A stretch of DNA of 64,000 nucleotides from an uncultured Candidatus Saccharibacteria bacterium. Its GTDB lineage: Bacteria > Patescibacteriota > Minisyncoccia > Phycocordibacterales > PALSA-1337. Under the pieces are notes generated by a model, which saw only the letters and a program-made list of their open reading frames with translations, made no database searches and was not told the origin of the DNA. Made by a program: the position numbers and the translations under genes. This document shows, one piece after another, positions 1 to 64,000 of the stretch (positions within the stretch are counted from its first letter, which is position 1; each line of letters opens with the position of its first letter). The stretch covers positions 17,995 through 81,994 of the forward strand of contig CAYPPJ010000001.1 in the NCBI GenBank assembly GCA_964412585.1. The letters are read 5' to 3'.

Positions 1-741
1 GCCCAAGTAAAAGGAGGTGATCAGCGATTTGTCTATGAGATTGCCAATACGACAGATATGGGTGCAAGTCTGCCAAAAATTCCTGCTGGATTTACCTTCA
101 AGCTGAGCATGAACGATGCGAGCGAAACGGTTTCAATCAACGGGCTTATAGGTAAGTCGTACATGTATCCATTGTTGGCCGCTGCGGCAGTAGGTATGGC
201 AAAAAATGTTTCAGTTTCTACAATTATTCGAGGTTTGAACAAGTACGATGCGCCAAAGGGTCGTATGAACATTATTCAGGGCCGCGACAATAGTACTCTC
301 ATTGATGATACATACAATTCATCACCCGATGCGGTAATGTCGGCGTTGGCTACTCTCAAAGAGCTTGAGTGTTCTGGTTCAAAAATAGTCGCACTTGGCG
401 ACATGATGGAGCTTGGACAGTATTCAGCCGAAGAGCATCGCAAGGTAGGAAGGGAGGTTCTTGGTGTCGCGGATGTATTGATTACCGTTGGTCAGCGTTC
501 GCGAGCGACAGCGGATGAAGCTATAAAGACTGGATTTAATGCAGAGTGTGTCCATTCATTTGATACTTCGGTTGAGGCGGGGGAGTTTCTTGAGAAAATG
601 GTGAAGCCGTTTGATATCATTTTGGTGAAGGGATCACAATCTATCCGCATGGAGCGCATCGTCAAGATGTTGATGAAAGACTCATCAAAAGCGGAGTCCC
701 TTCTTGTGCGTCAGGAGAAAGAGTGGCTTGATAAAAAGTAA
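1..741 (+). CDS. murF: C-terminal part of a Mur ligase (UDP-MurNAc-pentapeptide synthetase MurF-like); the frame is open to the window start
   Basis: Mur ligase C-terminal domain motifs (KIVALGDMMELG...EHRKVG...VKGSQS); no stop from position 1 in this frame. Confidence 0.65.
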   Translation, partial: AQVKGGDQRFVYEIANTTDMGASLPKIPAGFTFKLSMNDASETVSINGLIGKSYMYPLLAAAAVGMAKNVSVSTIIRGLNKYDAPKGRMNIIQGRDNSTLIDDTYNSSPDAVMSALATLKELECSGSKIVALGDMMELGQYSAEEHRKVGREVLGVADVLITVGQRSRATADEAIKTGFNAECVHSFDTSVEAGEFLEKMVKPFDIILVKGSQSIRMERIVKMLMKDSSKAESLLVRQEKEWLDKK

Positions 742-780
742 AAAACAGGTTACAGTTTCTTCGCAATGAAATGCACACAT

Positions 781-852
781 GGCCCTATCGTCTAACGGTT
801 AGGACATTGCCTTCTCAAGGCAGTAATCGGGGTTCGATTCCCCGTAGGGCTA
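781..852 (+). tRNA. tRNA-Glu (anticodon CUC)
   Basis: Cloverleaf folded by hand: acceptor GGCCCTA/TAGGGCT, anticodon stem TTGCC/GGCAG with loop TTCTCAA (anticodon CTC), T-loop GGTTCGATTCC, discriminator A, no encoded CCA. Confidence 0.8.
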
Positions 853-853
853 C

Positions 854-1471
854 ATGAAAATAGTTCGCGCGGTACCAGTAATTGAGGTTAAACGTTGTTA
901 CGTTATTTCCAATTTAGCTCGACCACGTAAGTCCGTTCACAAGTCGCCATCTGCTTATGTGCGCGACTTTCATCACGTCCTTGCTCAAGCAAAGAAAAAG
1001 GTGCTTGCATATGATGAACGACAGGTGGATCAGGTGGTTGCGGCATTTTGGAAAAAAAGGTTGAAAGCATACAATGCTATGGATTGGTTTATAGCCGACA
1101 TTTCACCTCATGAGGTTGGACTGTGGCGACGTGCAGGGGATTTGCCACTCGCTTGGACGAATCGCACCTTGGCTGACACTGTCGACCGTGTCAAAGCTTC
1201 ATTAACATCAAAGAGATCGCATTTTAGTACACAAAAAATTCGAGCTGGTCGCGTGGTACAGAGTCTTTTAGGTACCCAAGTCAATGAACTTCAGCACGAA
1301 AAATATCTCTTTCCGATTGCCTTTAAGGGTGGCACAGGCACCAAACCTCGACGATATCTACGATTCAAAACTGCGTATGATATAGATGATGGTTGTATGC
1401 GCTCGCTTGCATTAGCATTGAATGGCGCCTCGAAAATTAGAATGTACCTCGGCCTTCCAAAGAAAAAATAA
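854..1471 (+). CDS. hypothetical protein; starts 2 nt after the tRNA 3' end
   Basis: 205-aa ORF with no recognisable motif; abuts tRNA-Glu. Confidence 0.3.
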   Translation: MKIVRAVPVIEVKRCYVISNLARPRKSVHKSPSAYVRDFHHVLAQAKKKVLAYDERQVDQVVAAFWKKRLKAYNAMDWFIADISPHEVGLWRRAGDLPLAWTNRTLADTVDRVKASLTSKRSHFSTQKIRAGRVVQSLLGTQVNELQHEKYLFPIAFKGGTGTKPRRYLRFKTAYDIDDGCMRSLALALNGASKIRMYLGLPKKK

Positions 1472-1538
1472 TGCACCAAATCCCTTGGTTTACTCGTATA
1501 CCTCATCAGCGTATACTGTACGCATAATCATTTTTCCT

Positions 1539-1955
1539 ATGTCAAAAAAATACATCTCAGTCATCATTTTCGTCATTGTCGCGCTCGCTATTGCCGTTAT
1601 TATTGCTGCACTCGTGCCTTCTGCGACTACAAATCCGGCCACAACAGGTATTTCTGCGGGTGTTGAGACTACAAATCCAAATACTCCTGCCACAGCCGGT
1701 ACGCCGACCACTGGGGCAAAAACATACACACGTGCTGATGTAGCCAAGCATAACGTGCAGACAGATTGTTGGACCACTGTTAATGGTGGGGTATACGACG
1801 TGACTACGTGGATCAAACAGCACCCAGGTGGTGCACAAGCGATCATTGGCCTCTGCGGCATCGACGGGTCTGACGCCTTCAATGGTCAACATGGTGGTGA
1901 GCGCCGTCCTGCGAGCGAGCTTGCCTTATTCAAGATTGGAGATCTTGCAAAATAA
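1539..1955 (+). CDS. membrane-anchored cytochrome b5-like heme-binding domain protein
   Basis: N-terminal TM helix, Thr/Pro-rich linker, then the cyt b5 signature Y..VAKHN....CW..V.G.VYDVT.W...HPGG....G.DGSDAF..QH (HPGG His and second His present). Start moved to the internal Met that precedes the TM helix. Confidence 0.65.
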   Translation: MSKKYISVIIFVIVALAIAVIIAALVPSATTNPATTGISAGVETTNPNTPATAGTPTTGAKTYTRADVAKHNVQTDCWTTVNGGVYDVTTWIKQHPGGAQAIIGLCGIDGSDAFNGQHGGERRPASELALFKIGDLAK

Positions 1956-2443
1956 TGTATAACTCTCTTATCCAGTCAATACTAACCCTCACCAAACACA
2001 TGACCCCTAAAATTACCCTGAAAGAGGTTGCTCCCATTGTTGTACGCATTGCTATGTCACTCGTATTCCTTTGGTTTGGATCACAGCAGCTGATGAATAC
2101 CTCCGCATGGCTCAGTTTTGTACCTGATGTTGCTCTGAGCATATCAGGATTGAGTGCGGTCGCACTTGTTCACTTCAACGGCGCATTTGAGATTGTCTTT
2201 GGCCTCTGTCTTCTTGGTGGTTTCTTCACTCGAACTTCCGCGCTGCTTCTCGGTCTGCATCTCTTGAGTATTAGCCTGAGCCTTGGTGCCAGCGCTATCG
2301 CAATACGAGACTACGGCCTCGCATTGGCAACCTTGTCGGTTTTTCTGTACGGTATGGACCGCCTCTGTCTCGATACACGTTTTTACAGTAAGAAACTATC
2401 AACATCTACTCCACCTCTGTCTCGATACACGTTTTTACAGTAA
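1955..2443 (+). CDS. DoxX-family membrane protein; its C-terminus is altered by a 52-bp tandem duplication
   Basis: Four predicted TM helices with DoxX-like spacing. The stop codon lies inside the second copy of the 52-bp repeat. Confidence 0.55.
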   Translation: MYNSLIQSILTLTKHMTPKITLKEVAPIVVRIAMSLVFLWFGSQQLMNTSAWLSFVPDVALSISGLSAVALVHFNGAFEIVFGLCLLGGFFTRTSALLLGLHLLSISLSLGASAIAIRDYGLALATLSVFLYGMDRLCLDTRFYSKKLSTSTPPLSRYTFLQ

Positions 2444-2465
2444 GAAACTATCAACATCTACTCCA
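2362..2465. repeat. exact tandem duplication, 2 x 52 bp (cctctgtctcgatacacgtttttacagtaagaaactatcaacatctactcca)
   Basis: Copy 1 at 2362-2413 and copy 2 at 2414-2465 are identical. The period is not a multiple of 3, so copy 2 is read in a shifted frame. Confidence 0.9.
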
Positions 2466-2569
2466 CAGACGCCACCAGTTAGGTAAAAAGATGGATCTGT
2501 GCTACAGTGATGCCACGAGAGAGCGCGTCGGGTTTTTTCGCAATACTAGTCTAATTTCAATTCAATCAC

Positions 2570-2767
2570 ATGCAAGGTAAAATCAAGACCCTCACTGAGA
2601 AAGGATTCGGTTTCATTGCTCGCGAAGGCGAAGCAAAGGACCTCTTCTTCCACTCAAACGACGTGGTCGGCACTACTTTCAACGAACTCCAGGTTGGAGA
2701 CATGGTCTCTTTCGAAGTTGTTGATGGTCAGAAGGGCCCAAGCGCAAAGAATGTTAAGCGTGTATAA
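2570..2767 (+). CDS. cspA: cold-shock protein (CspA family)
   Basis: Cold-shock domain motifs GKIKTLTEKGFGFI and DLFFH; 65 aa. Confidence 0.85.
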   Translation: MQGKIKTLTEKGFGFIAREGEAKDLFFHSNDVVGTTFNELQVGDMVSFEVVDGQKGPSAKNVKRV

Positions 2768-2799
2768 TACAACGTATAATACGCACTAACGTACAAAAG

Positions 2800-2822
2800 A
2801 CACCCTTAACGGGTGTTTTTTG
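2800..2822 (+). terminator. rho-independent terminator after the cold-shock gene
   Basis: Stem ACACCC / GGGTGT, loop TTAAC, then TTTTTT. Confidence 0.6.
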
Positions 2823-2856
2823 TTATTTGGTCGTATTTTTGCTAGAGTGTAGCGAC

Positions 2857-5058
2857 ATGAACCAGAAATTCCTCAAGCCCTATAACCCCGCCGAAACCGA
2901 AGACCGTATCTACAAGCTCTGGGAAGAGAGCGGTTTTTTCAATCCAGACACCTGTATAAAGGCCGGAGTTACCAAAAAGGACGCCAAACCTTTTACTATC
3001 ATCATGCCGCCAACAAATGCCAACGGCTCACTGCACGCTGGACATGGTCTGGTGATGACTATCGAAGACATTATGACGCGCTACAAGCGCATGCGCGGGC
3101 ACAAGACCTTGTGGCTTCCAGGTCTTGATCATGCGGGATTTGAAACCCAGGTCGTGTATGAAAAAAAGTTGGAAAAAGAGGGGAGGACTCGTTTTGATAT
3201 TGAGCCAAAAAAGCTCTATGAAGAGATTCTTGATTTTACCCTGACCAATTCTTCACATATCAAGTCACAGGTTAGGAAAATGGGAGCATCTTGTGATTGG
3301 TCACGTGAGAAGTTCACTCTTGACCCATCAGTTGTTAAGACTGTTTACAATACGTTCAAGAAACTTTCGGATGACGACCTGCTCTACCGCGGCAAACGCA
3401 TAGTGAGCTGGTGTTCGAAGCATCAGACTGCTTTTTCTGATCTTGAAATCAAGGACGAAGAACGTGTCGAAGAATTTTATTATCTCAAATACGGACCATT
3501 TACCATCGGTACCTCACGTCCCGAGACAAAGTTCGGCGACAAGTATGTGGTTATGCATCCTGATGACAAGCGTTATGCTCAGTACAAGGAGGGTCAGAAA
3601 ATAGACCTTGAATGGATCAATGGTCCCATCACTGCAACCATCATCAAGGATGCGGCTATTGATATGGAATTTGGTACAGGCGTCATGACTATTACACCTT
3701 GGCATGATCCAGTTGATTTTGACATTGCAGAGCGCCATAAGCTGGATAAGGAGCAGGTTATCGATGACAACGGCAAGCTATTGCCGATAGCGGGCGAATT
3801 TGCAGGGCAACATATCAAGAAGGCACGACCGCTCATCATTGAAAAACTCCAGTCAAAAGGGTTGGTTGAAAAAATCGACAAGAATTATAAGCACGTTGTT
3901 CGTACTTGTTATAAGTGTGGAACTCTTATTGAACCTCAAATTCGCAACCAGTGGTTCGTTCGTATGAAGCCATTGGCAGAAAAGGCGCTTGAAAAGATTA
4001 AGTCAAAAGAAATTGCCTACACTCCTGATCACTACGAAAAAATAACCACGCACTGGCTCGAAAATATCATTGACTGGAATATTTCTCGCCAAATAGTCTG
4101 GGGTATTCCGATACCTGCAAAGTTGTGTACGAACCCGGCTTGTGGAAAGGGGTTTGTTGATCTCGAGGATAAACTGACGACCTGTGAGTCCTGCGGCGGA
4201 AAACTGGTCAAAGATACTGATACCTTCGATACCTGGTTCTCGTCATCCCAGTGGCCTTTTGCGACACTCAATTATCCTGATGGCATTGATTTCAAAAATT
4301 ATTATCCAACCGATGTTATGGAAACGGCTGGGGAAATCATTTTCTTCTGGGTTTCTCGCATGATCATGCTTGGACTATATGTAACAGGGAAGATTCCATT
4401 CAAAACTGTCTATCTGCACGGCCTTGTTCTTGATGCCAAGGGTCAAAAAATGAGTAAAAGTAAGGGAAATGTGATTGATCCACTTACATTGACGTCTAAA
4501 TTTGGCACAGACGCTTTCCGCATGGGTCTGGTTGTTGGAAATACTCCCGGAACCTCACTTGCACTTTCTGAAGATAAGGTTTCTGGCTACAAAAAATTCG
4601 TTAATAAGATTTGGAACATCACCCGCTTCATCATTTCTACGGCAGAAGGCGAAAGAGGGAAACCAATCGAGGGTCAGGCTGAAGTAAAAGCCGTTCCGGT
4701 TGTATATGATCCTGATTTCAAGGACTGGTCCGCATCGGATATCGCTCATACCGAGCGTGTTCAAGAATTGGTTGCCGAAGTTACCAAAGAAATGGACACC
4801 TTCAAGTTCTATATTGCCGCTGAAAAGATCTATCATTACGCATGGCATGAGTTTGCCGATATTATCCTTGAGGAAAGTAAACCGATAATTTCCGGAGCCA
4901 ATGTCGCTGCAGCAACTTCCCGCATCCAATTCTTGCTCCATACACTCAAGACCATCCTCAAGCTTCTCCACCCATTTATGCCGTTTGTGACCGAAGAAAT
5001 CTGGGCGGATGCTGGTTTTGGTACACGTCTTCTCATGGTTGAAGAGTGGCCTAAATAA
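2857..5058 (+). CDS. valS: valyl-tRNA synthetase, short form
   Basis: Class I HIGH motif (GSLHAGH), KMSKS (KMSKSKGNVIDP), a ValRS-type DTWFSSSQWPF motif and a Cys4 insertion. 734 aa from the internal Met, so the C-terminal coiled-coil is probably absent. Confidence 0.7.
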   Translation: MNQKFLKPYNPAETEDRIYKLWEESGFFNPDTCIKAGVTKKDAKPFTIIMPPTNANGSLHAGHGLVMTIEDIMTRYKRMRGHKTLWLPGLDHAGFETQVVYEKKLEKEGRTRFDIEPKKLYEEILDFTLTNSSHIKSQVRKMGASCDWSREKFTLDPSVVKTVYNTFKKLSDDDLLYRGKRIVSWCSKHQTAFSDLEIKDEERVEEFYYLKYGPFTIGTSRPETKFGDKYVVMHPDDKRYAQYKEGQKIDLEWINGPITATIIKDAAIDMEFGTGVMTITPWHDPVDFDIAERHKLDKEQVIDDNGKLLPIAGEFAGQHIKKARPLIIEKLQSKGLVEKIDKNYKHVVRTCYKCGTLIEPQIRNQWFVRMKPLAEKALEKIKSKEIAYTPDHYEKITTHWLENIIDWNISRQIVWGIPIPAKLCTNPACGKGFVDLEDKLTTCESCGGKLVKDTDTFDTWFSSSQWPFATLNYPDGIDFKNYYPTDVMETAGEIIFFWVSRMIMLGLYVTGKIPFKTVYLHGLVLDAKGQKMSKSKGNVIDPLTLTSKFGTDAFRMGLVVGNTPGTSLALSEDKVSGYKKFVNKIWNITRFIISTAEGERGKPIEGQAEVKAVPVVYDPDFKDWSASDIAHTERVQELVAEVTKEMDTFKFYIAAEKIYHYAWHEFADIILEESKPIISGANVAAATSRIQFLLHTLKTILKLLHPFMPFVTEEIWADAGFGTRLLMVEEWPK

Positions 5059-5094
5059 GACAGCCCACGGGTTGGGGTCATACGACCCCGGCTC

Positions 5095-5124
5095 CTGAAT
5101 TGTGTCCTTATCGGCACAATTCAG
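5095..5124 (+). terminator. strong hairpin after valS (10-bp stem CTGAATTGTG / CACAATTCAG) with no clear U-tract
   Basis: Perfect 10-bp inverted repeat with a 10-nt loop; preceded by a second hairpin GGGGTCATACGACCCC. Confidence 0.3.
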
Positions 5125-5199
5125 GGTTGTCCCCATATTTCCTCGTACCACGCTTGATTGTAGTGTAAAATAATGGGGTAATAACCCACCTTCTTTTAT

Positions 5200-6441
5200 A
5201 TGAAAAAAATCATACTCATTGCAGTGCTCTCACTCGTATTTGCTGGAGGATTCCAGGCAGTCAAAGCGAATGCGGCTCTCAACCTTTCTGGGTGGGCATG
5301 GACATCAACCATGGGCTGGTTGAGTTTCAATTCTTCAAACACCGGATCTGGAGCAAATTATGCAGTGAGTGCGGCTACCTCAACATTATCTCCGAATATC
5401 GCCTCATTGAGTGGATATGCGTGGGGTGCGGTAGATGACAATGGCAAACCGAGTGGTATTGGTTGGGTCAGTTTTAGTTCATCAAATACAGGGTGTCCAA
5501 CCACGGAGGCTTTATTCGATACACCTGCATCACAAGGAGGTGGTGCGAGTGGGGCTGAATTGCCAAGTGGAGTTTCGAATATTTGTACACCACGCGTTGA
5601 TTTGAGCACAGGAAAAGTTAGTGGATGGGCACGTGTCCTCAATATGGCAGCAGAAGATGCTACGGCTGGCTGGCTGCATCTTTCAGGTACCAATCATCAA
5701 ACGGGTGCAGGAGGAGTTTCGTACAATAAAAATACTGGAGCATTTTCAGGAAAAGCATGGGAGCCAAGCGCGATTGGGTGGCTCGATTTTGCAGCAAATA
5801 CATCAGTTCCGTATCCGCCAGTCGTTATTTGTGTCACTGGAACTCCTGGCTGTCCACCAGTAGGGGGTGGTACCTGTTCGATTGGTACTATTACGACTTC
5901 GGGCAATGATGTGATGATTCCGGTTCATTTTCCAACAAGCGGTTCGACCTGGTATATCTTGAACAGGGACGGTGTCGAAGTTGATCGTGGAAGATCTGAT
6001 GATGTGTTTACTGATCCAGGACTTGCACTCGTACCGGGGACATATACGTATCAAATAGTGTATAAGGGCCCACCGATTTCTGCGTGTGGCAATCCTGTTG
6101 TGTATACAGTTAATGGCCAACCACCGGTTGGAGGGCCTTTACAGCTCTATATCGGACCAAGTGTTTCTAGTGCCAATCAATCGTCATATACTACTCACCG
6201 AAATAGTCCGTTCACTTTGAAGTGGAGAAATGATTTGTTGGCTGATGGTTATTCATGTACTCCTTCGAGTTCAGGCTCATGGGGCGGTTGGGGTAGTGAT
6301 GCATCAGGAAATGCCGCCCTAAATTCAGGGGCAGTGAATCCAGGTACTTATTCATTTACAATTAGTTGTAACAAGGCTGCAAGTTTTATAAATGCGTCAG
6401 CCAATCTTATAGTTACGAGCTCGAGCCTTGAGGAGATATAA
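5200..6441 (+). CDS. secreted Gly/Ser/Thr-rich repeat protein (possible surface protein or adhesin)
   Basis: Signal peptide MKKIILIAVLSLVFAGGFQAVKA. Recurring motif SG(Y/K)AW....IGW(L/V)(S/D)F(S/N)SSNTG, about four copies. Confidence 0.5.
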   Translation: MKKIILIAVLSLVFAGGFQAVKANAALNLSGWAWTSTMGWLSFNSSNTGSGANYAVSAATSTLSPNIASLSGYAWGAVDDNGKPSGIGWVSFSSSNTGCPTTEALFDTPASQGGGASGAELPSGVSNICTPRVDLSTGKVSGWARVLNMAAEDATAGWLHLSGTNHQTGAGGVSYNKNTGAFSGKAWEPSAIGWLDFAANTSVPYPPVVICVTGTPGCPPVGGGTCSIGTITTSGNDVMIPVHFPTSGSTWYILNRDGVEVDRGRSDDVFTDPGLALVPGTYTYQIVYKGPPISACGNPVVYTVNGQPPVGGPLQLYIGPSVSSANQSSYTTHRNSPFTLKWRNDLLADGYSCTPSSSGSWGGWGSDASGNAALNSGAVNPGTYSFTISCNKAASFINASANLIVTSSSLEEI

Positions 6442-6468
6442 TTTGTAGAGAATATAGGTAAATAAAAT

Positions 6469-6494
6469 CCCCGCTTGGTCTTGCGACGGCGGGG
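6469..6494. terminator. bidirectional terminator hairpin between convergent genes
   Basis: Stem CCCCGC / GCGGGG, flanked by an A-run on the left, which reads as a T-run on the minus strand. Confidence 0.45.
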
Positions 6495-6499
6495 TGCTT

Positions 6500-7423
6500 C
6501 TACCACAGAATAGTTCGAAAGTATTGCTGAGGCAGTGATTTATTTGAATCGAGTGGGACAACAATCATGTTTGTCCCCAATGAAGATGGAAAGTTGGCAA
6601 CTGTCTGCCATGTAGAAAAGTTGGTGCTGGATTGTAGCCCGACATCTGCACCCTTTGGGATAGAGATGCTCAAACTACCTTTCGTTGCAGTCAACTTTTT
6701 TCCCACGAGTCGTTCACCGAATTGGGTATAGTGGTTCGTCATGGCTGCGTTACCAATGCGGAACCGTGCACGAGCTCCTCCAATAGAGTACCACTCGTTT
6801 AAGATCAGTTTGCCGAGCGCTGTAGGTTCAGGTGGGTACGGGTTTGGTGGTACGAGGTTTTGGCGCGAAACACCACCACTCGGAGTCCACGTGTAGTTGT
6901 ACGTTCGACCTTCGTTGATGGTCACCTCGACCTCAAAGAAGTTGATGTTTGGAAGTGGCACAACAGCCTGCACAAATTCTGGCTCGATTTTCCAAAATGA
7001 ATTGGATGTTACCAGGCTTGCCAGACCAAGATTCGTCACGCCACTAAAGCCTACAGCTCCGAAGGTGATGTAAATAAGTTTCGCCTCAACCTTCAGGGTA
7101 CTTGACGGACTCATGGTTGACCGATACGTGTTGTACAGAGCGTTAGCGTTTGTTACCACTACTTGCTTGTACGCAGTATAAGAGGTGAAACGAAGGCCAT
7201 CGAGCGGGGAAGAGATTCCCCGATTCGTAAGCTGGTTGGCTGTGTTGGTGAATGAGATTACTACCGCAATCGTTGAATTCTGATTCGTCGACTGCCATTC
7301 CAACATCTGCTGTCTGCTACCAATTGGTAATTCGGTCGGAAGACCAAACCCATCAGTCGCCCTCGTGTTAACAACACAAAAGGCGAGTGCGACCACGAGA
7401 GCCGCGAGGAGACGATTTTTCAT
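6500..7423 (-). CDS. secreted hypothetical protein
   Basis: Signal peptide MKNRLLAALVVALAFCVVNTRA at the internal Met; Asn/Thr/Ser-rich; no catalytic motif recognised. Confidence 0.5.
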   Translation of the reverse strand: MKNRLLAALVVALAFCVVNTRATDGFGLPTELPIGSRQQMLEWQSTNQNSTIAVVISFTNTANQLTNRGISSPLDGLRFTSYTAYKQVVVTNANALYNTYRSTMSPSSTLKVEAKLIYITFGAVGFSGVTNLGLASLVTSNSFWKIEPEFVQAVVPLPNINFFEVEVTINEGRTYNYTWTPSGGVSRQNLVPPNPYPPEPTALGKLILNEWYSIGGARARFRIGNAAMTNHYTQFGERLVGKKLTATKGSLSISIPKGADVGLQSSTNFSTWQTVANFPSSLGTNMIVVPLDSNKSLPQQYFRTILW

Positions 7424-7633
7424 ACCGCCCTTTCTTTGTTGTCTTCCCGAAGGAAGGGTTATTGGAGACACTCATATCCAAACGGCCCGAAGGGTCGCTG
7501 GACTGCTTCATACTCGATGTCAAAGGACACGACGAGCATTACTGCGAGCTGGCTGCATAATAGCACATCTGACAAGGAAAGTAAATGACTTGTCAAGAGG
7601 ATTCTCTGTGGAAAAAATATGAGAAGTACGGCT

Positions 7634-8113
7634 CTATTTCAATCCCTTCTTTGCATGTTCAAGTGATTCTTGCTCTTCATCTGAGAGTTCATAGTCAGAA
7701 GAATGTTCTTTAATGGGCTTTGAAAAGACACTTACATGATCACGAGAGTAGAGGCTGGAAATAATAACACCGTCACCTTCTTCGTTGATAAGGGTTGTTG
7801 CAAAGCTCTGATTGCCACCACCTCCAGTGCCCTTGAACGGATTGAAACGGACAGTGTGAACAGACTGAACGCTCTTTCGTAACCGTTTTTCAACGCCTGC
7901 AAGGTAGGTTTCCATCTCCGTGCGAAAAGTTTGCAGTTCATCAAGATTGCCGGAGACATGTGTGAGTGACTCGCTGATGTTGTGTGCATCTAGGCCGACA
8001 ATAAAACGGCGCATCTTGATATACATCCAAATAACAAGACCAAGTAAAATAAGCGTAGCAATAGCTAAAATAATAAAACCGAGAAGAAGGGGGTTGGCGA
8101 GAAGTGATTGCAT
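7634..8113 (-). CDS. small N-terminally anchored membrane protein; tentatively resembles DUF4446-type proteins
   Basis: One N-terminal TM helix, conserved RFNPFKGTGGGGNQSF segment, acidic C-terminus. Confidence 0.4.
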   Translation of the reverse strand: MQSLLANPLLLGFIILAIATLILLGLVIWMYIKMRRFIVGLDAHNISESLTHVSGNLDELQTFRTEMETYLAGVEKRLRKSVQSVHTVRFNPFKGTGGGGNQSFATTLINEEGDGVIISSLYSRDHVSVFSKPIKEHSSDYELSDEEQESLEHAKKGLK

Positions 8114-8461
8114 GAGTGAAGTGTACAGCTAAAAAAGGAATGTGCAAAGCTGTGAATAAATGCCACGAGTAGATGGTTGATTGCTCATGCTAAGTATTGT
8201 ACTGTTTGTATTGAATTGATATGAATGCACCTTTTGTACATCCATCTGTTTGGGTAAATCGGGTCAGAAAGTCTTCATGCATCGTTGCTGGGCAACGGCG
8301 ATTTGTTCACTTGCCACATCTGTGGAAAGTCTGGAATACCGACACGGGAAGCCAGAGTGCTCACAATCTTGATCAGATATATTTTCTTGGACATGACCAC
8401 GTGTCTAGTTGGTGGATTCCTGATCAACACTGTACAGCATGAACGTATTGGTGATGCTGTG

Positions 8462-8485
8462 GCGCCCGCCTTGGGCGCATTTTTG
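8462..8485 (+). terminator. terminator-like hairpin about 30 nt upstream of the cysteine desulfurase start codon
   Basis: Stem GCGCCC / GGGCGC, loop GCCTT, then ATTTTTG. Confidence 0.5.
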
Positions 8486-8516
8486 TATCTGCTTTGAGAT
8501 GTGCTACATTCTAGGT

Positions 8517-9689
8517 ATGTTTACGAAACGAATCCATCTAGATTATGCATCCCTGACTCCTGTCGATCCGCGGGTTATTCGCGAAATGACAGCGTTTTCG
8601 GCCGATTCGTATGCCAATCCATCCTCTGTGTACAAAGAAGGTGTAGCTGCAAAAAATGCACTCGCACAAATGCGAAAGAAGGTTGCAGACACTATCCATG
8701 CGCATGCAGATGAGATTGTCTTCACGAGCGGGGGTACTGAATCGAATGTCTTGGCACTCCAAGGAGTCATCGATACGGCCCGGAAGAATGGTGTTACAAA
8801 ACCCCACATCATTATTTCTGCTATAGAACATTCTTCTATTATAGAGACAGCACTGCAGATTGAGTTATCTGGCTGTGAGGTGACACGAATCTCTGTTGAT
8901 GCTCGGGGCATCATCAAACTAGATGAACTTAAGAAAGCGATTACGCCGAATACTGTCCTCATTTCGGTTATGACAGTCAATAATGAGATTGGTTCAATAC
9001 AGCCGATAAAGGAGATTGCACATCTGGTACGCAAAGCGCGTGCATCGCGCGTCGAATCTAATCCCGCACAACCATATCCTATTTTTCATACCGATGCGGC
9101 GCAGGGTTTTTTGTATCAGGAATTGTTTGTCGAAAAGCTTGGTATTGATCTCATGACGTTGGATGGTGGAAAAGTATACGGTCCACGGGGTATTGGGTGT
9201 TTATTTGTCCGAAGGGGAATAGTTCTTTCGCCGATTATTGTCGGCGGAGGACAAGAGAATGGCATACGATCTGGTACCGAGAATCTTCCCGCAATCGCCG
9301 GATTTGCACGTGCACTTGAGATTGCGTCACATGAGCGAGCTAAAGAATCGATGCGTATCTCAGAGATTCGAGCACTATGTGTCGAGGGGCTTCATCGCGT
9401 ACACAGTTCCATTGTTGTCACAGGCTCGAATGATGAGGCACAATCGCCGCATATCTTGAATATATCTATTCCAGGTATAGATAATGAGTTCTTTCTATTC
9501 CAGCTTGATGCGCATGGCATAGCCTGCTCGACCAAAAGTTCCTGTCTTCGTGATGAAGATGAGTCATATGTACTCAAGGCGGTAGGCGCAAATAGTAAAA
9601 CCTCCCTCAGGTTCTCTTTCGGTCGCTGGACGAAGAAGGGTGACATCAAGACCATGATACGAGCTACTCGAGACCTTTTGAGCCATTAA
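8517..9689 (+). CDS. cysteine desulfurase / class V aminotransferase (IscS/NifS-like)
   Basis: LDYAS..P..P, FTSGGTESN, PLP-lysine region; about 390 aa from the internal Met. Confidence 0.8.
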   Translation: MFTKRIHLDYASLTPVDPRVIREMTAFSADSYANPSSVYKEGVAAKNALAQMRKKVADTIHAHADEIVFTSGGTESNVLALQGVIDTARKNGVTKPHIIISAIEHSSIIETALQIELSGCEVTRISVDARGIIKLDELKKAITPNTVLISVMTVNNEIGSIQPIKEIAHLVRKARASRVESNPAQPYPIFHTDAAQGFLYQELFVEKLGIDLMTLDGGKVYGPRGIGCLFVRRGIVLSPIIVGGGQENGIRSGTENLPAIAGFARALEIASHERAKESMRISEIRALCVEGLHRVHSSIVVTGSNDEAQSPHILNISIPGIDNEFFLFQLDAHGIACSTKSSCLRDEDESYVLKAVGANSKTSLRFSFGRWTKKGDIKTMIRATRDLLSH

Positions 9690-9740
9690 ATAAGCCTCGG
9701 AGTTGCGTAAATTACTGTATTCTGTTAGTATTTCACCCAC

Positions 9741-10124
9741 ATGTTAATGATCCGCCTACAGCGCGTCGGACGCATACACGAACCAACATTTCGTGTTGTG
9801 TTGACTGACTCAAAAAATGGCCCAAAGAGCGGTAAATATCTCAAGAATCTTGGTTGGTATGACACTCGTATCAAGAACAAGGTTGAGCAGATTGATGTTG
9901 AAGCCATCAAGCACTGGACTTCAAAGGGTGCACAGCTTTCAGTCACTCTCCACAATTTCCTCGTCTCAAACAAAGTTATCACTGGCAAGAAGATCAACGC
10001 ACTTCCAAAGAAAACTCCTATAAAGAAAGAAGTTCCTGCAGAAGCTCCAAAGGCTGCTGCAGCTCCTGCTCCAGCCGCTGAAGCTACTCCTGCACCGGCT
10101 GAGACAGCTCCCGTAGCCGCATAA
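9741..10124 (+). CDS. rpsP: 30S ribosomal protein S16, with a C-terminal Ala/Pro-rich extension
   Basis: MLMIRLQRVGR..P.FRVV. N-terminus typical of S16. Confidence 0.85.
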   Translation: MLMIRLQRVGRIHEPTFRVVLTDSKNGPKSGKYLKNLGWYDTRIKNKVEQIDVEAIKHWTSKGAQLSVTLHNFLVSNKVITGKKINALPKKTPIKKEVPAEAPKAAAAPAPAAEATPAPAETAPVAA

Positions 10125-10125
10125 A

Positions 10126-10149
10126 GATCCCCGATGAGGGGATTTTTTG
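10126..10149 (+). terminator. hairpin plus T-run immediately after rpsP (possible attenuator)
   Basis: Stem ATCCCC / GGGGAT, loop GATGA, then TTTTTGT. Confidence 0.45.
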
Positions 10150-10256
10150 TACGCTCTTTATATAACGGTGTGTACAACTTTTGCTTGTTGTTTTTTAATT
10201 TGGTACACTTATGCCAGTACAGCGAACTGTACGATTACGAAATTAATCTAACGATT

Positions 10257-10607
10257 ATGCAGAAAGACGAAGAGTTCCTCGCGTATGTCATCAAAGCTTT
10301 AGTAGACAATCCCGACCAGGTCAAAACATCACGTACAGTTGATGAAATGGGCGTACTCCTTACGCTCGAAGTCGGTGCCGCAGATATGGGCAAGATTATC
10401 GGACGTCAGGGCAATACTGCCAAGGCGGTCCGCACACTTCTTCGTGTTGTAGGTATGAAAAATAATAGTCGCGTCAATCTCAAGATTAACGAGCCCGTTG
10501 GTGGTCTCAAGTCACCAGAGCGCGTAGGGCAGGGAGCAGCGGTTCCACTTTCGACCCCAAACTCAAAGACAGTTGATGAGGCGATGGCGGATCTCAAGTT
10601 GGAATAG
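10257..10607 (+). CDS. KH-domain RNA-binding protein (UPF0109/YlqC-like)
   Basis: KH motif IGRQGNTAKA; position downstream of rpsP is typical. Confidence 0.7.
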   Translation: MQKDEEFLAYVIKALVDNPDQVKTSRTVDEMGVLLTLEVGAADMGKIIGRQGNTAKAVRTLLRVVGMKNNSRVNLKINEPVGGLKSPERVGQGAAVPLSTPNSKTVDEAMADLKLE

Positions 10608-10650
10608 GAAGCACAAGAGATTAGTAATTAGTAACTAGAGATTAGAAAGC

Positions 10651-10679
10651 AAAAAATCGGGCGAGAGCCCGATTTTTTG
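10651..10679 (+). terminator. rho-independent terminator
   Basis: Stem ATCGGGC / GCCCGAT, loop GAGA, then TTTTTT. Confidence 0.7.
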
Positions 10680-10763
10680 GTTGACTGTAGAAGGGTGTTA
10701 TGGCAATCTTTGTTAAGGTTGAAATCAATAGCTACTCGCCAAAGAGTGAAAGGAATTACGAGT

Positions 10764-11126
10764 ATGTTAGATAAGAATGACATCATCAGGGAAGAGTTGA
10801 GAAAAAAATTCAAAAGTGTTGGCCCGGTCTGCGATGGTACTGTCATGGTTTCCGATGGTCAATCGGAATTCCATGTCACGCCAGAAGGTGTGTCACTGTA
10901 CAATGAGCGGTACGCGTACGTCGGCTCTTTTCATCACGGATTTGCCTGGGTTCGCCCAAAGGGAAAACGTGCTCGGGAGTTTCACATTCGAAAGGATGGC
11001 TCGCGGCCTTATAAGCATGATTTCCACACAGTGGGAGATTTTGATGGAGAGGAGGCGCGAGCGTCATACGAAGGAAACGTGACGTTCTGGATCAACGCGA
11101 AAGGGGAACGAATTCGGCCTGAGTAA
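10764..11126 (+). CDS. hypothetical protein with WG/KWG-like beta repeats, in the slot where rimM is expected
   Basis: Pattern Y.YVG.F..GFAWV...GK twice; no PRC-barrel/RimM motifs. Confidence 0.4.
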   Translation: MLDKNDIIREELRKKFKSVGPVCDGTVMVSDGQSEFHVTPEGVSLYNERYAYVGSFHHGFAWVRPKGKRAREFHIRKDGSRPYKHDFHTVGDFDGEEARASYEGNVTFWINAKGERIRPE

Positions 11127-11177
11127 GGAAATCAGTGACAAATGTTTTCGTGACAAGAAGTCAGTTTCGTGGTACAG

Positions 11178-11200
11178 TCATCTGGCCACGATTTTTATTT
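11178..11200 (+). terminator. weak hairpin plus T-rich run directly before trmD
   Basis: Stem CGTGG / CCACG, then ATTTTTATTTTT. Confidence 0.3.
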
Positions 11201-11202
11201 TT

Positions 11203-11916
11203 ATGCTTACCTATCACCTCATAACTCTCTTTCCAGAAAGCACCGAGTCATATCTCAATGCCTCGATTTTGAAGCGTGCGCAGGAAAAAGGATTGATTAC
11301 TATTAAGTACTACAATCCACGTGATTTTACGATAGCGAAAAAGAAGGGCGTACCTCAGACCTATGCGGACCGCCGAGTTGACGATCGTCCGTATGGTGGT
11401 GGCCCAGGGATGGTCATAGAAGCGCTGCCAGTTATTAAGGCTATTGAGGCGGCAATGAAAGTTGCAAAAGGTAAGCGTCGCATTCTATTTCCAAAAAAGG
11501 CTGAAACGGTAAAAAAGATTAAAATCGTTTTCTTTAGCCCTGCCGGTAAGCAATTTTCTAATACGATGGCAGATTCATTTAAGAAATACACGGACATTAT
11601 CTTTGTCTGTGGACGCTATGAAGGCATTGATGCGCGTGTGAAGAAAGCTTTTCCGATGGTTGATATCTCAGTCGGGCCATATGTGGTCACTGGTGGGGAA
11701 TTGGCAGCCATGATTATGATTGACACCATCACGCGCCGTATTCCCGGAGTACTTGGAGACAGTCTTTCAATTGAAGAAGAGCGCATCGCAAGCTCGGATG
11801 TCTATACTCGTCCCGAGGTTATTGAATATAAAAAGAAAAAGTATCGTGTCCCCAAGGTTCTCTTGAGTGGCCATCACGCCAAGATGGATGAGTGGAAGAA
11901 GGGGAGGAAGAAATAA
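11203..11916 (+). CDS. trmD: tRNA (guanine37-N1)-methyltransferase
   Basis: YGGGPGMV, VCGRYEGIDARV, trefoil-knot C-terminus. Confidence 0.85.
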   Translation: MLTYHLITLFPESTESYLNASILKRAQEKGLITIKYYNPRDFTIAKKKGVPQTYADRRVDDRPYGGGPGMVIEALPVIKAIEAAMKVAKGKRRILFPKKAETVKKIKIVFFSPAGKQFSNTMADSFKKYTDIIFVCGRYEGIDARVKKAFPMVDISVGPYVVTGGELAAMIMIDTITRRIPGVLGDSLSIEEERIASSDVYTRPEVIEYKKKKYRVPKVLLSGHHAKMDEWKKGRKK

Positions 11917-12122
11917 AGCACAGGAACATACATATATATAGTATGTCAATATTTGGTCATTTATCCCCAGATTGAGCCATAAATGCTTGACCTTATAGCT
12001 GGTATATGATAGGGTACTCACAACTTCGCAGATTGTGTTCTGCTGTAGCGGAGGATTAGACAGGTCCATCATTAGTCCTACCCAGTGAATATCACTTACT
12101 AACTGTCAAGTGAATTTAATAT

Positions 12123-12146
12123 CCGTTTTCAAAAACGGCATTTTTG
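12123..12146 (+). terminator. hairpin plus T-run in the rpoB leader (possible attenuator)
   Basis: Stem CCGTT / AACGG, then CATTTTTG. Confidence 0.3.
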
Positions 12147-12214
12147 CGTTTGCGCGCCAAAATCGGGTATCACGTTTCGATTATTAAGTGTCAGTTACTA
12201 ATTATTTTAATAAC

Positions 12215-15200
12215 ATGTCGACAACCATCCGCCCGAAGAAATTTTTCTCCCGCTATCAGGTACCACTGACAGAGATGCCGCATCTCGTCGAGTCGCAGCT
12301 TCTCTCTTTCACACAGCTTGTGGAAAAGGGCATTGAGAATCTTCTCAAGGAATTTTCTCCGATCAAGGACTACGCCGAAAAGAAATTCGAGCTGTCTATC
12401 GGCTCTCCAGAGATCATCCTCCCAAAGTTCAACGAACACTTTGCCAAGGATAACAAACTCAACTACGAGGGGCAGATCAAGGTAAAGGTGACCCTCAAGA
12501 ACAAGTCACTCAATGTGGTCAAAGAACAGGAAATGCTCTTGGCCGAGATTCCTCTCATGACCGATCATGGTACCTTCATCATCAACGGTGTTGAACGTGT
12601 TATCGTTCCTCAGCTCGCCCGCTCATTTGGTATTTTCTTTACCGGCAATGAAGTCAAAGGCAAGAACTACTTTGGCGCAAAGATCATTCCTGCGCGCGGT
12701 GTGTGGATGGAAATCGAGACTGACACTGATGGCACTATCTTCTGCCGTATTGACCGCAAGCGCAAGTTCCCGATCACCTCACTTTTGCGCATTCTCGGGG
12801 CAGAGACCAATGAAAAGATCATGGATCTCTTCAAAGGCAAGCCAGAGGCGTACAAAATTGTCGAAATGACCTTGGCAAAGGACCATGCCAAGACCAAGGA
12901 TGAGGCGTATATGGAGATTCACAAGCGTCTCCGTGACGGCGATCTCGCGACTGCAGAGAACGCCCGCTCATTCGTTCAAGCTCTTCTCAAAGAGGACCGT
13001 TATGACATCAACCGTGTCGGTCGTTTCCGTTTCAACAAGCGTTTTGGAAAGTCTATGGATGAAAAAGAGCTCGAACGCCGCACCATCAACCTTGATGATA
13101 TTGCGACAACTATTGCACACATTGTGACGTTAACTACGACTCCTGATTCGATGCCGGACGATATTGACCACCTCGGTTCACGACGTGTTCGCTATGTTGG
13201 TGAACTCCTCGAGACTCGCATTCGTCTCGGTTTGACGCAGATGAAGCGTAATATTCAGGACAAGATGTCGACTGTTGAACCTGACGTGACTCTGCCTGTC
13301 TCATTTATTTACCCACGCCCGCTCCAGGCACGTATCAAAGAATTCTTCACGACCAACCAGCTTTCGCAGTTCATGGAGCAGACCAACGCTCTTGGTGAGA
13401 TTGAGAACCTCCGTCAATTGACGGCTCTTGGACCCGGCGGTCTTTCACGTGAGCGTGCAGGTTTCGAAGTTCGTGACGTTCACCCATCTCACTATGGACG
13501 CTTGTGTCCTATCCATACGCCAGAAGGTCCAAACATCGGTTTGGTGCTTCGTCTCGCAACGTATGCCCGCATCAACGATTTTGGCATGATCGAAACTCCT
13601 TATGTCAAAGTAAAAGATGGCAAGATTACCAAGGAGATTATTTATATGAACGCTCTTGAAGAAGAGAACTACCGTATTGCTCATGCGGCTACTCCGTATG
13701 ACAAGGATGGTGTTATCACCGTGAGTGAAGTGGAGGTTCGTATCAACGGTAAGCCAGCCATGGCAACCAAAAAGGAAATTGATTTTATTGACGTTGCTAC
13801 AAATCAGGCGTTCTCTATTGCCACATCGCTTATTCCGTTTGTGAACCACGATGACGCCAACCGCGCACTCATGGGATCAAACATGTTGAAACAAGCTACC
13901 CCATGTCTCATTCCAGAGGCTCCATTCGTTGCCACTGGTATTGAAGAGAAGGCGGTATTGGATACAGGGCGTCTTGTTGTTGCGCCAGAGGATGGTGAGA
14001 TTACGCATGTGGACGCAAAGAAAATTACCTTTGTTTCAAAGAAAGGCAAGAAGCATGAATATAGCCTCGTGTTGTTCTCACGAACAAACGGTTTCACCGC
14101 GTTCCATCAGCGTCCGATTGTTTCGGTTGGTGATAAGGTGAAGAAGGGAACAGTGCTCGCTGATACTTCAACATCAGACAAGGGTCAGATTGCTCTCGGT
14201 CACAACGCACTTGTAGCATTTATGTCATGGTCTGGTAACAACTACGAAGACGCTATCATTCTCTCGGAACGTGTCGTCAAGAATAGCAAGTGGAGCTCAG
14301 TCCACATCGAGGAAATTCAGGTCAACGTTCGTGATACCAAGCTTGGTCCCGAGGTGACTACCTGCGATATTCCAAACGTTGGTGAGAACAAACTCAAGAA
14401 CCTCACTGAAGAAGGTATTGTCCGCATTGGTGCAGAGGTTCGCCCAGGCGATATTCTCGTCGGTAAGATTTCTCCAAAAGGTGAGACACAGCTTACGCCA
14501 GAAGAGCGCTTGCTCCGCTCGATCTTCGGTGAAAAGGCACGCGATGTGAAGGATACTTCAAAGCGCATGGAAAACGGCAAGCGCGGTCGTGTTATTTCGG
14601 TCAAAATTTTCTCACGTGAAAAAGGTGACAAGCTCGAGTCAGGTATCATCAAGAAAATCTATATTGAAGTCGCACAGGTTCGTAACATTTCAGTTGGTGA
14701 CAAGATGGCAGGACGCCACGGTAACAAGGGTGTTATCTCACGCATTCTCCCAGAAGAGGATATGCCATATATGGAAGATGGTCGTCCGATTGATGTCATT
14801 CTCACACCTCTTGGTGTGCCATCACGTATGAACCTCGGACAGATTCTCGAGTTGCACCTTGGTTTGGCTGCAAATGAACTTGGCTATCAAGCTATTGTTC
14901 CACCATTTGCTGGTGCGACGGAGACTGAGATCAAGGATGAATTGGTCAAGGCTGGATTCGATGCGTCAGGAAAAATGAAGCTTCGCGATGGACGCACGGG
15001 AGATTATTTCTCACAGCCTATTGCTGTTGGATACATGTATATCTTGAAACTTCACCACATGGTGGAAGACAAGATTCACATGCGTTCTATTGGTCCTTAT
15101 TCTCTCATTACCCAGCAACCTCTCGGAGGAAAGGCACAAGGCGGAGGTCAACGTTTTGGAGAAATGGAAGTTTGGGCACTCTTGGGTCACGGTGCAGCGC

Positions 15201-15394
15201 ACACTTTGCGTGAAATTCTTACCGTCAAATCTGACGACATCATCGGTCGTTCACAGACATTCGATGCTATTGTCAAAGGTGAACGTCCAAAGGCGCCAAA
15301 TCTTCCTGCATCATTCAATGTGTTGCTAAAGACACTTCGTGGTTTGGCACTCAACGTAGAACTTACCAACAAGCCTCACGTCGAAGAGGAATAA
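12215..15394 (+). CDS. rpoB: DNA-directed RNA polymerase beta subunit
   Basis: Full-length beta-subunit conserved blocks (GPGGL.RER, NMQRQAVPL-like, GEMEVWAL). Confidence 0.95.
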   Translation: MSTTIRPKKFFSRYQVPLTEMPHLVESQLLSFTQLVEKGIENLLKEFSPIKDYAEKKFELSIGSPEIILPKFNEHFAKDNKLNYEGQIKVKVTLKNKSLNVVKEQEMLLAEIPLMTDHGTFIINGVERVIVPQLARSFGIFFTGNEVKGKNYFGAKIIPARGVWMEIETDTDGTIFCRIDRKRKFPITSLLRILGAETNEKIMDLFKGKPEAYKIVEMTLAKDHAKTKDEAYMEIHKRLRDGDLATAENARSFVQALLKEDRYDINRVGRFRFNKRFGKSMDEKELERRTINLDDIATTIAHIVTLTTTPDSMPDDIDHLGSRRVRYVGELLETRIRLGLTQMKRNIQDKMSTVEPDVTLPVSFIYPRPLQARIKEFFTTNQLSQFMEQTNALGEIENLRQLTALGPGGLSRERAGFEVRDVHPSHYGRLCPIHTPEGPNIGLVLRLATYARINDFGMIETPYVKVKDGKITKEIIYMNALEEENYRIAHAATPYDKDGVITVSEVEVRINGKPAMATKKEIDFIDVATNQAFSIATSLIPFVNHDDANRALMGSNMLKQATPCLIPEAPFVATGIEEKAVLDTGRLVVAPEDGEITHVDAKKITFVSKKGKKHEYSLVLFSRTNGFTAFHQRPIVSVGDKVKKGTVLADTSTSDKGQIALGHNALVAFMSWSGNNYEDAIILSERVVKNSKWSSVHIEEIQVNVRDTKLGPEVTTCDIPNVGENKLKNLTEEGIVRIGAEVRPGDILVGKISPKGETQLTPEERLLRSIFGEKARDVKDTSKRMENGKRGRVISVKIFSREKGDKLESGIIKKIYIEVAQVRNISVGDKMAGRHGNKGVISRILPEEDMPYMEDGRPIDVILTPLGVPSRMNLGQILELHLGLAANELGYQAIVPPFAGATETEIKDELVKAGFDASGKMKLRDGRTGDYFSQPIAVGYMYILKLHHMVEDKIHMRSIGPYSLITQQPLGGKAQGGGQRFGEMEVWALLGHGAAHTLREILTVKSDDIIGRSQTFDAIVKGERPKAPNLPASFNVLLKTLRGLALNVELTNKPHVEEE

Positions 15395-15439
15395 TAGTAT
15401 TGAATATCATCATTCATTCAATCTAATTCAATCACTATC

Positions 15440-18400
15440 ATGACAACTCAAATCAAAAAGACAACAGATCCAGCACAGTTCGACATCGTCAAGCTGTCGC
15501 TCGCATCACCTGACAAGATCCTCGAATGGTCATACGGCGAAGTCACCAAGCCAGAAACCATCAACTATCGTACACAGCGATCTGAAAAGAGCGGTCTCTT
15601 CGACGAACGTATCTTTGGTCCAGACCGTGACTATGAGTGTTACTGTGGAAAATACCGTGGTATTCGCTACAAGGGCATCGTCTGTGAAAAATGTGGCGTT
15701 GAAATAACTCGCTCAATTGTTCGCCGTGAACGCATGGGTCACATTGAGCTTGCCTCACCGGTATCTCATATTTGGTTCCTCCGTTCAGTTCCATCACGCA
15801 TTGGCCTTATTCTCGGCATGACTACCGCTGATCTCGAGAAGGTCGTTTACTTTGCTGGCTATATTGTCACCAAGGTCAACGAATCAGAACGCGATTCATT
15901 CCTCAAAGAACTTGACGGGGAATACAAGAGCAAGGTCAAGACTGCTCAGGATGACAAGACAAAGGAGGCCCTCAAGGAGCTTGTCGTCAGTGCTCGTAAA
16001 GAGATTGAGAGCTTGACGCCAGGTATGGTTATGGACGAAGCAAGCTACCACAAATTTGCTATGAAGTACGGCTCGCTTTTCGAAGCTGGCATTGGTGCTG
16101 AGATTGTCTACGAATTGCTGAAGAAGATTGATCTCGCCAAGCTCAAGACTGAGCTCGAAGGATATCTTGAAAATGCCGGTGCCGCGGACCGTGAGAAACT
16201 CTCGAAGCGTCTGTCATTGGTCAAACAGATGATCAAGGCAAAGATGCGTCCTGAATGGATGTTCCTTATCCGTATTCCAGTTATTCCGCCTGGCATCCGC
16301 CCGATGGTAGCTCTTGATGGTGGTCGCTATGCTACCTCAGATGTGAACGACCTCTATCGTCGTGTTATCAACCGCAACAATCGTCTGTTGAAACTCAAGG
16401 AGATCAACGCGCCAGAAGTCATTCTTCGCAACGAAAAGCGTATTCTCCAAGAGGCCGTTGATGCCCTTATCGACAACTCGATTCGTCATAGCTCATCAGC
16501 CGGTGCCGCTGCAGCTGCCGCACAAAAGCGCGCGCTTAAGTCACTTTCAGACAGCCTCAAGTCAAAGCGCGGTCTTTTTCGCCAGAACTTGCTCGGTAAG
16601 CGCGTGGACTACTCAGGTCGTTCGGTGATCGTGGTTGGTCCAGAGCTCAAGCTTGACCAGTGTGGTTTGCCAAAGCACATGGCTCTCGAATTGTTCCGCC
16701 CATTTATTATCTCAGGTCTCTTGAAAAAAGAGTTGGCCTACAACATCCGTGGTGCAAATCGTCTGATTGATGATGGTGCCAAGGAAGTCTGGGAAATTCT
16801 CGAAGAAGTTATTGCTAATAAGTACGTTCTCTTGAACCGTGCTCCTACTTTGCACCGCCTCGGTATTCAGGCGTTTCGTCCTATTCTTATTGAAGGTAAT
16901 GCTATTCAAGTTCACCCACTCGTCTGTACGGCATTCAACGCTGACTTCGATGGTGACCAGATGGCTGTTCACGTGCCATTGTCAGATGAGGCACAGCTTG
17001 AAGCAAAGATGATCATGGCTTCAGACAAAAATATTTTGAAGCCAGGTAACAATGATCCTACAGTCGTTGCCAAGTTGCTCGATATTGTCCTCGGATGTTT
17101 CTGGGTCACCAAGGTTATTGATGGCGCACAGGGTACTGGCAAGATCTTCGAATCACCAGATGCAGCTATCTTGGCTCATAGCTTTGGCGACATCGATCTT
17201 CGTGCAAAGGTCAAAGTTCTTGCGCCGAAGACTGCAAAATTTGCAAAATTCAAGGAAGGTTTGTTCGAGACGACAGTTGGTCGTATCCTCCTCAACAATG
17301 TATTGCCGGTTGACTATGCGTTCATCAACGAAGAGACCGGACGCAAGCGCATTGCTGCCATCATTGATGATATGATCACTCTTCACGGTGCAGAAAATGT
17401 TGCGCCGATTCTGGACAAGATCAAGTCATTTGGATTCCATTACGCCACATTCTCAGGAACTACCTGGGGTATCGATGACATTGTTATTCCAGAGGCAAAA
17501 TATGACATCATCAAGAAGGGTAAGGAGAAGGCGGATACCGTCACTCAGCAGTTCAACGAAGGTCTCCTTACTGAAGAAGAGCGCGTTCGTAAGCATATTG
17601 AGATTTGGCAGCATGCAAAGGGTGAAGTTGAAAAAACTATCCCAGGTTCGCTCGACAAGAACGGATCTGTCTATGACATGGTCAACTCAGGTGCTCGTGG
17701 TTCGCTTTCTCAGATCACAATCATGGCAGGTATGAAGGGTCTTATTGCCTCAGTTTCGGGTGATACTATCGAGTTCCCGATTCTCTCATGTGCAAAAGAA
17801 GGTTTGACTCCGATTGAGTACTTCATTACTACTCACGGTTCTCGCAAGGGTCTCACGGATACTGCTCTCAACACCGCAAAGGCTGGATATCTCACCCGTA
17901 AGCTCTTCGTGGTCGCACAGGATGTTGTTGTTTCAGAAGACGACTGTGGTACAAAGGACTCTATTGTTATCCGACGCCAGACTGCTTCAGGTATGGCTAT
18001 TCCACTCTCAAAGAACATTCGTGGCCGCGTTCTTGCAGAAGAAGTAAAGGGTATGGATGGTAAGGTTCTCTTTGAAAAAGGCCATCTCCTCTCAAAGGCT
18101 GATGCTGCTGCAGTAGAAGAGGCAGGCACAGTTGATGTACGTGTTCGCTCACCATTGTCATGCAAGACTATCCGTGGCGTGTGTGGTCAGTGTTACGGTC
18201 TCGATCTCGGTAAGAACAAGCTCGTTGATCTTGGTGAAGCAGTCGGTACTGTTGCCGCACAAGCTATCGGTGAACCAGGAACTCAGCTCACCATGCGTAC
18301 CTTCCACGCTGGTGGTGCCGCATCACAAGGTGGAGATATTACTCAAGGTTTGCCTCGTGTCGAGGAAATCTTTGAGAAGCGTCGTCCAAAGAACCCAGCC

Positions 18401-19114
18401 GTTGTCGCGAGTGTCGATGGTATGATCACTGAGGTCAAAGACCTCGGAAAGGAAAAAGTCATCATGCTTCTTCCAGAGCTTGAGGATTCAAAGGGCAAGA
18501 AGAAAGGAGCTGCTATCGAATACACCTTCCCGTATCGCCGTACTGTTCTCGTTAAAGTTGGTGATCAAGTCAAGAAGGGAGATCTTCTGACCGATGGTTC
18601 GGCAGATATTGATGAAGTCTTCGAATTTGGTGGTGAAGAGCGCGCAAAGGACTATGTTATTACCGAAGTTGGAAAGATCTATGAACTTCAAGGTGAAACA
18701 GTCTCACGCAAGCACATTGAGCTTATCGTAAAGCAGATGTTCTCACGTCGTCGCGTCAAGGAGTCGGGTGATACCAATCTTACTGAAGGCATGATTGTTG
18801 ACGATATTTATCTTTCAGAAGAAAATGCGCTCGCCAAGTCAGCTGGAGGTTCAGCTGCAAAGGTTGAGAAAATGGTTATGGGTATTACCGAAACCTCTCT
18901 CTCACGCAAGAGTTTCTTGTCGGCAGCTTCATTCCAGCACACGACTCGTGTCCTTATTGGAAATGCAGTCCGTGGTGCAGAAGACAACCTCACTGGTCTT
19001 ATGGAAAATGTCATTATTGGACGCCTCGTTCCTGCAGGAACAGGTTTCAAGGGTTCAGCAAAAAATGACATGATTGAGGCGGTCGCTCCTCGGGAAGTCT
19101 CGATGGAAGAATAA
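15440..19114 (+). CDS. rpoC: DNA-directed RNA polymerase beta' subunit
   Basis: Zn-finger CGKY..C.KCGVE, NADFDGDQM catalytic motif, trigger loop, 1224 aa. Confidence 0.95.
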   Translation: MTTQIKKTTDPAQFDIVKLSLASPDKILEWSYGEVTKPETINYRTQRSEKSGLFDERIFGPDRDYECYCGKYRGIRYKGIVCEKCGVEITRSIVRRERMGHIELASPVSHIWFLRSVPSRIGLILGMTTADLEKVVYFAGYIVTKVNESERDSFLKELDGEYKSKVKTAQDDKTKEALKELVVSARKEIESLTPGMVMDEASYHKFAMKYGSLFEAGIGAEIVYELLKKIDLAKLKTELEGYLENAGAADREKLSKRLSLVKQMIKAKMRPEWMFLIRIPVIPPGIRPMVALDGGRYATSDVNDLYRRVINRNNRLLKLKEINAPEVILRNEKRILQEAVDALIDNSIRHSSSAGAAAAAAQKRALKSLSDSLKSKRGLFRQNLLGKRVDYSGRSVIVVGPELKLDQCGLPKHMALELFRPFIISGLLKKELAYNIRGANRLIDDGAKEVWEILEEVIANKYVLLNRAPTLHRLGIQAFRPILIEGNAIQVHPLVCTAFNADFDGDQMAVHVPLSDEAQLEAKMIMASDKNILKPGNNDPTVVAKLLDIVLGCFWVTKVIDGAQGTGKIFESPDAAILAHSFGDIDLRAKVKVLAPKTAKFAKFKEGLFETTVGRILLNNVLPVDYAFINEETGRKRIAAIIDDMITLHGAENVAPILDKIKSFGFHYATFSGTTWGIDDIVIPEAKYDIIKKGKEKADTVTQQFNEGLLTEEERVRKHIEIWQHAKGEVEKTIPGSLDKNGSVYDMVNSGARGSLSQITIMAGMKGLIASVSGDTIEFPILSCAKEGLTPIEYFITTHGSRKGLTDTALNTAKAGYLTRKLFVVAQDVVVSEDDCGTKDSIVIRRQTASGMAIPLSKNIRGRVLAEEVKGMDGKVLFEKGHLLSKADAAAVEEAGTVDVRVRSPLSCKTIRGVCGQCYGLDLGKNKLVDLGEAVGTVAAQAIGEPGTQLTMRTFHAGGAASQGGDITQGLPRVEEIFEKRRPKNPAVVASVDGMITEVKDLGKEKVIMLLPELEDSKGKKKGAAIEYTFPYRRTVLVKVGDQVKKGDLLTDGSADIDEVFEFGGEERAKDYVITEVGKIYELQGETVSRKHIELIVKQMFSRRRVKESGDTNLTEGMIVDDIYLSEENALAKSAGGSAAKVEKMVMGITETSLSRKSFLSAASFQHTTRVLIGNAVRGAEDNLTGLMENVIIGRLVPAGTGFKGSAKNDMIEAVAPREVSMEE

Positions 19115-19133
19115 GTCTAACCTACTTCTATAC

Positions 19134-19163
19134 AAAAAACCGCTCAAGTTGGGCGGTTTTTTG
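19134..19163 (+). terminator. rho-independent terminator after rpoC
   Basis: Stem AAAACCGC / GCGGTTTT, then TTTT. Confidence 0.65.
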
Positions 19164-19210
19164 CCATATTTTTATATTCACGCAGTTATGTGATATGGTG
19201 GGGGCACAAT

Positions 19211-20032
19211 ATGAATACAGTCAGTGTATCTACACATACAGTTATCTATAAAAAACTGGGCGAAACACCACTCGAGGCTCTTGAGCGGTTTCGTGGTGAT
19301 CAGATCGCTCGCGCAAGACAGGCATCTACTACTGAGCAAAAAAGTGACCAAAAAGTAGTCACTTTTTGGCAGGATGTGCCCCTCACTTACGCCGGCCGGC
19401 TTGATCCAATGGCTGAAGGGTCATTACTTATTCTTATTGGGGATGAATGTAAAAATAAAGAAAAGTACCTTGGTCTCGACAAGGAATACGAGGTTGAAAT
19501 TGTCTTTGGTATTGAAACTGATACATACGATGCACTGGGAATATCGAGATTAGTTGAGGCAACCGGCCTGGATAACCAATCAGTTGGATTTGAGGCCGCT
19601 TCTATTTCGACTCAACTAAATTCATACGTTGGCCATTTTACACAATCCTACCCACCGTATTCATCCAAAACAGTGAATGGTGTCCAGCTTCACGAACTAG
19701 CGCGCACCGACTCATTACCGGAGGAAATGCCCACAAAAGAGGTAGAAATATACGACATTCAAGTATTATGTATTGGAACTATCAGCGCACCTGATTTACA
19801 TGATCGCATTACCAATACTATTGGACTGGTTAAGGGAGATTTCCGACAGGCTGAGATACTCGAGAAGTGGCACCAAAACCTCTCAGATAGTCGTATATTC
19901 AATACAGTGAGCATTCGTGTGAGATGTTCAAGTGGCACCTACATGCGCTCATTGGCACACAAGATAGGTCAAGATACTGGTCTCGGAGCTTTCGCGCTTT
20001 CGATACAGAGGACGAAGATACTCGGTCTGTGA
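19211..20032 (+). CDS. truB: tRNA pseudouridine synthase, TruB family
   Basis: YAGRLDPMAEGSLLILIGDECK...KEYEVEIVFGIETDTYDALG matches the TruB catalytic block including the catalytic Asp. An alternative GTG start is at 19190. Confidence 0.65.
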   Translation: MNTVSVSTHTVIYKKLGETPLEALERFRGDQIARARQASTTEQKSDQKVVTFWQDVPLTYAGRLDPMAEGSLLILIGDECKNKEKYLGLDKEYEVEIVFGIETDTYDALGISRLVEATGLDNQSVGFEAASISTQLNSYVGHFTQSYPPYSSKTVNGVQLHELARTDSLPEEMPTKEVEIYDIQVLCIGTISAPDLHDRITNTIGLVKGDFRQAEILEKWHQNLSDSRIFNTVSIRVRCSSGTYMRSLAHKIGQDTGLGAFALSIQRTKILGL

Positions 20033-20047
20033 TACTATAGAAACACG

Positions 20048-21022
20048 ATGCGAAAAATAATTATCAAAGAGGGACCACTTGTGTTCCTCCGAAATGTCCT
20101 ATCGATGGAAATCATCGCGGCCCTGTTCTTTTTCGGGCTCTCCTTTGCGGGCAATTATAGCGCTGCATACAGCAATTGGGGTTTGTCCAGATACGTTCGA
20201 TTTGATCTTTTTGAAATATATTTATTTTCGGCTTTTCAACTTGTTTACTTGGCTTTGCTCTTTCTTGATTGGTATTTCACTCACTACGAAATTAATGACA
20301 AAGAGATCATTCGTAAATCAGGTTTATTGTTCCGCCGGCGCAAATCAGTCAGTCTGGGAGATGTTGCATCGGTAGAGACATACCAATCGCCGATCAGTCG
20401 TCTGATGTCGCATGCCACTATCATCCTTGAGCATAGCAATGGGCGCATGACCAAGATCAAGAATGTGAGTGCCTTCGATGAATACGTGCACGTGATCAAG
20501 GGTATGGTTCAGAGTGCTTCAGGTCGTATCATGACTCGGGATCCGCGTGTTCTGTTGGAAAAAGGAGAAAGTGCCTATGTCGAGTTTAAAGAGACGATGC
20601 GCTATGATGCTCGCAAAGGGGAGATCAGTAAAGAATTGGAGAAGATGGTCCTAAAAACAATTGCTTCGTTTTTGAATGCCGATGGCGGTACATTGCTCAT
20701 CGGGGTAAATGATGAGGGTAAAGCTGTCGGACTTGCCAATGACTACAAAACGCTTACCAAGAAAAATCGTGATGGCTTTGAGAATCATTTGACCATGTTG
20801 GTCAAAACACAGATTGGTCTTGCGTTTGCAAAATACGTGAGTGTCGCGTTTGAGACGATAGAGGGCAATGATATCTGTGTGGTTTCAGTAAAGGAGGGAC
20901 ACAAGCCGGCCTATGTGATGAATGGTGACAAAAAAGAGGATTTCTTTGTGAGGGTAGGGAATTCGACACAACCTTTTTCGATGAGTGAGGCAGAGGAGTA
21001 TATAAAGACACATTGGAAGTAG
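20048..21022 (+). CDS. membrane-anchored fusion of a bacterial PH domain (bPH_2/YdbT-like) and an AlbA_2/Schlafen-type putative DNA-binding domain
   Basis: Two N-terminal TM helices; PH-like segment (EIIRKSGLLFRRRKSVSL..V); C-terminal ESAYVEFKETMRYD....ISKEL.K.IASFLNADGGTLLIGVNDEGKAVGL, the AlbA_2 hallmark. Confidence 0.5.
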   Translation: MRKIIIKEGPLVFLRNVLSMEIIAALFFFGLSFAGNYSAAYSNWGLSRYVRFDLFEIYLFSAFQLVYLALLFLDWYFTHYEINDKEIIRKSGLLFRRRKSVSLGDVASVETYQSPISRLMSHATIILEHSNGRMTKIKNVSAFDEYVHVIKGMVQSASGRIMTRDPRVLLEKGESAYVEFKETMRYDARKGEISKELEKMVLKTIASFLNADGGTLLIGVNDEGKAVGLANDYKTLTKKNRDGFENHLTMLVKTQIGLAFAKYVSVAFETIEGNDICVVSVKEGHKPAYVMNGDKKEDFFVRVGNSTQPFSMSEAEEYIKTHWK

Positions 21023-21303
21023 AAAACTTTATTTTGGGACATAAACACAAAAGCTCCCGAAGGAGCGTTGTGTTACCAGTTTGGATTCGTTATGAATCCT
21101 TGGGCCCAGGGGCCTGTCCCATGAGTTCCACCAGTCGAGATTAATCGACTACATAAGTTTAGTTCACTCATAAATAAAGTCAAGCATTTGTGGACCCATG
21201 GGGATTTGCCCCCCTATAGCCGATGGTAAGCCAACTATTGTCACTATGACTGGGTCCACGGGAAGGAATCGCCTTCCTTGTCATAGAAGATATCAAATCA
21301 AAC

Positions 21304-21342
21304 TGAAGAAACGCTGGAGAAATGATTAAGATTCGCTGGAGA
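21304..21342 (+). repeat. copy A of a 39-bp motif TGAAGAAACGCTGGAGAAATGAT(T/A)AAGATTCGCTGGAGA, with an internal direct repeat CGCTGGAGA 22 bp apart
   Basis: 38/39 identical to 46017-46055; the flanks are unrelated. Confidence 0.85.
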
Positions 21343-21369
21343 TGGATTTATGTGTTCAAATGTCGCGAC

Positions 21370-21397
21370 AAAAAACTCAAGATTAACTTGAGTTTTT
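21370..21397. terminator. perfect palindromic hairpin with an A-run on one side and a T-run on the other (bidirectional terminator)
   Basis: AAAAACTCAAG attaa CTTGAGTTTTT. A second hairpin with an 11-bp stem lies at 21411-21449. Confidence 0.55.
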
Positions 21398-21470
21398 ACT
21401 TCCAACCATTGTCGAACCTCCACAGTACAGCAGTAACGGGAGGTTCGACGGTAGTTATAAGTAGATACTT

Positions 21471-21872
21471 TTACTCATTAAATTTCCTTATCACATATAT
21501 CGCGATTACTGCTTGAGCGAGAAGTATGACGTAATTGAAGTATCTGAAGAATTCTGTAAATGATGATATTAAAGATATGGCCTCAGACGTGTGAAGCTCA
21601 GAGTAGATACCCAACGAAAGGCCAAACACATCAACAATAAGAATCAAGATTGGTACAACGTAAAGAATTTTTCCAACCCTGTTCTTTTTTAGTAATATGG
21701 CAATCATTACAATACTCCAGACAAGAAGGATGAAAAAAAGACCGTCTGATATCACTGAAAGGAGTTTCGCAAATGAACTACTAGATATGAAAAGTAACAA
21801 CGCGACTATAACCGTTTCAAGTAATACAAATTGATGATACAGCACTACATTACCGAATGATCTATTTGCCAT
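21471..21872 (-). CDS. hypothetical polytopic membrane protein (about 4 TM helices)
   Basis: Hydrophobic helices; no motif recognised. Confidence 0.45.
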   Translation of the reverse strand: MANRSFGNVVLYHQFVLLETVIVALLLFISSSSFAKLLSVISDGLFFILLVWSIVMIAILLKKNRVGKILYVVPILILIVDVFGLSLGIYSELHTSEAISLISSFTEFFRYFNYVILLAQAVIAIYVIRKFNE

Positions 21873-21895
21873 ATTAAAATAAATTATACCACAAA

Positions 21896-23689
21896 TTATT
21901 TCAAATCACTCCTACGTGACTTTGCACGATCCAATTCCGTCAAAAACTTCTTGCGCAGACGCACGTTTTTCGGGGTAATCTCGAGATATTCATCTTCACG
22001 CATCAGTTCGAGACCGCGTTCGATAGAGAGCTCAAATGGAGGAACGAGCATGAGTGCCTCATCTTTTCCTGAGGAGCGCATGTTACTCATAGCCTTGCCC
22101 TTGGTAGGGTTAACATCCATGTCATCACCTTTTGCGGTATCACCGACAACCATGCCTTCGTAGACTTCTACTGCTGGGCCAATAAAGAGGCGGCCACGAT
22201 CCTGGAGGTTCCAGAGTGAGAAACCAAGTGACTTGCCGGATGCCATAGATGTCATTGAGCCAGTCTCGCGCTTTTCAATCTCGCCAGCATATGGTTTGAA
22301 TCCGAGCACACGTGAAGACATGATACCTTCACCCTTGGTATCAATAATAAAGACGTTCTTGTAACCCAACAGACCGCGAGTTGGAATCTCAAGCACGATG
22401 CGAACTTGGTTGCCATGAGTAGTCATATTGGTCATGACACCCTTGCGCTTGCCTAGGGTTTCAATGATAGCTCCTGAATACTCCTGGGGACAATCAATGA
22501 TGGCTTCTTCAAAAGGTTCAAGTTTTTGACCATCCTCTTCCTTGAAAATAACCTTTGGCTGGGAAACCTGGAGCTCGAAGCCTTCGCGGCGCATGTTTTC
22601 GATAAGGATAGCAATGTGGAGTTCGCCACGGCCGAATACCGTAAAGAATTCATTTGAACTAAAATCAACTTTGAGTCCTACGTTTGTCTCAAGCTCGCGT
22701 TCGAGGCGCTCTCGAATCTGTCGTCCGGTGACGAACGTACCTTCACGTCCAGCAAATGGTGAGTTGTTGACCAAAAACTGAAGGGAAATAGTCGGCTCAT
22801 CTACCTTGATAGCTGGCAATGCGGCAGTCGCCTCGTTATCGGTAATAGTCTCACCAATATAAATATCAGGCATACCAGCAACAGTGATAATGTCACCAGA
22901 TTCTGCTTCTTTGACCTCGATACGCTTTTTACCGTCGAATGTGAACAGTTTGGTAATCTTACCAGTAAATGTTTTGCCGTTGATATCCTTTACCCACACG
23001 TTTTGACCATCACGGATAGTTCCACTATAAATACGGCAGACGGCGAGACGTCCAAGGAAGTTGTCATAGCCGAGGTTGAATACTTGTGCGGTAAGTGGGT
23101 CGCCGGCATTCTTTTTTGCATTTGCAGGAGGCACATGTTCTAGAATCATATCCAAAAGAGGTGTAAGATCCTTTGCTTCGTCAGTCAATTTCTTTTTTGC
23201 CACACCCTGGCGGCCAATAGCATAAATAGTAGGGAAGTCGAGTTGTGCGTCATTTGCGCCAAGTTCCATAAAGAGTTCGAGTACCTCGTCGTGAGCACGG
23301 GCTGGATTTGCGGCTGGCTTGTCGATCTTGTTGAGGACGAGGATCGGTTTGATGCCGAGTTCAAGTGACTTTTTCAAAACGAAACGAGTCTGGGGCATCG
23401 GACCTTCCTGCGCATCGACGACGAGAAGAACGGTGTCGATGGAACGAAGCACGCGCTCTACTTCTGATCCAAAATCAGCGTGACCTGGTGTGTCGACGAT
23501 GTTGATCTTGGTACCCTTGTAGGTAATAGAGGTGTTCTTGGCATAAATGGTAATACCGCGCTCCTGTTCGAGTGCGTTTGAGTCCATAGTACCTTCGTCG
23601 CCATGACCGCATTGGGTCATAATAGCGTCAGTAAGGGTGGTTTTGCCGTGGTCCACATGCGCGATAATGGCAATGTTTCGGATATCCAT
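21896..23689 (-). CDS. typA: translational GTPase TypA/BipA
   Basis: [22 protein letters not shown]-like domains; 597 aa. Confidence 0.9.
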
Positions 23690-23773
23690 AGGGGAAAGAT
23701 TAATAGGGAATGAGCTAACAGTTTACATTATTTGAACATTTTTGTCAAAATCTTGGTAAATAAAACGCCCAAC

Positions 23774-23803
23774 CAGTTGGTACCGGTTGGGTTGTTTGAG
23801 CCG
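23774..23803 (-). terminator. hairpin plus T-run downstream of the P-loop gene on the minus strand
   Basis: On the minus strand: CCCAACC..GGTTGGG, then CGTTTTATTT. Confidence 0.45.
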
Positions 23804-23824
23804 TGGCTCGGTGAGGATTGGGAT

Positions 23825-24631
23825 TTAGGATGGACGAGCGAACTGGCCTTGCATGGCGCCGGTGAACGGACTCACAGGGCTGACGCCAGCAAATTCAACA
23901 ACAACGTTATTTTGAGGCGGAGAAGCCGAATGAGCAAGGTGAGCCGCATGAGTGCCGTCGAGTTTGTGAATACGTTGACACGCGGGGTGTTCAGGATCGG
24001 TGCAACGATTCAAGAGGGCAGTAGTTACTTCTGGACCAAGCCCGGCAAATTCAATGATGGCTTTGATCTTTGTGGCCATTGTTTCCCCCCGCTTCAAGGG
24101 AAGACGTTTGATCCGTTTGCGGGTCACCAGATAATCAATGCCAGGTTGCGCGAGATCGTGGTGCATCTTGTAGGCCTTTTTTGTTTTTTCAGGCCCACCG
24201 TCGAGACGTGGAGGACGTTCGGCATCAGCTTTCAGCGCCTCCTCAAGACTACAATCAATCGTGACCAAACAGAGGTGCTCGAAGTTCTTGTACAGAAGTT
24301 CGCCTTGATGTTTGGAACGAGGTACGCCTCCCCAGAACGCCTTCAGAATCGGCTGACCGGGGTTCGTGTGAAACTGAATCTTCTGGACAGCCGCCTTCAT
24401 TACTGGCTTATCAGGCATGAGTTTGCGCTCTTTCTGATCTTCAGCAAGGGACGTAAACAGTTGGCCCAGTTTGGTGCCACGGGTCCGATGCCAAGCAATG
24501 ACAGCGCTCGTGTCCAGGATCAAGAATCGAGGATCACCTTGGAACACCAGTTCAAGAACCTCCAGAACAGTGGTCTTGCCTGCACCCACCGCAGCAGCAA
24601 TAGCCACTACCGGAGTATTTTGCTTCTTCAT
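23825..24631 (-). CDS. P-loop NTPase, kinase-like; compositionally atypical (GC-rich)
   Basis: Walker A VVAIAAAVGAGKTT. By eye GC is clearly higher than in neighbouring genes, and a long antisense shadow ORF covers it. Confidence 0.5.
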   Translation of the reverse strand: MKKQNTPVVAIAAAVGAGKTTVLEVLELVFQGDPRFLILDTSAVIAWHRTRGTKLGQLFTSLAEDQKERKLMPDKPVMKAAVQKIQFHTNPGQPILKAFWGGVPRSKHQGELLYKNFEHLCLVTIDCSLEEALKADAERPPRLDGGPEKTKKAYKMHHDLAQPGIDYLVTRKRIKRLPLKRGETMATKIKAIIEFAGLGPEVTTALLNRCTDPEHPACQRIHKLDGTHAAHLAHSASPPQNNVVVEFAGVSPVSPFTGAMQGQFARPS

Positions 24632-24728
24632 ACTTTTTTAGTCTCTTTTGTGTAGTTTGGTTGAGGCAATTCTCCCTAAATCCATAATTTTTCGAAAGAA
24701 CAGCCAGGCAACACTGTACCACATATCT

Positions 24729-24771
24729 AAATCTTCAGCAAATCTTTATCAAATCTTCAGTATTTCTTCAG
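24729..24771 (+). promoter_or_regulatory. four phased direct repeats (A/T)(A/T)ATCTT(C/T)A(G/T) at 11-12-bp spacing upstream of the pilB-like gene
   Basis: AAATCTTCAG at 24729, AAATCTTTAT at 24740, AAATCTTCAG at 24751, TTTCTTCAG at 24763. Confidence 0.35.
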
Positions 24772-24787
24772 TTTAACTTGATATGGT

Positions 24788-25900
24788 ATGTGCATGGATA
24801 AGGCATTTCCCACACAATTAAACACTGCCGTCGATACAATTGAGAATATTCTTTCCTATGCGATTCGACATCGAGCATCTGATATTCATTACGACCCTTC
24901 TGCTCAGGATTCGGTTGTGCGGTTGCGTGTCGATGGTCATGTCTGTTTTGCTGGGATGGTACCCCGTCGGTTGCACCAGGAGATTATTGCTAGGCTCAAG
25001 ATCCTTTCGGGGGCACGAACCGACATTCATGCCATACCACAGGACGGTAGGTGGACTGCCGAATGTGTCGGAGAACTCTATCAGATACGCATCTCTTTCA
25101 TGCCTTCCTATCATGGCGAAAATGCAGTCATGAGGATTCTGCCGACAAAAATAACGTCCGAAGTAACACTTGCGAAGCTCGGCTTCACTCCTGATCATGT
25201 GCGTACTATCGATGGGGCACTGCACAAAACCTCCGGACTCATTCTTGTTACCGGGCCCACAGGATCAGGAAAAACAACAACACTTCATACATGTCTGACA
25301 CTCAAATCGAAAGAACCGCTTTCTATTGTTACCCTTGAAGATCCGGTCGAGTACGAGATCCCGTCAGTGAGACAGGTTCACATTCGTCACAATTTTGGTG
25401 TGACATTTGCCTCAGGTCTTCGTTCAGCACTACGGCAGGATCCGGATGTCATCATGGTGGGAGAAATACGAGATGCTGAGACTGCGCGAGTAGCCATACA
25501 CACCGCACTCACTGGTCACCTCGTGCTTTCAACTCTCCACACAAATTCGGCACTTGAAGCGATTCCGCGACTCGCGGATATGGGTGTAGACCATTATCTA
25601 TTAGCATCAACACTACGTTGTGTGATTGCTCAACGATTGGTTAGGGTTATGTGTACAGAATGTGGGGCAGATGGGTGTAGTGCATGTCGACATACTGGAT
25701 ACAATGGGCGGTCAGTGATTGCAGAAGTTTGTGAGATAGATGATGGTATGAAGCGCCATATTTCTGAGAAGGCTTCTGTCGCAGCATTTACCTCATATGC
25801 GCGCTCACGAGGATTCCGTCCTATGAGTGAGGATGGTCACGAAAAGGTCGAATGGGGCATTACCACGCAGCAAGAGGTAACACGAGTACTCTATGAATAA
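24788..25900 (+). CDS. type IV pilus / type II secretion ATPase (GspE/PilB/PilT family), short form
   Basis: Walker A GPTGSGKTTT, Asp box, His box TLHTNSA, C-terminal Cys cluster. Confidence 0.8.
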   Translation: MCMDKAFPTQLNTAVDTIENILSYAIRHRASDIHYDPSAQDSVVRLRVDGHVCFAGMVPRRLHQEIIARLKILSGARTDIHAIPQDGRWTAECVGELYQIRISFMPSYHGENAVMRILPTKITSEVTLAKLGFTPDHVRTIDGALHKTSGLILVTGPTGSGKTTTLHTCLTLKSKEPLSIVTLEDPVEYEIPSVRQVHIRHNFGVTFASGLRSALRQDPDVIMVGEIRDAETARVAIHTALTGHLVLSTLHTNSALEAIPRLADMGVDHYLLASTLRCVIAQRLVRVMCTECGADGCSACRHTGYNGRSVIAEVCEIDDGMKRHISEKASVAAFTSYARSRGFRPMSEDGHEKVEWGITTQQEVTRVLYE

Positions 25901-26927
25901 TACTTTTCTTGTGTCAATGTTCGAACGACTTGAGATGTACCTATCTGCAGGATTGCCTCTCGACAAAGCTTTACAGACGGTCGCTCATGGTAGTTCAAAA
26001 CGCAATTGCATGATTCTTGAGCGCATACTAGGCGAAGTGTACTCTGGGGAGCGTATTTCAGCATCGTTTTCAAGACATCTTCGTATATCGAAAACACTTT
26101 GTAGTTTGATCGAACACGGTGAGACATCTGGCAATTTACCAGGATCACTGGTGCTGGCCCGGTCAATACTTGAGCGTCAGTCTGACACGTTCAAAAAATG
26201 TACATCCGCGTTGGTGTATCCGATGGTGATTGGTGTTTTTGCGCTCGTATTAACACTAGGACTGGTACGTGGGGTTATGCCGCAGATAACACCAATGCTC
26301 AAAAGCTTGCGTGTACCGTTGCCAGTCCTGACAAAAATTATGATTACTATTTCAGAGCATGTTGTCGCTTATGGATTGTACGTGTGCGCAGGCCTCGTCA
26401 TTCTTGGCGCCATAACAGTGGTACTTTACAAAAAAGTGGCTTGGTTTGCGTACTTATGTCAGTGGTGTGCCACGAGAATTCCGATAGTCGGTAACGTATT
26501 TTTTCTTTATTCCATATCACTATTCCTCAGGTCGTTTGGCTCACTGGTCGAATCAGGGTTACCAGTGCCAGCGTCATACGTGAGTACATCCACGACTCTA
26601 CCTCTTCTTCCTCTCAAAAGAGCACTCCAACAAAAAAGCTCTGAAATTCAAAAAGGTGTCTCACTCGGCGTAATACTATCCACTGTTAATCGAAAGGTGC
26701 CTAGACATGTCTCTTCGCTCGTTTCGGCAGGGGAATTGTCCGGATCTCTCGGGGCTTCTCTAGTTCGCGCTGCCACTATTATTGACCGTGATATGGACCA
26801 TAGTCTGAAAAGACTAACGTCTCTCATTGAGCCACTCATGATGGTCGGCATGGGATGTACTGTTGGTAGCATTGCCTTATCAATAATGATGCCTATTTAT
26901 GACATGTCGAAAGTATTGCAACATTAA
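25893..26927 (+). CDS. type II secretion / type IV pilus platform protein (GspF/PilC family)
   Basis: Two T2SS_F-like repeats with 3-4 TM helices. Confidence 0.75.
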   Translation: MNNTFLVSMFERLEMYLSAGLPLDKALQTVAHGSSKRNCMILERILGEVYSGERISASFSRHLRISKTLCSLIEHGETSGNLPGSLVLARSILERQSDTFKKCTSALVYPMVIGVFALVLTLGLVRGVMPQITPMLKSLRVPLPVLTKIMITISEHVVAYGLYVCAGLVILGAITVVLYKKVAWFAYLCQWCATRIPIVGNVFFLYSISLFLRSFGSLVESGLPVPASYVSTSTTLPLLPLKRALQQKSSEIQKGVSLGVILSTVNRKVPRHVSSLVSAGELSGSLGASLVRAATIIDRDMDHSLKRLTSLIEPLMMVGMGCTVGSIALSIMMPIYDMSKVLQH

Positions 26928-28377
26928 ACAGGGCATTATTCTTGCCGACGTTCTTGTTGCGCTTGCTTTGGCGGTGTTATTGGTAATGAGCGTGACTCAA
27001 CTTTCTGGTAGTGCGCGTGAGATATATGATTCTTCAACAGAAAGGAATCGTTTGATGAATGTGTACGAAGCCCACGCCAATACATTTGATGAGTTGATGC
27101 CCTATGAGTCGCGCAATATTACACTCGACCAGGACGACGGTGAATATGATATGTATGCAACAACGACTATTTCTGCAAACGCCCGTTGGTATGGAAACGA
27201 TCGCATTGAAACACAGGTGACAGTTTCTACAAAGAAAGATTCGGTTACATTTGTACGCATTAGACTCTATCCATTGGGTACCATAGACGATGTGATTGGG
27301 ACACCGATATGTTCAGTTGATTTTGCTCAAAAAGATATTGTTGGCTCATACGGCTATAAATCGTCCCATTCAATTGCTCCAAATCAACTTCATGCAAGTA
27401 TTATCCCAATTTCGTTACCAATAGATCCGACTGTGCCTTTAACAGATGTGATTATACGAAATGGTATTGCATATATATCAACAGACTCGTCACGACAGTC
27501 CGATCCAGATATTCTAATATTCGATATTCATGATACGTCCGATACTCAATTACTCGCAGGACTTAATACAGGTCCTGGCATATCAGCAATCACCCTTGCA
27601 GGAAATCATGTATTTGCTGCTGTGACGAGTAGAACTGCCCAGCTTCAAGATCTGGTAATTAATGATCTTGCGCACATATCGATAGAATCAAGTTACAAAT
27701 TACCGTTACCATATGCTTCAGCAACTCCACCGCTTGCGAGTTCAATATTTTTTGACAAAAATCGCGTTTATCTTGGAACAGAAAAATGGGACGGTGATGA
27801 ATTTTCTATTATTAACGTTTCTGACCCTGCCCACCCAGTAAGGTTGAGCGGGCTTGAAATGGGTTCAAAGATCAATTCTATATATGTGCGGAATGATACT
27901 GCGTACGTAACAGATTCGAATGAACAACAGCTGCGTGTAATACATGCCGCAGATCCTGCGTTGCCGCAATTGGTATACGGATTTAATCCTTCAGGTTGGC
28001 AACGCCAAGAAGGGAAGTCGATATCGTATTTTGAAGACTATGTAGATTTTAGCCGAACATCAGGCGGATTTAATATTAAGACAGACGCAGAACTATTTAG
28101 CTGGGGCACGAGCACTTCACTACTGTATGGTTTTCCACCTACTAAATCCTTAGATGTTCCTGGAGGAATATATGGAATTGTTCGAGATAGGTCATACGTC
28201 TATGCAATAAGTAGGCAGTTGGGCAGTGAACTTCAAATGTTTGATTATTCTCTATCAACAAGCACAAGCAAAGTCATTACATTACCCGTAACACCCCAAG
28301 CTTTAACTTGTGACAACGATTCAATATATGTTTTAGGAGCTAATAATCCGGTATTGTACAAAATTTTATTTAAATAA
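26899..28377 (+). CDS. large pilus-associated protein: prepilin-like hydrophobic N-terminus plus LVIVD-like beta-propeller repeats
   Basis: N-terminus QGIILADVLVALALAVLLV; LQDLVINDL-type repeat; the start overlaps the end of the preceding gene, so the start is uncertain. Confidence 0.4.
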   Translation: MTCRKYCNIKQGIILADVLVALALAVLLVMSVTQLSGSAREIYDSSTERNRLMNVYEAHANTFDELMPYESRNITLDQDDGEYDMYATTTISANARWYGNDRIETQVTVSTKKDSVTFVRIRLYPLGTIDDVIGTPICSVDFAQKDIVGSYGYKSSHSIAPNQLHASIIPISLPIDPTVPLTDVIIRNGIAYISTDSSRQSDPDILIFDIHDTSDTQLLAGLNTGPGISAITLAGNHVFAAVTSRTAQLQDLVINDLAHISIESSYKLPLPYASATPPLASSIFFDKNRVYLGTEKWDGDEFSIINVSDPAHPVRLSGLEMGSKINSIYVRNDTAYVTDSNEQQLRVIHAADPALPQLVYGFNPSGWQRQEGKSISYFEDYVDFSRTSGGFNIKTDAELFSWGTSTSLLYGFPPTKSLDVPGGIYGIVRDRSYVYAISRQLGSELQMFDYSLSTSTSKVITLPVTPQALTCDNDSIYVLGANNPVLYKILFK

Positions 28378-28381
28378 ATAT

Positions 28382-28786
28382 ATGCCAAAGAAAACTACCA
28401 GAATTATCTACATTCAAGGGATTACTCTAATAGAGGTGCTTATCTTTACTGTACTCTCATCTTTTCTCATTTCAAATATAATAAACTATTTCTACCTAAT
28501 TCAGTCACAAAATATGAAATTACTTGATCAAATCCACGATGATCAGCGCGGATTTATGGCGACGACAGCTATCATATTACTTGCCATAGGAATTCTCGCA
28601 TTTGTTCTGGTGACAGTTTCTACCGCTTCTGTGTACTCGGATTCGGTGACACGTAGGGAAATGCGGATACAGAAGGGACTCAATAAACAGGCCTGTGCTG
28701 ACACCTCCAAGCTGGTACAGGCTAAGGATTATTTTCTGAATAATGAGGTGGTGTTGAGTGACTTTGATTGTGTTATTCACAAGTAG
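28382..28786 (+). CDS. type IV pilin / pseudopilin
   Basis: Class III signal motif GITLIEVLI right after a short basic leader. Confidence 0.55.
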   Translation: MPKKTTRIIYIQGITLIEVLIFTVLSSFLISNIINYFYLIQSQNMKLLDQIHDDQRGFMATTAIILLAIGILAFVLVTVSTASVYSDSVTRREMRIQKGLNKQACADTSKLVQAKDYFLNNEVVLSDFDCVIHK

Positions 28787-28832
28787 TACATATTTAGTTG
28801 AATTTATTAATTAATAGTATAATTACACACAC

Positions 28833-29384
28833 ATGACATACGTTATTGAACCACATGTAGAAACATATATTGATAAGGCTATCAACAAAGCTCTTATTAA
28901 GTTTGAAAGGGCGACTCATCGAGCGATTGCAAAAAATGAAGTTCAGTCTCAAAAGCGGATTGATCTCGTTGTTGAGAGATTTGAGAAAAAGACTGACTCG
29001 GCAGTAAGTGATTTCCAGAAAAAGACAGATCTGGCTGTTGATGAATTCCAAAAAAGGACCGATTGTGCTGTAGATACTGCTCACCAAAAATTCAAAAAAG
29101 AAGTTGAGCATCATACAGGATTACTACTCGAAAAATTCCAATCAGATCTTAAATTAATGGGTGAAACAGTTGATTTCAAGATACGCGAAACAACCCGAGA
29201 AGTTATTCGCGAAGAGGTGACCCCGCGGTTTGAAATTTTGGAAACAAAACTGGATATGGTTATAGGTGAGATTCGATCTATTAATGGAGGGATGAAAACG
29301 TTTAGGGAGGAAATGCATGCGCTTCGTCTCGATACCAATCGTCATGACAAACGTATTGGTCGTCTAGAACATGCAATAGCCTAA
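28833..29384 (+). CDS. coiled-coil protein with three tandem ~14-aa repeats (FxKKTDxAVxxF)
   Basis: ERFEKKTDSAVSDF / QKKTDLAVDEF / QKRTDCAVDTA. Confidence 0.45.
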   Translation: MTYVIEPHVETYIDKAINKALIKFERATHRAIAKNEVQSQKRIDLVVERFEKKTDSAVSDFQKKTDLAVDEFQKRTDCAVDTAHQKFKKEVEHHTGLLLEKFQSDLKLMGETVDFKIRETTREVIREEVTPRFEILETKLDMVIGEIRSINGGMKTFREEMHALRLDTNRHDKRIGRLEHAIA

Positions 29385-29385
29385 C

Positions 29386-30108
29386 ATGTCATATACCGTC
29401 AAAACTCAAGCCTTTGAAGGTCCGCTCGACCTGCTACTTGACCTGATTGAAAAGCGCAAATTATTTATCAGTGACATTTCTCTTGCTAAGGTCACAGACG
29501 ATTTTATTGCACACGTCCGACAGTTTGAACATCTGCCAATGGGGGAGTCGGCGCACTTTATTCTGGTAGCATCAACATTGCTTCTTATTAAATCGAAATC
29601 GCTGCTACCGGAACTTGCTCTGACTGAAGAGGAGAAGGGTGATATTCAGGACCTTGAGACTCGCCTCAAGATATTCAAACGAATCAAGGAGGCGGGTCAG
29701 CATGTGGGGCGTCTCTTTGGTGTGAAGATGATTTTTGCTCAATCACACGCGCGTCCAGTCAATCCGGTTTTTACGCCCGATCCCTCATGTACACTTGAGA
29801 AAGCATTGTATTCACTCAAGGATCTCATCAACCGTCTGCCCAAAAAAGAAAACCTTCCGAAGCATGTTGTTGAAAAAGTCATCAGTCTCGAAGACATGAT
29901 CGGCAACCTGACGTCGCGCATTACGAGTAGTCTACGTATGAGTTTCAAACAATTTACCGGAGAGCACAAAGGGGAGAAAGTAAACGTTATTGTGAGTTTT
30001 TTGGCCATGCTCGAGCTTGTAAAAGAGGGAGTACTCCACGTAACTCAGGAACGTCACTTTGATGACATCGTGATGGAGACAAAGGAAGTCGGTGTCCCGA
30101 GATATTGA
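29386..30108 (+). CDS. scpA: segregation and condensation protein A
   Basis: N-terminal FEGPLDLLLDLI motif. Confidence 0.7.
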   Translation: MSYTVKTQAFEGPLDLLLDLIEKRKLFISDISLAKVTDDFIAHVRQFEHLPMGESAHFILVASTLLLIKSKSLLPELALTEEEKGDIQDLETRLKIFKRIKEAGQHVGRLFGVKMIFAQSHARPVNPVFTPDPSCTLEKALYSLKDLINRLPKKENLPKHVVEKVISLEDMIGNLTSRITSSLRMSFKQFTGEHKGEKVNVIVSFLAMLELVKEGVLHVTQERHFDDIVMETKEVGVPRY

Positions 30109-30156
30109 CAAAGTATTGATTTAGTTCTATAGTTATCAGGAACAGATCTACTCAAT

Positions 30157-30807
30157 ATGAATGCTATCTTAGCGGCGCTCCTTTGTAGCGCTGGTTGTTT
30201 TGTTGTGGTGGCTATTGGATGCCTCATCTACATGCAGTCGGTTGCTCGCGACGAGAAAAACCGCTTTGTCACAAGTCGTGACAAGCCGTTACTGGTTGCG
30301 GTGCACACCTATTTCTGCAAACACGGCATTGTGCCGAAACGTGGACAATTGACGTTAGGCCAAGGTGTTACCTTTGCTTCACGGCTACACTGTCCGCTGG
30401 TCATGACTATCGGGCACACCATTCCCGGTTCGGTCTCCACTGAAGCTCGCGTGTACATGGACTGGGCGCTCGAGGAATTGCAGGCATATGATGTCCAATT
30501 TATCCTCGGTAGAGACAATTCAGTACGCGAAACAGGCGGCGAAGTTCGAGAAGCTTACTCGATCGCACGGCAGGCAACATCGGGGGTCGTGCTGGTTGTT
30601 GCCTCAGAACCTCATATAGCACGCTGTCGGCTCATTTGGAAGTCTGTGGTGCCTCCCGAGGATTTTCCACGCATATACTTCTGGCCGGTAAAAATCCCCG
30701 CCATATACTGGTTGTGGGAAGTGCTGATGATGTCAGTACACGTGGGTGCCCCTCCAGGCAGCCACCGTCAACGGTTCCTACTCACTGTAGTAGGAAGAAA
30801 ACAATAA
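30157..30807 (+). CDS. hypothetical membrane-anchored protein, possibly DUF218/YdcF-like
   Basis: N-terminal TM helix; weak YdcF-like pattern only. Confidence 0.35.
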   Translation: MNAILAALLCSAGCFVVVAIGCLIYMQSVARDEKNRFVTSRDKPLLVAVHTYFCKHGIVPKRGQLTLGQGVTFASRLHCPLVMTIGHTIPGSVSTEARVYMDWALEELQAYDVQFILGRDNSVRETGGEVREAYSIARQATSGVVLVVASEPHIARCRLIWKSVVPPEDFPRIYFWPVKIPAIYWLWEVLMMSVHVGAPPGSHRQRFLLTVVGRKQ

Positions 30808-30825
30808 CAACAATCCAAGAGTTCG

Positions 30826-30859
30826 AAACAGGCCGCACGCACGTGGCCTGTTTTCTTTT
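30826..30859 (+). terminator. rho-independent terminator
   Basis: Stem AAACAGGCC / GGCCTGTTT, then TCTTTT. Confidence 0.6.
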
Positions 30860-30891
30860 ACCCCGCTTGCTATACCTGATATACTATTCTC

Positions 30892-31467
30892 ATGCCAATT
30901 GCTCAACAACTAGAAGCTATATTATTTTGGAAAGCGGAGCCTATTTCATTCAAAAAGCTTGCGACGCTTTTGAACGTGAGCGCTGATGCCATCACGCAAG
31001 GGCTTGCTGAGCTTGAACAGGTATTGAAAGGTAGGGGACTGACTCTTGTTCGTACAGAGGATGAGGTTATGTTAGGCACCGCGCAGGAACTTTCACCGCT
31101 CATTGAACAGCTGACCAAAGAAGAGCTGAGTCGCGATCTGGGCAAAGCTGGGCTCGAAACACTTTCTATTATTTTGTACCAAGGTCCTATCTCGCGTGCC
31201 GACATTGATTATATTCGCGGGGTCAATTCTCAATTTATTGTGCGCAATTTACTTATACGAGGTTTGATTGAGCGCGTTGATAACCCAAAGGATGCTCGTA
31301 GTTTTTTGTACAAGACAACGTTACAGCTCTTATCACACCTGGGTGTTTCAAAGATTGAGGATTTGCCTGAATATCAACAGGTCAGAAAAGACATAGAAGG
31401 TTTCAAACAATCTCACGTCGAACCTCAACCTACTCCCGATGCAACCAATCAACCAGAGACCAATTGA
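30892..31467 (+). CDS. scpB: segregation and condensation protein B
   Basis: LEAILF...EPIS...L, winged-helix repeats. Confidence 0.7.
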   Translation: MPIAQQLEAILFWKAEPISFKKLATLLNVSADAITQGLAELEQVLKGRGLTLVRTEDEVMLGTAQELSPLIEQLTKEELSRDLGKAGLETLSIILYQGPISRADIDYIRGVNSQFIVRNLLIRGLIERVDNPKDARSFLYKTTLQLLSHLGVSKIEDLPEYQQVRKDIEGFKQSHVEPQPTPDATNQPETN

Positions 31468-32539
31468 TAAATTTTTTCTACTCTCTGTTTCCGCGCTGAC
31501 AATAGTCGGATTCATTGTTTTTTTGTCTGCATCGTTGGGTCTATTGGCACAGGATGGGGCTAGTTTTGGTACAGTTGCGTTGAAGCAAACTATTAGCCTC
31601 GTGATAGGTATTGTGGCTTTTTTCGCTTTTGCAAAAATCAAATATCAATACATTAGAAAGCTGGCTTTTTTTATTTTGATTGGAGCAATCGTGATTAATC
31701 TACTATTGTTTATTCCGGGGCTCGCATTTCATCATGGCGGCGCAGCACGTTGGATCGATCTGTGGCTATTTTCGTTTCAGCCATCGGAATTCCTGAAGAT
31801 TGCATTTATTATATATATGGCAGCGTGGGCTCAGTTTGCCAAGGACAAGATCGAAAAAATGCGCTTTGGTCTGTTCCCATACTTGGTGGTTATGGCCATA
31901 CTGAGTACTCTATTACTGGTTCAGTCTGATACGGATACTCTGATTATTATTGGATTCACTGGCATCGTCATGCTTATTGTTGCTGGACTGCCAATGAGGC
32001 ACATGGTTATAGCTGGTGTTCTCATGCTCGTGCTTGTTGGCGGAGTTATTTGGATTCGGCCTTATGCATTTCAACGCTTTCAGACTTTTTTGAATAATGG
32101 AGCGGATAGTCAGGGAGCAGGATATCAGATCAACCAGTCGTTGATTGCCATCGGGTCCGGTCAATTCAGTGGTCGTGGGTTTGGTCAAAGCGTGCAAAAA
32201 TTTGGCTATTTGCCTGAACCGATAGGGGATTCGATCTTTGCTGTCGGCGCTGAGGAATTTGGTTTTGTAGGCACGATCGCGTTGCTGGCTTTATATATTG
32301 TCTTTGCCGTGAGTGTCTTTCGTGTGGGTACGCGTTCTCCAGATGTATTTGGTGCATTAGTATCTATTGGTATTGCGGTCCTCATTATTACCGAATCATT
32401 TATGAATATGGCGGCAATGATGGGTATTATTCCACTATCTGGATTGCCATTATTATTCATTTCTCATGGAGGTACTGCATTGATTATTGTGTTGGCTGCG
32501 TCGGGGATTGTGGCAAATGTTTCGAAGCATGGTAAATAA
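31439..32539 (+). CDS. SEDS-family peptidoglycan polymerase (FtsW/RodA)
   Basis: About 10 TM helices; conserved PEP loop region and FISHGGT motif. Confidence 0.75.
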   Translation: MQPINQRPIDKFFLLSVSALTIVGFIVFLSASLGLLAQDGASFGTVALKQTISLVIGIVAFFAFAKIKYQYIRKLAFFILIGAIVINLLLFIPGLAFHHGGAARWIDLWLFSFQPSEFLKIAFIIYMAAWAQFAKDKIEKMRFGLFPYLVVMAILSTLLLVQSDTDTLIIIGFTGIVMLIVAGLPMRHMVIAGVLMLVLVGGVIWIRPYAFQRFQTFLNNGADSQGAGYQINQSLIAIGSGQFSGRGFGQSVQKFGYLPEPIGDSIFAVGAEEFGFVGTIALLALYIVFAVSVFRVGTRSPDVFGALVSIGIAVLIITESFMNMAAMMGIIPLSGLPLLFISHGGTALIIVLAASGIVANVSKHGK

Positions 32540-32559
32540 TTATTAGTAATATAATTGAT

Positions 32560-33144
32560 ATGAATAAAAGACTTTTTATAGTTCACGGATGGATGGGCAG
32601 CGCACAAGAGCCATTGATGGTATGGCTCGGGGAACAAGGTAAGATACTTGGTTTTGAAACAACCGTAGTTGAAATGCCAAACCCAACAGTGCCAACCATA
32701 GGTGCCTGGGTCAAGCATCTTGAAGAGGTGGTTATGTATCCAGATGAGAATACTTGTTTTATAGGTCACAGTATCGGCTTTCAGGCGATTCTGCGTTATA
32801 TCCAATCAGCCGATAGTCCAAAGACAGGAAGCATTGTCGGCATTGCGCCGTGGTTTGTGCTTACTGGTATTGATGAAAAAGAAGACCAGGATATTGTCAG
32901 GTCATGGCTCGAAAACCCGATTGACTTTGCAAAACTGAAGAGAATTGTTCCGACAAGTGTTGCAATTTTATCAGATAATGACCCCTTTGTTCCTCTGAAA
33001 GAAAATGAGGAATTGTTTACCAAAAACCTTGCCGCACATATCATAATTGAACAGGGAAAGGGGCATTTTTCTGAGTCTGATGGAGTCGTAGATCTCCCCG
33101 TAATCGTGCCTGAACTAACGCGAATAGCGGGCGAGGCCGTCTAA
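32560..33144 (+). CDS. alpha/beta serine hydrolase (RBBP9/YdeN-like)
   Basis: LFIVHGW...GHSIG nucleophile elbow; about 190 aa. Confidence 0.55.
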   Translation: MNKRLFIVHGWMGSAQEPLMVWLGEQGKILGFETTVVEMPNPTVPTIGAWVKHLEEVVMYPDENTCFIGHSIGFQAILRYIQSADSPKTGSIVGIAPWFVLTGIDEKEDQDIVRSWLENPIDFAKLKRIVPTSVAILSDNDPFVPLKENEELFTKNLAAHIIIEQGKGHFSESDGVVDLPVIVPELTRIAGEAV

Positions 33145-33179
33145 TTGAGTTTACCTCATAGACCAGCTATAATACTCCC

Positions 33180-34313
33180 ATGAAAATTCTATTCAGCGGC
33201 GGAGGAACCGGTGGTCATTTCTATCCTATTATTGCTATTGCACAGGCCTTGAGGGAGCGCGTCAAAGAACGTAAAATTATTCCTCCTCAGTTGTATTTCA
33301 TGGCTCCGAGCAAGTACAATGCTCGCGCACTTTTTGATAACGAATTGGAATACGTTCCCGTATCGGCAGGCAAGATTCGTCGCTATTTTTCGATACTTAA
33401 TATTACCGATCTAATAAAGACATTCTTTGGGTGCATTTCTGCTGTACTCAGTATGTACAGGATCTATCCTGACGTTGTGGTTGGTAAAGGTGGTTACGCA
33501 AGTTTCCCTGCACTGTTTGCCGCTCGATTGTGGAGGATTCCTGTTGTTATCCACGATTCCGATAGCTCGCCAGGTCGAGTCAATCTATGGGCAGGAAAGT
33601 TTGCAAAGCGAATTGCTATTTCATATCCGGAGGCAGCTGCTCATTTTCCAAAGAAGGAGGGCGTGGTTGCCCTGACTGGCTGTCCGATTCGTACAGATGT
33701 TGCACAACCGCTTTCGAATGGTGCTCACGAATATCTTCAGCTTGAACAGAATACGCCCGTTGTTCTTATCCTCGGTGGATCTCAGGGCGCGCAGCATATT
33801 AATGACGCTATTATCCAGGGGTTGCCGGAGCTTCTCAATAAGTACCAGGTTATTCATCAGACTGGTCGCGACAATATTGAAGAGATTAAATCAACCACGG
33901 GCGTCATTTTGAAAGATCACAAGTTCTCGTATCGGTACCATCCGTTTGATTATTTGAATGAATTGGCTCTTCGTATGTCTGCCGGCGTTGCTGATGTTGT
34001 CATCTCTCGCGCGGGCTCGACCATCTTTGAGATAGCAGCCTGGGGTGTCCCGTCCATCATTGTTCCATTACCTACATCGGTTAGTCATGATCAGACCACC
34101 AACGCATTTGCGTATGCTCGAACGGGAGCAGCTTCAGTTATTGAGGAAAATAACTTGAGTGCGCATATTATTATTGAAGAAATTGAGCGTATCAACAATT
34201 CTGCCGTGATCAAAGAAACCATGAAGCAAAGAGCAAAAGAGTTTGCTCGTCTCGATAGTGCCACACTTATAGCTGATGTCATTCTTGACATTGCCCTTGA
34301 GCACGAAAAGTAA
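33180..34313 (+). CDS. murG: undecaprenyldiphospho-muramoylpentapeptide beta-N-acetylglucosaminyltransferase
   Basis: MKILFSGGGTGGHFYP N-terminus; GT-B C-terminal domain. Confidence 0.85.
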   Translation: MKILFSGGGTGGHFYPIIAIAQALRERVKERKIIPPQLYFMAPSKYNARALFDNELEYVPVSAGKIRRYFSILNITDLIKTFFGCISAVLSMYRIYPDVVVGKGGYASFPALFAARLWRIPVVIHDSDSSPGRVNLWAGKFAKRIAISYPEAAAHFPKKEGVVALTGCPIRTDVAQPLSNGAHEYLQLEQNTPVVLILGGSQGAQHINDAIIQGLPELLNKYQVIHQTGRDNIEEIKSTTGVILKDHKFSYRYHPFDYLNELALRMSAGVADVVISRAGSTIFEIAAWGVPSIIVPLPTSVSHDQTTNAFAYARTGAASVIEENNLSAHIIIEEIERINNSAVIKETMKQRAKEFARLDSATLIADVILDIALEHEK

Positions 34314-34440
34314 AAAATAGGGATATTATTTTACCTAGGTGTCAATAAATGACTGCTTGCAAAAGGCATCATTTTGTGTGCTATAATACCAATCTAAAAA
34401 TGTCGTATTTTATAAGCTCGTAACACTATTAATTAACATT

Positions 34441-34947
34441 ATGGAACCATCAACAGGTATCAAGACATGGCAGTGGGTAGTCACCGTCATAGTCATCATT
34501 GTCCTTATCATTGTAGGTATTCTTGTCTTTGGCAATGGCAAAGAGACTACTGAAGAAGGTCTGACTACCGAGACTCCAACAACCGAAACTGTAGCTTCGA
34601 CTGAGGCAAACCGCATAGTCATGAGTGATCAGTTCCCAGGAAACGTTGTATTCCTCTCATCAGTTCAGCTCGCCAATAGCGGCTGGGTTGTGATCCACAA
34701 GGATAACAATGGCGTTCCGGGCGAAATCATCGGATCTCAGTATTTTGAGAAGGGTATCAACACTGGCAAGATCACATTGACCAAGCCGACAGTTGAAGGT
34801 GCATTGTACTACGCTATGCTCCATTCAGATGATGGCGACAAAAAGTTTGACGCCGCAAAGGACCTTCCTCTCAAAAATGCAAAGGGAGATGTTATCATGA
34901 AGCCGTTCCGTGCGTCAGCTGCAGTCGGTGCAGGACTCAAGGGATAA
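34441..34947 (+). CDS. hypothetical N-terminally anchored exported protein
   Basis: TM helix, then Thr/Glu-rich linker; no motif recognised. Confidence 0.4.
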   Translation: MEPSTGIKTWQWVVTVIVIIVLIIVGILVFGNGKETTEEGLTTETPTTETVASTEANRIVMSDQFPGNVVFLSSVQLANSGWVVIHKDNNGVPGEIIGSQYFEKGINTGKITLTKPTVEGALYYAMLHSDDGDKKFDAAKDLPLKNAKGDVIMKPFRASAAVGAGLKG

Positions 34948-34955
34948 TAGATTAG

Positions 34956-35077
34956 AAGCAAGTACGCAAAATACGTGGGATTCGGATACGCGGATACTTT
35001 TCTACTGAAAAGTTCCTATGCTCGGCCTCATCGGCCTCCGCAATGTATCCTCACCCACGTATTTTGCGTACTTGCTT
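34956..35077. repeat. 122-bp element bounded by a perfect 24-bp inverted repeat (AAGCAAGTACGCAAAATACGTGGG / CCCACGTATTTTGCGTACTTGCTT); the 74-bp core has nested hairpins
   Basis: Arms at 34956-34979 and 35054-35077 are exact reverse complements. The core has GGATAC..GTATCC and CTTTTC tact GAAAAG sub-stems. Confidence 0.85.
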
Positions 35078-35100
35078 CGTTACTTGGTATACTTAGTCGC

Positions 35101-36069
35101 ATGAAGAACATTTATATTACTCGTCAGATTCCTGAAATAGCGGTAGAGATGCTGCGTGCAAAAGGATATTCCATAGATATGAATATGAAAGAGGCTGTCC
35201 CTTCCCAGGCCGATATTATTGAGGCCCTACAACGTAAACCATACGATGCAGTTATTACGTTACTCACTGATAAAATTAATTCCAAGATTTTTGACGCAGT
35301 TCCACATATAAAGTTATTTGCTAACTACGCAACTGGTTTTGATAATATAGATATTGTCGAGGCAAAAAAGCGAGGTATTTTGGTGACGAATACACCAGGC
35401 AATTACGCTTATTGTATTGCAGAGCACGCTATAGCCCTCATGATCGGCCTTACAACACGAATGGTCGAAGCAGACTCGTTTGTTCGTGCGGGAAAATATC
35501 AAGGTTGGGATCCGATGTTGTTTGTTGGTACAGATCTTGAAAAGAAAACTCTTGGCCTCATTGGTGCCGGCAGAATAGGGGAAAGAGTCGCTCATCATGC
35601 ATCTCGTGGGTTTGATATGCCTGTGATCTATTATGATGTGGTCAGAAATGAAAAGATTGAAAAAGAGTATGGTGCAAAATATTACCCGAAAGTTGAAGAT
35701 GTCCTCAAGCTTGCCGATGTGGTGAGTTTGCATGTGCCATTACTCGATTCGACCCGACACCTCATCAATGATGCTTGTCTGAAAATGATGAAGCCAGGCG
35801 CCTTTTTGATCAATACAGCCCGCGGCCCAGTTGTCGATGAAAAAGCACTGGTCAAAGCACTTCAGCGCGGAACTATTCGTGGCGCAGGCTTGGATGTCTT
35901 TGAACTTGAACCAAAGCTAGCCGAGGGTCTGGCAGAGCTCCCTAATGTCATTTTGACGCCTCATATAGCATCTGCACGTGAGTCTGCTCGAAATGAGATG
36001 GCAAAAGTGGCTGCAGAAAATGTTATAGAGTTTGTGGAAAAAGGGACGGTAAAAAATCTCGTATATTGA
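35101..36069 (+). CDS. D-isomer-specific 2-hydroxyacid dehydrogenase (glycerate dehydrogenase / hydroxypyruvate reductase-like)
   Basis: NAD-binding GLIGAGRIG, catalytic R/E/H positions; start set at MKNIYIT. Confidence 0.75.
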   Translation: MKNIYITRQIPEIAVEMLRAKGYSIDMNMKEAVPSQADIIEALQRKPYDAVITLLTDKINSKIFDAVPHIKLFANYATGFDNIDIVEAKKRGILVTNTPGNYAYCIAEHAIALMIGLTTRMVEADSFVRAGKYQGWDPMLFVGTDLEKKTLGLIGAGRIGERVAHHASRGFDMPVIYYDVVRNEKIEKEYGAKYYPKVEDVLKLADVVSLHVPLLDSTRHLINDACLKMMKPGAFLINTARGPVVDEKALVKALQRGTIRGAGLDVFELEPKLAEGLAELPNVILTPHIASARESARNEMAKVAAENVIEFVEKGTVKNLVY

Positions 36070-36117
36070 TTTGGGCGAGGATAGGCTTGGTTGGTCGTTT
36101 TCTGCTATACTTATCCC

Positions 36118-37503
36118 ATGACAGTCGTAACCCGATTCGCCCCTTCGCCTACAGGCTATTTCCATGCCGGCTCCTATAGAACGGCGCTTTTTTCGTGGAT
36201 ATATGCTCGTCAGAAAGGTGGCAAATTCATCCTTCGTATTGAGGATACCGACAAGGAGCGCTCCAAGAAGGAATATGAAGAAAATATTGTCGAAAGCCTC
36301 AAATGGCTCGGTCTTGAGTACGATGAGTTCTATCGACAATCAGATCGTACTGAAATATATAAAAAATATATAAAGCAGATGATTGCGTCAGGCCATGCCT
36401 ATGTTTCAACACCGGAACAAGAAGCAACTCGGGCAAAAGAAATGGCCGTAAAGTTTGGCAAAGCGGCAAAACCTGAGAGTGACGAACCGCTCAAATCAGT
36501 CATCCGTTTCAAAAACCCAAATAAGAAAGTTGCGTTTGATGATCTCATTCGCGGAAGAGTTGAGTTTGATACCACTGAGCTCGGTGATTTTGTCATAGCA
36601 AAGAGTGAGGATGAACCCGTCTTCCACCTTGTCGTCGTCATAGATGACCATGAGATGGGCGTGACTCTCATTATTCGTGGCGAAGATCATATTTCGAACA
36701 CACCTCGCCAAATTCTTATTTTTGAAGCAATCGGTGCGCCAGTTCCGCAATATGCACATCTACCATTGTTGTTATCTGCTGACAGGTCAAAGCTTTCCAA
36801 GCGCCATGGGGCAGTCCCGGTGAGTGAATATCGCAGTAGGGGATACCTCCGTGAAGCCATCATCAACTACCTTGCTCTTCTTGGTTGGCACCCGAGTGAT
36901 GACAAAGAGCTGTTGACGTCTGACGAAATTATCAAAGAATTTACTCTCGAACGTGTCCAAAAGAGCGGTGCTATCTTCGATGAAGAAAAACTCAAGTGGT
37001 ACAACCGACAGTACGTTCTCAAGCTTTCTGATGCTGACTTTGCAGAACACGCAAAACCTTTTTTGCCAGAATGGATTGTGCCGAACAGTGAGACATTCAA
37101 AAAACTCATTCCGATTCTGCGTGACAAGATTGTGACCTTTGCAGAAGTTAGTACGATGCTCGGAACAAAAGGCGAACTGGCGTTTGTGCACCGTATAACA
37201 GAATATGCACCCGAGATGCTTCTTTGGAAAAAAAATCCAGACCGAGCAGCAGCATTGCGTCATCTGACAGAAATCCGTACCTTGCTCGTCTCTATTGATG
37301 ATGCCTCATACAATACCGAGTCTATAAAGACGGCAGTCTGGGCGTATGTTGAGGCCAATGGCAAAGGAGATGTTCTATGGCCGCTTCGTGTTGCTATTAC
37401 TGGGCAGGATCGGTCTCCAGATCCATTTGTATCAGCTGCTCTTATAGGCAAAGCAGAATCTCTGAAACGCATTGATACGGCGTGTGCCAGATTATCAGCA
37501 TAA
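36118..37503 (+). CDS. gltX: glutamyl-tRNA synthetase
   Basis: RFAPSPTGYFHAG (HIGH), KLSKRHG (KMSKS). Confidence 0.85.
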   Translation: MTVVTRFAPSPTGYFHAGSYRTALFSWIYARQKGGKFILRIEDTDKERSKKEYEENIVESLKWLGLEYDEFYRQSDRTEIYKKYIKQMIASGHAYVSTPEQEATRAKEMAVKFGKAAKPESDEPLKSVIRFKNPNKKVAFDDLIRGRVEFDTTELGDFVIAKSEDEPVFHLVVVIDDHEMGVTLIIRGEDHISNTPRQILIFEAIGAPVPQYAHLPLLLSADRSKLSKRHGAVPVSEYRSRGYLREAIINYLALLGWHPSDDKELLTSDEIIKEFTLERVQKSGAIFDEEKLKWYNRQYVLKLSDADFAEHAKPFLPEWIVPNSETFKKLIPILRDKIVTFAEVSTMLGTKGELAFVHRITEYAPEMLLWKKNPDRAAALRHLTEIRTLLVSIDDASYNTESIKTAVWAYVEANGKGDVLWPLRVAITGQDRSPDPFVSAALIGKAESLKRIDTACARLSA

Positions 37504-37524
37504 TCTTTTAACTGCATGGTACGG

Positions 37525-38838
37525 ATGCGCGCACCACATCTCATTGTTCTTATTGGCGCATGTATGTCACTGTCTGTTTTCGTGCATGCGCAAACGGCAC
37601 CTGCAACTTCGGCCGCAGCCAAGGCTGGCTTGCAGCAGAAGATTGATCAGCGTACACAAGATATAAAGGCACTTGAACAGGAGATCGCGGGCTACCAAAG
37701 TCAGATCAACGAACTTGGTACACAGGCGTCATCACTTTCGGCAACTATCAAGTCACTTCAATTGACCCAAAAAAAACTTGAGGCGGACATGAAAGTTACG
37801 GAAAATCGTATTGCTGAAAAAAATCTTCAAATACAACGACTCGGTTCGCAAATAGTTGAAAAGGAAGGGACTATTTCTGACAATAGACGGATTATTGCGA
37901 GGTCGTTTTCAACGCTCAACGAGATCGGTGACAAATCGTTGCTCGAATTGATGCTTTCAAAAGATTCATTATCACATACATGGGATTCGCTCGAAGGCAT
38001 TTCAACCTTGCAACAAGGATTGACTGAACATATTTCCAATCTTCAAACAGCAAAGACGCGTCTTGAATCAAATAAAAAAGATACCGAAAAAGCCAAAGCC
38101 GAATTGTTGTCATTGAGCAAGCAACTGGGCGCGCAAAAGAAAGTTATTGTCGCGAATACAGAAGAGAACAACGCCCTTCTTCGAGAAACAAAAAATAACC
38201 AATCTACGTATACGCAATTACTCAATCAGCGTCAGGAACAAAAAGAAGCATTCGAAAGGGAAGTGGCCGACTTGGAGTCATCTCTCAAATCCAGTGTTGC
38301 TTCAAACGCGGTGCCGACCACGGGAACGGGTGTTTTGAGCTATCCGCTCGAAAAAGTTCGAATCACGCAGTATTTTGGCAATACACCATTTGCGACAAAA
38401 AATGCCCAAATTTACAACGGTCAAGGACATAATGGCGTCGACTTTGCTGCTTCCATTGGTACCCCGGTCAAGTCAGCGGCATCGGGTATAGTTATCGGCT
38501 CTGGTAATACTGACACAGTCTGTCCGGGAGCTTCATATGGGAAATGGGTCTTGGTAAAGCACAACAATGGTCTGACGACCGTATACGCCCATTTGTCGTA
38601 CGTTTCTGCTACCGTCGGACAAACAGTCAGTCGCGGTGAGACTATCGCATATAGTGGATATAGCGGCAACGTCGTTCCACGTGGTCCACGCGGCGCGCAC
38701 CTACACTTTACGGTATTCGTTTCTGATGGAGTTACCGTGGGCTCATATAAGTTCAAATCCTGTCCAGGTGCTCGTGCCATTGAAATGCCTTTGCTGACAA
38801 AAAAAGGCGCATACTTGAACCCATTGTCGTACTTTTAG
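37525..38838 (+). CDS. secreted M23-family peptidase with an N-terminal coiled-coil (EnvC-like)
   Basis: Signal peptide; long coiled-coil; HNGVDFAA...H.H.TV M23 motifs. Confidence 0.75.
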   Translation: MRAPHLIVLIGACMSLSVFVHAQTAPATSAAAKAGLQQKIDQRTQDIKALEQEIAGYQSQINELGTQASSLSATIKSLQLTQKKLEADMKVTENRIAEKNLQIQRLGSQIVEKEGTISDNRRIIARSFSTLNEIGDKSLLELMLSKDSLSHTWDSLEGISTLQQGLTEHISNLQTAKTRLESNKKDTEKAKAELLSLSKQLGAQKKVIVANTEENNALLRETKNNQSTYTQLLNQRQEQKEAFEREVADLESSLKSSVASNAVPTTGTGVLSYPLEKVRITQYFGNTPFATKNAQIYNGQGHNGVDFAASIGTPVKSAASGIVIGSGNTDTVCPGASYGKWVLVKHNNGLTTVYAHLSYVSATVGQTVSRGETIAYSGYSGNVVPRGPRGAHLHFTVFVSDGVTVGSYKFKSCPGARAIEMPLLTKKGAYLNPLSYF

Positions 38839-38896
38839 CTAAACCTTGTGTATAAGCTGACTATCGATATGCTCAAAAATGCGATAAAATAATCAC

Positions 38897-39241
38897 ATGA
38901 ATAATCTCATCAAAAAAAGAAATATGAACAGGGGAGGCTTGATCCGTTTGATCATCTACGTCATCATAATCCTACTCATCATCAGCTACTTTGGCCTCAA
39001 TATCCGCACTATCGTCAATTCCCCGGCTGGCCAAGAAAATTTCACGTATGTTCAGGAAATCATGATTAATGTATGGAATGGATACCTCAAGAAGCCCGTT
39101 TTGTACCTTTGGAACGATATTTTCCTCAAATTGATCTGGGAGCCAGCGATCGAGAATCTGACAAAAATAAAAAATGGCGAACCAGACAGTCTACAATCAA
39201 GTGCGCCAAAGCTAAGCTCGCCGACGCCGATACCAAACTAA
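38897..39241 (+). CDS. small membrane protein, hypothetical
   Basis: One TM helix, LIRLIIYVIIILLIISYFGL. Confidence 0.35.
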   Translation: MNNLIKKRNMNRGGLIRLIIYVIIILLIISYFGLNIRTIVNSPAGQENFTYVQEIMINVWNGYLKKPVLYLWNDIFLKLIWEPAIENLTKIKNGEPDSLQSSAPKLSSPTPIPN

Positions 39242-39261
39242 CAACGATTCAAGATAACAGG

Positions 39262-39287
39262 AAGGACTTCGAAAGAAGTCTTTTTTG
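39262..39287 (+). terminator. rho-independent terminator
   Basis: GGACTTC gaaa GAAGTC, then TTTTTT. Confidence 0.6.
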
Positions 39288-39453
39288 TTAGTTCTCCCCC
39301 GAAACCCCCTATAGACATGTGCTTTTAAGATATATTGTGCGACATGGTCTGTAGAGGAGAAAGGTGGATGGAACGGCTGGTTTGATATATTCCCTCACCT
39401 GTTAGGGTTCATTACTTTTCAAAAAAATTGTAAGGCTGTGATATAGTACATGC

Positions 39454-40236
39454 ATGGAAATTTCATTCGATAACTTACCTACTGGATTGTATACAGAAGA
39501 GGTCTGGCGCTCACAATGGCCTGGTGTTACCAAGCCACGTGGTGTTGCCGAAGGTCGTTTATCGATCGTTGATGTCGATAATGAGCATGTTTTGTGTGTC
39601 ACCTGTTTAAAAAATCAAACCGGTCCTGAAGCAGGTGGTACTTCATGGAGCACTAGATTTGGAAAGTCCTACGATGAAGCAGCTGTTGAATATATGGTAC
39701 GAATTGATAACAACTTTGATTTTAAAAGAGGAGGAAAACTGCCGGGCTTTTGCGGTGGAACAAGTCCGATGGGTGGCAGAAACACACCTGGTGGATTTTC
39801 TGCAAGAGTCATGTGGCGAGAGTTAGGTATGATGACGCAGTATGTCTATTTTGAGGGCAAAAATTCAACAAAACAATGGGGTCAAGACTATATCTGGACA
39901 AAAGCTGAAAATAAACAAGTTCCAATAACTTCTCAAATGTGGACGGAATGGGATACTCTAAAAGCTCATCAAGATGATAGAGCATATCTAACTCCAGGCG
40001 TATGGCATACGATCAAAACACACATCAAAATGAATACCCCTAATAAAGAGGATGGGAAATTAATTTCTTGGCTCGACGGCGAAGAAGTTTGCAATCTCAC
40101 TTTAAGATTCAGGAAAGATACCTCATTCGGCATTGATTCCTTCAAATTTGCCGTATTCTTTGGCGGAAATGAACCGAGCTGGGCACCGGATAAGGATGAA
40201 AAAATCTACTTTAAGGATTTTAAGTTTAGTTTATAG
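39454..40236 (+). CDS. concanavalin-like jelly-roll protein resembling polysaccharide lyases (heparinase I / glucuronan / alginate lyase-like); no signal peptide
   Basis: C-terminal YFKDFKF and WH/W..W.DG blocks reminiscent of PL7/PL14/PL20-type lyases. Extended -10 TGATATAGT lies 7 nt before the ATG, suggesting a leaderless transcript. Confidence 0.35.
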   Translation: MEISFDNLPTGLYTEEVWRSQWPGVTKPRGVAEGRLSIVDVDNEHVLCVTCLKNQTGPEAGGTSWSTRFGKSYDEAAVEYMVRIDNNFDFKRGGKLPGFCGGTSPMGGRNTPGGFSARVMWRELGMMTQYVYFEGKNSTKQWGQDYIWTKAENKQVPITSQMWTEWDTLKAHQDDRAYLTPGVWHTIKTHIKMNTPNKEDGKLISWLDGEEVCNLTLRFRKDTSFGIDSFKFAVFFGGNEPSWAPDKDEKIYFKDFKFSL

Positions 40237-40437
40237 TTTCTCGATCTTCTTAATTAGTACATTGTACCCAAGATATAATATTATAATTGCAATTATGGTA
40301 CCGACTATGAGAAGTATTTCCCCCTGAGTTGTTGCAGTATCAAATACAAATCTACCAAGTTTACTAACTATTGTTGCAACAATTAGTATCACTATAACCT
40401 TCACTATATCCCCTTTCTTTAGATTGTTGTAGTTCAT
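40231..40437 (-). CDS. small two-TM membrane protein, hypothetical
   Basis: Two hydrophobic helices; 68 aa. Confidence 0.35.
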   Translation of the reverse strand: MNYNNLKKGDIVKVIVILIVATIVSKLGRFVFDTATTQGEILLIVGTIIAIIILYLGYNVLIKKIEKL

Positions 40438-40453
40438 GTTTTGTGCACAAAAC
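40438..40453. promoter_or_regulatory. 16-bp perfect palindrome GTTTTGTGCACAAAAC abutting the start codon of the small membrane protein gene
   Basis: Self-complementary; sits where the ribosome-binding site or an operator would be. Confidence 0.3.
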
Positions 40454-40504
40454 GTATTTGTCGATAATTACTAAAATAATTATATCGTAAAACTCAACCA
40501 ACAC

Positions 40505-40530
40505 AAAAGGCCCCGTTTCCGAGGCCTTTT
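40505..40530. terminator. bidirectional terminator hairpin
   Basis: AAAAGGCC ccgtttccga GGCCTTTT. Confidence 0.55.
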
Positions 40531-40544
40531 ATGTTTATAGATAA

Positions 40545-41012
40545 TTATTTACGAGCAAGTTGCGCAATCTTTGACTTTGACCAACAAGGCTCTGAAGCTG
40601 ACCATGGGCTCGTACCATACTTCGCATAGAGGTATTTGCCGAATGCGACGTTACCTTCTGTGGTTTCGAGGTTGATACCCATCTTGCGGGCAGTTTCTGA
40701 GTGATAGAATTCATTAATCTGCATGACACCTACGTCGTCCGGATTTGCCCGGCCTCGTACGATTTTCCCGTTCTTATCGAACTGACGGAATTCAGATTCA
40801 CAACGCGCGATCTCAATAAGGATCGGTGCGTCGAAATACTGCTCATGGAGATATGACTCTATGTCGGTTGAAGTTGAGAATGAGCGAACTTCCGTTGTCG
40901 TTGTCGCCTGCGCGTTGGTTTCCGCCTTGAGAGACTGAATTTGAGCGTCGCTCTGGCCTGAACCATATACAGAAGACATCAGGAATACCACACCAGTTGT
41001 AAGTTCAAGCAT
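40545..41012 (-). CDS. secreted lysozyme-like / lytic transglycosylase-like protein
   Basis: Signal peptide; IARCESEFRQFD...DVGVMQIN...H pattern typical of the SLT/lysozyme-like fold. Confidence 0.5.
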   Translation of the reverse strand: MLELTTGVVFLMSSVYGSGQSDAQIQSLKAETNAQATTTTEVRSFSTSTDIESYLHEQYFDAPILIEIARCESEFRQFDKNGKIVRGRANPDDVGVMQINEFYHSETARKMGINLETTEGNVAFGKYLYAKYGTSPWSASEPCWSKSKIAQLARK

Positions 41013-41190
41013 ATTAATTAAAAAAAGAAGTAAGTAATCATGAGATTACTTCTTCTTTTTCTGTAGCAACAGTATAGCACCTCTGGCGCCCCAAGTCAAG
41101 GGTTTTACAATGATAATATGGCCTTGTTGAGCCATATTTAACACACAAAATACCTATATTTTGAGCCATATTATCAGGTCTATTCTCAGG

Positions 41191-41220
41191 TTGACTAAAA
41201 TACGGCTTGTATGCTACACT
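41191..41220 (+). promoter_or_regulatory. sigma70-like promoter for rpmA
   Basis: TTGACT - 18 nt - TACACT, about 36 nt before the ATG. Confidence 0.45.
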
Positions 41221-41256
41221 ATCGCGACCTAGTTTAATCAATAGTCACTAACCACC

Positions 41257-41529
41257 ATGGCACATAAGAAAGCAGCAGGAGTCACAAAAAATGGTCGCGA
41301 TTCGAACCCAAAGTACCTTGGGGTTAAGATCAATCACGGTCAGGCTATTACTGCAGGCCAGATCATCCTCCGCCAGCGTGGTACGACATGCCTTCCAGGA
41401 CGCAATGTAGGCGTTGGAAAGGACTATACCCTCTTTGCTCTCGCAGACGGTAAGGTTGAGTTCGGCTCAAAGCGCAAGACTGGCTACAACAACGACATCC
41501 TCCGCAAAAAGGTTGTGCATGTAAAATAA
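41257..41529 (+). CDS. rpmA: 50S ribosomal protein L27
   Basis: [19 protein letters not shown]...GRNVGVG. Confidence 0.9.
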
Positions 41530-41546
41530 TTTACTCGGATACAAAA

Positions 41547-41570
41547 AAGAGGGGTTACTCCCCTCTTTTT
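41547..41570 (+). terminator. rho-independent terminator
   Basis: AAGAGGGG ttact CCCCTCTT, then TTT. Confidence 0.65.
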
Positions 41571-41591
41571 AGTTACCTGTATCACTTTTGA

Positions 41592-42035
41592 TTATTTGGC
41601 CTCGATCACCAGCTTGAATTTTGCGGACTTGTTTGCTGTCTTAACTTCAATGACATGTTCACCTGTCGTTTTGAGTGGATGGTCAAGCTGGATAAATGAC
41701 GGGTCAACCTGGAGTCGGGTCTGCTTTTCTATCTCAGTGGCGAGAGCCTCCTTGTGAAGACCTGCAAATAGATGACCCTTTTCATTTGCCTTGCAGGTAA
41801 TAGTAACAGTCGTATCCTTGAGTCCTTCAATATTTTTGACCAAAAGTTCCTCCTGCACTTTTCGCTCCCCTTCCATCTTTGACTTCTCTGATTCGATACG
41901 TTTGAGAGCGTCAGGTGTTGCTGAAATAGCCAATCCCTGTGGAATGAGGAGGTTGAGTGCATGGCCGTCGCTGACCGTCTTTACGTCATATTTTCGTCCG
42001 AGCTTACTTACGTCTTTGAGAAGAATGATTTTCAT
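41592..42035 (-). CDS. rplI: 50S ribosomal protein L9
   Basis: MKIILLKDV..LG..G.V..V..GHA.N.LIPQGLA. Confidence 0.85.
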   Translation of the reverse strand: MKIILLKDVSKLGRKYDVKTVSDGHALNLLIPQGLAISATPDALKRIESEKSKMEGERKVQEELLVKNIEGLKDTTVTITCKANEKGHLFAGLHKEALATEIEKQTRLQVDPSFIQLDHPLKTTGEHVIEVKTANKSAKFKLVIEAK

Positions 42036-42075
42036 ATCTGTAGCTGTTATCTTGTAATGATATCCGGATACTACA

Positions 42076-43293
42076 CTAAAATTCCTTGGTCAACAACTCT
42101 ATCGCCTTTTTGAGTACAACGTCATTTTTGTCCTGAAAATCTTTTTCCGTAGGCTCAACCTTGTAGTCTGGTTCGAGTCCGTCATGAGACAGGTTGTGAC
42201 CATTTGGCGTGAGCCAGCGTGCAATCGTGACCTTGAGTGAGGTGTCTGAGGTGATAGGGATCAGTTGCTGGACGGATCCCTTGCCGAAGGTCTTTGTACC
42301 AATGAGCTTCGCTACACCATTTTCCTTGAGGGCACCTGCCAAAATCTCTGAAGCCGAAGCAGATCCTCCGTCAACGAGAATATACATTTGGAGATTTTTG
42401 TTGAAGATGTTGTACCCCTTACTACGATAAATTGTTGGGCTATTATTTTTGCCAAAGTCTTCTGTAACAACAGTTGTACCAGTCGGCAAGAACCATGAAG
42501 CCATGTCCCATGCTGCATCAAGATATCCTCCTGGATTGCCACGAAGATCGAGTATGAGCTTGTGATTGCCTGAAATGACAAATTCACGGAGCGCATTACG
42601 GAAGAGGTTGTGTGATTGTGCAGTAAAGCTGAAGAGACGAATCACGAAGATGCCACCTGGTTTGGTACTTGTTTCGAGTGTTGGGATGTTGATGACATCT
42701 CGAACAATAGAGCGTTCTACTGGTTTGGAAGCGCCTTTTGTAAAGAATAGAATCTTGACCGTCGTTCCTCCCTTGCCACGAATAAGTTTGACTGCAGCGT
42801 CGACAGACATATCTACCGTGCTCTTGTCATCAATTTTCAAGATAAAATCACCTGTTTTGACTCCGGCACGTTCAGCAGGGCTATCCTTGATCGGCGTAAC
42901 AACTTGGAGTTGTTTGTCTTTGATACCGATCTCCATACCAACGCCCTCAAAGTTGCCAGCAATGTCTTCTTCAAATTGTTTTGATTCTACTGGCGGGAAA
43001 AAGACAGTATATGGATCTCCAAATGAAGATGCCAGACCTTGAATAGATCCGTACAGTTTTTTCTCAGGAGTAGAACTTGCAGCTTCAACGAATTTTTCAT
43101 CAAGAATATGCCACGCCTTCCAGTACGGGCCAAACTGGTCCTTTGTTATAGATTTTTCGTCATTGCCATCATCACTCGGGCCGTAGGTCTTCCCTCCTCC
43201 AACGTAGACCCCAATGAAGAAGATCAATACAGCGAGCGGAAGGCCGATGAGAAATATGACGAGCTTTCGGTCTTGTAGATTCATGGAGCGCAA
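42076..43293 (-). CDS. C-terminal processing (tail-specific) peptidase, S41 family
   Basis: N-terminal TM helix, PDZ domain, LVDGGSASASEILAGAL Ser/Lys dyad region. Confidence 0.8.
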   Translation of the reverse strand: MRSMNLQDRKLVIFLIGLPLAVLIFFIGVYVGGGKTYGPSDDGNDEKSITKDQFGPYWKAWHILDEKFVEAASSTPEKKLYGSIQGLASSFGDPYTVFFPPVESKQFEEDIAGNFEGVGMEIGIKDKQLQVVTPIKDSPAERAGVKTGDFILKIDDKSTVDMSVDAAVKLIRGKGGTTVKILFFTKGASKPVERSIVRDVINIPTLETSTKPGGIFVIRLFSFTAQSHNLFRNALREFVISGNHKLILDLRGNPGGYLDAAWDMASWFLPTGTTVVTEDFGKNNSPTIYRSKGYNIFNKNLQMYILVDGGSASASEILAGALKENGVAKLIGTKTFGKGSVQQLIPITSDTSLKVTIARWLTPNGHNLSHDGLEPDYKVEPTEKDFQDKNDVVLKKAIELLTKEF

Positions 43294-43359
43294 GGTTAAC
43301 AGGAAATGATAAAAGTTACTGGGCTATTATCGCACATTACTTCGTGGTCTGCCATAGTT

Positions 43360-43388
43360 GGTTACTTGAGCATTCAAGATTAAATCGG
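43360..43388 (+). promoter_or_regulatory. sigma70-like promoter; TATAAT lies 7 nt before the CorA-like start, so the mRNA is probably leaderless
   Basis: TTGAGC - 17 nt - TATAAT - AACCGCC - ATG. Confidence 0.4.
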
Positions 43389-43401
43389 TATAATAACCGC
43401 C

Positions 43402-44328
43402 ATGATTACACATCACGCATCTCGCGGCCTCGTCTGGCTCGATGTTTCTCGTCCGACTGACGATGAGATTTCTGGACTTATCAAGCGCTACGATTTGCAT
43501 CCACTGGTCGGCGAAGAGCTCAAGAAGTCTTCATCGCTCGCAAAGATGGATTTTTATAAGGACTACATGCTCGTCGTCCTCACTCTTCCAGTACGTATTC
43601 GCAACAAGTCTGGCGGGTATGAGATTGTTGACCGCGAAGTCGATTTTGTTATTGGCAAGAACTTCCTTATTACTTCTCGCACGGATACGATAGATCAGCT
43701 TGAGTATTTCACCAAGGTTTTTGAAGCCAATTCTATCTTGAAGAAAGATGACAAAATGGATCACGCCGGCCATCTTTTCTACTATATGGTCAAGCGTATT
43801 TATGGTGGCATGGTTGAAGATCTTGAAAATATAAAAGATTCTTTGATTACCGCTGAGACACGCATTTTCAATGGAGATGAACGGAATATGGTTGAGGTTC
43901 TTTCAAACTTGAGTCGTGAACTTATTGACTTCAAACAGACGGCTCGAGTCCATCAGGATATTTGGGAAGATATGGTTCGCTATGATGAGGCGATGATTTT
44001 TGGAAAAGATTTTCTTGTCTATGCGCGTGACATCCGCGATGAGTTCAACCGGATCCGTGAGCTGATCACAAATGCACGAGAATTGCTGGCTGATCTCCGC
44101 GAAACAAATGACTCGCTTCTCAACACAAAACAGAATGATATTATCAAATTACTTACGCTCGTAGCCTTTATTTTCCAACCACTCACATTTATAGCGGCAC
44201 TTTTCACTATTCCCGCCCTCAACGTGCCACTGATAGAACACGGTATGGGCTGGTATGGTATTTTGGTCCTGATGGTCGTTATCACTGGTAGTATCTGGCT
44301 TTTCTTCAAGAAAAAAAGGTGGGTGTAG
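43402..44328 (+). CDS. CorA-family divalent cation transporter (GMG variant of the GMN motif)
   Basis: N-terminus LVWLDVSRPTDDEISGLIKRYDLHPLVGEEL; two C-terminal TM helices bracketing HGMGWYG. Confidence 0.6.
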   Translation: MITHHASRGLVWLDVSRPTDDEISGLIKRYDLHPLVGEELKKSSSLAKMDFYKDYMLVVLTLPVRIRNKSGGYEIVDREVDFVIGKNFLITSRTDTIDQLEYFTKVFEANSILKKDDKMDHAGHLFYYMVKRIYGGMVEDLENIKDSLITAETRIFNGDERNMVEVLSNLSRELIDFKQTARVHQDIWEDMVRYDEAMIFGKDFLVYARDIRDEFNRIRELITNARELLADLRETNDSLLNTKQNDIIKLLTLVAFIFQPLTFIAALFTIPALNVPLIEHGMGWYGILVLMVVITGSIWLFFKKKRWV

Positions 44329-44340
44329 GATGGAACAGAT

Positions 44341-45696
44341 ATGGATATACAACTCTACAATACGCTAACGCATTCAAAAGACGTTTTTGTGCCGCTCAAA
44401 AAAGGGGTGGTCTCAATGTACCATTGTGGCCCGACGGTGTACGATACGCCACACCTGGGCAATTACCGAACCTTCGTGATGAATGATCTGATTCGACGTG
44501 TGTTCGAGTACAACGGATATTCGGTCGAACAGGCCATGAATATTACGGATGTGGATGACAAGACTATCCGCCGAGCTCGAGAAGAAAAAGTTCTGCTCAA
44601 TGTCATCACTGAAAAATATGAGAAGTTATTTCTCGATGGCCTAGATGTGTTGCATATCAAACGCCCTCAACATCTCATCAGAGCGACAGACTACATTTCT
44701 GCCATGATTGAACTTATTTCTACTCTTCTTGATAAAGGATATGCATACAAAGCCGCGGATGGTGTCTACATGAGTATTGATAAAATACATACCTATGGTG
44801 AATTGGTCGGGCTCACAAAACAGAAGAATGATGGAGAGCACGCCAGAATCAAAAATGATGAATACGATAAGGAAAATCCGCGCGATTTTGCCGTGTGGAA
44901 GTTTGCTGTACCTGAAGACGGTGCCGCAAAGTGGTCTGCACCTTTTGGTGAAGGACGTCCTGGATGGCATATCGAATGTTCTGCCATGTCGATGAAAGTT
45001 CTCGGTACAACAATCGATATTCATACTGGTGGAAACGATCTAATGTTTCCACATCATACAAATGAAATTGCGCAATCTGAATGCGCCACGGGCACGCAAT
45101 TTGTACGCTACTGGATACACGGCGCCTTCATGAATGTTAGCAATGAAAAAATGGCCAAGTCCAAAGGAAACTTTTTGAAGCTTGAGGATCTCGCAGAATC
45201 AACTATTTCCCCGCTCGCCTATCGATATTGGCTCCTCACCGCTCATTATCGTTCGCCGGTGAACTTCACCCTGGAAGCTGTCCAAGGGGCTCAAAATGCC
45301 CTTATACGGCTCATGACAACCGTGAGTAATCTACCTGAAGGTGGAGCTGCCTCCGCCTCATATATAGAGCGTTTTAAGGGCTTTATTAATGATGACGTGG
45401 ACACTGCACAGGCTATTGCCCTTGTCTGGGATATCCTCAAGGATACAGGTCTATCCGGGGCGGACAAGCGAGCTACTATTCTCGACATGGACAAGGTATT
45501 TGGCTTTGGTCTCGATACGCTAAAACCAGTAGAGGACGAGGAGATTCCACCAGAAATTATGGCACTCGCCGAAGCCCGTGAGGAAGCACGAAAAGACAAA
45601 GACTGGGTAAAGGCTGATGCATTGCGAAATGAAATAGAGGAACGCGGTTTTGTTGTTTCAGATACGAAGGACGGGATCAAAGTTCAGTCAAAGTAG
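44341..45696 (+). CDS. cysS: cysteinyl-tRNA synthetase
   Basis: YHCGPTVYDTPHLGN (HIGH), KMAKSKGN (KMSKS), Zn-binding Cys and His residues. Confidence 0.9.
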   Translation: MDIQLYNTLTHSKDVFVPLKKGVVSMYHCGPTVYDTPHLGNYRTFVMNDLIRRVFEYNGYSVEQAMNITDVDDKTIRRAREEKVLLNVITEKYEKLFLDGLDVLHIKRPQHLIRATDYISAMIELISTLLDKGYAYKAADGVYMSIDKIHTYGELVGLTKQKNDGEHARIKNDEYDKENPRDFAVWKFAVPEDGAAKWSAPFGEGRPGWHIECSAMSMKVLGTTIDIHTGGNDLMFPHHTNEIAQSECATGTQFVRYWIHGAFMNVSNEKMAKSKGNFLKLEDLAESTISPLAYRYWLLTAHYRSPVNFTLEAVQGAQNALIRLMTTVSNLPEGGAASASYIERFKGFINDDVDTAQAIALVWDILKDTGLSGADKRATILDMDKVFGFGLDTLKPVEDEEIPPEIMALAEAREEARKDKDWVKADALRNEIEERGFVVSDTKDGIKVQSK

Positions 45697-45703
45697 AGTC
45701 GAT

Positions 45704-45961
45704 TCATATATCTCTCAGTCGAACCACCTCTCTCACCTCTTCTTTGAGTTCCCCGATAAGATCTGAGGTGTCTTGTCTGCCTGCTTCTATACGATCCTCT
45801 ACCTCAGCAATCCTCGAATACGTCCTCGCTTCACCTGCATCTATTCGTTCCTCAAGCCTTTCAAAACTACGTGCGATAGATACAGCAACATCGTCACTGT
45901 GCTTGAATATAATACGCTCAATAAGTTCTACATCTTTTTGATCTAATGACATGGTGTTCAT
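45704..45961 (-). CDS. small acidic coiled-coil protein with internal repeats (E.RI.AGE)
   Basis: 85 aa; EERIDAGEA / EDRIEAGRQ repeats. Confidence 0.4.
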   Translation of the reverse strand: MNTMSLDQKDVELIERIIFKHSDDVAVSIARSFERLEERIDAGEARTYSRIAEVEDRIEAGRQDTSDLIGELKEEVREVVRLRDI

Positions 45962-46016
45962 GTGTTATGTCCATTTGCATGGATACTAATAATGACACCA
46001 CCATAGCAAAGCCATA

Positions 46017-46055
46017 TGAAGAAACGCTGGAGAAATGATAAAGATTCGCTGGAGA
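46017..46055 (+). repeat. copy B of the 39-bp motif (see 21304-21342), 56-94 nt upstream of the coiled-coil gene start on the other strand
   Basis: TGAAGAAACGCTGGAGAAATGATAAAGATTCGCTGGAGA. Confidence 0.85.
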
Positions 46056-46097
46056 CGAAAAAACGTTGTCTTATAATCTATTGGACAACAGAGTATT

Positions 46098-47054
46098 TTA
46101 CGAAAGCACACCCACTGCTTTTTTAATCTCGATCAACTTTGCATCAGCGATCACACGAGCACGAGCCGCACCATCTTGGAGTATCTCGGAAACTTGCTTC
46201 GGATCCTTTGATAATTGTTCACGCCTCTCCCTCATTGGTTTGATAAACACATCGATATCTTCTATAAGTGCTTCCTTGAGTGCCTTATACTTACCTTTGT
46301 GAGCGTCATAAAGTGATTTCAGTTCCGATTCTGTCTTGAATAGTTTGTGAATGTTATAGACATTTGTTGGCACATCTCCACCTGAGTCCGTCACAATACC
46401 CATGACGGCTTTGGTAATTTCCTCTCGAGATGCAAAGAGTGGAATAGTATTGTTGTAGCTTTTCGACATCTTTCGGCCATCAATACCTGGAACGACAGCC
46501 ACTTCTTTCATAATCAGATCCTGCGGTAATTTGAATGATTCGGTCTTGAAAATATGATTGAATTTGAGGGCAATGTCTCGGGCGTACTCAACGTGCTGTT
46601 TCTGATCTTGGCCGACAGGAACAACGTCGGTGTCATACAAGAGTATGTCTGCAGCCATGAGAACTGGATAATCGAATGTGCCGACATTGATCTCTTTATT
46701 TTTTGCTTCAGCGTCTTTGTAGGCATGTGCACGCATGAGATACGGCATGGTTACTATCGTATTGAAAATCCATGCAAGCTCGGTATGTGCAGACAGATCA
46801 CTTTGCTTGAAAAGAATAGATTTCTTTGGATCAAGGCCGATGGCCAGATAATCGATGGCGAGCTCGAGGGTCAATTTCTTCATCTCTTCCTTGTCCTGGA
46901 TAAGATTGAGGCCATGATAATCCGCAATGAAAAGATGGCAGTTGTAGTCACCTGAGTTTTGCAGGTCTACGAACTGCTTCATGGCACCAAAATAGTTGCC
47001 GATATGGGCAGTACCCGTAGGTTTGACGCCAGAAAGGAGTATTTTCTTGGACAT
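46098..47054 (-). CDS. trpS: tryptophanyl-tRNA synthetase
   Basis: SGVKPTGTAHIGNY (HIGH), KMSKS, 318 aa. Confidence 0.9.
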   Translation of the reverse strand: MSKKILLSGVKPTGTAHIGNYFGAMKQFVDLQNSGDYNCHLFIADYHGLNLIQDKEEMKKLTLELAIDYLAIGLDPKKSILFKQSDLSAHTELAWIFNTIVTMPYLMRAHAYKDAEAKNKEINVGTFDYPVLMAADILLYDTDVVPVGQDQKQHVEYARDIALKFNHIFKTESFKLPQDLIMKEVAVVPGIDGRKMSKSYNNTIPLFASREEITKAVMGIVTDSGGDVPTNVYNIHKLFKTESELKSLYDAHKGKYKALKEALIEDIDVFIKPMRERREQLSKDPKQVSEILQDGAARARVIADAKLIEIKKAVGVLS

Positions 47055-47106
47055 AGGCTATATAATAACAGAATTTTAAATAAAAAAAAGCCTTATAAAA
47101 AAGGCG

Positions 47107-47135
47107 GGCCGGTTGCAGGGTGTGCAACCGGCCTA
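47107..47135 (-). terminator. terminator for the minus-strand gene at 47149-47430
   Basis: On the minus strand: GGCCGGTTGCA caccc TGCAACCGGCC, then CGCCTTTTTT. Confidence 0.55.
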
Positions 47136-47148
47136 GGCTTGGCGTGGG

Positions 47149-47430
47149 CTATGCCATCTCGAGACGACGTCCGATGCGGGCGAAGTCCGATGAGAAGGTG
47201 GCGATATCGCATCGCGCAATAATCATCGGATCATCATCATCTTCGGACCAACGGATAGTGATCTCCGTGGCCGTGATCTCCTCAATTTTGCCGATGAACG
47301 GCCCAGCTGAGGCGGTCATGATTGTGGCAATGACTTGATGGTCCCGATAGAACGGAACCAATTCATTTATTGCCCTGTTTGCGTCATTCAGCGGAACGTC
47401 CGTGATTGGGACGAGGATAAACGTTTTCAT
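47149..47430 (-). CDS. hypothetical protein
   Basis: 93-aa ORF with its own terminator; no motif. Confidence 0.4.
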   Translation of the reverse strand: MKTFILVPITDVPLNDANRAINELVPFYRDHQVIATIMTASAGPFIGKIEEITATEITIRWSEDDDDPMIIARCDIATFSSDFARIGRRLEMA

Positions 47431-47565
47431 GAGCTCCTGGTTAGTTTTTGTGTTAACCGCACTACGATATGTATTATATCATGCCAGATAGCCGATTGTC
47501 AATACACCACAAAAAGGCCCTTGTTGACAAGTGCCTACAGAGTGAGTAATCTCAAGATAGCTCGT

Positions 47566-47739
47566 ATGACATCAACCAGCATCGTCTACCTGGCCGGCGG
47601 GATCCTCTGTGTTCTCATTGGCGCGGCCATCCGGTTTTCGAGGCGCTCTAGCGATTTCGATGACGGTTGGTCTCATCCGGTGAGTGTGGGTTGCCTCATC
47701 ATCGGAATCATGAGCATCGTCTGCTCATTCATGAACTAA
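47566..47739 (+). CDS. small two-TM membrane protein (candidate)
   Basis: 57 aa; preceded by TTGACA - 17 nt - TAATCT. Confidence 0.25.
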   Translation: MTSTSIVYLAGGILCVLIGAAIRFSRRSSDFDDGWSHPVSVGCLIIGIMSIVCSFMN

Positions 47740-47783
47740 TTGGTTTATCGTGCACATCCCCGCCCTTCCGGCGGGTTTGCTTT

Positions 47784-48689
47784 TTATATACCTTCTCCCT
47801 TTAGTTGTTCAACTAATTCCTTCGCTTTCTTGCTCAATTTTCGTGGCATTTCAACATGCGTCACGAGCAATAGATCGCCTCTCTTTCCTCCTGTCCCAAA
47901 TATTCCACCAGTCGTCTCATACGGCACACCTTTTCCTTTGACACGCAATATTTCTCCATGTGAAGTTCCCGCTGGAATTTTCACTTCCAATTTCCCTTCT
48001 AATGTTTCAATCTCAATTTCACCGCCGGTAAGTGCCAGTGAGAGTTTGATCGGTAAATCCATAACAAGATTGAATGCTTCCTTACGGAAAATAGGATGAT
48101 CCTTGACCCAAATGCGAACAATAAGGTCACCTTTGCCTCCTGCACCATCTTCTCCCTTACCTGCCACGCGCAATCCTTGACCACTCTCGATGCCCGGAGG
48201 AATCTTTATTGAAAGTTTCGTACCATCTATCGAAATCTCGCGATCAATACCAAAAATAGAATCTTTGAATGAAATTTCTACGTCCATAGTAATATTCCTC
48301 CCCTTTCGTGGACGTCGGCTTCCTCCGCCAAAAAATTCTCCAAAAATGTCGCCGAGGTCAAACTCCACACCTCCTTGTCCAAATCCGGCACCTTGGGTAA
48401 ATTGTGAAAAATCAAACCCGCCAAATCCTTGTCCACCAAAGCCACCCGCATTCGGATTGAATCCAGCTCCACCTGGGCCTGCTGAACCAAAGCGGTCGTA
48501 CTGTGCGCGTTTGTTGTCATCCGACAATACTGAATAAGCCTCGCTGGCTTCTTTGAACTTCTGTTCAGAGGCCGCATTGCCCTTGTTCTTGTCTGGATGA
48601 TGCTCATGCGCCAGCTTACGAAACGCCTTTTTGATGTCATCTTTTGAGGCATTTTTCTCTAGTCCGAGGGTTTTGTAGTAGTCTTTCAT
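47784..48689 (-). CDS. dnaJ: J-domain chaperone (DnaJ/CbpA-like, no zinc-finger domain)
   Basis: J domain DYYKTLGL...HPDKN, G/F-rich region, C-terminal substrate-binding domains. Confidence 0.8.
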   Translation of the reverse strand: MKDYYKTLGLEKNASKDDIKKAFRKLAHEHHPDKNKGNAASEQKFKEASEAYSVLSDDNKRAQYDRFGSAGPGGAGFNPNAGGFGGQGFGGFDFSQFTQGAGFGQGGVEFDLGDIFGEFFGGGSRRPRKGRNITMDVEISFKDSIFGIDREISIDGTKLSIKIPPGIESGQGLRVAGKGEDGAGGKGDLIVRIWVKDHPIFRKEAFNLVMDLPIKLSLALTGGEIEIETLEGKLEVKIPAGTSHGEILRVKGKGVPYETTGGIFGTGGKRGDLLLVTHVEMPRKLSKKAKELVEQLKGEGI

Positions 48690-48762
48690 TGGGGTTGACG
48701 TGTAATAATTGATATGTTACGGTAAGTTAAATAGTTTTGCAAAGCAAAATCAAAATGTAATC

Positions 48763-49110
48763 ATGAAAGCAAAATACGCTGTAATGGATAAAATTCGTTT
48801 AGTTAGCAGTGCTGAACGGAACTGGTCGACTCCTGAGGGTAGAATAGAATTCAGGGAACGTCTGGTTGAAATGCTGACCATTGCCGAACAGAAGGACCTT
48901 CCGGTTGCTTTAATGAATTTGACCAAGTCCTTTCAAGTCGAAGGGCGGTTGAATTTTGAGGAGGCAAAAAAGAGGGTTACTAAAATGTTTCGTAATGCGG
49001 GCAAGGCGATTCCACGAAACAAGAAGTTCAAGTGGTACCTGTACCGTGATGGTGTTACATCGTGGCCGCAAAGGGGTCGCATGTCCTGGCACCTTTACGT
49101 TTGGATTTAA
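48763..49110 (+). CDS. hypothetical protein inserted between dnaJ and dnaK on the opposite strand
   Basis: ORF from MKAKYAV; no motif. Confidence 0.35.
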   Translation: MKAKYAVMDKIRLVSSAERNWSTPEGRIEFRERLVEMLTIAEQKDLPVALMNLTKSFQVEGRLNFEEAKKRVTKMFRNAGKAIPRNKKFKWYLYRDGVTSWPQRGRMSWHLYVWI

Positions 49111-49117
49111 TGCGCCT

Positions 49118-49177
49118 AAAGACCCCTCTTCGTCCCCACGAGACTAGCTCGCGAGGACTGAAGAGGTCTTTTTTTAT
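49118..49177. terminator. long imperfect hairpin plus T-run (bidirectional terminator)
   Basis: AAAGACCCCTCTTC ... GAAGAGGTCTTT, then TTTTTA; inner stem GTCC..GGAC. Confidence 0.5.
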
Positions 49178-49193
49178 ACCTCAATTTGAAGAG

Positions 49194-51107
49194 CTACTTC
49201 TTCTCCTTAAACTCCGCATCCTTCACATCCCCTTCCGGACCTTTTCCATCAGGATTTCCGCCGGCAGCACCGCCAGTTTGGTTTGTACCAGCGCTCGTCT
49301 GATCATTTTTCATATACTGCCCTATCTTCTGTATCTCATCTGACAACGCCATCGTAGCCTTCTTGATAGCTTCCTTGTCAGGATTGGCATTATCCTTTGC
49401 AGTCTTGAGGTCTGCAATCTTATCCTCAATCGACTTACGCAACTCCGCAGGAACCTTGTCTCCCGCATCCTTGAGTGCCTTTTCAGCCGTATAGACCAGC
49501 TGTTCCGCAATATTCTTGGCTTCAACAGCTTCATGCTTGGCCTTGTCTTCTGCCTCATGCTTGGCCGCATCCTGCTTCATCTTCTCGACCTCTTCTTTGG
49601 ACAGACCGGAAGAAGCGGTGATCTTGATGCTGTTGGCCTTGCCGGTATTCTTGTCCTTTGCAGTCACGTTCAGGATACCGTTGGCATCAACGTCAAATGA
49701 GACTTCGATCTGCGGTGTTCCGCGAGGAGCGGGAGCAATACCATCGAGGATGAAGCGGCCCAGCGACTTGTTGTCAGCTGACATGGCGCGCTCACCTTGA
49801 GTGATATGGATCTCTACCGAGGTCTGGTTGTCGCTGGCAGTCGAGAAGATCTGCGACTTCTGGGTAGGGACAGTCGTATTCTTTTCGATGAGCTTGGTGG
49901 CAACACCGCCCATGGTTTCGATGCCCAGTGACAATGGAATAACGTCCAAGAGAAGAACGTCTTTGACATCGCCACCTAATATTCCGCCTTGAATAGCGGC
50001 GCCCACCGCAACCACCTCGTCGGGATTCACACCCATGTGCAAATCCTTACCGAAGAACTTCTTGACTGCTTCTTGTAGAGCCGGCATGCGTGTCTGTCCT
50101 CCAACCATGACTATCTCGTTGATTTCTCCCACCTTGAACGGCGAAGCTTCAACTGCGCGCTTGGTGATCTCCATGGCGCGCGTGATGAACTCCTGCGTCA
50201 TCTGCTCGAGCTGTGCTCGTGTCATAACGACGAGCAAGTGTTTTGGTCCATCCGCACCAGAGGTGATGAATGGGATATTAATCTCTGTCTGCATCGCAGT
50301 CGAGAGTTCGATCTTGGCCTTTTCTGCGGCTTCATCCAGACGCTGGAGTGCGAGCGCGTCGGTCTTGAGATCGATACCGTTTTCTTTTTTGAATGTGTCG
50401 GCCAACCAATTGACGATCTTGGCATCAATGTCGCGACCACCAAGGTGTGAGTCACCGTCAGTTGATTTGACCTCAATGACATCATCGCCTACTTCGAGCA
50501 CAGAGATGTCGAAGGTACCGCCTCCAAAGTCGAAGACGGCAATCTTTTCGTTTTTCTTTTTGCTAAAGCCATACGCCAAGGCGGCGGCTGTCGGCTCGTT
50601 GATGATGCGTTTTACATCGAGTCCAGCAATCTTGCCGGCGTCCTTGGTAGCCTGGCGCTGTGAGTCGTTGAAGTAGGCCGGAACGGTAATGACTGCTTCG
50701 GTCACTTTCTCGCCCAGACGTGCCTCGGCGTCATTCTTGAGCTTCTGGAGGATCATGGCTGACACTTCTTCCGGTCTCATCCAGGTGCCTGCCATATTTA
50801 CTTCAATGCCGCCATTTGAAGATTTGCGAGTCTCAAACGGGACATTCTTGATATCCTTCTGAACACTTGGCTCATCAAAGGTATGACCCATGAAGCGCTT
50901 GATCTGGAAGATCGTGTTCTTTGGATTGGTGACTGCTTGGCGCTTTGCCAAAAGTCCGACCAATCGTTCGCCTGTTTTAGATTGGGCGACAATCGAAGGT
51001 GTTGTACGCGCGCCTTCAGCGTTTTCGAGGACTCTCGGAACTCCTGCTTCCATCACTGCGACGGCTGAGAAGGTCGTTCCGAGGTCGATTCCGATGATTT
51101 TGGACAT
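49194..51107 (-). CDS. dnaK: chaperone DnaK (Hsp70)
   Basis: [16 protein letters not shown], full substrate-binding domain; 637 aa. Confidence 0.95.
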
Positions 51108-51111
51108 AGTA

Positions 51112-51139
51112 TTGACAATTATACTAAGGGTGTGATAAT
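51112..51139 (+). promoter_or_regulatory. sigma70-like promoter with extended -10 for the small plus-strand ORF divergent from dnaK
   Basis: TTGACA - 16 nt - (TGt)GATAAT. Confidence 0.45.
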
Positions 51140-51176
51140 ATTTTTCTGACTCTGAACAAACAAACTGAATAATCTT

Positions 51177-51407
51177 ATGACAATGACATTGAGAAGTGAG
51201 TGGCCAGCACTTGATGCATCCAAGAGCAAAAATGAACGGGATACACTAATTGGTGCAGGGACTCACGAAGTTGAACTCATACCGAACCCTTATGGTCACG
51301 CCGGAAACTGGATTGTACTCAAGGGAACGAAGATCGGCGGCTCTGAAGGATCGTGGAGACAATGGACTGATCGCGACGACAAATTTCAAGTCACCATCGA
51401 AGAGTAA
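51177..51407 (+). CDS. small hypothetical protein
   Basis: 76-aa ORF with an upstream promoter and a downstream hairpin plus T-run (51437-51470). Confidence 0.4.
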
Positions 51408-51485
51408 GAACCCTCGCACTCTTTTCCACGGCTTCGCGAACATCATGTCGCGGGCCTTTTTATTTACCCAACTTTTTAATGAACC

Positions 51486-51698
51486 TCAATCTACCGCAAT
51501 AAGTTTCTTAGGATGATGATGACCATTTATGATCCTTACCGACTTCCCTGGATAGAGCCTCTGTATGATTTCAAGCACTCTCCCATTTGCCATATTCCGT
51601 TCAGCTTCTTCACGTACAGACACCACGAAATGATCATCTTTTTCTTTGATGACCTTTTCCTCGCGCGATCCCGCGATGACGCGGACATGTATATACAT
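51486..51698 (-). CDS. DUF167/YggU-family small protein
   Basis: Pattern V.V.AGS....V......F.V.V.E.AE.NMANG..L.II..L....V.II.G. Confidence 0.5.
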   Translation of the reverse strand: MYIHVRVIAGSREEKVIKEKDDHFVVSVREEAERNMANGRVLEIIQRLYPGKSVRIINGHHHPKKLIAVD

Positions 51699-52292
51699 CG
51701 CGCGGCTTAGTTATGAGAAGGCGCCCTCGTAGGTTGGCTCGTAAAAAAGAAAAGCTCGGTAAAAGGAGAAACGACGGGTGTGTATGCGGGAATATATGCA
51801 GTTTCAATTTCTTTTTGAGGACACGCAATCGGCAAACAGAAAATTGTGGAGTCAGAGCAGGTTCCAGAAAGGCGGAGGTGAGCGCTGGTCGAAATAGGCT
51901 GCGCGGAAACAAGATGACCTTTCGCTTCCCCGTTGACGATACTGACAAAGAAGGTCAGGCGGAACTGCTGGCCAGTAATGTCAGTAAAGATACGCGAAAT
52001 GAATTGGCCAGACTGAAGTGCCAATGTAGAGGTTGAATGTTGTTCGTCTAGGACGTGTTTCTTGAAGGGATTCAACATGGGTACATTATATCAAATATAG
52101 AGTAGGAAGAGAATTGACAGTACGAATGATTCATGTCAATATTGTTTTGTAGGGTTCCTAAATACAACTTGGCATTTCCGCCGGTAGCTGCTAAGGCAAC
52201 GAAGTCCTTACAGTAAAAAACAGCTTCATCCTCAACTTCCAACCCGCTACTCGTGCCCTACAAGGCAAAGACGAGAGCGGGTCTTCTATTAT
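51699..52292. other. ORF-free, hairpin-rich ~590-bp gap inside the grpE-dnaK locus; candidate structured RNA
   Basis: Only incoherent ORFs in all six frames. Multiple 7-11-bp stems (CTGGCCAG..TGGCCAG, GTTGAAT..ATTCAAC, CCCGCTCTCGT..ACGAGTAGCGGG). Confidence 0.3.
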
Positions 52293-52964
52293 CTATTTCT
52301 TATATTCTGCTACTTTAACAATCGGCGCTTTTAACACCTTGCCATTCAGCGAATACCCTTTTTGTACAACCTGAAGAATGACGTGATCAAGTTTCTCATC
52401 AGTCACCGGCTCATATGAAGTGGCCTCGTGGTGTGCATGATCAAACTTTTCATTGATAGGGTTCAATTCTTTGAGACCATTGTCGGTAAGCGCCTTGATG
52501 AGCTGTGAATAAATATATTCAACACCCACACGCCAATTTTTGTCAGCCTTTTCCCATGCTTCCCTGTTCCCCATTGCCATATCAAAACTTGCAAGAACGG
52601 GAATCAAATCCTCGATGAGCCGCTCATTGGCAAACTTCATGAAGTCCTTGCGATCTTCCTCGTCACGCTTTCTCGCATTGACCATATCAGCCTTGGCACG
52701 CTGCCAGCCAGTTAGATATTCCTGCTTTTCAGCCTCAGCTTTTTTGAGCTTCTCGCGAAGCTTCTTGATAGTCTCACCCATGGCTTCTTCAGCGACTACT
52801 GAATCATCAAGAGTATCAGAGTCGTCAGCAGAAATAGCGGCCGCCTTCGCTTCAGCGCCTTCAAGAGGAACCACATCATTTTCATCTGTATTATGTGAGG
52901 GTTTCTTTTTGAACATGTGGGTAGCATAACGGAAAATTCTCGCCGATGCAATAAACTGCATCAA
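52293..52964 (-). CDS. grpE: nucleotide exchange factor GrpE
   Basis: Coiled-coil N-terminus and C-terminal beta domain (LNPINEKFDHAHHEA...G..LKAP.V); the start may be the internal MFKKKP. Confidence 0.8.
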   Translation of the reverse strand: MMQFIASARIFRYATHMFKKKPSHNTDENDVVPLEGAEAKAAAISADDSDTLDDSVVAEEAMGETIKKLREKLKKAEAEKQEYLTGWQRAKADMVNARKRDEEDRKDFMKFANERLIEDLIPVLASFDMAMGNREAWEKADKNWRVGVEYIYSQLIKALTDNGLKELNPINEKFDHAHHEATSYEPVTDEKLDHVILQVVQKGYSLNGKVLKAPIVKVAEYKK

Positions 52965-52987
52965 AAATGGTCATAAAAACAATTAAA

Positions 52988-53015
52988 AAGCGGCGCCCGC
53001 ACATAGACGCCGCTT
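52988..53015 (-). terminator. terminator ending the minus-strand ribosomal operon, just upstream of grpE
   Basis: On the minus strand: AAGCGGCG..CGCCGCTT, then TTTTAATTGTTTTT. Confidence 0.5.
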
Positions 53016-53037
53016 GCAAGGAATGACCGTTCGTCGG

Positions 53038-53187
53038 TCAATGAGATTTAGGTTCTCCAGAAAGGAAATCCGGCATGGAACCAGGATGCCAACCGGTTTT
53101 ATCCTCATACCCCTCTGGAGCATTGCGAGCTGCATTCAGAATTACCATCAAACCAACCAACAACACCATAATCAGGCAGGCTGTCAT
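53038..53187 (-). CDS. candidate 49-aa single-TM small protein between rpsI and the operon terminator
   Basis: Hand translation: MTACLIMVLLVGLMVILNAARNAPEGYEDKTGWHPGSMPDFLSGEPKSH. Confidence 0.2.
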   Translation of the reverse strand: MTACLIMVLLVGLMVILNAARNAPEGYEDKTGWHPGSMPDFLSGEPKSH

Positions 53188-53293
53188 AGGTTTTGCGATG
53201 TTTCTGTTCGCTCATTAGTATACACCCAACAATAATATGCGCGCAAACAAAAAGAGGCCTTCGCCTCTCCTTGCTTCATACTTCTTGTTTCTT

Positions 53294-53701
53294 TTAGCGC
53301 TTGCTCCACTGCGGAGACTTGCGGGCCTTCTTGAGACCGAACTTGCGGCGCTCTTTTGCACGTGGGTCGCGCTTGAGATAGCCGAGCTTTTTGAGCTTGC
53401 CGCGAAGCTGAATATCGTAGACCAAAAGTGCGCGTGAAATACCGTGGCGAAGTGCCTCTGATTGGGCTGAAATACCCCCACCAGTGAGCTTTGCCGTCAC
53501 ATGGAACTTCTCAGCAGCCTTGCCGTTGGTGAAAGGATCTGTGGCATTTGCTTGCATTTCGAGGACTGGGAAATACGCTTCCAAAGTCTTGCCATTGATT
53601 TCAAACGAAGCTTTTGTAGCAGGATGGAGACGAACGCGGGCAATGGCAGTCTTGCGGCGACCTACAGCTTCAAAGTATTTGGTTGATGATTTTGTCGTCA
53701 T
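53294..53701 (-). CDS. rpsI: 30S ribosomal protein S9
   Basis: GRRK.AIARV, C-terminal ...KARKSPQWSKR. Confidence 0.9.
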   Translation of the reverse strand: MTTKSSTKYFEAVGRRKTAIARVRLHPATKASFEINGKTLEAYFPVLEMQANATDPFTNGKAAEKFHVTAKLTGGGISAQSEALRHGISRALLVYDIQLRGKLKKLGYLKRDPRAKERRKFGLKKARKSPQWSKR

Positions 53702-53709
53702 ACAGGTAA

Positions 53710-54054
53710 TTATTCTTTAACGGTAAGGTTCTTTATACGTTCATCACGCAAACGATTGTTTGGGAGCATGCGAGTGATTGCGCGGCGAAATACCTCGGTC
53801 ATACCACGTCGAGTGATGAGCTCTCCGAGGGACTCACTATTCAAGCCGCCACGAAAACCAGTATATGTGACATACGCATCGTTTGTCTTTTTGCGCGCCG
53901 TTACATCCACCTTTGACGCATTGATGATTTCAACTTTTTCAGCTGCAACTTTGTTCTTTGCGAAAGCAGGCGAAGTCTTCCCCATCAAAATAGATGCCGC
54001 TTCACTTGCGATGCGTCCGATTTTCTTTCCTTGTGCGTCAATGGTGTGTTTCAT
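53710..54054 (-). CDS. rplM: 50S ribosomal protein L13
   Basis: MKHT.....K.IG.AS..A..L.GK; 114 aa. Confidence 0.9.
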   Translation of the reverse strand: MKHTIDAQGKKIGRIASEAASILMGKTSPAFAKNKVAAEKVEIINASKVDVTARKKTNDAYVTYTGFRGGLNSESLGELITRRGMTEVFRRAITRMLPNNRLRDERIKNLTVKE

Positions 54055-54068
54055 GATAATAATGGAAA

Positions 54069-54419
54069 TTATACAAACTCAATCAACGACATCGGACTGT
54101 TATCCAAATCACGGTTTGGGAGCTTGACGATACGTGTGTAGCCACCCTTGCGAGTCATATACTTTGGGGCAATAACTTCGACAAGCTTCTTGGTCTCAGC
54201 TGTACTATGGATACTTGAAATGATGAGACGGCGTGAAGCTACCGTAGCGACCTTTGCCTTGGTGACAAGCTTCTCGACCATTGGGCGGAGTTCCTTTGCC
54301 TTTGCGGTCGTAGTCTTGATGCGGTTATCGCGTATAAGGTTGCGCGCCAATGAAGACATCAAAGCATTTCTCTGATTTTTCTCGCGTCCGAATTTTCGTT
54401 TGTTTGAATGATGTCTCAT
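54069..54419 (-). CDS. rplQ: 50S ribosomal protein L17
   Basis: MRHHSNKRKFGR....R.AL...LA..LI. Confidence 0.9.
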   Translation of the reverse strand: MRHHSNKRKFGREKNQRNALMSSLARNLIRDNRIKTTTAKAKELRPMVEKLVTKAKVATVASRRLIISSIHSTAETKKLVEVIAPKYMTRKGGYTRIVKLPNRDLDNSPMSLIEFV

Positions 54420-54441
54420 GGTAGTAATTAGAGATTAGTAA

Positions 54442-55410
54442 TTACTGTTTTAGTGTGATGCCATGTTGTGCCAATAATTTCTTGATCTCCTGAATGCCTT
54501 TTGCGCCAAGTCCGTCGATATCCATGATATCTGACTCCTTCTTTCGAGCAAGACCGCCAAGCGTGCGAACGTTACCATTTGCAAGAGCTTTTGCGGTGCG
54601 AGCAGAAAAACCAAGTGAATCAATACGAGTCTTGAGGAGGTCTGCATCAATATCCTTGAGTGAGCCTTCTGGAGACTCTGCCTTTTCATCGATAGAAGCA
54701 ACTGCTGCCTCAGGCTCGTCCTCGGTAAATCCAACAATCGCCTTGAGCTGGCTAATCATGAGTGAAATAGACTTTTCGAGAGCTTCACGAGGAGAAATGG
54801 TACCATCTGTCTCGATAGACATGCGGAGACGGTTGAAGTCAGTGCGATCGCCAACACGCATGTTTTCTACTTCGTAGTTCGCCTTGCGAATCGGTGTAAA
54901 TGCTGCATCGAGAGTGATGGATCCAATATCAACACGATCTTTCTGGATGATCTCCTTTGGAACATACCCAAGACCTTTTTCGACAGTGATCTCCATATCA
55001 AGCTCAGATGACTTTTCGGTAAGAGAAGCGATGTGGAGTTCTGGGTTCAGAATCTCGACCTGACCAGGAGCTTCGATATCCTTTGCGCTAATCTCCTTTG
55101 CACCTTTTGCTTTGAGAGTAAGGACAACTGGCTCATCTCCGGTCACGCGGACGCGAAGCTTCTTGAGAGCGAGCAACATGGTAATGACGTCTTCTTTGAT
55201 ACCAGTCAAAGCGGAAAATTCGTGCTCAACGCCAGCAATTTTGACCTTGGTAACAGCTGCACCTGGAAGTGACGACAAAATAATGCGGCGGAGGGAGTTG
55301 CCCAACGTGTGCCCGTATCCTGGATAAAGGCCATCGATTTCGTAGGTGCCACTTGCACCCTGTTCATTGATGACTTTTGGCTTTGATGGAAGGATGAGAT
55401 CGTGTGTCAT
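54442..55410 (-). CDS. rpoA: DNA-directed RNA polymerase alpha subunit
   Basis: GHTLGNSLRRILLSS N-terminal domain motif; C-terminal domain. Confidence 0.9.
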   Translation of the reverse strand: MTHDLILPSKPKVINEQGASGTYEIDGLYPGYGHTLGNSLRRIILSSLPGAAVTKVKIAGVEHEFSALTGIKEDVITMLLALKKLRVRVTGDEPVVLTLKAKGAKEISAKDIEAPGQVEILNPELHIASLTEKSSELDMEITVEKGLGYVPKEIIQKDRVDIGSITLDAAFTPIRKANYEVENMRVGDRTDFNRLRMSIETDGTISPREALEKSISLMISQLKAIVGFTEDEPEAAVASIDEKAESPEGSLKDIDADLLKTRIDSLGFSARTAKALANGNVRTLGGLARKKESDIMDIDGLGAKGIQEIKKLLAQHGITLKQ

Positions 55411-55458
55411 GGTGTTTATAAAATAGACGATTAATTATACATTAAAAATGATACTTGT

Positions 55459-56064
55459 CTAGCGAGTATAGAACTCGAGCACTGCACGAACATCGAACAA
55501 GAGCTCAGTCATATCTGTCGCAGGTTCACCCTCGATCTTGATCTCTTTCTTGTCTGTATTTACTGACATCCAAGCGGGAGCTTTGACATTCTTGAGCTCC
55601 TCGTCCAATTTTGCGAAAATGGTCTTCTTTTTACTGCCCTCACGAATAGTAATAATATCTCCAATACGTACTTGGTATGATGGAACATCGACCTTCTTGC
55701 CATTGACCGTAAAATGACCATGGTTGACCATCTGACGAGCAGCTGCACGGCTCAATGCAAAACCAGCACGGAGAACTGCGTTGTCAAGACGTCCTTCTAG
55801 AATGCGGAGCAGGTTCTTTGCGTTATCACCTGTCGTCTGGAGTGCAGACTTGACGTAGTTGGTGAACTGACCACCTGAAATGCCGTAGCTGTAGCGAGCC
55901 TTTTGTTTTTCCAAAAGCTGACGGCCAAATTCACTCTTGGCACTGCGGCGCTTGGTACTCTTGGTCTTTGCCTGCATGCGCAATGCGTACTTTGGTGTCT
56001 GCGTCTTTCGAAAGACGGCGGCACCGAGGTAACGAGCTTTTTTGTATCGTGGGCCAATAAGCAT
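55459..56064 (-). CDS. rpsD: 30S ribosomal protein S4
   Basis: GPRYKKARYLG; S4 domain. Confidence 0.9.
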   Translation of the reverse strand: MLIGPRYKKARYLGAAVFRKTQTPKYALRMQAKTKSTKRRSAKSEFGRQLLEKQKARYSYGISGGQFTNYVKSALQTTGDNAKNLLRILEGRLDNAVLRAGFALSRAAARQMVNHGHFTVNGKKVDVPSYQVRIGDIITIREGSKKKTIFAKLDEELKNVKAPAWMSVNTDKKEIKIEGEPATDMTELLFDVRAVLEFYTR

Positions 56065-56079
56065 GGAAGTATAATTATA

Positions 56080-56508
56080 TTAAACGCGACGAGGTTTCTT
56101 TGGCTGAGGGCCGTTGAATGGGATCGGGGTCTCATCTTTGATCGAAGTGATGACCACGCCCTTGCTGATAAAGCCACGAATGGCAGATTCACGGCCAGAA
56201 CCGACACCTTTGACTACCACAGCAACCTCTTTGAGGCCGATGTTTTGTGCCTTGAGTGCCAACGTTTCACCGACCTTTGCAGCTGCAAAAGGAGTACCCT
56301 TCTTGGCACCACGGAAACCAGCACCGCCTGAAGAACCCCACATCAGTGCATTGCCCTTTGCATCAGTCAACATAACCTTGGTGTTATTGTAGGTAGATTG
56401 AACATGGAGAATACCAGTCTCAATGCGCTTTTTTGCCGAAACAGCCGGTGCTTTCTTTGCATCAGTCTGTTCTGCTCCTTCAGTTGTAACAATTCTTTTT
56501 TTACCCAT
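56080..56508 (-). CDS. rpsK: 30S ribosomal protein S11
   Basis: HV.ST.NNT.V..TD..GN....SSGG.GF.G. Confidence 0.9.
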   Translation of the reverse strand: MGKKRIVTTEGAEQTDAKKAPAVSAKKRIETGILHVQSTYNNTKVMLTDAKGNALMWGSSGGAGFRGAKKGTPFAAAKVGETLALKAQNIGLKEVAVVVKGVGSGRESAIRGFISKGVVITSIKDETPIPFNGPQPKKPRRV

Positions 56509-56529
56509 GGTAGTGATATGAATAGCTGA

Positions 56530-56910
56530 TTACTTCTTTTCTTCCTTACGCTTACCTGATCCCATTGTCTTGCGGACGTTGCCACGAACTGTTCGTGAGT
56601 TGGTCTTTGTGCGCTGACCGCGTGATGGGAGATGGCGAGCATGCCTGTTACCACGATAGGCCTTGATATCCTTGAGACGTTTGATATTGGCAGCGACCTC
56701 GCGCTTGAGATCACCCTCAATCTTGAAACTTTCGACGAGCTTACGGACTTCATTTTCCTGCTCAACAGAGAGAGCCGTCGAACGGGTAGCTGGGTCAACT
56801 TTTGCTGTTTTCAAAATATTGAGAGCACGAGAACGTCCAATGCCGTATATAGCAGTCAAGGCGATTTCGAGTCGCTTGTTTTCTGGGACTGTTATACCGA
56901 GGATACGCAT
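56530..56910 (-). CDS. rpsM: 30S ribosomal protein S13
   Basis: MRILGI..P..KR.EIALT.IYGIG. Confidence 0.9.
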   Translation of the reverse strand: MRILGITVPENKRLEIALTAIYGIGRSRALNILKTAKVDPATRSTALSVEQENEVRKLVESFKIEGDLKREVAANIKRLKDIKAYRGNRHARHLPSRGQRTKTNSRTVRGNVRKTMGSGKRKEEKK

Positions 56911-56947
56911 AGATGTATAAAAATAAGGGTATTAATGAATATGAAAA

Positions 56948-57064
56948 TTATCCTTGGCGCTGCTTGTGACGTGGGTTTGACTTGCATACCACATACACAT
57001 AACTGCCCCGGCGGACGACGGAACACTTTGAACAGATTTTTTTGACTGAAGCTTTGACTCTCAT
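56948..57064 (-). CDS. rpmJ: 50S ribosomal protein L36 (not in the ORF track; found by hand translation)
   Basis: [38 protein letters not shown]; classic L36 with C..C..C..H zinc ribbon; sits between infA and rpsM as expected. Confidence 0.85.
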
Positions 57065-57066
57065 GA

Positions 57067-57300
57067 TTATGACCTTCTTGTTATTCGAGCACGACCTCCG
57101 TATGGATCAATATCCAAATCAACCTTATCTCCAATGAGAACGCGGATTCGATTCATTCTCATTTTTCCCGCAAGATAGGCAAGTATGACTTCCTTCGTGT
57201 CATTCAGCTCTACCCGGAATAGCGTATTCGGCAATGCCTCTACGACAATGCCGCTTGCGGTATTTTTTGCGGAGTTTTTTGATTGTGGCGCTGTGTCCAT
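57067..57300 (-). CDS. infA: translation initiation factor IF-1
   Basis: G.V.E.LPN..FRVEL.....V.A...GKMR...IR...GD.V....PYG..G.RI..R. Confidence 0.85.
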
Positions 57301-57340
57301 CTGGTAATTGGCGCGTCGATACATCCTAGCAGATACTAGG

Positions 57341-58762
57341 CTATTTCGTCAATACCTCCACGGTTATACGGTCCAAATCTGTTGGCACATTCGACCATGG
57401 GGGTGTAATAGACCCTGAACCTTTTTCGAATTCGATGACAGGCTTGAACGAGTGGAGTACGGTACTTGTCTCCGTCAACGAAAGGCCCGCAAGTTTTTGT
57501 TTGATCTGATCGACCGGAACAGAACCAACGAGCATGGCGTCACCTTTGAGTTTAATAATCAACGTATTTTTCTTTTCAGGAGAAAAATCTTTTGCGTTGG
57601 CTATAGTGAAATCAAGTGACTCGAGACCAGGCGTTTCATAAGCGAAGCTGCCAAAGGATGCAACCGCCTCTTCACCAGCTACACGAGATACCAACTCTGA
57701 TCTCTTAAAGAGAATCCCGTGCACTGTTCCCTGTAAAGTTATTGTTGCCGATTTTGCGTCGCTACCCCCGATAACCGGTGCGCCAAATGTGGACACATAC
57801 GCTTTTGGATACATAACATACCCCTCAGGAACGCTCGACTTCAATTTTGTCAAAAGTCCCGCAACAAGTTTAGACTGCAAATCAGCTGTTGTGGATGCCA
57901 ATGTGGCAGGACTAATCGTCTTCTTTGCCCCAACAAAACCGCCAGTCAGATCTGTTGCTAGACGTGCATATATCGAATCATATTTTGCACTACCTTTGTA
58001 TGCGACGATCTTGAGGTCGCTTACTGGGTCACTCTTCGTAACATTGTATGACTGACCAGGCTGATCCGCTGTTATCATGACAGAAACAGTGCCTGGAGAT
58101 GTATTTGATCCAGATACGGTGTAGCCCGGTATGACGACAGAACTCGCCAGACGGTACACTCTCCCTGTATCATCACTGAGACGCGTACCCGCAATCAAGC
58201 GTTGTGATTGTGCGCTATATGAGTTGTACAAGGTGACCTTCCCTTTTGCAGATGTAGAGATTTTTGGTCCATCAGTTGCGGGAACTGTTCCAGTAGAGTC
58301 GCCTTTGATGGTGGCAATCTCATATACCAGCACACCCTTTCCCGGAATACTTTGTGAAATATATGTGCTATCAACAGTAAAAGGAATGACTTTTGGAACA
58401 ATAGTGAATGACGCTCGAGAAAAATACACTGATGCAATATAGCCCACAATAGCCACAAGTATCACGATACCCATCACTATATATAGAAATTTTCGGGCAC
58501 CGGAGCGTTTTTTTGGTCGCACCGCTTTGATGGGCACTTCGTCTTGATCCCCATCTTGAATATCAAGGCTTTTTTTACGTGAACTCGTTGTAACCACTTC
58601 TTCCTTCTCCGGTTCGAGATCTACTTTGCGCATAGACACAGGGCGACCTGCCTTTTTCTTTGGGGGCTGGATAGGAGCGACGATTTCAACCGGGCGTTCT
58701 ACCGGAATATCCCGTATTGAACGGTGAGTATTAGGTACAATGTCTTGAACGCGGCGAGGCAT
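57341..58762 (-). CDS. bitopic membrane protein: about 100-aa basic disordered cytoplasmic N-terminus, one TM helix, large Ser/Thr-rich extracytoplasmic domain
   Basis: Lys/Arg/Pro-rich N-terminus, TM FLYIVMGIVILVAIVGYIASVYF, no motif. Confidence 0.45.
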   Translation of the reverse strand: MPRRVQDIVPNTHRSIRDIPVERPVEIVAPIQPPKKKAGRPVSMRKVDLEPEKEEVVTTSSRKKSLDIQDGDQDEVPIKAVRPKKRSGARKFLYIVMGIVILVAIVGYIASVYFSRASFTIVPKVIPFTVDSTYISQSIPGKGVLVYEIATIKGDSTGTVPATDGPKISTSAKGKVTLYNSYSAQSQRLIAGTRLSDDTGRVYRLASSVVIPGYTVSGSNTSPGTVSVMITADQPGQSYNVTKSDPVSDLKIVAYKGSAKYDSIYARLATDLTGGFVGAKKTISPATLASTTADLQSKLVAGLLTKLKSSVPEGYVMYPKAYVSTFGAPVIGGSDAKSATITLQGTVHGILFKRSELVSRVAGEEAVASFGSFAYETPGLESLDFTIANAKDFSPEKKNTLIIKLKGDAMLVGSVPVDQIKQKLAGLSLTETSTVLHSFKPVIEFEKGSGSITPPWSNVPTDLDRITVEVLTK

Positions 58763-58787
58763 ATAAAAATACTATACCATATGAACT

Positions 58788-59936
58788 CTATTTTACTAAA
58801 CTGTGAACAGCCAACACGTACAATCCAGTCAATCGCAATCGTTCCGCATGAGTTCCATATGATACATACGGTGTAATCTGATCAATATCAAGTATCTCTG
58901 GTGATGATTGCGGATATGCAGTCTTAAAACTTTCTACAAAAAAATCTTCGTGCGTACGAGCGGAGATAATAACTTTTGCTGGAACTGCTTCAGGCGTTGA
59001 GCTTGTTTTGAGAAGTTTTTTGAACTCACCCGTCCATCCCTGCTGCATGTTGACTATTGCTGCTGATTCTTTTTTTGCTTGAGTAGCATCAATATCTTTT
59101 TTCATGACTAAATTGAGGGTCGATTCGGCAGCATCATCACTCGTATTAGTCTCTTTGGCTATACTTCGGATGATATGCTGTACACCAAACGGGTAGGAAC
59201 CAAAAAAAGAGCACGAGTGGGCATGAATAATGGCAACGTCCGTCAATTCCCCATGAATATGGATAAGTGCATAATCTGAGACATTCGGGACGATCTTTTG
59301 AATACTGAGATGCTGTAGAAAAAGTGACGAATGGAACTGTATATGATCCTTGTGACGTACAATACTCTCGACTGATTCGATGAATTTATCAATCATACGG
59401 CCTCCAGCAATACTTACCACAAATGAAACACCGAGCTCCTTGGTGTGACGACTCTCCCAGGATGCCACAGAATACCCATTGAGCCTAACATCAAATACCT
59501 TCTCCTCAATCACTCGGATATCGTCGGCGGCACTAGAAGTCATCTTTGAACGTTCCTCCCAGATAATACCGCTCACGTAGGCGCGACTCACCGCAGTATC
59601 TTCTTTGAACGATGTAGAAATTGTTTTTGCTTGAGAAACAGTCCACGGAGAAGAGAGGACAAAATGTACGGATGAAATACGATGGGGTAATTCACTCGCA
59701 TTCACTTCTGACTGAAGGTTGGCTCGCACCGCTTGAACTATTTCTTCAACTCCCCGTAGTGCCATCTTGATCAAATAACCACTACCACCATCAGGTTTGT
59801 AAGGAATGGAAACATTGTGTGTGTACAAGATTGTAGGAATTGCGCCTGCGTGCATGTGTACCAATGATCCACGAACAACGGAACTCTGAACGTCGATAAT
59901 GAGCATCAATTCATTCTGTGAACTTGAGAAAAGCAT
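58788..59936 (-). CDS. actin-like (ASKHA-fold) ATPase, FtsA/PilM-like
   Basis: Phosphate-1-like LIIDVQSSVVRGSLV and phosphate-2-like ALIHIHGELTDVAII segments; 382 aa. Confidence 0.4.
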   Translation of the reverse strand: MLFSSSQNELMLIIDVQSSVVRGSLVHMHAGAIPTILYTHNVSIPYKPDGGSGYLIKMALRGVEEIVQAVRANLQSEVNASELPHRISSVHFVLSSPWTVSQAKTISTSFKEDTAVSRAYVSGIIWEERSKMTSSAADDIRVIEEKVFDVRLNGYSVASWESRHTKELGVSFVVSIAGGRMIDKFIESVESIVRHKDHIQFHSSLFLQHLSIQKIVPNVSDYALIHIHGELTDVAIIHAHSCSFFGSYPFGVQHIIRSIAKETNTSDDAAESTLNLVMKKDIDATQAKKESAAIVNMQQGWTGEFKKLLKTSSTPEAVPAKVIISARTHEDFFVESFKTAYPQSSPEILDIDQITPYVSYGTHAERLRLTGLYVLAVHSLVK

Positions 59937-60020
59937 TACCGATTATTATATCATAAGAAAAAAGTGGCTATCCGAAGCGAAGACAACTGGAGCGAGTTTC
60001 ATGCCAATGAGCAGGAGACC

Positions 60021-61877
60021 CTATTCCAGGACAGCCTTAATCCTCCTCACCCCTTGTGAACTTGCCTCCTCTTTTTGAATTTTGAATTTCCACTTCCCTT
60101 CTGGACCAGCCAATTCTTTCGTATTTTTTACATGAGGGCCACCACAAAACTCCTTCGAATACGCGGTTTCTAGATTATCACCTATATAGTAAATAGAAAT
60201 CTCATCGCCATATTTTTCTCCAAAGAAATGTCGCGCACCAGTTTTTTCTGCTTCTGCACGAGGCAAGACTACATTATTCATTGGTAGCGCTGCGGCAATT
60301 TTTTCATTCACTATATCTTCTACACGCTTTTTTTGCTCATCTGTCAGCTTTACACCAGTAAAATCAAAACGCAAACGCTCAGCAGTGATGTTCGATCCTT
60401 TTTGATCACCTTCATTTTCTCCGAGGACATCGTGAAGGGCTTGGTGCAGAAGATGTGTTGCGGTGTGATAACGAACAACCATTGGGTCATGCGCATCAGC
60501 AAGGCCACCTTTGAATTTTTGTTCAGCACCGGCACGAGAGAGGTCTTGGTGTTTTTTAATTAATTCATTAACGAGATCCTTATTGAAAGTAATGCCCTTT
60601 TCTTTGCATATCTCTTCAGTAAGTTCAATTGGAAAACCATATGACTGATAAAGGTCAAATACAATATCTGCCGGAATTTCTTTTATTTTAATTGGGGGAA
60701 GGCTGACATGCACAATTTTTTGTTCCAAAATTTTAATGCCGTGTGCAAGTGTCTCGCGGAATTTAATTTCTTCATCCTTGATTGGACTGCCCACAGAAAG
60801 ACCTTGGTGACCGCCCCTAACAGTTTGTGAATATATCTGGCCATAGATACTTTGAACAACCTCTACAAGTGCTATGAGTGAAGTAGCTGGGTCCATTTTC
60901 AAAATGTCAGAATGACGCACCGCTCTACGAATAAGCTTGCGTAATACGTACCCTCTATCGGAATTTGAAGGTAGGACCCCGTCAGCAACCAGGTGAACTG
61001 CGGCCCTGACGTGATCCGCAACAATGCGCGCAGAAACAACGTCCCAATTTTTTGAAAGCTCCTTGATCTTATCCATCACCGGCTTCAACAAGTCTGTATC
61101 ATAAATGTTATCAACTCCCTGCAATGTCATAGCCAGACGTTCAAGCCCTGCTCCTGTATCCACAGATGGCTTCGGCAATTTTCCAACAATCTTTCCATCT
61201 TTCTTCTCATACTGCATGAAAACATCGTTCCAAATCTCAACCACCACACGATCATCGTCAGCCTTGATATATTCTTCCTGAGTGATTCCTCTCCCGCCAA
61301 ATTCGTTTTTGATATCATAAAACATTTCTGTGTCAGGACCACAGGGACCATTGTCTCCCGCCTCCCACCAATTGGTCTTGGCTCCTCGGAAGAATATGCG
61401 CTCACCTTCGACGCCATTCTTTTTGAAAATGTCACTCCAGATAGCCGCTGCCTCATCATCCTTTGGCGCATTCTCATCTCCTTCAAACACAGTCACGTAC
61501 AAACGTCTCGGATCAAGTCCAAGGCCTTCTTTTGGATCAGTGAGAAATTCGTAACTCCAATTGATCGCTTCTTTTTTGAAATAATCACCAAGCGACCAGT
61601 TGCCGAGCATCTCAAAAAAAGTCGCGTGAGTCTTGTCGCCAATATCATCAATATCCACTGTACGAACGCATTTTTGGACATCAACAAGCCGAACCCCTTG
61701 CGGATGAGTTTTACCAAGTAAATATGGAACCAATGGCTGCATGCCGGCGGTATTGAACAACGTTGAGTTGGTTACACCCTTTTCGTCTGGCGTGACCAAG
61801 GATGCAGATGGAATAACCGCGTGTCCACGCTTTTCAAAAAAAGATAGAAACCGAGAGCGAATCTCTGATGAGTTCAT
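60021..61877 (-). CDS. alaS: alanyl-tRNA synthetase, short form lacking most of the C-Ala domain
   Basis: FLSFFEKRGH, F.TAGM, WS.GDY class II motifs; editing-domain HTATHLLH...CGG.H; 618 aa. Confidence 0.85.
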   Translation of the reverse strand: MNSSEIRSRFLSFFEKRGHAVIPSASLVTPDEKGVTNSTLFNTAGMQPLVPYLLGKTHPQGVRLVDVQKCVRTVDIDDIGDKTHATFFEMLGNWSLGDYFKKEAINWSYEFLTDPKEGLGLDPRRLYVTVFEGDENAPKDDEAAAIWSDIFKKNGVEGERIFFRGAKTNWWEAGDNGPCGPDTEMFYDIKNEFGGRGITQEEYIKADDDRVVVEIWNDVFMQYEKKDGKIVGKLPKPSVDTGAGLERLAMTLQGVDNIYDTDLLKPVMDKIKELSKNWDVVSARIVADHVRAAVHLVADGVLPSNSDRGYVLRKLIRRAVRHSDILKMDPATSLIALVEVVQSIYGQIYSQTVRGGHQGLSVGSPIKDEEIKFRETLAHGIKILEQKIVHVSLPPIKIKEIPADIVFDLYQSYGFPIELTEEICKEKGITFNKDLVNELIKKHQDLSRAGAEQKFKGGLADAHDPMVVRYHTATHLLHQALHDVLGENEGDQKGSNITAERLRFDFTGVKLTDEQKKRVEDIVNEKIAAALPMNNVVLPRAEAEKTGARHFFGEKYGDEISIYYIGDNLETAYSKEFCGGPHVKNTKELAGPEGKWKFKIQKEEASSQGVRRIKAVLE

Positions 61878-61914
61878 GGCAGGATAGTATCACGAATTAC
61901 TTGAAAAAGTAACA

Positions 61915-62175
61915 TTATTCACCCCCAATATAGAATAGAATCGTAAGCATGACGACAAGAAACAAGGCGACCCACAACACAACCTCGCTCGCTGTATAGA
62001 AATGTTTGTGGGTCGGTAATAGATCAGTGCGCACACGTTTGTCGTGAACAGCAAAGGCGTTATCAATCTGTTCCTTGCTCCAACCACCCGCCTGGAGGCT
62101 CACAATGAGTGAATTGCGCGGAATCCCTTGGCGAAGTTGACTGTCAACGTAATGTGTAAATTCTTCAGGCTTCAT
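61915..62175 (-). CDS. hypothetical protein with a C-terminal TM helix
   Basis: 86-aa ORF; hydrophobic tail. Confidence 0.3.
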   Translation of the reverse strand: MKPEEFTHYVDSQLRQGIPRNSLIVSLQAGGWSKEQIDNAFAVHDKRVRTDLLPTHKHFYTASEVVLWVALFLVVMLTILFYIGGE

Positions 62176-62207
62176 ACGTGTATCTATTATACACCAAATG
62201 GAGCAAG

Positions 62208-63923
62208 CTAGTTCATCTTCTTGATCCAGGCACGGTATTTCTTGTCCATATCCTCAAAACTAACCTTATTATCAGCGATTTTCTTCTTGCCATGCACCAT
62301 ATTGATACGACCATCAAGATCGACTGGCCCTGTATATGCCTTGACCGACTGTAGTCTGAGTATACGAGCTTGTGCAGTTTTGAGAATCTCATCAACCGAA
62401 CGAGTAACCTCATGAATGAACGCATCTGGACTCAATTTTTTGCCCGTAGCCATAGCTACCAGCTTTTTTGCCGGATATGACGAAGCATATGACCACATCT
62501 TAGTCATCTCCTTGCCTACATTAGGGTTGTCCACAATGTATCCGTATTTCTTGAAAAAATACTCACGCCACTGAGATACGCCGAGCTCAGCCAAGCCATA
62601 CCCGTGATAGTACGCAGAACTTTCCCACGAATAAATATGTGGGACATTGAGAATGCCAATAGTGTCCTCAGACCGGTCAAAGTACGTACGGGCAACTTTT
62701 CTCGCAATGTCGAGAACTTTTGTGCGGGTGAGATTCTTTGTCTCATATATTTCTTTCTCAAAAAAGATGACAAAGCAGATACTCATCATATCGAGAGGCA
62801 TCAACGGTTGAAGTTTACGCACCTTGCGTTCATAGAGGTCAAATGGGTATGGTTCGCCTTTTTCGTTCTTCACATACCGCATACGCCATTCGATACTGCT
62901 CGAAATCGTATCCATAAACATACTATGGGTCTCCGCCCACGAAACTGACGAAGGTGGATATTCTGAGTTAACGCAGGCATCCTTTTGGGTCGAACAGAGC
63001 CTGTCAGCTGCGTGACCTGCCTCATGAAATACTGTATGAATACCTTGAACACCTGATCCAACCTGATCAGCAATAGCATCCGACGTAAAATTGGCCGAAC
63101 CAGGAATACGTTTGTTGCCCTTATACTCTACAAGCTTTGGGTAATGGCAAAATCCATTGTTATGCTTCCCTTTTCTATCCAGGAGATCGAGAGTGACTGT
63201 GCCACCGTTGAAACCGACACCGAGTGCTGCAAATGATCTGCCCCAGTAGGACAACACGTTTTCAAATCTAAAATACGGATCTTCTTCTTTAACAAAATCT
63301 CCCGTCATCATATAGGCGAAGTTCCATGGCTTGCGTAGTCCGGGCATTGTATTCTCAAGGTCGCGGATGCTTTTAAATCCGTACTTCGTTTTTTCATAGA
63401 TATTTTCAAAAATCGAAAAGAGTTCTTTTTTGGTCATATCTTCATCAATGCGAGCCTTGTATTCGTAGAAATCAGAAAAACCGAGGGCTCGTGCAAATTC
63501 GTTGCGAACGTTGATGACAGCAATATATTCGTCTAAATAATCGAGTGGTAACTTCTCGAGGGCGTCAAAACAAGCTTTTCTAACACTCTCACTTGGATGC
63601 GTACGCATCAACACCCGCATACGGTTCTCGGAGGCCTCAACAAATGTACTCGTGACTGGGTCAATATACCCTTCGGTTCGGGCCGTCCTTTTTTGCGCAA
63701 TCTTATTTTCAAGATCAAGGGCTTTCTTTTTGAGTGGCAACGCATGAGCTGGTGTTTGGTACAAATCAAAAAAATGATTCCACTGTTTGAGGCGAGTCTC
63801 GTTTTCACCAGTCGCCTTTTTGAGGTAGAGAATCGTTTCTGCTTTGAGGTCGGCATCTGCCCTAAAAGCATCGCGAGCCAACTGGGCTTCATTCATCTTT
63901 GTATCGACACTATGGTCACCCAT
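62208..63923 (-). CDS. zinc metallopeptidase with HExxH (M3 oligoendopeptidase F-like or M32-like)
   Basis: TVFHEAGHA zinc-binding motif; about 570 aa, all-helical-looking. Confidence 0.45.
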
Positions 63924-64000
63924 ATTTGAGAGCCAAAAATAATCCTCATATGTCGTATGAAGTTTGTTGTATGTTGTGTTGAGATAATTGAGAAAATCTG

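What the first reader, a model, noticed from the sequence alone, without database searches (positions are those of the whole stretch)
20048..21022. Membrane-tethered PH-domain / AlbA_2 (Schlafen-type) fusion protein
One 324-aa ORF combines two TM helices, a bacterial PH-like segment and a C-terminal ESAYVEFKET...GGTLLIGVNDEGKAVGL block. That block is characteristic of the AlbA_2 domain found in Schlafen and anti-phage proteins. I do not know this architecture (membrane anchor + PH + AlbA_2) as a described family. It sits between truB and a 450-bp structured non-coding stretch carrying the repeated 39-bp motif. This is my best candidate for an uncharacterised sensor or defence-like single-gene system in this window.
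Basis: partly seen in the sequence, partly recalled or inferred. Interest (0 to 1): 0.55.

Follow-up and report, generated by a model that had tools for sequence, protein, structure and literature searches.

The report
Membrane-anchored Schlafen-like RNase, CPR bacteria
A 324-residue membrane protein of an ultra-small (Patescibacteria) bacterium joins a YdbS-like two-helix plus PH-domain membrane module to a Schlafen-type RNA-cutting domain with an intact active-site motif; the family is real, common in these bacteria, dispensable and unstudied, and is most likely a signal-gated switch that stops translation, but nothing here shows that it defends against phages.

Summary
ORF 20048-21022 (+) encodes 324 aa with two hydrophobic helices, a bPH_2 domain (E=2e-10) and an SLFN_AlbA_2 domain (E=1e-19). 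The Schlafen catalytic motif Ex4ExK is intact and invariant (E174, E179, K181), as is D222. A pLDDT 87.6 model matches AlbA_2, SAMD9 and Schlafen nucleases and PH folds.

The architecture is not unique. Hundreds of ~324-aa orthologues exist, and every named one is from Patescibacteria (Paceibacteria-type).

In this clade the gene sits in a housekeeping slot: truB or pth upstream on the same strand, typA convergent downstream. Of 137 immediate neighbours, only two generic DEAD-box helicases matched any defence model, and no viral contig carries the full architecture.

It is not a core gene either. Twenty related loci have truB facing typA with no copy. L151 is collinear with the window (TypA 93.5% identical) and lacks it. 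Where present it is under strong purifying selection (omega 0.02-0.06).

The closest AlbA_2 domains are C-terminal modules behind both defence domains (HsdR, GmrSD, TIR, STAND) and signalling domains (periplasmic SBP, REC, CBS).

The adjacent non-coding stretch is structured but is not conserved with the gene.

Best reading: a membrane-tethered, signal-gated tRNase. It is a new variant of the known prokaryotic Schlafen sensor-effector kind. A defence role is possible but unproven.

The parts
20048..21022 (+). Gene for the 324-aa 2TM-bPH_2-AlbA_2 protein (stop codon included)
   Evidence: ORF list. Pfam domains. 667 homologues, the top 120 all with the same two Pfam domains.
20096..20152 (+). 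TM helix 1 (residues ~17-35), with the invariant intramembrane E21
   Evidence: Hydropathy. Helix 10-34 in the AF2 model. E21 is invariant in 64 orthologues.
20153..20203 (+). Short outside loop (residues ~36-52), the least conserved segment
   Evidence: Median 31% identity, against 64-72% for the other modules. Highest dN of the segments in 4 of the 5 pairs tested.
20204..20278 (+). TM helix 2 (residues ~53-77). Q64 is invariant in the 28 sequences of A1; W75 and Y76 are invariant in 64 orthologues.
   Evidence: Hydropathy. Helix 52-77 in the model. Invariant columns.
20279..20521 (+). Cytoplasmic bacterial PH domain (residues ~78-158). Together with the TM hairpin it forms a YdbS-like module.
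   Evidence: Pfam bPH_2, E=2.2e-10. Seven strands plus a C-terminal helix in the model. Foldseek hits to PH domains, including the bacterial ones 3dcx and 3hsa. phrog_3707 'membrane-flanked domain'.
20567..21019 (+). Cytoplasmic Schlafen/AlbA_2 domain (residues 174-324)
   Evidence: Pfam PF04326, E=1.3e-19. Profile hits to SLFN14, SLFN11, SLFN13 and SLFN12. Foldseek hits to 3lmm, SAMD9 7ksp/9o0d and SLFN13 5yd0.
20567..20590 (+). Catalytic motif Ex4ExK (E174-S-A-Y-V-E179-F-K181)
   Evidence: Read directly from the sequence. Invariant in A1, A5 and 64 orthologues. Motif as defined in PMC13056530. E-D-K triad shown in CbCash, PMC13462974.
20711..20713 (+). D222 in the GVND block, candidate third catalytic acid
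   Evidence: Aligns with the GVDD block of SLFN14. Invariant in A1 and at least 90% conserved in A5.
19190..20032 (+). truB (tRNA pseudouridine-55 synthase), 15 nt upstream on the same strand. Probably co-transcribed.
   Evidence: ORF. TruB_N in 28 of 137 neighbours. At position -1 on the same strand in 27 of 71 genome loci.
19133..19163 (+). Strong terminator-like hairpin after rpoC, which would separate rpoBC from the truB-gene unit
   Evidence: 14-bp stem followed by a T run.
21053..21066 (+). Short GC hairpin 31 nt after the stop codon; likely 3' end of the transcript
   Evidence: Terminator-like scan. The surrounding 36-39 nt are 92-94% conserved in L004 and L046.
21023..21470 (.). Structured non-coding spacer. 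Not a conserved partner of the gene.
   Evidence: z -6.5 and -7.2. No Rfam family. Absent or replaced in most relatives.
21896..23689 (-). typA/bipA, convergent. The most constant downstream landmark of the slot.
   Evidence: ORF. Within three genes downstream in 31 of 71 genome loci (directly adjacent in 13) and on the upstream side in 3 more.

Best explanation
The gene encodes a single-polypeptide, membrane-tethered, signal-gated ribonuclease.

Anatomy. Residues 1-160 are a YdbS-like module: an N-in/C-in hairpin of two transmembrane helices followed by a cytoplasmic bacterial PH domain. Residues 173-324 are a prokaryotic Schlafen (AlbA_2) nuclease with an intact Ex4ExK...D active site.

Inferred mechanism. 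At rest, the membrane module holds the nuclease domains in an inactive oligomeric arrangement. A change sensed in or at the membrane rearranges the oligomer. Candidate signals are envelope or membrane perturbation, phage entry or lysis functions, peptide attack, or cell-contact signals. After rearrangement, two AlbA_2 domains form the open Schlafen clamp and cut tRNA (or another stable RNA). Translation stops and growth arrests.

Status in the genome. The gene is a dispensable accessory gene of Paceibacteria-type Patescibacteria. It is ancestral to a truB/pth-[gene]-typA slot and has been lost repeatedly.

Shown here: architecture, topology, folds, conservation of the catalytic motif, distribution, context, and dispensability.
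Inferred: RNase activity, tRNA as substrate, gating through oligomerisation, and the trigger. I put phage infection as the trigger at roughly 0.3 and a non-phage envelope or host-contact stress at a similar level.
For: Domains and topology.

Catalytic motif: Ex4ExK is invariant in 28, 64 and 95 sequences. It matches the motif essential for tRNA cleavage in SLFN11 and conserved in 5,930 prokaryotic Schlafens (PMC13056530). It also matches the E-D-K triad with Mg2+ in CbCash (PMC13462974). D222 aligns with the GVDD block of SLFN14.

Homology and fold: profile hits to SLFN14 (8e-7), SLFN11 (4.5e-6) and SLFN13 (3e-5) across the active-site region. The pLDDT 87.6 model hits 3lmm, the SAMD9 DNA-binding/tRNase domain and SLFN13/14/5/11, as well as PH folds.

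Modularity: the nearest AlbA_2 domains (41-53% identical) are always C-terminal, behind varied N-terminal modules. These include periplasmic SBP_bac_3 plus a TM helix, REC, CBS, HsdR, GmrSD_N, TIR, BrxL and STAND. That is the pattern of an output/effector domain under sensor control.

The membrane hairpin is the constant partner: 2TM-AlbA_2 variants without the PH domain exist. E21 in TM1 is invariant in 64 orthologues and Q64 in TM2 is invariant in the 28-sequence alignment A1.

Precedent for gating by oligomeric state: Cash switches from an inactive dodecamer to an active filament. PHb domains form oligomeric rings (PMC2817789, abstract seen).

No conserved partner gene, so it is a single-gene system.

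Strong purifying selection on all three modules: omega 0.016-0.058, and 64-72% identity per module.

Dispensable: 20 empty truB|typA slots, and the collinear loci L151 and L093 lack the gene.
Against: - No biochemical or expression data. RNase activity and substrate rest on homology alone.
- Some Schlafens with partly conserved motifs bind nucleic acid without cutting it.
- The structure prediction is a monomer with pTM 0.57, so neither the inter-domain arrangement nor the oligomer was tested.
- No trigger can be inferred from sequence.
- The outside loop is only about 16 residues, which is too small for a conventional ligand-binding sensor.
- Housekeeping neighbours and tight placement behind truB or pth could instead point to a constitutive RNA-processing role.
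Confidence: 0.5

Rival explanations
1. Dedicated single-gene anti-phage (abortive-infection) system. The membrane module detects phage entry or lysis proteins, and the Schlafen domain then destroys tRNA.
For: Prokaryotic Schlafen fusions protect E. coli from phages by cutting tRNA (PMC13056530). Cash acts in type III CRISPR immunity. The nearest AlbA_2 relatives are fused to HsdR, GmrSD_N, TIR, BrxL-Lon and STAND modules. The gene varies in presence among close relatives at the same locus. Its divergence fits only loosely with TypA (Spearman 0.40). Its synonymous divergence exceeds that of both flanks in several pairs. The outside loop is the most variable part.
Against: Among 137 immediate neighbours the only PADLOC hits are two generic DEAD-box helicases. 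No integrase or island features are present. The slot is flanked by truB/pth and typA. No PADLOC model fits beyond a weak match to the N-terminus of a pAgo model. No full-length copy occurs in viral contigs. Length and sequence are unusually uniform for a phage sensor: 324 aa, omega 0.02-0.06. The same AlbA_2 subfamily also sits behind ordinary signalling domains (SBP_bac_3, REC, CBS). The 'no defence neighbours' argument is weak in its own right, because tiny CPR genomes have few defence islands.
Confidence: 0.3
2. Constitutive housekeeping RNA-processing or turnover enzyme. It would be a membrane-anchored RNase, analogous in placement to RNase Y or RNase E, working with tRNA enzymes encoded upstream (TruB, Pth).
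For: It lies directly behind truB (27 of 71 genome loci; 2 more with truB directly after it) or pth (7 of 71), with gaps of 4-70 nt, next to hisS and typA. Purifying selection is strong, and the protein is more conserved than TruB in 26 of 26 genomes.
Against: The gene is absent from the same slot in 20 related loci with no remnant, including loci collinear with the window at 93.5% TypA identity. Only 11 of 36 TypA-anchored loci with 8 kb of room carry it. Distant members lie in unrelated contexts. The truB|typA pair exists without it, so adjacency to truB reflects the slot and not a conserved pairing.
Confidence: 0.1
3. Non-catalytic membrane tether for nucleic acid. The AlbA_2 domain only binds DNA or RNA, for example to hold RNA or incoming DNA at the membrane, or to act as a membrane-bound regulator.
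For: Sources name homologues 'putative DNA binding domain-containing protein' or 'RNA-binding domain-containing protein'. The best fold matches include the SAMD9 DNA-binding domain with DNA (7ksp) and the N-terminal domain of a regulator-like protein (3lmm, 2kyy). Type IV pilus genes lie a few kb away.
Against: Invariance of every catalytic residue (E174, E179, K181, plus D222) across sequences down to 28% identity is not required for mere binding. No HTH or other regulator output domain is present.
Confidence: 0.07
4. YdbS/DdE-like membrane protein for peptide (bacteriocin) export or immunity, with the AlbA_2 domain as an accessory.
For: The N-terminal 160 residues have the YdbS layout of 2 TM helices plus one PHb2 domain. 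YdbS/YdbT-like pairs are needed for export of leaderless bacteriocins (PMC8657885).
Against: No YdbT-like partner, bacteriocin gene or ABC transporter is conserved next to it. Variants without the PH domain keep the TM hairpin and AlbA_2.
Confidence: 0.03

Closest known systems
Prokaryotic Schlafen nucleases (pSlfn; e.g. RorSlfn5 Ig-like-Slfn, EcoSlfn7 DUF262-Slfn; Nat Microbiol 2026, PMC13056530)
   Same: PF04326 domain with the Ex4(E/D)xK motif. It is fused in one polypeptide to a non-nuclease module presumed to be the sensor. No partner gene is needed.
   Different: The fused module here is a membrane-embedded YdbS-like 2TM-bPH_2 unit. The paper's main text contains none of the words 'membrane', 'transmembrane', 'pleckstrin' or 'bPH', and its supplementary table of 55 architectures could not be read. 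The gene is not in a defence neighbourhood. The host range is Patescibacteria, not Enterobacterales. Defence and tRNA cleavage are untested.
CRISPR-associated Schlafen (Cash, CbCash; PMC13462974)
   Same: A small (~33 kDa) protein with one Schlafen domain plus one regulatory domain. E-(D/E)-K triad. Activity is controlled by a change of oligomeric state.
   Different: Cash has a Csx15 cA4-binding domain and is soluble and CRISPR-linked. Here there is no Csx15, no CRISPR genes nearby, and the protein is anchored in the membrane.
YdbS / DdE (COG3402; 2 TM + PHb2) of Firmicutes
   Same: The N-terminal 160 residues have the same layout and pass the bPH_2 model.
   Different: YdbS and DdE end after the PH domain and work with a YdbT/DdF partner. 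Here there is no partner, and a C-terminal nuclease domain is added.
Mammalian SLFN11/12/13/14 and SAMD9/9L tRNases; bacterial Avs9
   Same: Homologous nuclease fold and acidic active site. The inferred outcome, translation arrest through tRNA cleavage, is the same.
   Different: Mammalian Schlafens have two AlbA_2-like lobes in one chain plus helicase domains. SAMD9 and Avs9 are STAND NTPases. This protein has a single lobe, so it must oligomerise, and its regulator is a membrane module.
SBP_bac_3-TM-AlbA_2 receptors
   Same: The same AlbA_2 subfamily (about 40-45% identical), as a cytoplasmic C-terminal domain behind a membrane span.
   Different: Those have a periplasmic solute-binding domain as an obvious ligand sensor and a single TM helix. 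Here the outside loop is about 16 residues and the regulator is cytoplasmic/intramembrane.

Membership tests
Pfam PF04326 SLFN_AlbA_2 / prokaryotic Schlafen nucleases | Match to the family HMM above the gathering score | tested here: met
   71.3 bits against a cut-off of 25.3; residues 174-310 cover model positions 1-117 of 118.
Pfam PF04326 SLFN_AlbA_2 / prokaryotic Schlafen nucleases | Catalytic Ex4(E/D)xK motif | tested here: met
   E174-x4-E179-x-K181, read from the sequence. Invariant in all alignments. Motif definition from PMC13056530.
Pfam PF04326 SLFN_AlbA_2 / prokaryotic Schlafen nucleases | Further acidic active-site residue in the G-V-x-D block | tested here: met
   D222 aligns with the GVDD block of SLFN14 in the HMMER alignment. 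It is invariant in A1 and at least 90% conserved in A5. Side-chain geometry in the model was not inspected.
Pfam PF04326 SLFN_AlbA_2 / prokaryotic Schlafen nucleases | Schlafen/AlbA_2 fold | tested here: met
   The pLDDT 87.6 model hits 3lmm (1.9e-6), SAMD9 7ksp (1.7e-5), 9o0d, SLFN13 5yd0 (1.9e-4), SLFN14, SLFN5 and SLFN11.
Pfam PF04326 SLFN_AlbA_2 / prokaryotic Schlafen nucleases | Mg2+-dependent cleavage of tRNA | not testable with these tools
   Needs biochemistry.
Anti-phage pSlfn defence systems | Co-localisation with known defence genes (69.6% of pSlfn lie within 10 kb of one, PMC13056530) | tested here: not met
   PADLOC scan of 137 immediate neighbours from 71 genome loci found only two generic DEAD-box helicases. 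Pfam shows TruB, TypA, Pth and Ddl. Only the -1 and +1 genes were scanned, not the full 10 kb.
Anti-phage pSlfn defence systems | Protection against phage infection | not testable with these tools
   Needs phage challenge. No cultivated host.
Pfam PF03703 bPH_2 / YdbS-like (COG3402) | Match to the bPH_2 HMM above the gathering score | tested here: met
   41.1 bits against a cut-off of 22; residues 75-134. JGI names homologues 'membrane protein YdbS with pleckstrin-like domain'.
Pfam PF03703 bPH_2 / YdbS-like (COG3402) | Two TM helices directly before the PH domain | tested here: met
   Hydropathy and the positive-inside rule. Helices 10-34 and 52-77 in the model. YdbS layout as described in PMC8657885.
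Pfam PF03703 bPH_2 / YdbS-like (COG3402) | PH fold | tested here: met
   Foldseek hits to Rtt106 and GRK2 PH domains and to the bacterial PH domains 3dcx and 3hsa, at rmsd 2.6-4 A over 80-90 residues.
Pfam PF03703 bPH_2 / YdbS-like (COG3402) | Adjacent YdbT-like partner gene | tested here: not met
   bPH_2 is not among the 25 most frequent Pfam families of the 137 neighbours. No conserved partner cluster was found.
Cash (Csx15-Schlafen) and SLFN-pAgo | Csx15 domain with a type III CRISPR context, or an Ago core plus GHKL ATPase | tested here: not met
   Only bPH_2 and AlbA_2 were found. The PADLOC pAgo hit covers just the N-terminal Schlafen part of that model, at E=8.5e-4. No cas genes among the neighbours.

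The most novel reading that the evidence does not exclude
The nuclease reads the modification state of the tRNA T-loop. It is co-transcribed with truB, whose product converts U55 to pseudouridine. A characterised prokaryotic Schlafen (CbCash) cuts immediately 5' of U55 and needs that uridine. This membrane-tethered Schlafen would then cut only tRNAs lacking Psi55 (foreign, phage-encoded or immature), with TruB acting as the self-protecting partner. That would be a modification-based self/non-self check on tRNA in ultra-small bacteria.
Probability: 0.05. Interest if true: 0.8.

Novelty: new variant of a known kind. Interest (0 to 1): 0.42.

Why it matters
Schlafen nucleases have only recently been shown to be conserved tRNA-cutting immune effectors from bacteria to humans, always under the control of a fused or associated sensor. 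In what I could read, all characterised prokaryotic examples are soluble.

This family would add a membrane-embedded regulator, a YdbS-like hairpin plus bacterial PH domain whose own function is still unknown. It would also place a Schlafen effector in Patescibacteria, organisms with minimal genomes, few recognised defence or stress systems, and a lifestyle centred on the cell surface.

The family is small, uniform, abundant in metagenomes and a single gene, so it is a convenient model for two questions. What do bacterial PH (bPH_2) modules sense or transmit? How is a single-lobe Schlafen domain switched on?

If it proves to be only another pSlfn architecture with an unknown trigger, the gain is modest.

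Tried and rejected
1. 'Core housekeeping gene'. I first favoured this, because of conserved synteny with truB/typA and higher conservation than TruB. I rejected it after the reverse survey anchored on TypA: 11 of 36 loci carry the gene, 20 truB|typA slots are empty with no remnants, and L151 and L093 are collinear but lack it.

2. 'The adjacent non-coding element is a partner'. Rejected.
- 13 genomes have typA directly after the gene.
- The 39-nt motif occurs only in this genome and in same-strain contigs.
- The only well conserved piece, hairpin 21391-21469, lies at the 3' end of typA, including in L151, which lacks the gene.
- No Rfam family matches at gathering or permissive thresholds, and there is no tRNA or tmRNA.
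- tblastx gave no sign of a decayed gene.

3. Weak sequence hit of profile A1 to phage T4 RegA (E=0.004). It disappeared with the deeper profile A5, so I treat it as chance.

4. NCBIfam: no model. PADLOC: only a marginal hit to the N-terminus of a pAgo model.

5. Viral contigs: only AlbA_2-only relatives were found.

6. The first structure model, from 28 close sequences, was poor (pLDDT 68). It was replaced by a 95-sequence model (pLDDT 87.6).

7. The AFDB Foldseek library was unavailable. The supplementary tables of the pSlfn papers are not held. I therefore could not check whether a bPH_2-Slfn class is among the 55 published architectures.

8. dN/dS: synonymous sites are saturated in most pairs, so only four pairs gave usable omega values.
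Full report
**1. The observation**

The window has an ATG-to-TAG ORF at 20048-21022 on the + strand, encoding 324 residues. Its N-terminus (MRKIIIKEGP...) is conserved in orthologues, so the start is right.

Nineteen-residue hydropathy windows exceed 1.6 only around residues 19-26 and 63-68. Lys+Arg counts are 4 in the N-tail, 2 in the loop and 7 after the second helix. This gives an N-in/C-in hairpin that leaves the rest of the protein in the cytoplasm.

Pfam finds bPH_2 (residues 75-134, 41.1 bits, cut-off 22) and SLFN_AlbA_2 (residues 174-310, 71.3 bits, cut-off 25.3). NCBIfam has no model. PADLOC gives only a marginal match to the N-terminal part of a pAgo model.

truB ends 15 nt upstream. 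A strong terminator-like hairpin (19133-19163) separates rpoC from truB.

The downstream 448 nt are non-coding and fold much better than shuffles on both strands (z -6.5 and -7.2). The 39-nt motif at 21304-21342 recurs at 46017-46055.

**2. The two domains**

The block ESAYVEFK is the Ex4ExK motif. That motif is essential for tRNA cleavage by SLFN11 and is conserved in 5,930 prokaryotic Schlafen domains (PMC13056530). The equivalent E-D-K triad binds Mg2+ at the scissile phosphate in CbCash (PMC13462974).

E174, E179 and K181 are invariant in alignments of 28, 64 and 95 sequences, reaching down to 28% identity. D222, in GVND, aligns with the GVDD block of SLFN14 and is at least 90% conserved.

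A profile of 95 family members hits the nuclease region of SLFN14 (8e-7), SLFN11 (4.5e-6), SLFN13 (3e-5) and SLFN12 (7e-5).

A model built from the first, shallow alignment was poor (pLDDT 68). With 95 sequences it reached pLDDT 87.6. Foldseek against the PDB returns:
- for the C-terminal half: the bacterial AlbA_2 protein 3lmm (1.9e-6), the SAMD9 nucleic-acid-binding/tRNase domain (7ksp, 9o0d), and SLFN13, SLFN14, SLFN5 and SLFN11;
- for residues ~78-158: PH domains, including the bacterial ones 3dcx and 3hsa.

The N-terminal 160 residues thus have the YdbS layout of two TM helices plus one PHb2 domain (PMC8657885).

**3. How common it is**

The architecture is not unique.
- The 5.8-billion-protein search found 667 relatives. 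The best 120 are all ~324 aa, carry both Pfam domains, and are 64-100% identical.
- The exhaustive search of 50%-identity representatives found 6,667 hits, 320 of them below 1e-30. At least 60 of the best 150 are full-length proteins of the same architecture, down to 26% identity.
- Every source name attached to a full-length member of the protein searches points to Patescibacteria of the Parcubacteria/Paceibacteria type: Taylorbacteria, Harrisonbacteria, Nealsonbacteria, Paceibacterota.
- A scan of one genome per GTDB species gave 76 loci, with the same affiliation apart from a few short, probably mis-binned contigs.

**4. Context seen from the gene**

In 71 genome loci the commonest arrangement is RNaseH-like exonuclease(-) hisS(-) | truB(+) gene(+) | variable small ORFs | typA(-).
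- truB is the immediate upstream gene on the same strand in 27 loci and the immediate downstream gene in 2.
- In a sister group pth takes its place (7 loci).
- typA lies within three genes downstream in 31 loci (directly adjacent in 13) and on the upstream side in 3 more.

A PADLOC scan of the 137 immediate neighbours returned only two generic DEAD-box helicases.

More distant members lie next to lepA/prfA-like/murJ, yceG/ddl/uvrC/uvrA, or, in one case, a Bro-N protein and a RecD-like helicase.

No full-length copy was found in viral contigs.

No gene is a constant partner, so this is a single-gene system. It does not sit in a recognisable defence island.

**5. Context seen from the neighbour**

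Anchoring on TypA instead changes the picture.
- Eighty metagenome loci have TypA 70-94% identical to the window's. Only 11 of the 36 with 8 kb of room downstream carry the gene.
- Twenty loci have truB convergent on typA, with gaps of 23-2,491 nt, and neither the gene nor a remnant.
- L151 and L093 are collinear with the window: rpoB-rpoC-truB-[686 or 1,104 nt]-typA-pilB-pilC. In L151, RpoB is 92.5%, RpoC 89% and TypA 93.5% identical to the window's proteins. Both loci lack this gene and the small TM ORF.

The gene occupies the same slot in both the truB-type and pth-type clades, so it is probably ancestral there and was lost repeatedly. It is dispensable, which rules out an essential housekeeping role. 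The one caveat is that relocation elsewhere in those genomes could not be checked.

**6. Evolutionary behaviour**

Where present, the protein is well conserved.
- Median identity to the window's protein is 68%, against 49% for TruB and 79% for TypA in the same 26 genomes. It is always above TruB and below TypA.
- All three modules are conserved (TM hairpin 64-67%, PH 70%, AlbA_2 72%). The outside loop (31%) and the linker (42%) are not.
- Where synonymous sites are not saturated, omega is 0.016-0.058. For comparison, TypA gives 0.006-0.03 and TruB 0.06-0.22.

Two features are less like a vertically inherited core gene.
- Pairwise identities correlate only moderately with those of TypA (Spearman 0.40, 52 loci).
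- Synonymous divergence is higher than in both flanking genes in the three pairs where all three could be measured.

Both observations are limited by saturation and by the conservative nature of TypA.

**7. What the relatives say about function**

The AlbA_2 domain of this family belongs to a subfamily (41-53% identity) that is always at the C-terminus of proteins of 170-1,149 residues.

Of 60 such proteins, 9 have a periplasmic SBP_bac_3 domain, 3 GmrSD_N, 3 TIR, 2 CBS and 2 REC. Single cases have HsdR, BrxL-type Lon and STAND NTPases. P0346 is a textbook receptor: signal peptide, solute-binding domain, one TM helix, cytoplasmic AlbA_2.

The domain is therefore an output module placed under many kinds of sensor, some defence-related and some ordinary signalling.

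Within Patescibacteria there are also ~240-aa variants that keep the homologous TM hairpin and AlbA_2 but lack the PH domain (P0338 from Yanofskybacteria, P0340, P0157). The membrane hairpin is thus the constant partner. It carries two conserved polar residues: E21, invariant in 64 orthologues, and Q64, invariant in the 28-sequence alignment A1.

**8. Mechanism**

Shown: a membrane hairpin, a cytoplasmic PH domain and a cytoplasmic Schlafen domain with a complete catalytic motif in one dispensable, strongly constrained protein with no partner gene.

Inferred from established knowledge:
- A single AlbA_2 lobe must pair to form the RNA-binding clamp seen in SLFN11 dimers and Cash.
- Schlafen activity is controlled by oligomeric rearrangement, as in the switch of Cash from dodecamer to filament.
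- Bacterial PH domains form oligomeric rings (PMC2817789, abstract).

I therefore propose that the YdbS-like module keeps the nuclease domains apart or occluded at the membrane. A membrane-level signal would release them to cut tRNA or another stable RNA and arrest translation.

The trigger is unknown. I give phage infection about 0.3 and a non-phage envelope or host-contact stress a similar weight.

**9. The non-coding stretch**

It is a run of short perfect hairpins and matches no Rfam family.
- The first hairpin (21053-21066) follows the stop codon and is conserved in L004 and L046. It is probably the terminator of the gene.
- The last two hairpins (21371-21397 and 21391-21469) read as a 3' structure and terminator on the minus strand. 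The larger one is 90-94% conserved beside the typA 3' end in L004, L005, L007 and L011, and more loosely in L151, which lacks the gene.
- The 39-nt motif is confined to this genome.

The stretch is not a conserved partner of the gene.

**10. Comparison and novelty**

The protein passes every sequence and fold test for PF04326/pSlfn and for bPH_2/YdbS-like modules. It fails the context features of the characterised systems: no defence neighbourhood, no YdbT partner, no Csx15 or CRISPR, no Ago.

It works like the pSlfn sensor-effector fusions, but its regulator is membrane-embedded. I found no such regulator in the main text of the pSlfn paper or in literature searches. The table of 55 published architectures could not be read.

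I rate it a new variant of a known kind, of moderate interest.

Noticed in passing
window 21304-21342 and 46017-46055: A 39-nt motif (TGAAGAAACGCTGGAGAAATGATTAAGATTCGCTGGAGA) is present twice on the + strand, with one mismatch between the copies. Each copy holds two 15-nt direct half-sites (AAGAAACGCTGGAGA and AAGATTCGCTGGAGA) 22 nt apart. The core CGCTGGAGA occurs only at these four places in 64 kb. The motif is absent from all other fetched loci except the same-strain contigs L001 and L002. It looks like a paired protein-binding site or a small mobile repeat. The second copy lies between trpS and an 85-aa ORF.
   Followed up: partly
window 21371-21469 (minus strand reading): An 11-bp-stem hairpin (GTCGAACCTCC...GGAGGTTCGAC) is followed by an AT-rich terminator hairpin with a T run. 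It is 90-94% conserved over 54-70 nt in L004, L005, L007 and L011, beside the 3' end of typA. A looser copy (84% over 94 nt) sits in the same place in L151, which lacks the Schlafen gene. This is a conserved 3' element of the typA transcript, better conserved than neighbouring protein genes.
   Followed up: partly
window 21067-21300: A run of short perfect GC-rich hairpins (GGAUUC/GAAUCC, GGGCCC..., GUCGAG/AUCGAC, GGGGAUUUGCCCC, GGAAGGAAUCGCCUUCC) with no Rfam match. It is partly alignable (68%) to the spacer of L004, and a 74-nt piece is 82% identical in L046. Its function is unknown.
   Followed up: partly
window 21471-21872 (-): A 133-aa hydrophobic ORF lies between typA and the hairpins. 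It has no Pfam-independent homologue in any related locus (tblastn) and no PHROG hit. The truB-typA gap in relatives holds different small ORFs (60-430 aa), so this slot is a hotspot of gene turnover.
   Followed up: partly
window 19190-20032 (truB) vs L003/L004: TruB is only 58-61% identical in genomes whose TypA is 97% and RpoC 91% identical to the window's. Its omega (0.06-0.22) is the highest of the three genes compared. That is unusually fast evolution for a universal tRNA-modifying enzyme.
   Followed up: partly
L003/L004, L021/L022, L008/L010 (gene vs flanks): Synonymous divergence of the Schlafen gene exceeds that of both truB and typA in the same genome pairs (for example dS 2.48 against 1.18 and 1.04). 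This could reflect older alleles exchanged by recombination, or codon-bias differences. Most pairs are saturated.
   Followed up: partly
P0338, P0340, P0157 (proteins); P0346, P0348: Two related architectures were seen. One is the ~240-aa 2TM-AlbA_2 proteins without the PH domain (Yanofskybacteria). The other is SBP_bac_3-TM-AlbA_2 proteins, which look like one-component transmembrane receptors with a Schlafen output domain.
   Followed up: partly
window 2359-2462: Two tandem copies of a 52-nt unit, 98% identical, with a degenerate third copy (62%) at 6141-6192.
   Followed up: no
window 23732-24655 (+) and 23825-24631 (-): Two long ORFs overlap almost completely on opposite strands. The minus-strand one (268 aa) has a P-loop-like GAGKTT motif and is probably the real gene. 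A similar 307-aa cluster follows typA in several relatives.
   Followed up: no
L051 and L077: Contigs carrying family members are labelled Nitrospira sp. and Gammaproteobacteria in their records. They are short (5.7 and 20 kb), and all other named members are from Patescibacteria, so these are probably binning errors and not evidence of wider distribution.
   Followed up: no

Follow-up and report, generated by a model that had tools for sequence, protein, structure and literature searches.

PhoB, PmrA and Bacillus PhoP recognise boxes of hexameric half-sites with 5-bp spacers, giving an 11-bp period, on which they bind head to tail and replace the -35 contact; the PmrA half-site is CTTAAT, and Bacillus PhoP core sites contain four such repeats. 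At weak promoters, LytTR-type regulators such as AgrA and ComE, the latter controlling competence genes, bind upstream to two 9-bp direct repeats set about 21-22 bp apart. To our knowledge, almost nothing is known about the control of transcription in CPR/Patescibacteria, which are uncultivated and have very few recognisable regulators. The targets of SARP regulators carry direct repeats spaced by 11 or 22 bp at a fixed distance from the -10 element, and the 22-bp afs box, centred at -29.5 with its upstream repeat at -40 to -30, is bound by a side-by-side SARP dimer that substitutes for the -35 contact at promoters with poor -35 and -10 elements (PMC10936776). Highly similar promoters upstream of non-homologous genes of one genome have been described as putative mobile promoters (Matus-Garcia et al. 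2012, PMC3488235).

The 64,000-nucleotide stretch of DNA analysed here (the window) is bacterial in content and holds chiefly housekeeping genes, including truB, bipA/typA, scpA/scpB, ftsW, murG, gltX, rplI, corA, cysS and trpS/tyrS, as well as dnaJ, grpE and ribosomal proteins. Judged from its sequence, it contains a promoter cassette that is a real, conserved, lineage-specific cis-regulatory element and a new example of a known regulatory architecture. Two 39-mers, TGAAGAAACGCTGGAGAAATGATWAAGATTCGCTGGAGA, lie at 21304-21342 (copy A) and 46017-46055 (copy B) on the plus strand with 38 of 39 positions identical, as the first-pass annotation of this DNA had reported; matches with up to three mismatches number two in the window and zero in 100 dinucleotide-preserving shuffles. 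The word CGCTGGAGA does occur twice per copy, 22 bp apart, giving four exact occurrences in the whole window, where its one-mismatch variants are not enriched. The flanks had been called unrelated, which holds beyond about 14 nt; the left 14 nt or so are still alike between copies A and B, and a repeat finder stretched the match to 53 nt at 89% identity. The statement that the motif is present twice is right for the two near-identical copies but overlooked a third, diverged one on the minus strand at 24732-24770, TGAAGAAATACTGAAGATTTGATAAAGATTTGCTGAAGA (copy C), which we saw on reading the region and which lies within an inverted match reported by the repeat finder (21290-21366 against 24708-24784). 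A coding or leader-peptide reading was rejected: copy A runs into a stop codon, as had been noted, copies A and B are both intergenic, and the 37-codon ORF following copy B is unconserved. No known RNA family was found at or near the copies at gathering thresholds, with only noise at E<=10. Readings as sigma-54, CsrA or CtsR-like sites were discarded by eye, as relatives have GAA in place of GGA and the spacings misfit.

We found that the conserved unit is 56 bp long rather than 39 and consists, on the strand opposite to the 39-mer as first read, of four 11-bp repeats, 3 nt and the motif TGnTAnnnT. The first nine instances all align without gaps on this scheme, and the 36 repeats in them give the consensus TCTTYAKYRww, with T31/C34/T33/T32/Y33/A35 at positions 1-6. 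A PWM scan of the window returned three modules only, at 53-65 bits; scores above 12 bits elsewhere were shifted versions of the same three sites, and shuffled sequences reached at most 5.3 bits. The distance between repeat 4 and the TG is 3 nt in every one of 18 modules, and this fixed distance to the extended -10 shows the functional orientation to be the reverse of the one adopted in the first-pass annotation. Its two sites at 22 bp likewise give way to four half-sites in register with an 11-bp period, the longer period arising because two repeat flavours (TCTCCAGCG and TCTTWATCA) alternate within the 11-bp lattice. TGnTAnnnT is read as an extended -10 box, the whole cassette as a promoter and the 39-mer as its upstream repeat array. 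The modules, their predicted targets and the adjoining elements are as follows.

21287-21342, minus strand: module A, PWM score 53.2 bits; repeats TCTCCAGCGAA TCTTAATCATT TCTCCAGCGTT TCTTCAGTTTG, spacer att, extended -10 box TGATATCTT at 21295-21287

About 21280, minus strand: predicted transcription start of module A

21189-21277, minus strand: target of module A, a leader hairpin (21277-21261) followed by a tRNA-like RNA (21259-21189)

21183-21156, minus strand: second promoter, sigma-70-type, TTGACT-N16-TAAACT

About 21149-21043, minus strand: second small RNA (sRNA), with an intrinsic terminator at 21066-21053 plus a T run

21370-21449, minus strand: two hairpins, the terminator region of the bipA-21471 transcription unit, directly before module A

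24732-24787, plus strand: module C, PWM score 65.2 bits; repeats TCTTCAGCAAA TCTTTATCAAA TCTTCAGTATT TCTTCAGTTTA, spacer act, extended -10 box TGATATGGT at 24779-24787

24794-28377, plus strand: target operon of module C (T2SSE, T2SSF and a pilin-like protein)

24794, plus strand: true start ATG of the T2SSE ATPase (MDKAFPTQ), 6 nt past the -10 hexamer

25893-26927, plus strand: T2SSF platform protein

26899-28377, plus strand: 492-aa protein with a prepilin-type N-terminus

46000-46055, minus strand: module B, PWM score 55.0 bits; repeats TCTCCAGCGAA TCTTTATCATT TCTCCAGCGTT TCTTCATATGG, spacer ctt, extended -10 box TGCTATGGT at 46008-46000

About 45993, minus strand: predicted transcription start of module B

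About 46089-46057: trpS terminator, with module B starting right behind it

45704-45952, minus strand: target of module B, an 82-aa coiled-coil protein (MSLDQKD...), its start taken from homologue alignment

Modules A and B each start immediately behind the terminator of the upstream unit. The strong hairpins that had been noted beside copy A do exist, and they form the terminator region of the upstream unit listed above. Copy A had been described as lying between convergent genes; far from being a mere spacer, it appears to be the promoter of the unit that comprises the tRNA-like RNA and the sRNA. The placement of copy B upstream of a small coiled-coil gene was correct.

The direction of transcription is fixed by start codons, which recur at 6-7 nt from the -10 hexamer. 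Six nucleotides separate the module C hexamer, TATGGT, from an ATG that aligns with the N-termini of T2SSE orthologues, the spacing expected of a leaderless mRNA, so the T2SSE mRNA is probably leaderless. The T2SSE start codon lies 6-7 nt past the hexamer in the window and in relatives L020, L021, L022, L023 and L024, and an unrelated target gene of 126 aa in L001 also starts 6 nt past it; two relatives have longer T2SSE leaders, of 12 nt (L019) and about 85 nt (L002). Since mraY also starts on the other side of the module in L011, its orientation rests on the conserved -10 box and not on gene position alone. The small coiled-coil gene probably starts at 45952, 9 nt downstream of the annotated 45961.

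No TTGACA-like hexamer was found 16-18 nt upstream of the -10 in the module promoters. Their -10 hexamers are suboptimal (TATGGT, TACAGT) and weaker than the TATAAT of neighbouring promoters, and the canonical form TTGACA-N16/17-TAnnnT is found at housekeeping promoters of this genome, the bipA promoter among them, and at the second promoter of locus A. These features bear on the possibility that the array is a repressor operator, on which a protein would polymerise over -62 to -19 and occlude an otherwise constitutive extended -10 promoter. Four adjoining sites over the polymerase footprint would repress well, and extended -10 promoters, of which this genome has many, can work without a -35 element. 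However, the 3-nt spacing, invariant in the 18 modules, is expected for a contact with polymerase and needless for occlusion, and the -10 hexamers are weaker than the TATAAT of nearby promoters; we regard repression as unlikely.

A TATAAT-like box, often with an upstream TG, was also seen 6-10 nt before the ATG of many window genes, for example at the starts 30892, 33180, 39454, 43402 and 35102 and at the minus-strand gene 60021-61877. Shine-Dalgarno sequences are mostly invisible at window gene starts. Leaderless or short-leader mRNAs made from extended -10 promoters thus seem common in this genome, and their commonness in the lineage would help the annotation of gene starts.

From the repeat structure, the fixed distance to the -10, the conservation at orthologous promoters and the positions of the start codons, we infer that a protein binds the array, that it activates rather than represses, and which family of factors it may resemble. 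With moderate confidence, we propose that the cassette represents an activator-dependent promoter class defining a small regulon, with the 39-mer array as the docking site of a tandem-binding activator. A sequence-specific protein, probably in the form of two dimers, would occupy all four repeats in tandem along a single face of the helix. If the hexamer is placed at -12 to -7, the repeats would occupy -62 to -52, -51 to -41, -40 to -30 and -29 to -19, and the proximal pair (-40 to -19, centre -29.5) would replace the -35 contact and recruit RNA polymerase, in the mode of PhoB/PmrA-type and SARP-type winged-helix activators. The invariant 3-nt spacing suggests a contact between the bound protein and the polymerase. 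In the window the cassette would drive three units, namely the pilus ATPase-platform-pilin operon, the small coiled-coil protein and the tRNA-like RNA, and the result would be a small lineage-specific regulon in Candidatus Taylorbacteria.

With its 11-bp tandem direct repeats, and with the proximal pair lying over the absent -35, the module appears to have the layout of OmpR, PhoB and SARP sites. As at the target promoters of AfsR-type SARPs of Streptomyces, repeats 3 and 4 would, with the hexamer placed as above, span -40 to -19 before the -10. The module differs from those targets in having four repeats rather than two, a TCTTYA core, an extended -10 and often a leaderless mRNA; it belongs to a CPR bacterium, and the sequence scanned yielded no protein of the SARP or OmpR type. 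The likeness to PmrA sites extends to the CTTAAT half-site, which is even present as repeat 2 of copy A, whereas the module's targets are unrelated to the phosphate or envelope-stress functions of PhoB, PmrA and PhoP, and the nearby two-component genes encode a kinase and a receiver lacking a DNA-binding domain, with no cognate regulator found. MraZ boxes, which lie upstream of the dcw cluster, are also several tandem direct repeats spaced by about one helical turn before a promoter, but their GTGG[G/T] core is absent here, where the core is TCTTYA.

A LytTR-type regulator of the AgrA/ComE kind, bound to two 9-bp repeats 21-22 bp apart, would explain the ABAB alternation of the repeats in the window, MHRT01, L001 and L022, where the 22-bp period is stronger than the 11-bp one, and ComE-type promoters also depend on extended -10 boxes. 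Such sites have a non-repeat spacer of 12-13 bp between the 9-mers; here the intervening 11-mers hold the same TCTTYA core in register, another in-phase core that makes four sites, and the alternation is weak in L013, L019 and L020. Neither the scanned window proteins nor the 10-kb left flank gave a LytTR protein. We consider a regulator of this type quite improbable and retain the four-site activator array.

Among the Pfam-scanned window proteins no transcription factor was found, even at E<=1 for the unannotated ORFs tested; the scan covered the window ORFs outside the ribosomal-protein/RpoA block (54442-63923), with the exception of several more. The 10-kb left flank of the window (L026, from the same genome and matching the window exactly in the 3,000 nt compared) gave no candidate for the module's factor among its called genes, its regulators being a PAS histidine kinase, a stand-alone receiver that lacks any output domain, and MraZ, which has boxes of its own. 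At 4070-4150 of L026, three AAGTGG(G) direct repeats around a -10 upstream of mraZ are the expected MraZ autoregulatory boxes, and the PAS histidine kinase and the receiver-only response regulator adjoin them. MraZ itself was ruled out as the factor, its own boxes (AAGTGGG, AAGTGGG, AAGTGG) having a core unlike TCTTYA. The small coiled-coil protein was also discarded as a DNA-binding candidate, since it consists of a short and one long helix, matches no fold or family and offers nothing supportive. The factor of the OmpR/PhoB kind that had been proposed thus fits the phased direct repeats but has no regulator tied to the module; because no response regulator or other DNA-binding protein is linked to it, the OmpR/PhoB assignment stays an analogy. 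As a cassette readable from sequence, the module offers a concrete, testable CPR regulon and a bait for finding its regulator.

Exact-pattern scans of genome and metagenome collections gave matches solely in Candidatus Taylorbacteria MAGs and in matching groundwater contigs, in 3 and 9 stretches respectively, which were mostly the same two loci repeatedly; viral contigs gave zero matches. The many dozens of dispersed copies that, according to the first-pass annotation, would point to a REP-like element were not seen, with few copies per genome in the collections. The conservation in relatives whose absence it had named as an argument against function was found at orthologous sites: the module precedes the small coiled-coil gene in L003, L013 and L015, T2SSE in L002 and L019-L024, and the tRNA-like gene in L011, L019, L020 and L022. 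Relatives retain the 11-bp lattice, the TCTTYA core and the 3-nt spacer, with drift at the other positions. No further modules were found in about 20 kb of flanking sequence from several relatives or in the 10 kb to the left of this DNA. L017, a more distant relative, has another 11-bp phased array at 9830-9960, with TGAACArGATT followed by wTTTATC units, which ends 6 nt before a TATAGT box ahead of the small-protein gene and may be a diverged form of this module.

Two direct copies 24.7 kb apart with unrelated flanks could also be members of a dispersed small repeat of the REP or MITE kind, or the attL and attR of a 24.7-kb integrated element. The interval between copies A and B is, however, occupied by syntenic housekeeping genes (bipA, scpAB, ftsW, murG, gltX, rplI, corA, cysS), and since it is core genome that is syntenic in relatives, we rejected the att-site reading; no integrase was seen among the Pfam-scanned ORFs. 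There are three copies, one of them inverted, with neither terminal inverted repeats nor target duplications, and few copies occur per genome (three in 64 kb), with none in viral contigs, so that we give a dispersed repeat or an att pair hardly any credence. A phage-derived repeat was ruled out by the few copies and by the viral contigs without a match.

We then compared the copies over the 47 nt of the repeats and spacer. Copies within a genome share a mean of 37.7 positions, while between genomes the figure is 28.5 for orthologous copies and 28.9 for non-orthologous ones; single pairs reach 42/47 for copies A and B, 43/47 for the MHRT01 copies and 42/47 for the L022 copies. This excess likeness within genomes, seen for the modules of the window, L002/L003, L013/L019, L020 and L022, holds even when the strains compared have BipA proteins with 98% identity, and the near-identity of A and B reported earlier is explained by copies within a genome being more alike than orthologous copies. 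Near-identical promoter segments before non-homologous genes of one genome are what defines mobile promoters, and they are found here; the module differs in keeping its targets from genome to genome and in having no associated mobile element. The likeness is better described as concerted evolution of the operators of a regulon. Copies A and B have in common a derived TCTCCAG flavour that is absent from copy C, and recent gene conversion or copying between them is the simplest reason for their 38/39 identity; in L022, where both copies carry another derived core, TCATCAC, the cause may instead be that operators and factor have co-evolved.

The same comparison bears on a promoter cassette that works independently of any protein, whose copies would have spread within the genome and stayed similar through gene conversion, with repeats acting like an UP element or bent DNA. 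Gene conversion needs no factor, and it would account for the within-genome value (37.7/47) exceeding that between orthologues (28.5/47) and for A and B sharing 38 of 39 nt while copy C does not; reused promoters have also been documented (PMC3488235). What it does not account for is that the same three or four targets keep modules differing by 40-50% across genomes; the preservation of the TCTTYA core and its phase points to sequence-specific recognition, and the repeats are not A-tracts. A cassette of this protein-independent sort is in our view very unlikely, and we prefer operators bound by a common activator.

Through these operators the cassette would tie the tRNA-like RNA to a pilus/T2SS-like apparatus and to a small coiled-coil protein that is universally conserved. 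In CPR episymbionts, the type IV pilus/T2SS-like apparatus is thought to serve host attachment and DNA uptake. An invariant SIARSFERLEERID core marks the 82-85 aa protein downstream of module B, which has more than 400 close homologues in Taylorbacteria/Paceibacteria but falls into none of the Pfam or NCBIfam families. It is predicted to form a short helix and then a single long one (pLDDT 93), and no PDB fold matched this model.

The RNA downstream of module A is 71 nt long, with a fully paired acceptor stem, an 8-bp anticodon stem, the loop CUUACCA and a D arm with a 4-bp stem and a 3-nt loop. Loci with a tRNA-like RNA, followed by a separate sigma-70 promoter and an sRNA, were found at five places.

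Window: 21043-21277, minus strand

L011: 1487-1700

L019: 11975-12165

L020: 12655-12850

L022: 12366-12620

The acceptor stems of the five tRNA-like RNAs are fully paired and entirely different in sequence; the D stem has 3-4 bp and a loop of 3-4 nt, and the T arm carries the canonical UUCGAUU except in the window. RNAalifold recovered the acceptor, anticodon and T stems, with compensatory changes in 16 of the 21 pairs. The anticodon loop reads C-U-NNN-C-A, where NNN is UAC in the window, L019 and L020, CAU in L011 and UGU in L022, so that the anticodon is that of Val, Met or Thr depending on lineage. Position 37, normally a purine in canonical tRNAs, is C in all five. Default ARAGORN and Rfam searches accepted none of the five as a tRNA: the window RNA was not called, those of L019 and L020 were called only at relaxed thresholds, and that of L011 scored 26.7 bits against the Rfam gathering score of 29. 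On detection, on the D-loop G18G19 and on a purine at 37, the tRNA-like RNA departs from canonical tRNAs. A two-piece tmRNA was rejected, as only T-arm-driven matches of 12-14 bits were obtained and both acceptor strands are contiguous.

Within 21082-21067 the sRNA of the window contains UGGUAA, a complement of the anticodon loop of the tRNA-like RNA. A G-codon-A word matching the cognate loop (GGUAA, GAUGA or GACAA) was found in cognate combinations only, each with a shuffle probability of about 0.04-0.12, and non-cognate combinations gave zero matches. In a duplex-energy test the cognate pair was clearly the best only for L011; the Val-type pairs were equivocal, and in L022 the cognate was best for the loop and not for the sRNA. 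The predicted pairing between loop and sRNA is a lead, not a result.

A joint reading of these observations, which we offer tentatively, is that of a Taylorbacteria-specific regulon coupling pilus machinery to an RNA switch or sponge pair, with operator and factor co-evolving fast. The tRNA mimic would be made from the regulated promoter and the sRNA from its own sigma-70 promoter, both RNAs evolving fast. They would act as an RNA-RNA switch or sponge based on anticodon-codon pairing, distinct from T-boxes and from every Rfam family, and the co-evolution of operator and factor would be rapid between strains with 98% identical BipA. The tRNA mimic with its partner sRNA is a more unusual lead than the promoter cassette.

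A gene on the plus strand at 20048-21022, encoding a membrane-anchored bPH_2 plus Schlafen/AlbA_2 protein, converges on the tRNA-like/sRNA locus, and a Schlafen gene near bipA recurs in L019, L020, L024 and L025. Eukaryotic Schlafens cut tRNAs, and by analogy a link between the Schlafen-type protein and the tRNA mimic is conceivable.

Two further repeats were noted in the window. An intergenic inverted repeat at 34955-35078 has perfect 25-bp arms and a 74-nt loop; an extended -10 box, TGGTATACT, and the probable true ATG (35102) of a 2-hydroxyacid dehydrogenase gene follow shortly downstream. At 2359-2462, a 52-nt unit is tandemly duplicated (51 of 52 positions identical) across the 3' end of a DoxX-like gene (1955-2443).

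Follow-up and report, generated by a model that had tools for sequence, protein, structure and literature searches.

A folded palindromic element that probably does the work of an intrinsic terminator in Paceibacteria (Patescibacteria/CPR)

Introduction

Several groups of bacteria carry short palindromes between their genes. The terminal inverted repeats of the Correia elements measure about 26 bp, and ERIC (or IRU) elements are imperfect palindromes of about 127 bp found in enterobacteria; ERIC/IRU and the Rickettsia palindromic elements are intergenic, transcribed and patchy at orthologous sites, and the element considered here is of a like size class. Correia elements, the first described copy of which was 204 bp long, and SPRITE are MITE-like palindromes giving promoters, RNase III sites and terminator-like hairpins, and ERIC affects mRNA stability (PMC10969869). 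Patescibacteria (CPR) have tiny, tightly packed genomes in which non-coding elements are almost unexplored; in fact, a full-text search of the literature for non-coding elements of this kind in Patescibacteria found none.

Here, we describe an element from a 64-kb core chromosomal region of a Taylorbacteria-like Paceibacterium (the window, that is, the whole stretch of DNA analysed). It belongs to a small family of intergenic, non-coding, folded elements of the ultra-small Paceibacteria that seems not to have been described before. At its site, the element probably does the job of an intrinsic terminator.

The Element and Its Flanking Genes

The element lies between a DUF7282 gene, called alike in 22 contigs, and the gene of a 2-hydroxyacid dehydrogenase. 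The features of the locus, all on the + strand, are the following.

34441..34947, + strand: upstream gene, DUF7282 protein of 168 aa (Pfam PF23951, E 1.7e-14)
34955..34979, + strand: 5' arm of the closing stem P1, GAAGCAAGTACGCAAAATACGTGGG, of the 25-nt perfect inverted repeat
34967..34972, + strand: A-tract CAAAAT in the P1 5' arm
34973..34979, + strand: inner GC clamp ACGTGGG in the P1 5' arm
34980..34983, + strand: junction P1/P2, ATTC (identical in L035, TTC in L116, ATTC in L096)
34984..34994, + strand: 5' strand of P2, GGATAC and GCGGA (single-sequence fold, RNAalifold, pair counts)
34996..35013, + strand: hp1, AU-rich hairpin ACTTTTC-TACT-GAAAAGT (two compensated pairs among orthologues)
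35014..35023, + strand: single-stranded linker TCCTATGCTC (same in window, L035 and L116)
35024..35036, + strand: hp2, GC hairpin GGCC-TCATC-GGCC (C-G to G-C compensated in L035)
35037..35053, + strand: 3' strand of P2, TCCGC, AAT bulge and GTATCC, then junction TCA (fold, pair counts, RNAalifold)
35054..35078, + strand: 3' arm of P1, CCCACGTATTTTGCGTACTTGCTTC, of the 25-nt perfect inverted repeat
35054..35060, + strand: GC clamp CCCACGT in the P1 3' arm
35060..35066, + strand: U-tract-like TATTTTG in the P1 3' arm
35064..35069, + strand: putative -35-like TTGCGT in the P1 3' arm, 18 nt upstream of the -10 box
35085..35093, + strand: TGG and TATACT, extended -10-like box, 7 nt before the ATG
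35101..36069, + strand: downstream gene, D-isomer 2-hydroxyacid dehydrogenase of the glyoxylate reductase/D-glycerate dehydrogenase type (Pfam PF02826 and PF00389; type also from names in sources)

The two arms (34955-34979 and 35054-35078) are complementary over all of their 25 nt, one base more than the 24 bp of the first-pass annotation, which was right about the perfection of the repeat and about the 74-nt spacer; the whole palindromic unit (34955-35078) thus measures 124 bp and contains the longest inverted repeat of the window. Allowing up to three mismatches, the 24-mer of the arm matches in the window only the two arms themselves, and shuffled sequences are expected to give no match at all. 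The stem begins 7 nt past the stop codon of the upstream gene (34945-34947), and 22 nt separate its end from the ATG at 35101, so that the earlier placement between two genes stands, with its distances of 9 and 23 nt corrected. The additional GGATAC/GTATCC pairing and the CTTTTC-tact-GAAAAG hairpin that had been reported are both present in the core, which also contains two copies each of the direct repeats CGGATAC and TCGGCCTC.

Folded as RNA, the element reaches -73 kcal/mol against -33.9 +/- 3.6 for its shuffles (z = -10.8), in agreement with the very stable structure that had been suggested. The core is a three-way junction closed by P1 and made of P2, hp1, a linker ending in CUC, and hp2; the 5' strand of P2, invariant in three orthologues, pairs with 35045-35050 and 35037-35041.

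The GTG-started open reading frame that spans the element (34975-36069) is non-coding, as had been supposed, because the dehydrogenase gene starts at 35101 in all of its 22+ metagenome gene calls and the L116 orthologue has indels of 1 and 2 nt within the element; these indels, together with the pattern of paired substitutions described below, exclude a coding role. The box at 35085..35093 is the probable promoter of the downstream gene, in a leaderless-type layout. A TATACT/TATAAT box stands 7-11 nt before the ATG in all of the relatives, with or without the element, and a strict two-hexamer promoter scan made no call at 35085..35093.

Since the full-length element was found in 17 independently assembled contigs (JGI and Logan), it is not an assembly artefact. 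The species is abundant in groundwater and freshwater data sets. The same contigs bear on the idea of an inverton, in which inversion of the 74-nt core between its 25-bp repeats would alter how a neighbouring gene is expressed. In one Logan contig (L018, from SRR23702486) the left flank and left arm are followed at the contig end by TGAGG, the reverse complement of the right end of the core; furthermore, the cores of the family are found in either orientation, and inversion is reported for Correia elements (PMC10969869). We hold inversion to be highly improbable, because all 17 full-length contigs have the forward orientation and the 5-nt junction in L018 is equally well explained by a fold-back library chimera; moreover, neither the genes up to 10 kb away on each side nor the other window ORFs scanned include an invertase or recombinase, a spacer of 74 bp is very short for recombinase-mediated inversion, and the core has no convincing promoter.

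Compensatory Changes Maintain the Fold

Orthologues of the element occur at the identical site in two other species, L035 and L116. Of the 124 positions, 14 are different between the window and L035: 12 of these make up six fully compensated pairs and the other two lie in a hairpin loop; when 14 substitutions were placed at random 2,000,000 times, not once did at least six pairs change on both sides. Over the three orthologues there are eight compensated pairs (five in P1, two in hp1 and one in hp2) and no one-sided change, 97.8% of the paired cells of the alignment can pair as against 34-50% with the partners slid, and RNAalifold predicts the same 47 pairs. The element is 89% identical to that of L035, the flanking genes 70-73% at the DNA level. 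Compensation of this kind demonstrates that it is the fold which has been kept. Strictly perfect pairing is not required, since the three substitutions that segregate in the species all lie in P1 and are all disruptive, and P1 of L116 has one mismatch and one bulge.

All eight compensated pairs go from one Watson-Crick pair to another with no G.U intermediate, so that maintenance at the DNA level, by template switching, fits as well as selection on an RNA. Template switching is known to create perfect stems, and double changes that look compensatory, in one step (PMC8794818); it also homogenises the arms of inverted repeats and inverts their spacers (PMC8604942). The palindrome could then be a mutational by-product of quasipalindrome correction, neutral or slightly selfish, with its pairs templated instead of selected; the inverted-spacer junction of the L018 contig would fit, and these genomes contain many other long perfect hairpins that are unrelated to it. 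We consider this very unlikely, because it leaves unexplained the presence of a homologous, asymmetric core at non-homologous loci of seven species, the 89% identity over 124 nt next to genes at 70-73%, and the exclusive replacement of a canonical terminator (see below), and because the three mismatches in strains persist uncorrected.

The same changes could be expected of an independent small non-coding RNA gene with a long closing stem (as in Y, 6S or SRP RNAs) and a conserved three-way junction that would bind a protein or a second RNA in trans. Compensatory changes fall in three helices, the junction nucleotides are identical in three species, an independent gene may take either orientation to its neighbours, and the window, L035 and L096 each have an ATAAT-like box 4-9 nt ahead of P1. 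However, the ATAAT of the window and that of L096 coincide with the stop codon of the preceding gene, there is no shared -35, and the stem is not followed by a terminator; nor does the conservation of unpaired positions significantly exceed that of paired ones (2/8 events). Against Rfam 15, the window gave only a tRNA at the gathering score, the element had no match up to an E of 10, and L035, L096, L064 and L070, searched up to an E of 1, gave only a spurious miRNA-precursor match. The element is also missing from most close relatives and is therefore not a housekeeping RNA. Taken together, these points make an independent RNA gene decidedly unlikely.

A Family With a Common Core and Unrelated Arms

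The alignable family comprises seven species-level members, namely the window, L035, L116 and four more distant copies (L096, L064, L070 and L023) at other intergenic sites, in which the core is common and the long stems are unrelated. The four distant copies have AU-rich hairpins equivalent to hp1, all of the members have a GC hairpin equivalent to hp2, and the linker ends in CTC throughout (the six loci of the strict scan and the identical linker of L116). A strict motif of hp1, CTC and hp2 occurs at only six loci in about 1.25 Mb, both strands included, all within long inverted repeats; a relaxed scan recovered five of the six and nothing new, L023 falling outside its window for the flanking repeat. 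Raw covariance-model scores were rejected as evidence of homology, unrelated long hairpins reaching 25-40 bits, and the criterion used was only the strand asymmetry of the score combined with the hp1-CTC-hp2 motif: the difference between strands is 13-24 bits for members and at most 3.5 bits for unrelated long hairpins. A MAFFT alignment of the whole family was of too low a quality for annotation, and no family-level model was derived from it.

The core is antisense to the flanking genes at two of six loci (L070 and L023), so both orientations occur and a strand-specific RNA role of the core is not general. G.U strand bias, taken as a test of the RNA strand, is contradictory between members. 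A riboswitch or leader of the dehydrogenase gene was rejected, as members adjoin unrelated genes in both orientations. So was a rolling-circle single-strand origin, an idea prompted by the G2P-like Rep and the integrase beside the L023 copy: three IMG/VR replicons with Rep 81-83% identical are without the element. Members are found repeatedly at the boundary of two transcription units; in L064, two genes that had abutted and were probably translated together became separate units on insertion, and a new -10 box arose.

Within the 64 kb there is one copy (covariance model, no filters), and, as far as the sequence searched extends, the first-pass suggestion of a multicopy element finds no support. 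A 19-mer of the arm had no match in 596 Gb of GTDB genomes and, in JGI metagenomes, two one-arm matches in unrelated sequence (L019 and L020), which are chance; an 18-mer gave one chance match in IMG/VR, in a coding region. Core strings gave first none and then 13 matches in IMG/VR, also attributable to chance, as the next 57 nt agree at 13-16 positions. Neither blastn of the element against plasmids and phages nor a peptide search with the open frame across it, for copies mis-called as ORFs, returned a candidate.

These results bear on the classical MITE, a non-autonomous transposon whose 25-bp ends would be bound by a transposase acting in trans, with any effect on transcription incidental. 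The MITE-like character proposed earlier holds in part, for the element is a discrete, non-coding palindromic module with relatives elsewhere and a patchy distribution; a classical multicopy MITE finds no support. In favour are the terminal inverted repeats, small size and lack of coding capacity, the occurrence of the core in both orientations, the member within an integrated Rep and integrase module, and the orthologous sites, both filled and empty (L096 against L081; L064 against L104, L082 and L091). The L064 copy, alone among the members, is flanked by TA on both sides. Against it, the arms are unrelated between L096, L064, L070, L023 and the window and the core is shared, which is the opposite of what is expected of ends recognised by a transposase. 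Target-site duplications, which had been proposed as a check, are absent from the window (GATTA, element, GTTAC, with TTA/TTA off by one) and from L035, L116, L096 and L070; no transposase was found among the window ORFs scanned or the neighbouring genes; and the gain of the element in the window was no addition, about 65 nt having been replaced by it. On balance a classical MITE appears quite unlikely.

The Element Occupies the Site of a Canonical Terminator

The element is present in the window, L035 and L116 and missing from 12 syntenic species, in which the 2-hydroxyacid dehydrogenase gene likewise comes after DUF7282 and all of which have a canonical terminator at its site. In 10 of the 12 this is a hairpin with A-tract, GC stem and T-run, such as CAAAAGAG-TCG...CTCTTTTG in L036, L037 and L044 and variants of it in the others; L026 has an elongated variant containing G.U pairs, and L041 a terminator with a short A-run only. 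None of the three element-bearing species has the canonical terminator, a mutual exclusion that rests on about two independent gains. The coincidence with the terminator site of the relatives was absent from the first-pass annotation. Ordinary terminators occur elsewhere in the same genome (for example at 10647-10682 and 19133-19163).

The module appears to be a secondary gain. The nearest relatives of the window (L021, L023, L024 and L025) have one homologous terminator in common, and the right flank of the window, CTTGGTATACTT, is of the type of the L035 clade (L035, L116 and the element-free L118), whereas the window's own clade has CGCTATA(C/A)T there. Insertion of the core into the loop of an ancestral terminator is supported for L096 against L081; for the window it was rejected as unsupported, its arms being unrelated to the terminator of the relatives.

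With its GC pairs, the element is a stable hairpin placed where a transcription unit ends, and the order of its stem has the polarity of a terminator: CAAAAU, ACGUGGG, core, CCCACGU, AUUUUG. The AUUUUG after the inner clamp CCCACGU is conserved in the three orthologues (UUUUG in 3/3), and TTTTGC(G/A)TACTTGC of the P1 3' arm is kept in L035 and L116. The complete 25-bp stem is followed by GUUACUUGG, without a U-run; in place of a short terminator loop (3-8 nt) there is the 74-nt three-way junction; and a scan for the terminator consensus made no call at the element. A terminator of this kind would be unusual, needing a stop within the 3' arm and a structured "loop" of 74 nt.

An RNase III substrate consists of about two helical turns (at least 20 bp) of uninterrupted dsRNA. 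If the + strand is transcribed, P1 would offer 25 unbroken Watson-Crick pairs, so that the RNase III site mentioned in the first-pass annotation is feasible in length.

Proposed Explanation and Its Implications

We propose, with middling confidence and from sequence comparison, that a laterally acquired palindromic module replaced the intrinsic terminator of the DUF7282 gene and acts in cis as its 3'-end or terminator hairpin. The module would have been gained secondarily in the lineage of the window, the likeliest donor being a relative of the L035/L116 clade, and would have displaced the canonical terminator. The DUF7282 transcript would then carry the element as its 3' end, where the inner GC clamp and the UAUUUUG of the 3' arm may form a terminator with the 74-nt core as its loop. 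The full 25-bp stem could insulate the next gene, shield the 3' end from exonucleases and serve as a substrate of RNase III, and the dehydrogenase gene would be transcribed from its own -10 box, 9 nt past the stem.

A further reading, which we put forward tentatively and consider rather unlikely, is a new class of structured CPR module in which the three-way-junction core, and not the terminal repeats, is propagated. This would imply either mobilisation without end-binding transposases, for example by hairpin- or ssDNA-dependent insertion at terminator apices or by transformation with terminator-promoter cassettes, or a new small RNA with a protein partner, repeatedly placed at gene ends.

The family offers a defined consensus fold with compensated base pairs, and a terminator otherwise conserved over a dozen species has given way to the element in one lineage or more. 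Should the terminator or insulator role proposed here be true, small laterally moving cassettes would rewire operons in hosts with almost no classical mobile DNA; should it be false, the conserved core would point to an RNA function, or a way of moving DNA, that is not yet known.

Comparison With Known Systems

One close analogy is with the Correia elements of Neisseria (CREE or NEMIS), which are likewise intergenic palindromes of roughly the 100-200 bp class with long terminal inverted repeats, form long hairpins when transcribed, supply or abut promoters, have their paired repeats cut by RNase III, and can invert and occur in both orientations (PMC10969869); the members of the present family, too, have either orientation. 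A genome with Correia elements has hundreds of them, nearly identical to one another, with repeats that are conserved and with a TA duplication; the present element, by contrast, has one copy in 64 kb, the repeats of its family vary by locus, the core is conserved, and no duplication is consistent. The two also belong to different phyla and have no known sequence similarity; the likeness is one of analogy only.

ERIC/IRU and the Rickettsia palindromic elements have a whole-length consensus and many copies, and no known sequence similarity to the element. SPRITE is also small, dispersed, non-coding, stably folded and terminator-like at gene ends (PMC10969869; PMC3049150); it is multicopy and has a canonical terminator shape, whereas the element has one copy in the 64 kb and holds a 74-nt three-way-junction core in its stem.

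Finally, the element resembles the canonical bidirectional terminators of the same genomes in standing between a stop codon and the next -10 box and in its polarity, from A-tract and GC clamp to GC clamp and T-tract; perfect arms of 18-24 nt are common in relatives. The loop of an ordinary terminator measures 2-6 nt, and its stem leads straight into a T-run, whereas in the element the loop is a conserved, folded domain of 74 nt and the stem continues for 11 bp past the A/T tracts.

Genomic setting and anatomy of the element

The window is part of an ordinary Patescibacterium chromosome, with genes for aminoacyl-tRNA synthetases, RpoA, DnaK/GrpE/DnaJ, FtsW, MurG, ScpAB and type IV pili, and the names attached to its proteins and to related contigs are Candidatus Taylorbacteria, Paceibacterota or Parcubacteria; the enzyme adjacent to the element is 95% identical to that of the nearest GTDB representative. 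No transposase was seen among the window ORFs scanned or the neighbouring genes. In this otherwise housekeeping stretch a 324-aa protein with a bacterial PH domain and a Schlafen/AlbA_2 domain (20048-21022), adjoining truB, may be defence-related. The features of the intergenic region are as follows.

34945-34947, + strand: stop codon of the DUF7282 gene, 5' neighbour of the element
34955-35078: element, made up of the following parts
P1: outer stem of 25 bp, followed by a short internal loop
P2: inner stem of 11 bp (GGATAC/GTATCC and GCGGA/TCCGC, with an AAT bulge) enclosing two hairpins
hp1: hairpin ACTTTTC-TACT-GAAAAGT, inside P2
linker between hp1 and hp2: 10 nt
hp2: hairpin GGCC-TCATC-GGCC, inside P2
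35088-35093, + strand: -10 box TATACT, preceded by the stem end and GTTACTTGG and followed by 7 nt and the ATG
35101, + strand: ATG of the D-2-hydroxyacid dehydrogenase gene, 3' neighbour of the element

The perfect terminal inverted repeats reported in the first-pass annotation are confirmed, with arms of 25 nt (GAAGCAAGTACGCAAAATACGTGGG and its complement), one base more per arm than had been described, around a 74-nt core. Neither a second occurrence of the 24-mer, even with three mismatches (shuffled sequences also give zero), nor any inverted repeat that comes close to this one is found in the 64 kb. The RNA fold of the region has an energy of -73 kcal/mol, shuffled sequences giving -33.9 ± 3.6 (z = -10.8), and the direct repeats noticed earlier in the core, which repeat analysis recovers, turn out to be by-products of its helices. 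The element occurs in 17 full-length contigs from various samples and assemblers and is, therefore, no assembly artefact.

Covariation and variation among strains

When the 80 loci retrieved with the dehydrogenase were screened for long inverted repeats, the element was found at the same site in L035, a Ca. Paceibacterota locus whose enzyme is 79% identical, with 25-nt perfect arms and a 74-nt core; it is also present in L116/L117 (86% identical to L035 and 79% to the window), in which a single mismatch and a single bulge interrupt P1. Of the 124 positions, 14 differ between window and L035; 12 of these make up six fully compensated pairs and the remaining two are in the loop of hp1. Over all three orthologues, both partners have changed with pairing kept in eight pairs (five of P1, two of hp1 and one of hp2), one-sided changes are absent and P2 does not vary. 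Of the paired cells in these orthologues 97.8% can pair, a figure that falls to 34-50% if partners are offset by 1-3 columns, and RNAalifold independently gives the same 47 pairs. When 14 substitutions were placed at random in two million trials, six pairs were hit on both sides in none, and all pairs stayed intact at a frequency of 2e-6. DNA identity between window and L035 is 89% in the element and only 70-73% in the flanking genes. These compensated pairs, the random-placement test and the identity above that of the flanking genes together indicate that the fold is maintained, be it through selection or through a mutational process that corrects palindromes. Against a selected RNA fold stands the fact that the compensated pairs are all Watson-Crick, which replication template switching, a documented source of such pairs (PMC8794818, PMC8604942), could yield without selection.

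Three strain groups of the window species were compared, and each carries the element. One shows A for C at 34959 and C for T at 35073, breaking two adjacent pairs, and another C for A at 34970, so that all three derived changes fall in P1 and are disruptive, with none in the core. By parsimony the perfect stem is ancestral among the strain groups; since disruptive P1 changes segregate among strains, perfect pairing is not enforced over short times.

The element in place of a conserved terminator

Twelve species have the same gene pair without the element (L021, L023, L024, L025, L026, L034, L036, L037, L038, L041, L044 and L118), and all 12 have an intrinsic terminator in its place. Ten of these are plain hairpins of A-tract, GC stem and T-run (e.g., ACAAAAAGAGCCGCGGAAATGCGGCTTTTTTGT); those of L021, L023, L024 and L025 are clearly homologous, with a close variant in L036, L037 and L044. 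The exceptions are L041, with a short A-run only, and L026, whose long terminator (L026:9880-9945) is a hairpin of ~26 bp in which the non-Watson-Crick pairs are all G.U, on the + strand only, a clear RNA-level signature and in contrast to the all-Watson-Crick stem of the window element. A canonical terminator is absent from all three element genomes and present in the 12 others; because L035 and L116 are related, this mutual exclusion amounts to roughly two independent events only.

The window retains the first few post-stop bases (TAATAGAT, L025-like) and those just 5' of the -10 box, ~65 nt including the terminator being swapped for the element. In the enzyme tree the L035 clade falls outside the group of the window and its nearer relatives, and the latter have one homologous terminator in common; that terminator was therefore most likely present in the window lineage and was lost when the element came in. 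The right flank of the window, CTTGGTATACTT, is of the type of the L035 clade (including the element-less L118), whereas CGCTATA(C/A)T is found in the clade to which the window belongs, and the window core is as close to L116 as that of L035 despite the larger host distance. We read this as lateral acquisition of a ~140-nt segment comprising the element and promoter-proximal bases, repeated loss of an ancient element being a conceivable alternative.

Every relative keeps the same -10 box at the same spacing from the dehydrogenase ATG, so this gene seems to be served by a promoter of its own, in a leaderless-type layout. A TATAAT/TATACT box ~7 nt 5' of an ATG, with no Shine-Dalgarno, is found at 35085-35103 in the window, at the same site in L021-L026, L032-L038, L041, L044, L116 and L118, and also at L064:10739-10756, L070:4311-4329 and L096:1097-1125 (- strand), which points to leaderless transcription as the rule for these genes.

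Other structures were observed in these genomes. L021 (4520-4870; = L031, JAHFMB010000007.1, Ca. Taylorbacteria nzgw447, the closest GTDB relative) and L022 have at the same intergenic site an extra, strongly folding stretch of ~350 nt, between two canonical terminators and just 5' of the dehydrogenase promoter; it matches no Rfam family at E up to 1 and may be a small RNA gene. The Logan contigs L114 (1-65) and L115 (1-59), of the L035 clade, begin ~60 nt 5' of the dehydrogenase ATG within a different small palindrome (ATTCCCGC-GAAG-GCGGGAAT or complement), thus another kind of hairpin is present at the site there and assemblies break at it. Long-stem elements at L026:15909-16014 (= L033:11909-12014) and L044:3973-4078, with arms of 34 and 36 nt and loops of 38 and 34 nt, have unrelated arms (those of L044 start AAGCAAG) and TGTGCCAAGA common to both loops, and could represent another family of palindromes at terminator positions.

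A wider family and its probable mobility

A covariance model built from window and L035 also matched L096, a more distant copy, and with filters off L064, L070 and L023. Long stems alone reach 25-40 bits and make a control necessary: unrelated long hairpins (L044, L026, L065, L047) differ between strands by 3.5 bits or less, whereas the four candidates score with strong asymmetry (49.6 v 25.1, 44 v 28, 28 v 12 and 24 v 11). A strict motif (AU-rich perfect hairpin, linker ending CTC, GC hairpin starting GG), searched on both strands of ~1.25 Mb without L116, found exactly six loci, all within long inverted repeats, and relaxing the motif gave back five of these six with no addition; this search provides independent support for the family. 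Members share the order P1, P2, hp1, CUC, hp2, and their P1 arms, of 18-29 bp with perfect or near-perfect pairing, show no sequence relationship. Co-directional genes flank all six loci, and a -10 box and ATG lie just 3' of the element in the four checked (window, L035, L064, L070). No member matches an Rfam family, and a full-text search found no literature on such elements in CPR bacteria. What is new, then, is a family in which the three-way-junction core is conserved and covaries and the long stems are not conserved, patchily and laterally distributed in Paceibacteria, a member of which has replaced a conserved terminator.

Filled and empty sites can be compared at two loci. The L096 copy occupies the apex of a small terminator-like hairpin, which its 85% relative L081 has uninterrupted; in L064 an insert of ~140 nt, made up of the element and TTATAATTCATCCT including a -10 box, precisely separates a stop codon from the ATG that follows it, and the two abut in L104, L082 and L091.

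The L023 copy (15800-15973) and a second long imperfect inverted repeat (20159-20358) bracket an integrated module (15484-20400) with a 469-aa protein, small ORFs, a G2P-like Rep and a tyrosine integrase; the Rep is 81-83% identical to those of three IMG/VR contigs (L111-L113, 6.7-9.3 kb), all without a family element.

The core is in sense orientation to the genes at four family loci and antisense at two, and forward in all 17 complete contigs of the element. The Logan contig L018 (SRR23702486_188046; its 5729-5759 corresponds to window 34954-34984) ends with the left flank, the left arm and TGAGG, which matches the right end of the core in reverse complement, where all other contigs have ATTCG. 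Such a junction would arise from genuine inversion of the 74-nt core in some members of the population, and equally from a fold-back library chimera; in-situ inversion between perfect arms would account for both orientations among family members.

The suggestion of a multicopy MITE was not upheld as far as it is testable. The 64-kb window holds one copy (an unfiltered covariance model finds no second), and exact searches with the arm 19-mer gave zero matches in GTDB representative genomes (596 Gb), two in JGI metagenome contigs, judged chance, and for the arm sequence one chance match in IMG/VR; blastn of the element against plasmids and phages and a peptide search with the open frame through it gave no match. 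Target-site duplications are absent (flanks ...GATTA and GTTAC...). The element fails membership among classical MITEs, with no duplication, no ends common to copies and no transposase. The earlier interpretation holds in part, the element being a palindromic, probably RNase III-sensitive, MITE-like module but no demonstrable multicopy MITE.

Probable role and known analogues

The 5' side of P1 is an A-tract (CAAAAU) followed by a GC clamp (ACGUGGG), the 3' side a GC clamp (CCCACGU) followed by AUUUUG, with UUUUG kept in all three orthologues; this make-up is that of the bidirectional terminators common in these genomes. Because of its position, the loss of the terminator wherever it is present and the independent downstream promoter, the best-supported function of the element, judged from sequence comparison, would be that of a 3'-end hairpin of the DUF7282 transcript. 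It could act as a terminator or insulator and protect this transcript from exonucleases, and the 25-bp dsRNA stem is a predicted RNase III substrate. Against a terminator role are the missing U-run after the full stem, the loop of 74 nt and the antisense core of two family members. As to origin, the element looks like a laterally spreading palindromic module, and its nearest known analogues are the Correia elements and SPRITE, which supply promoters, sites for RNase III and hairpins resembling terminators, and are able to invert (PMC10969869).
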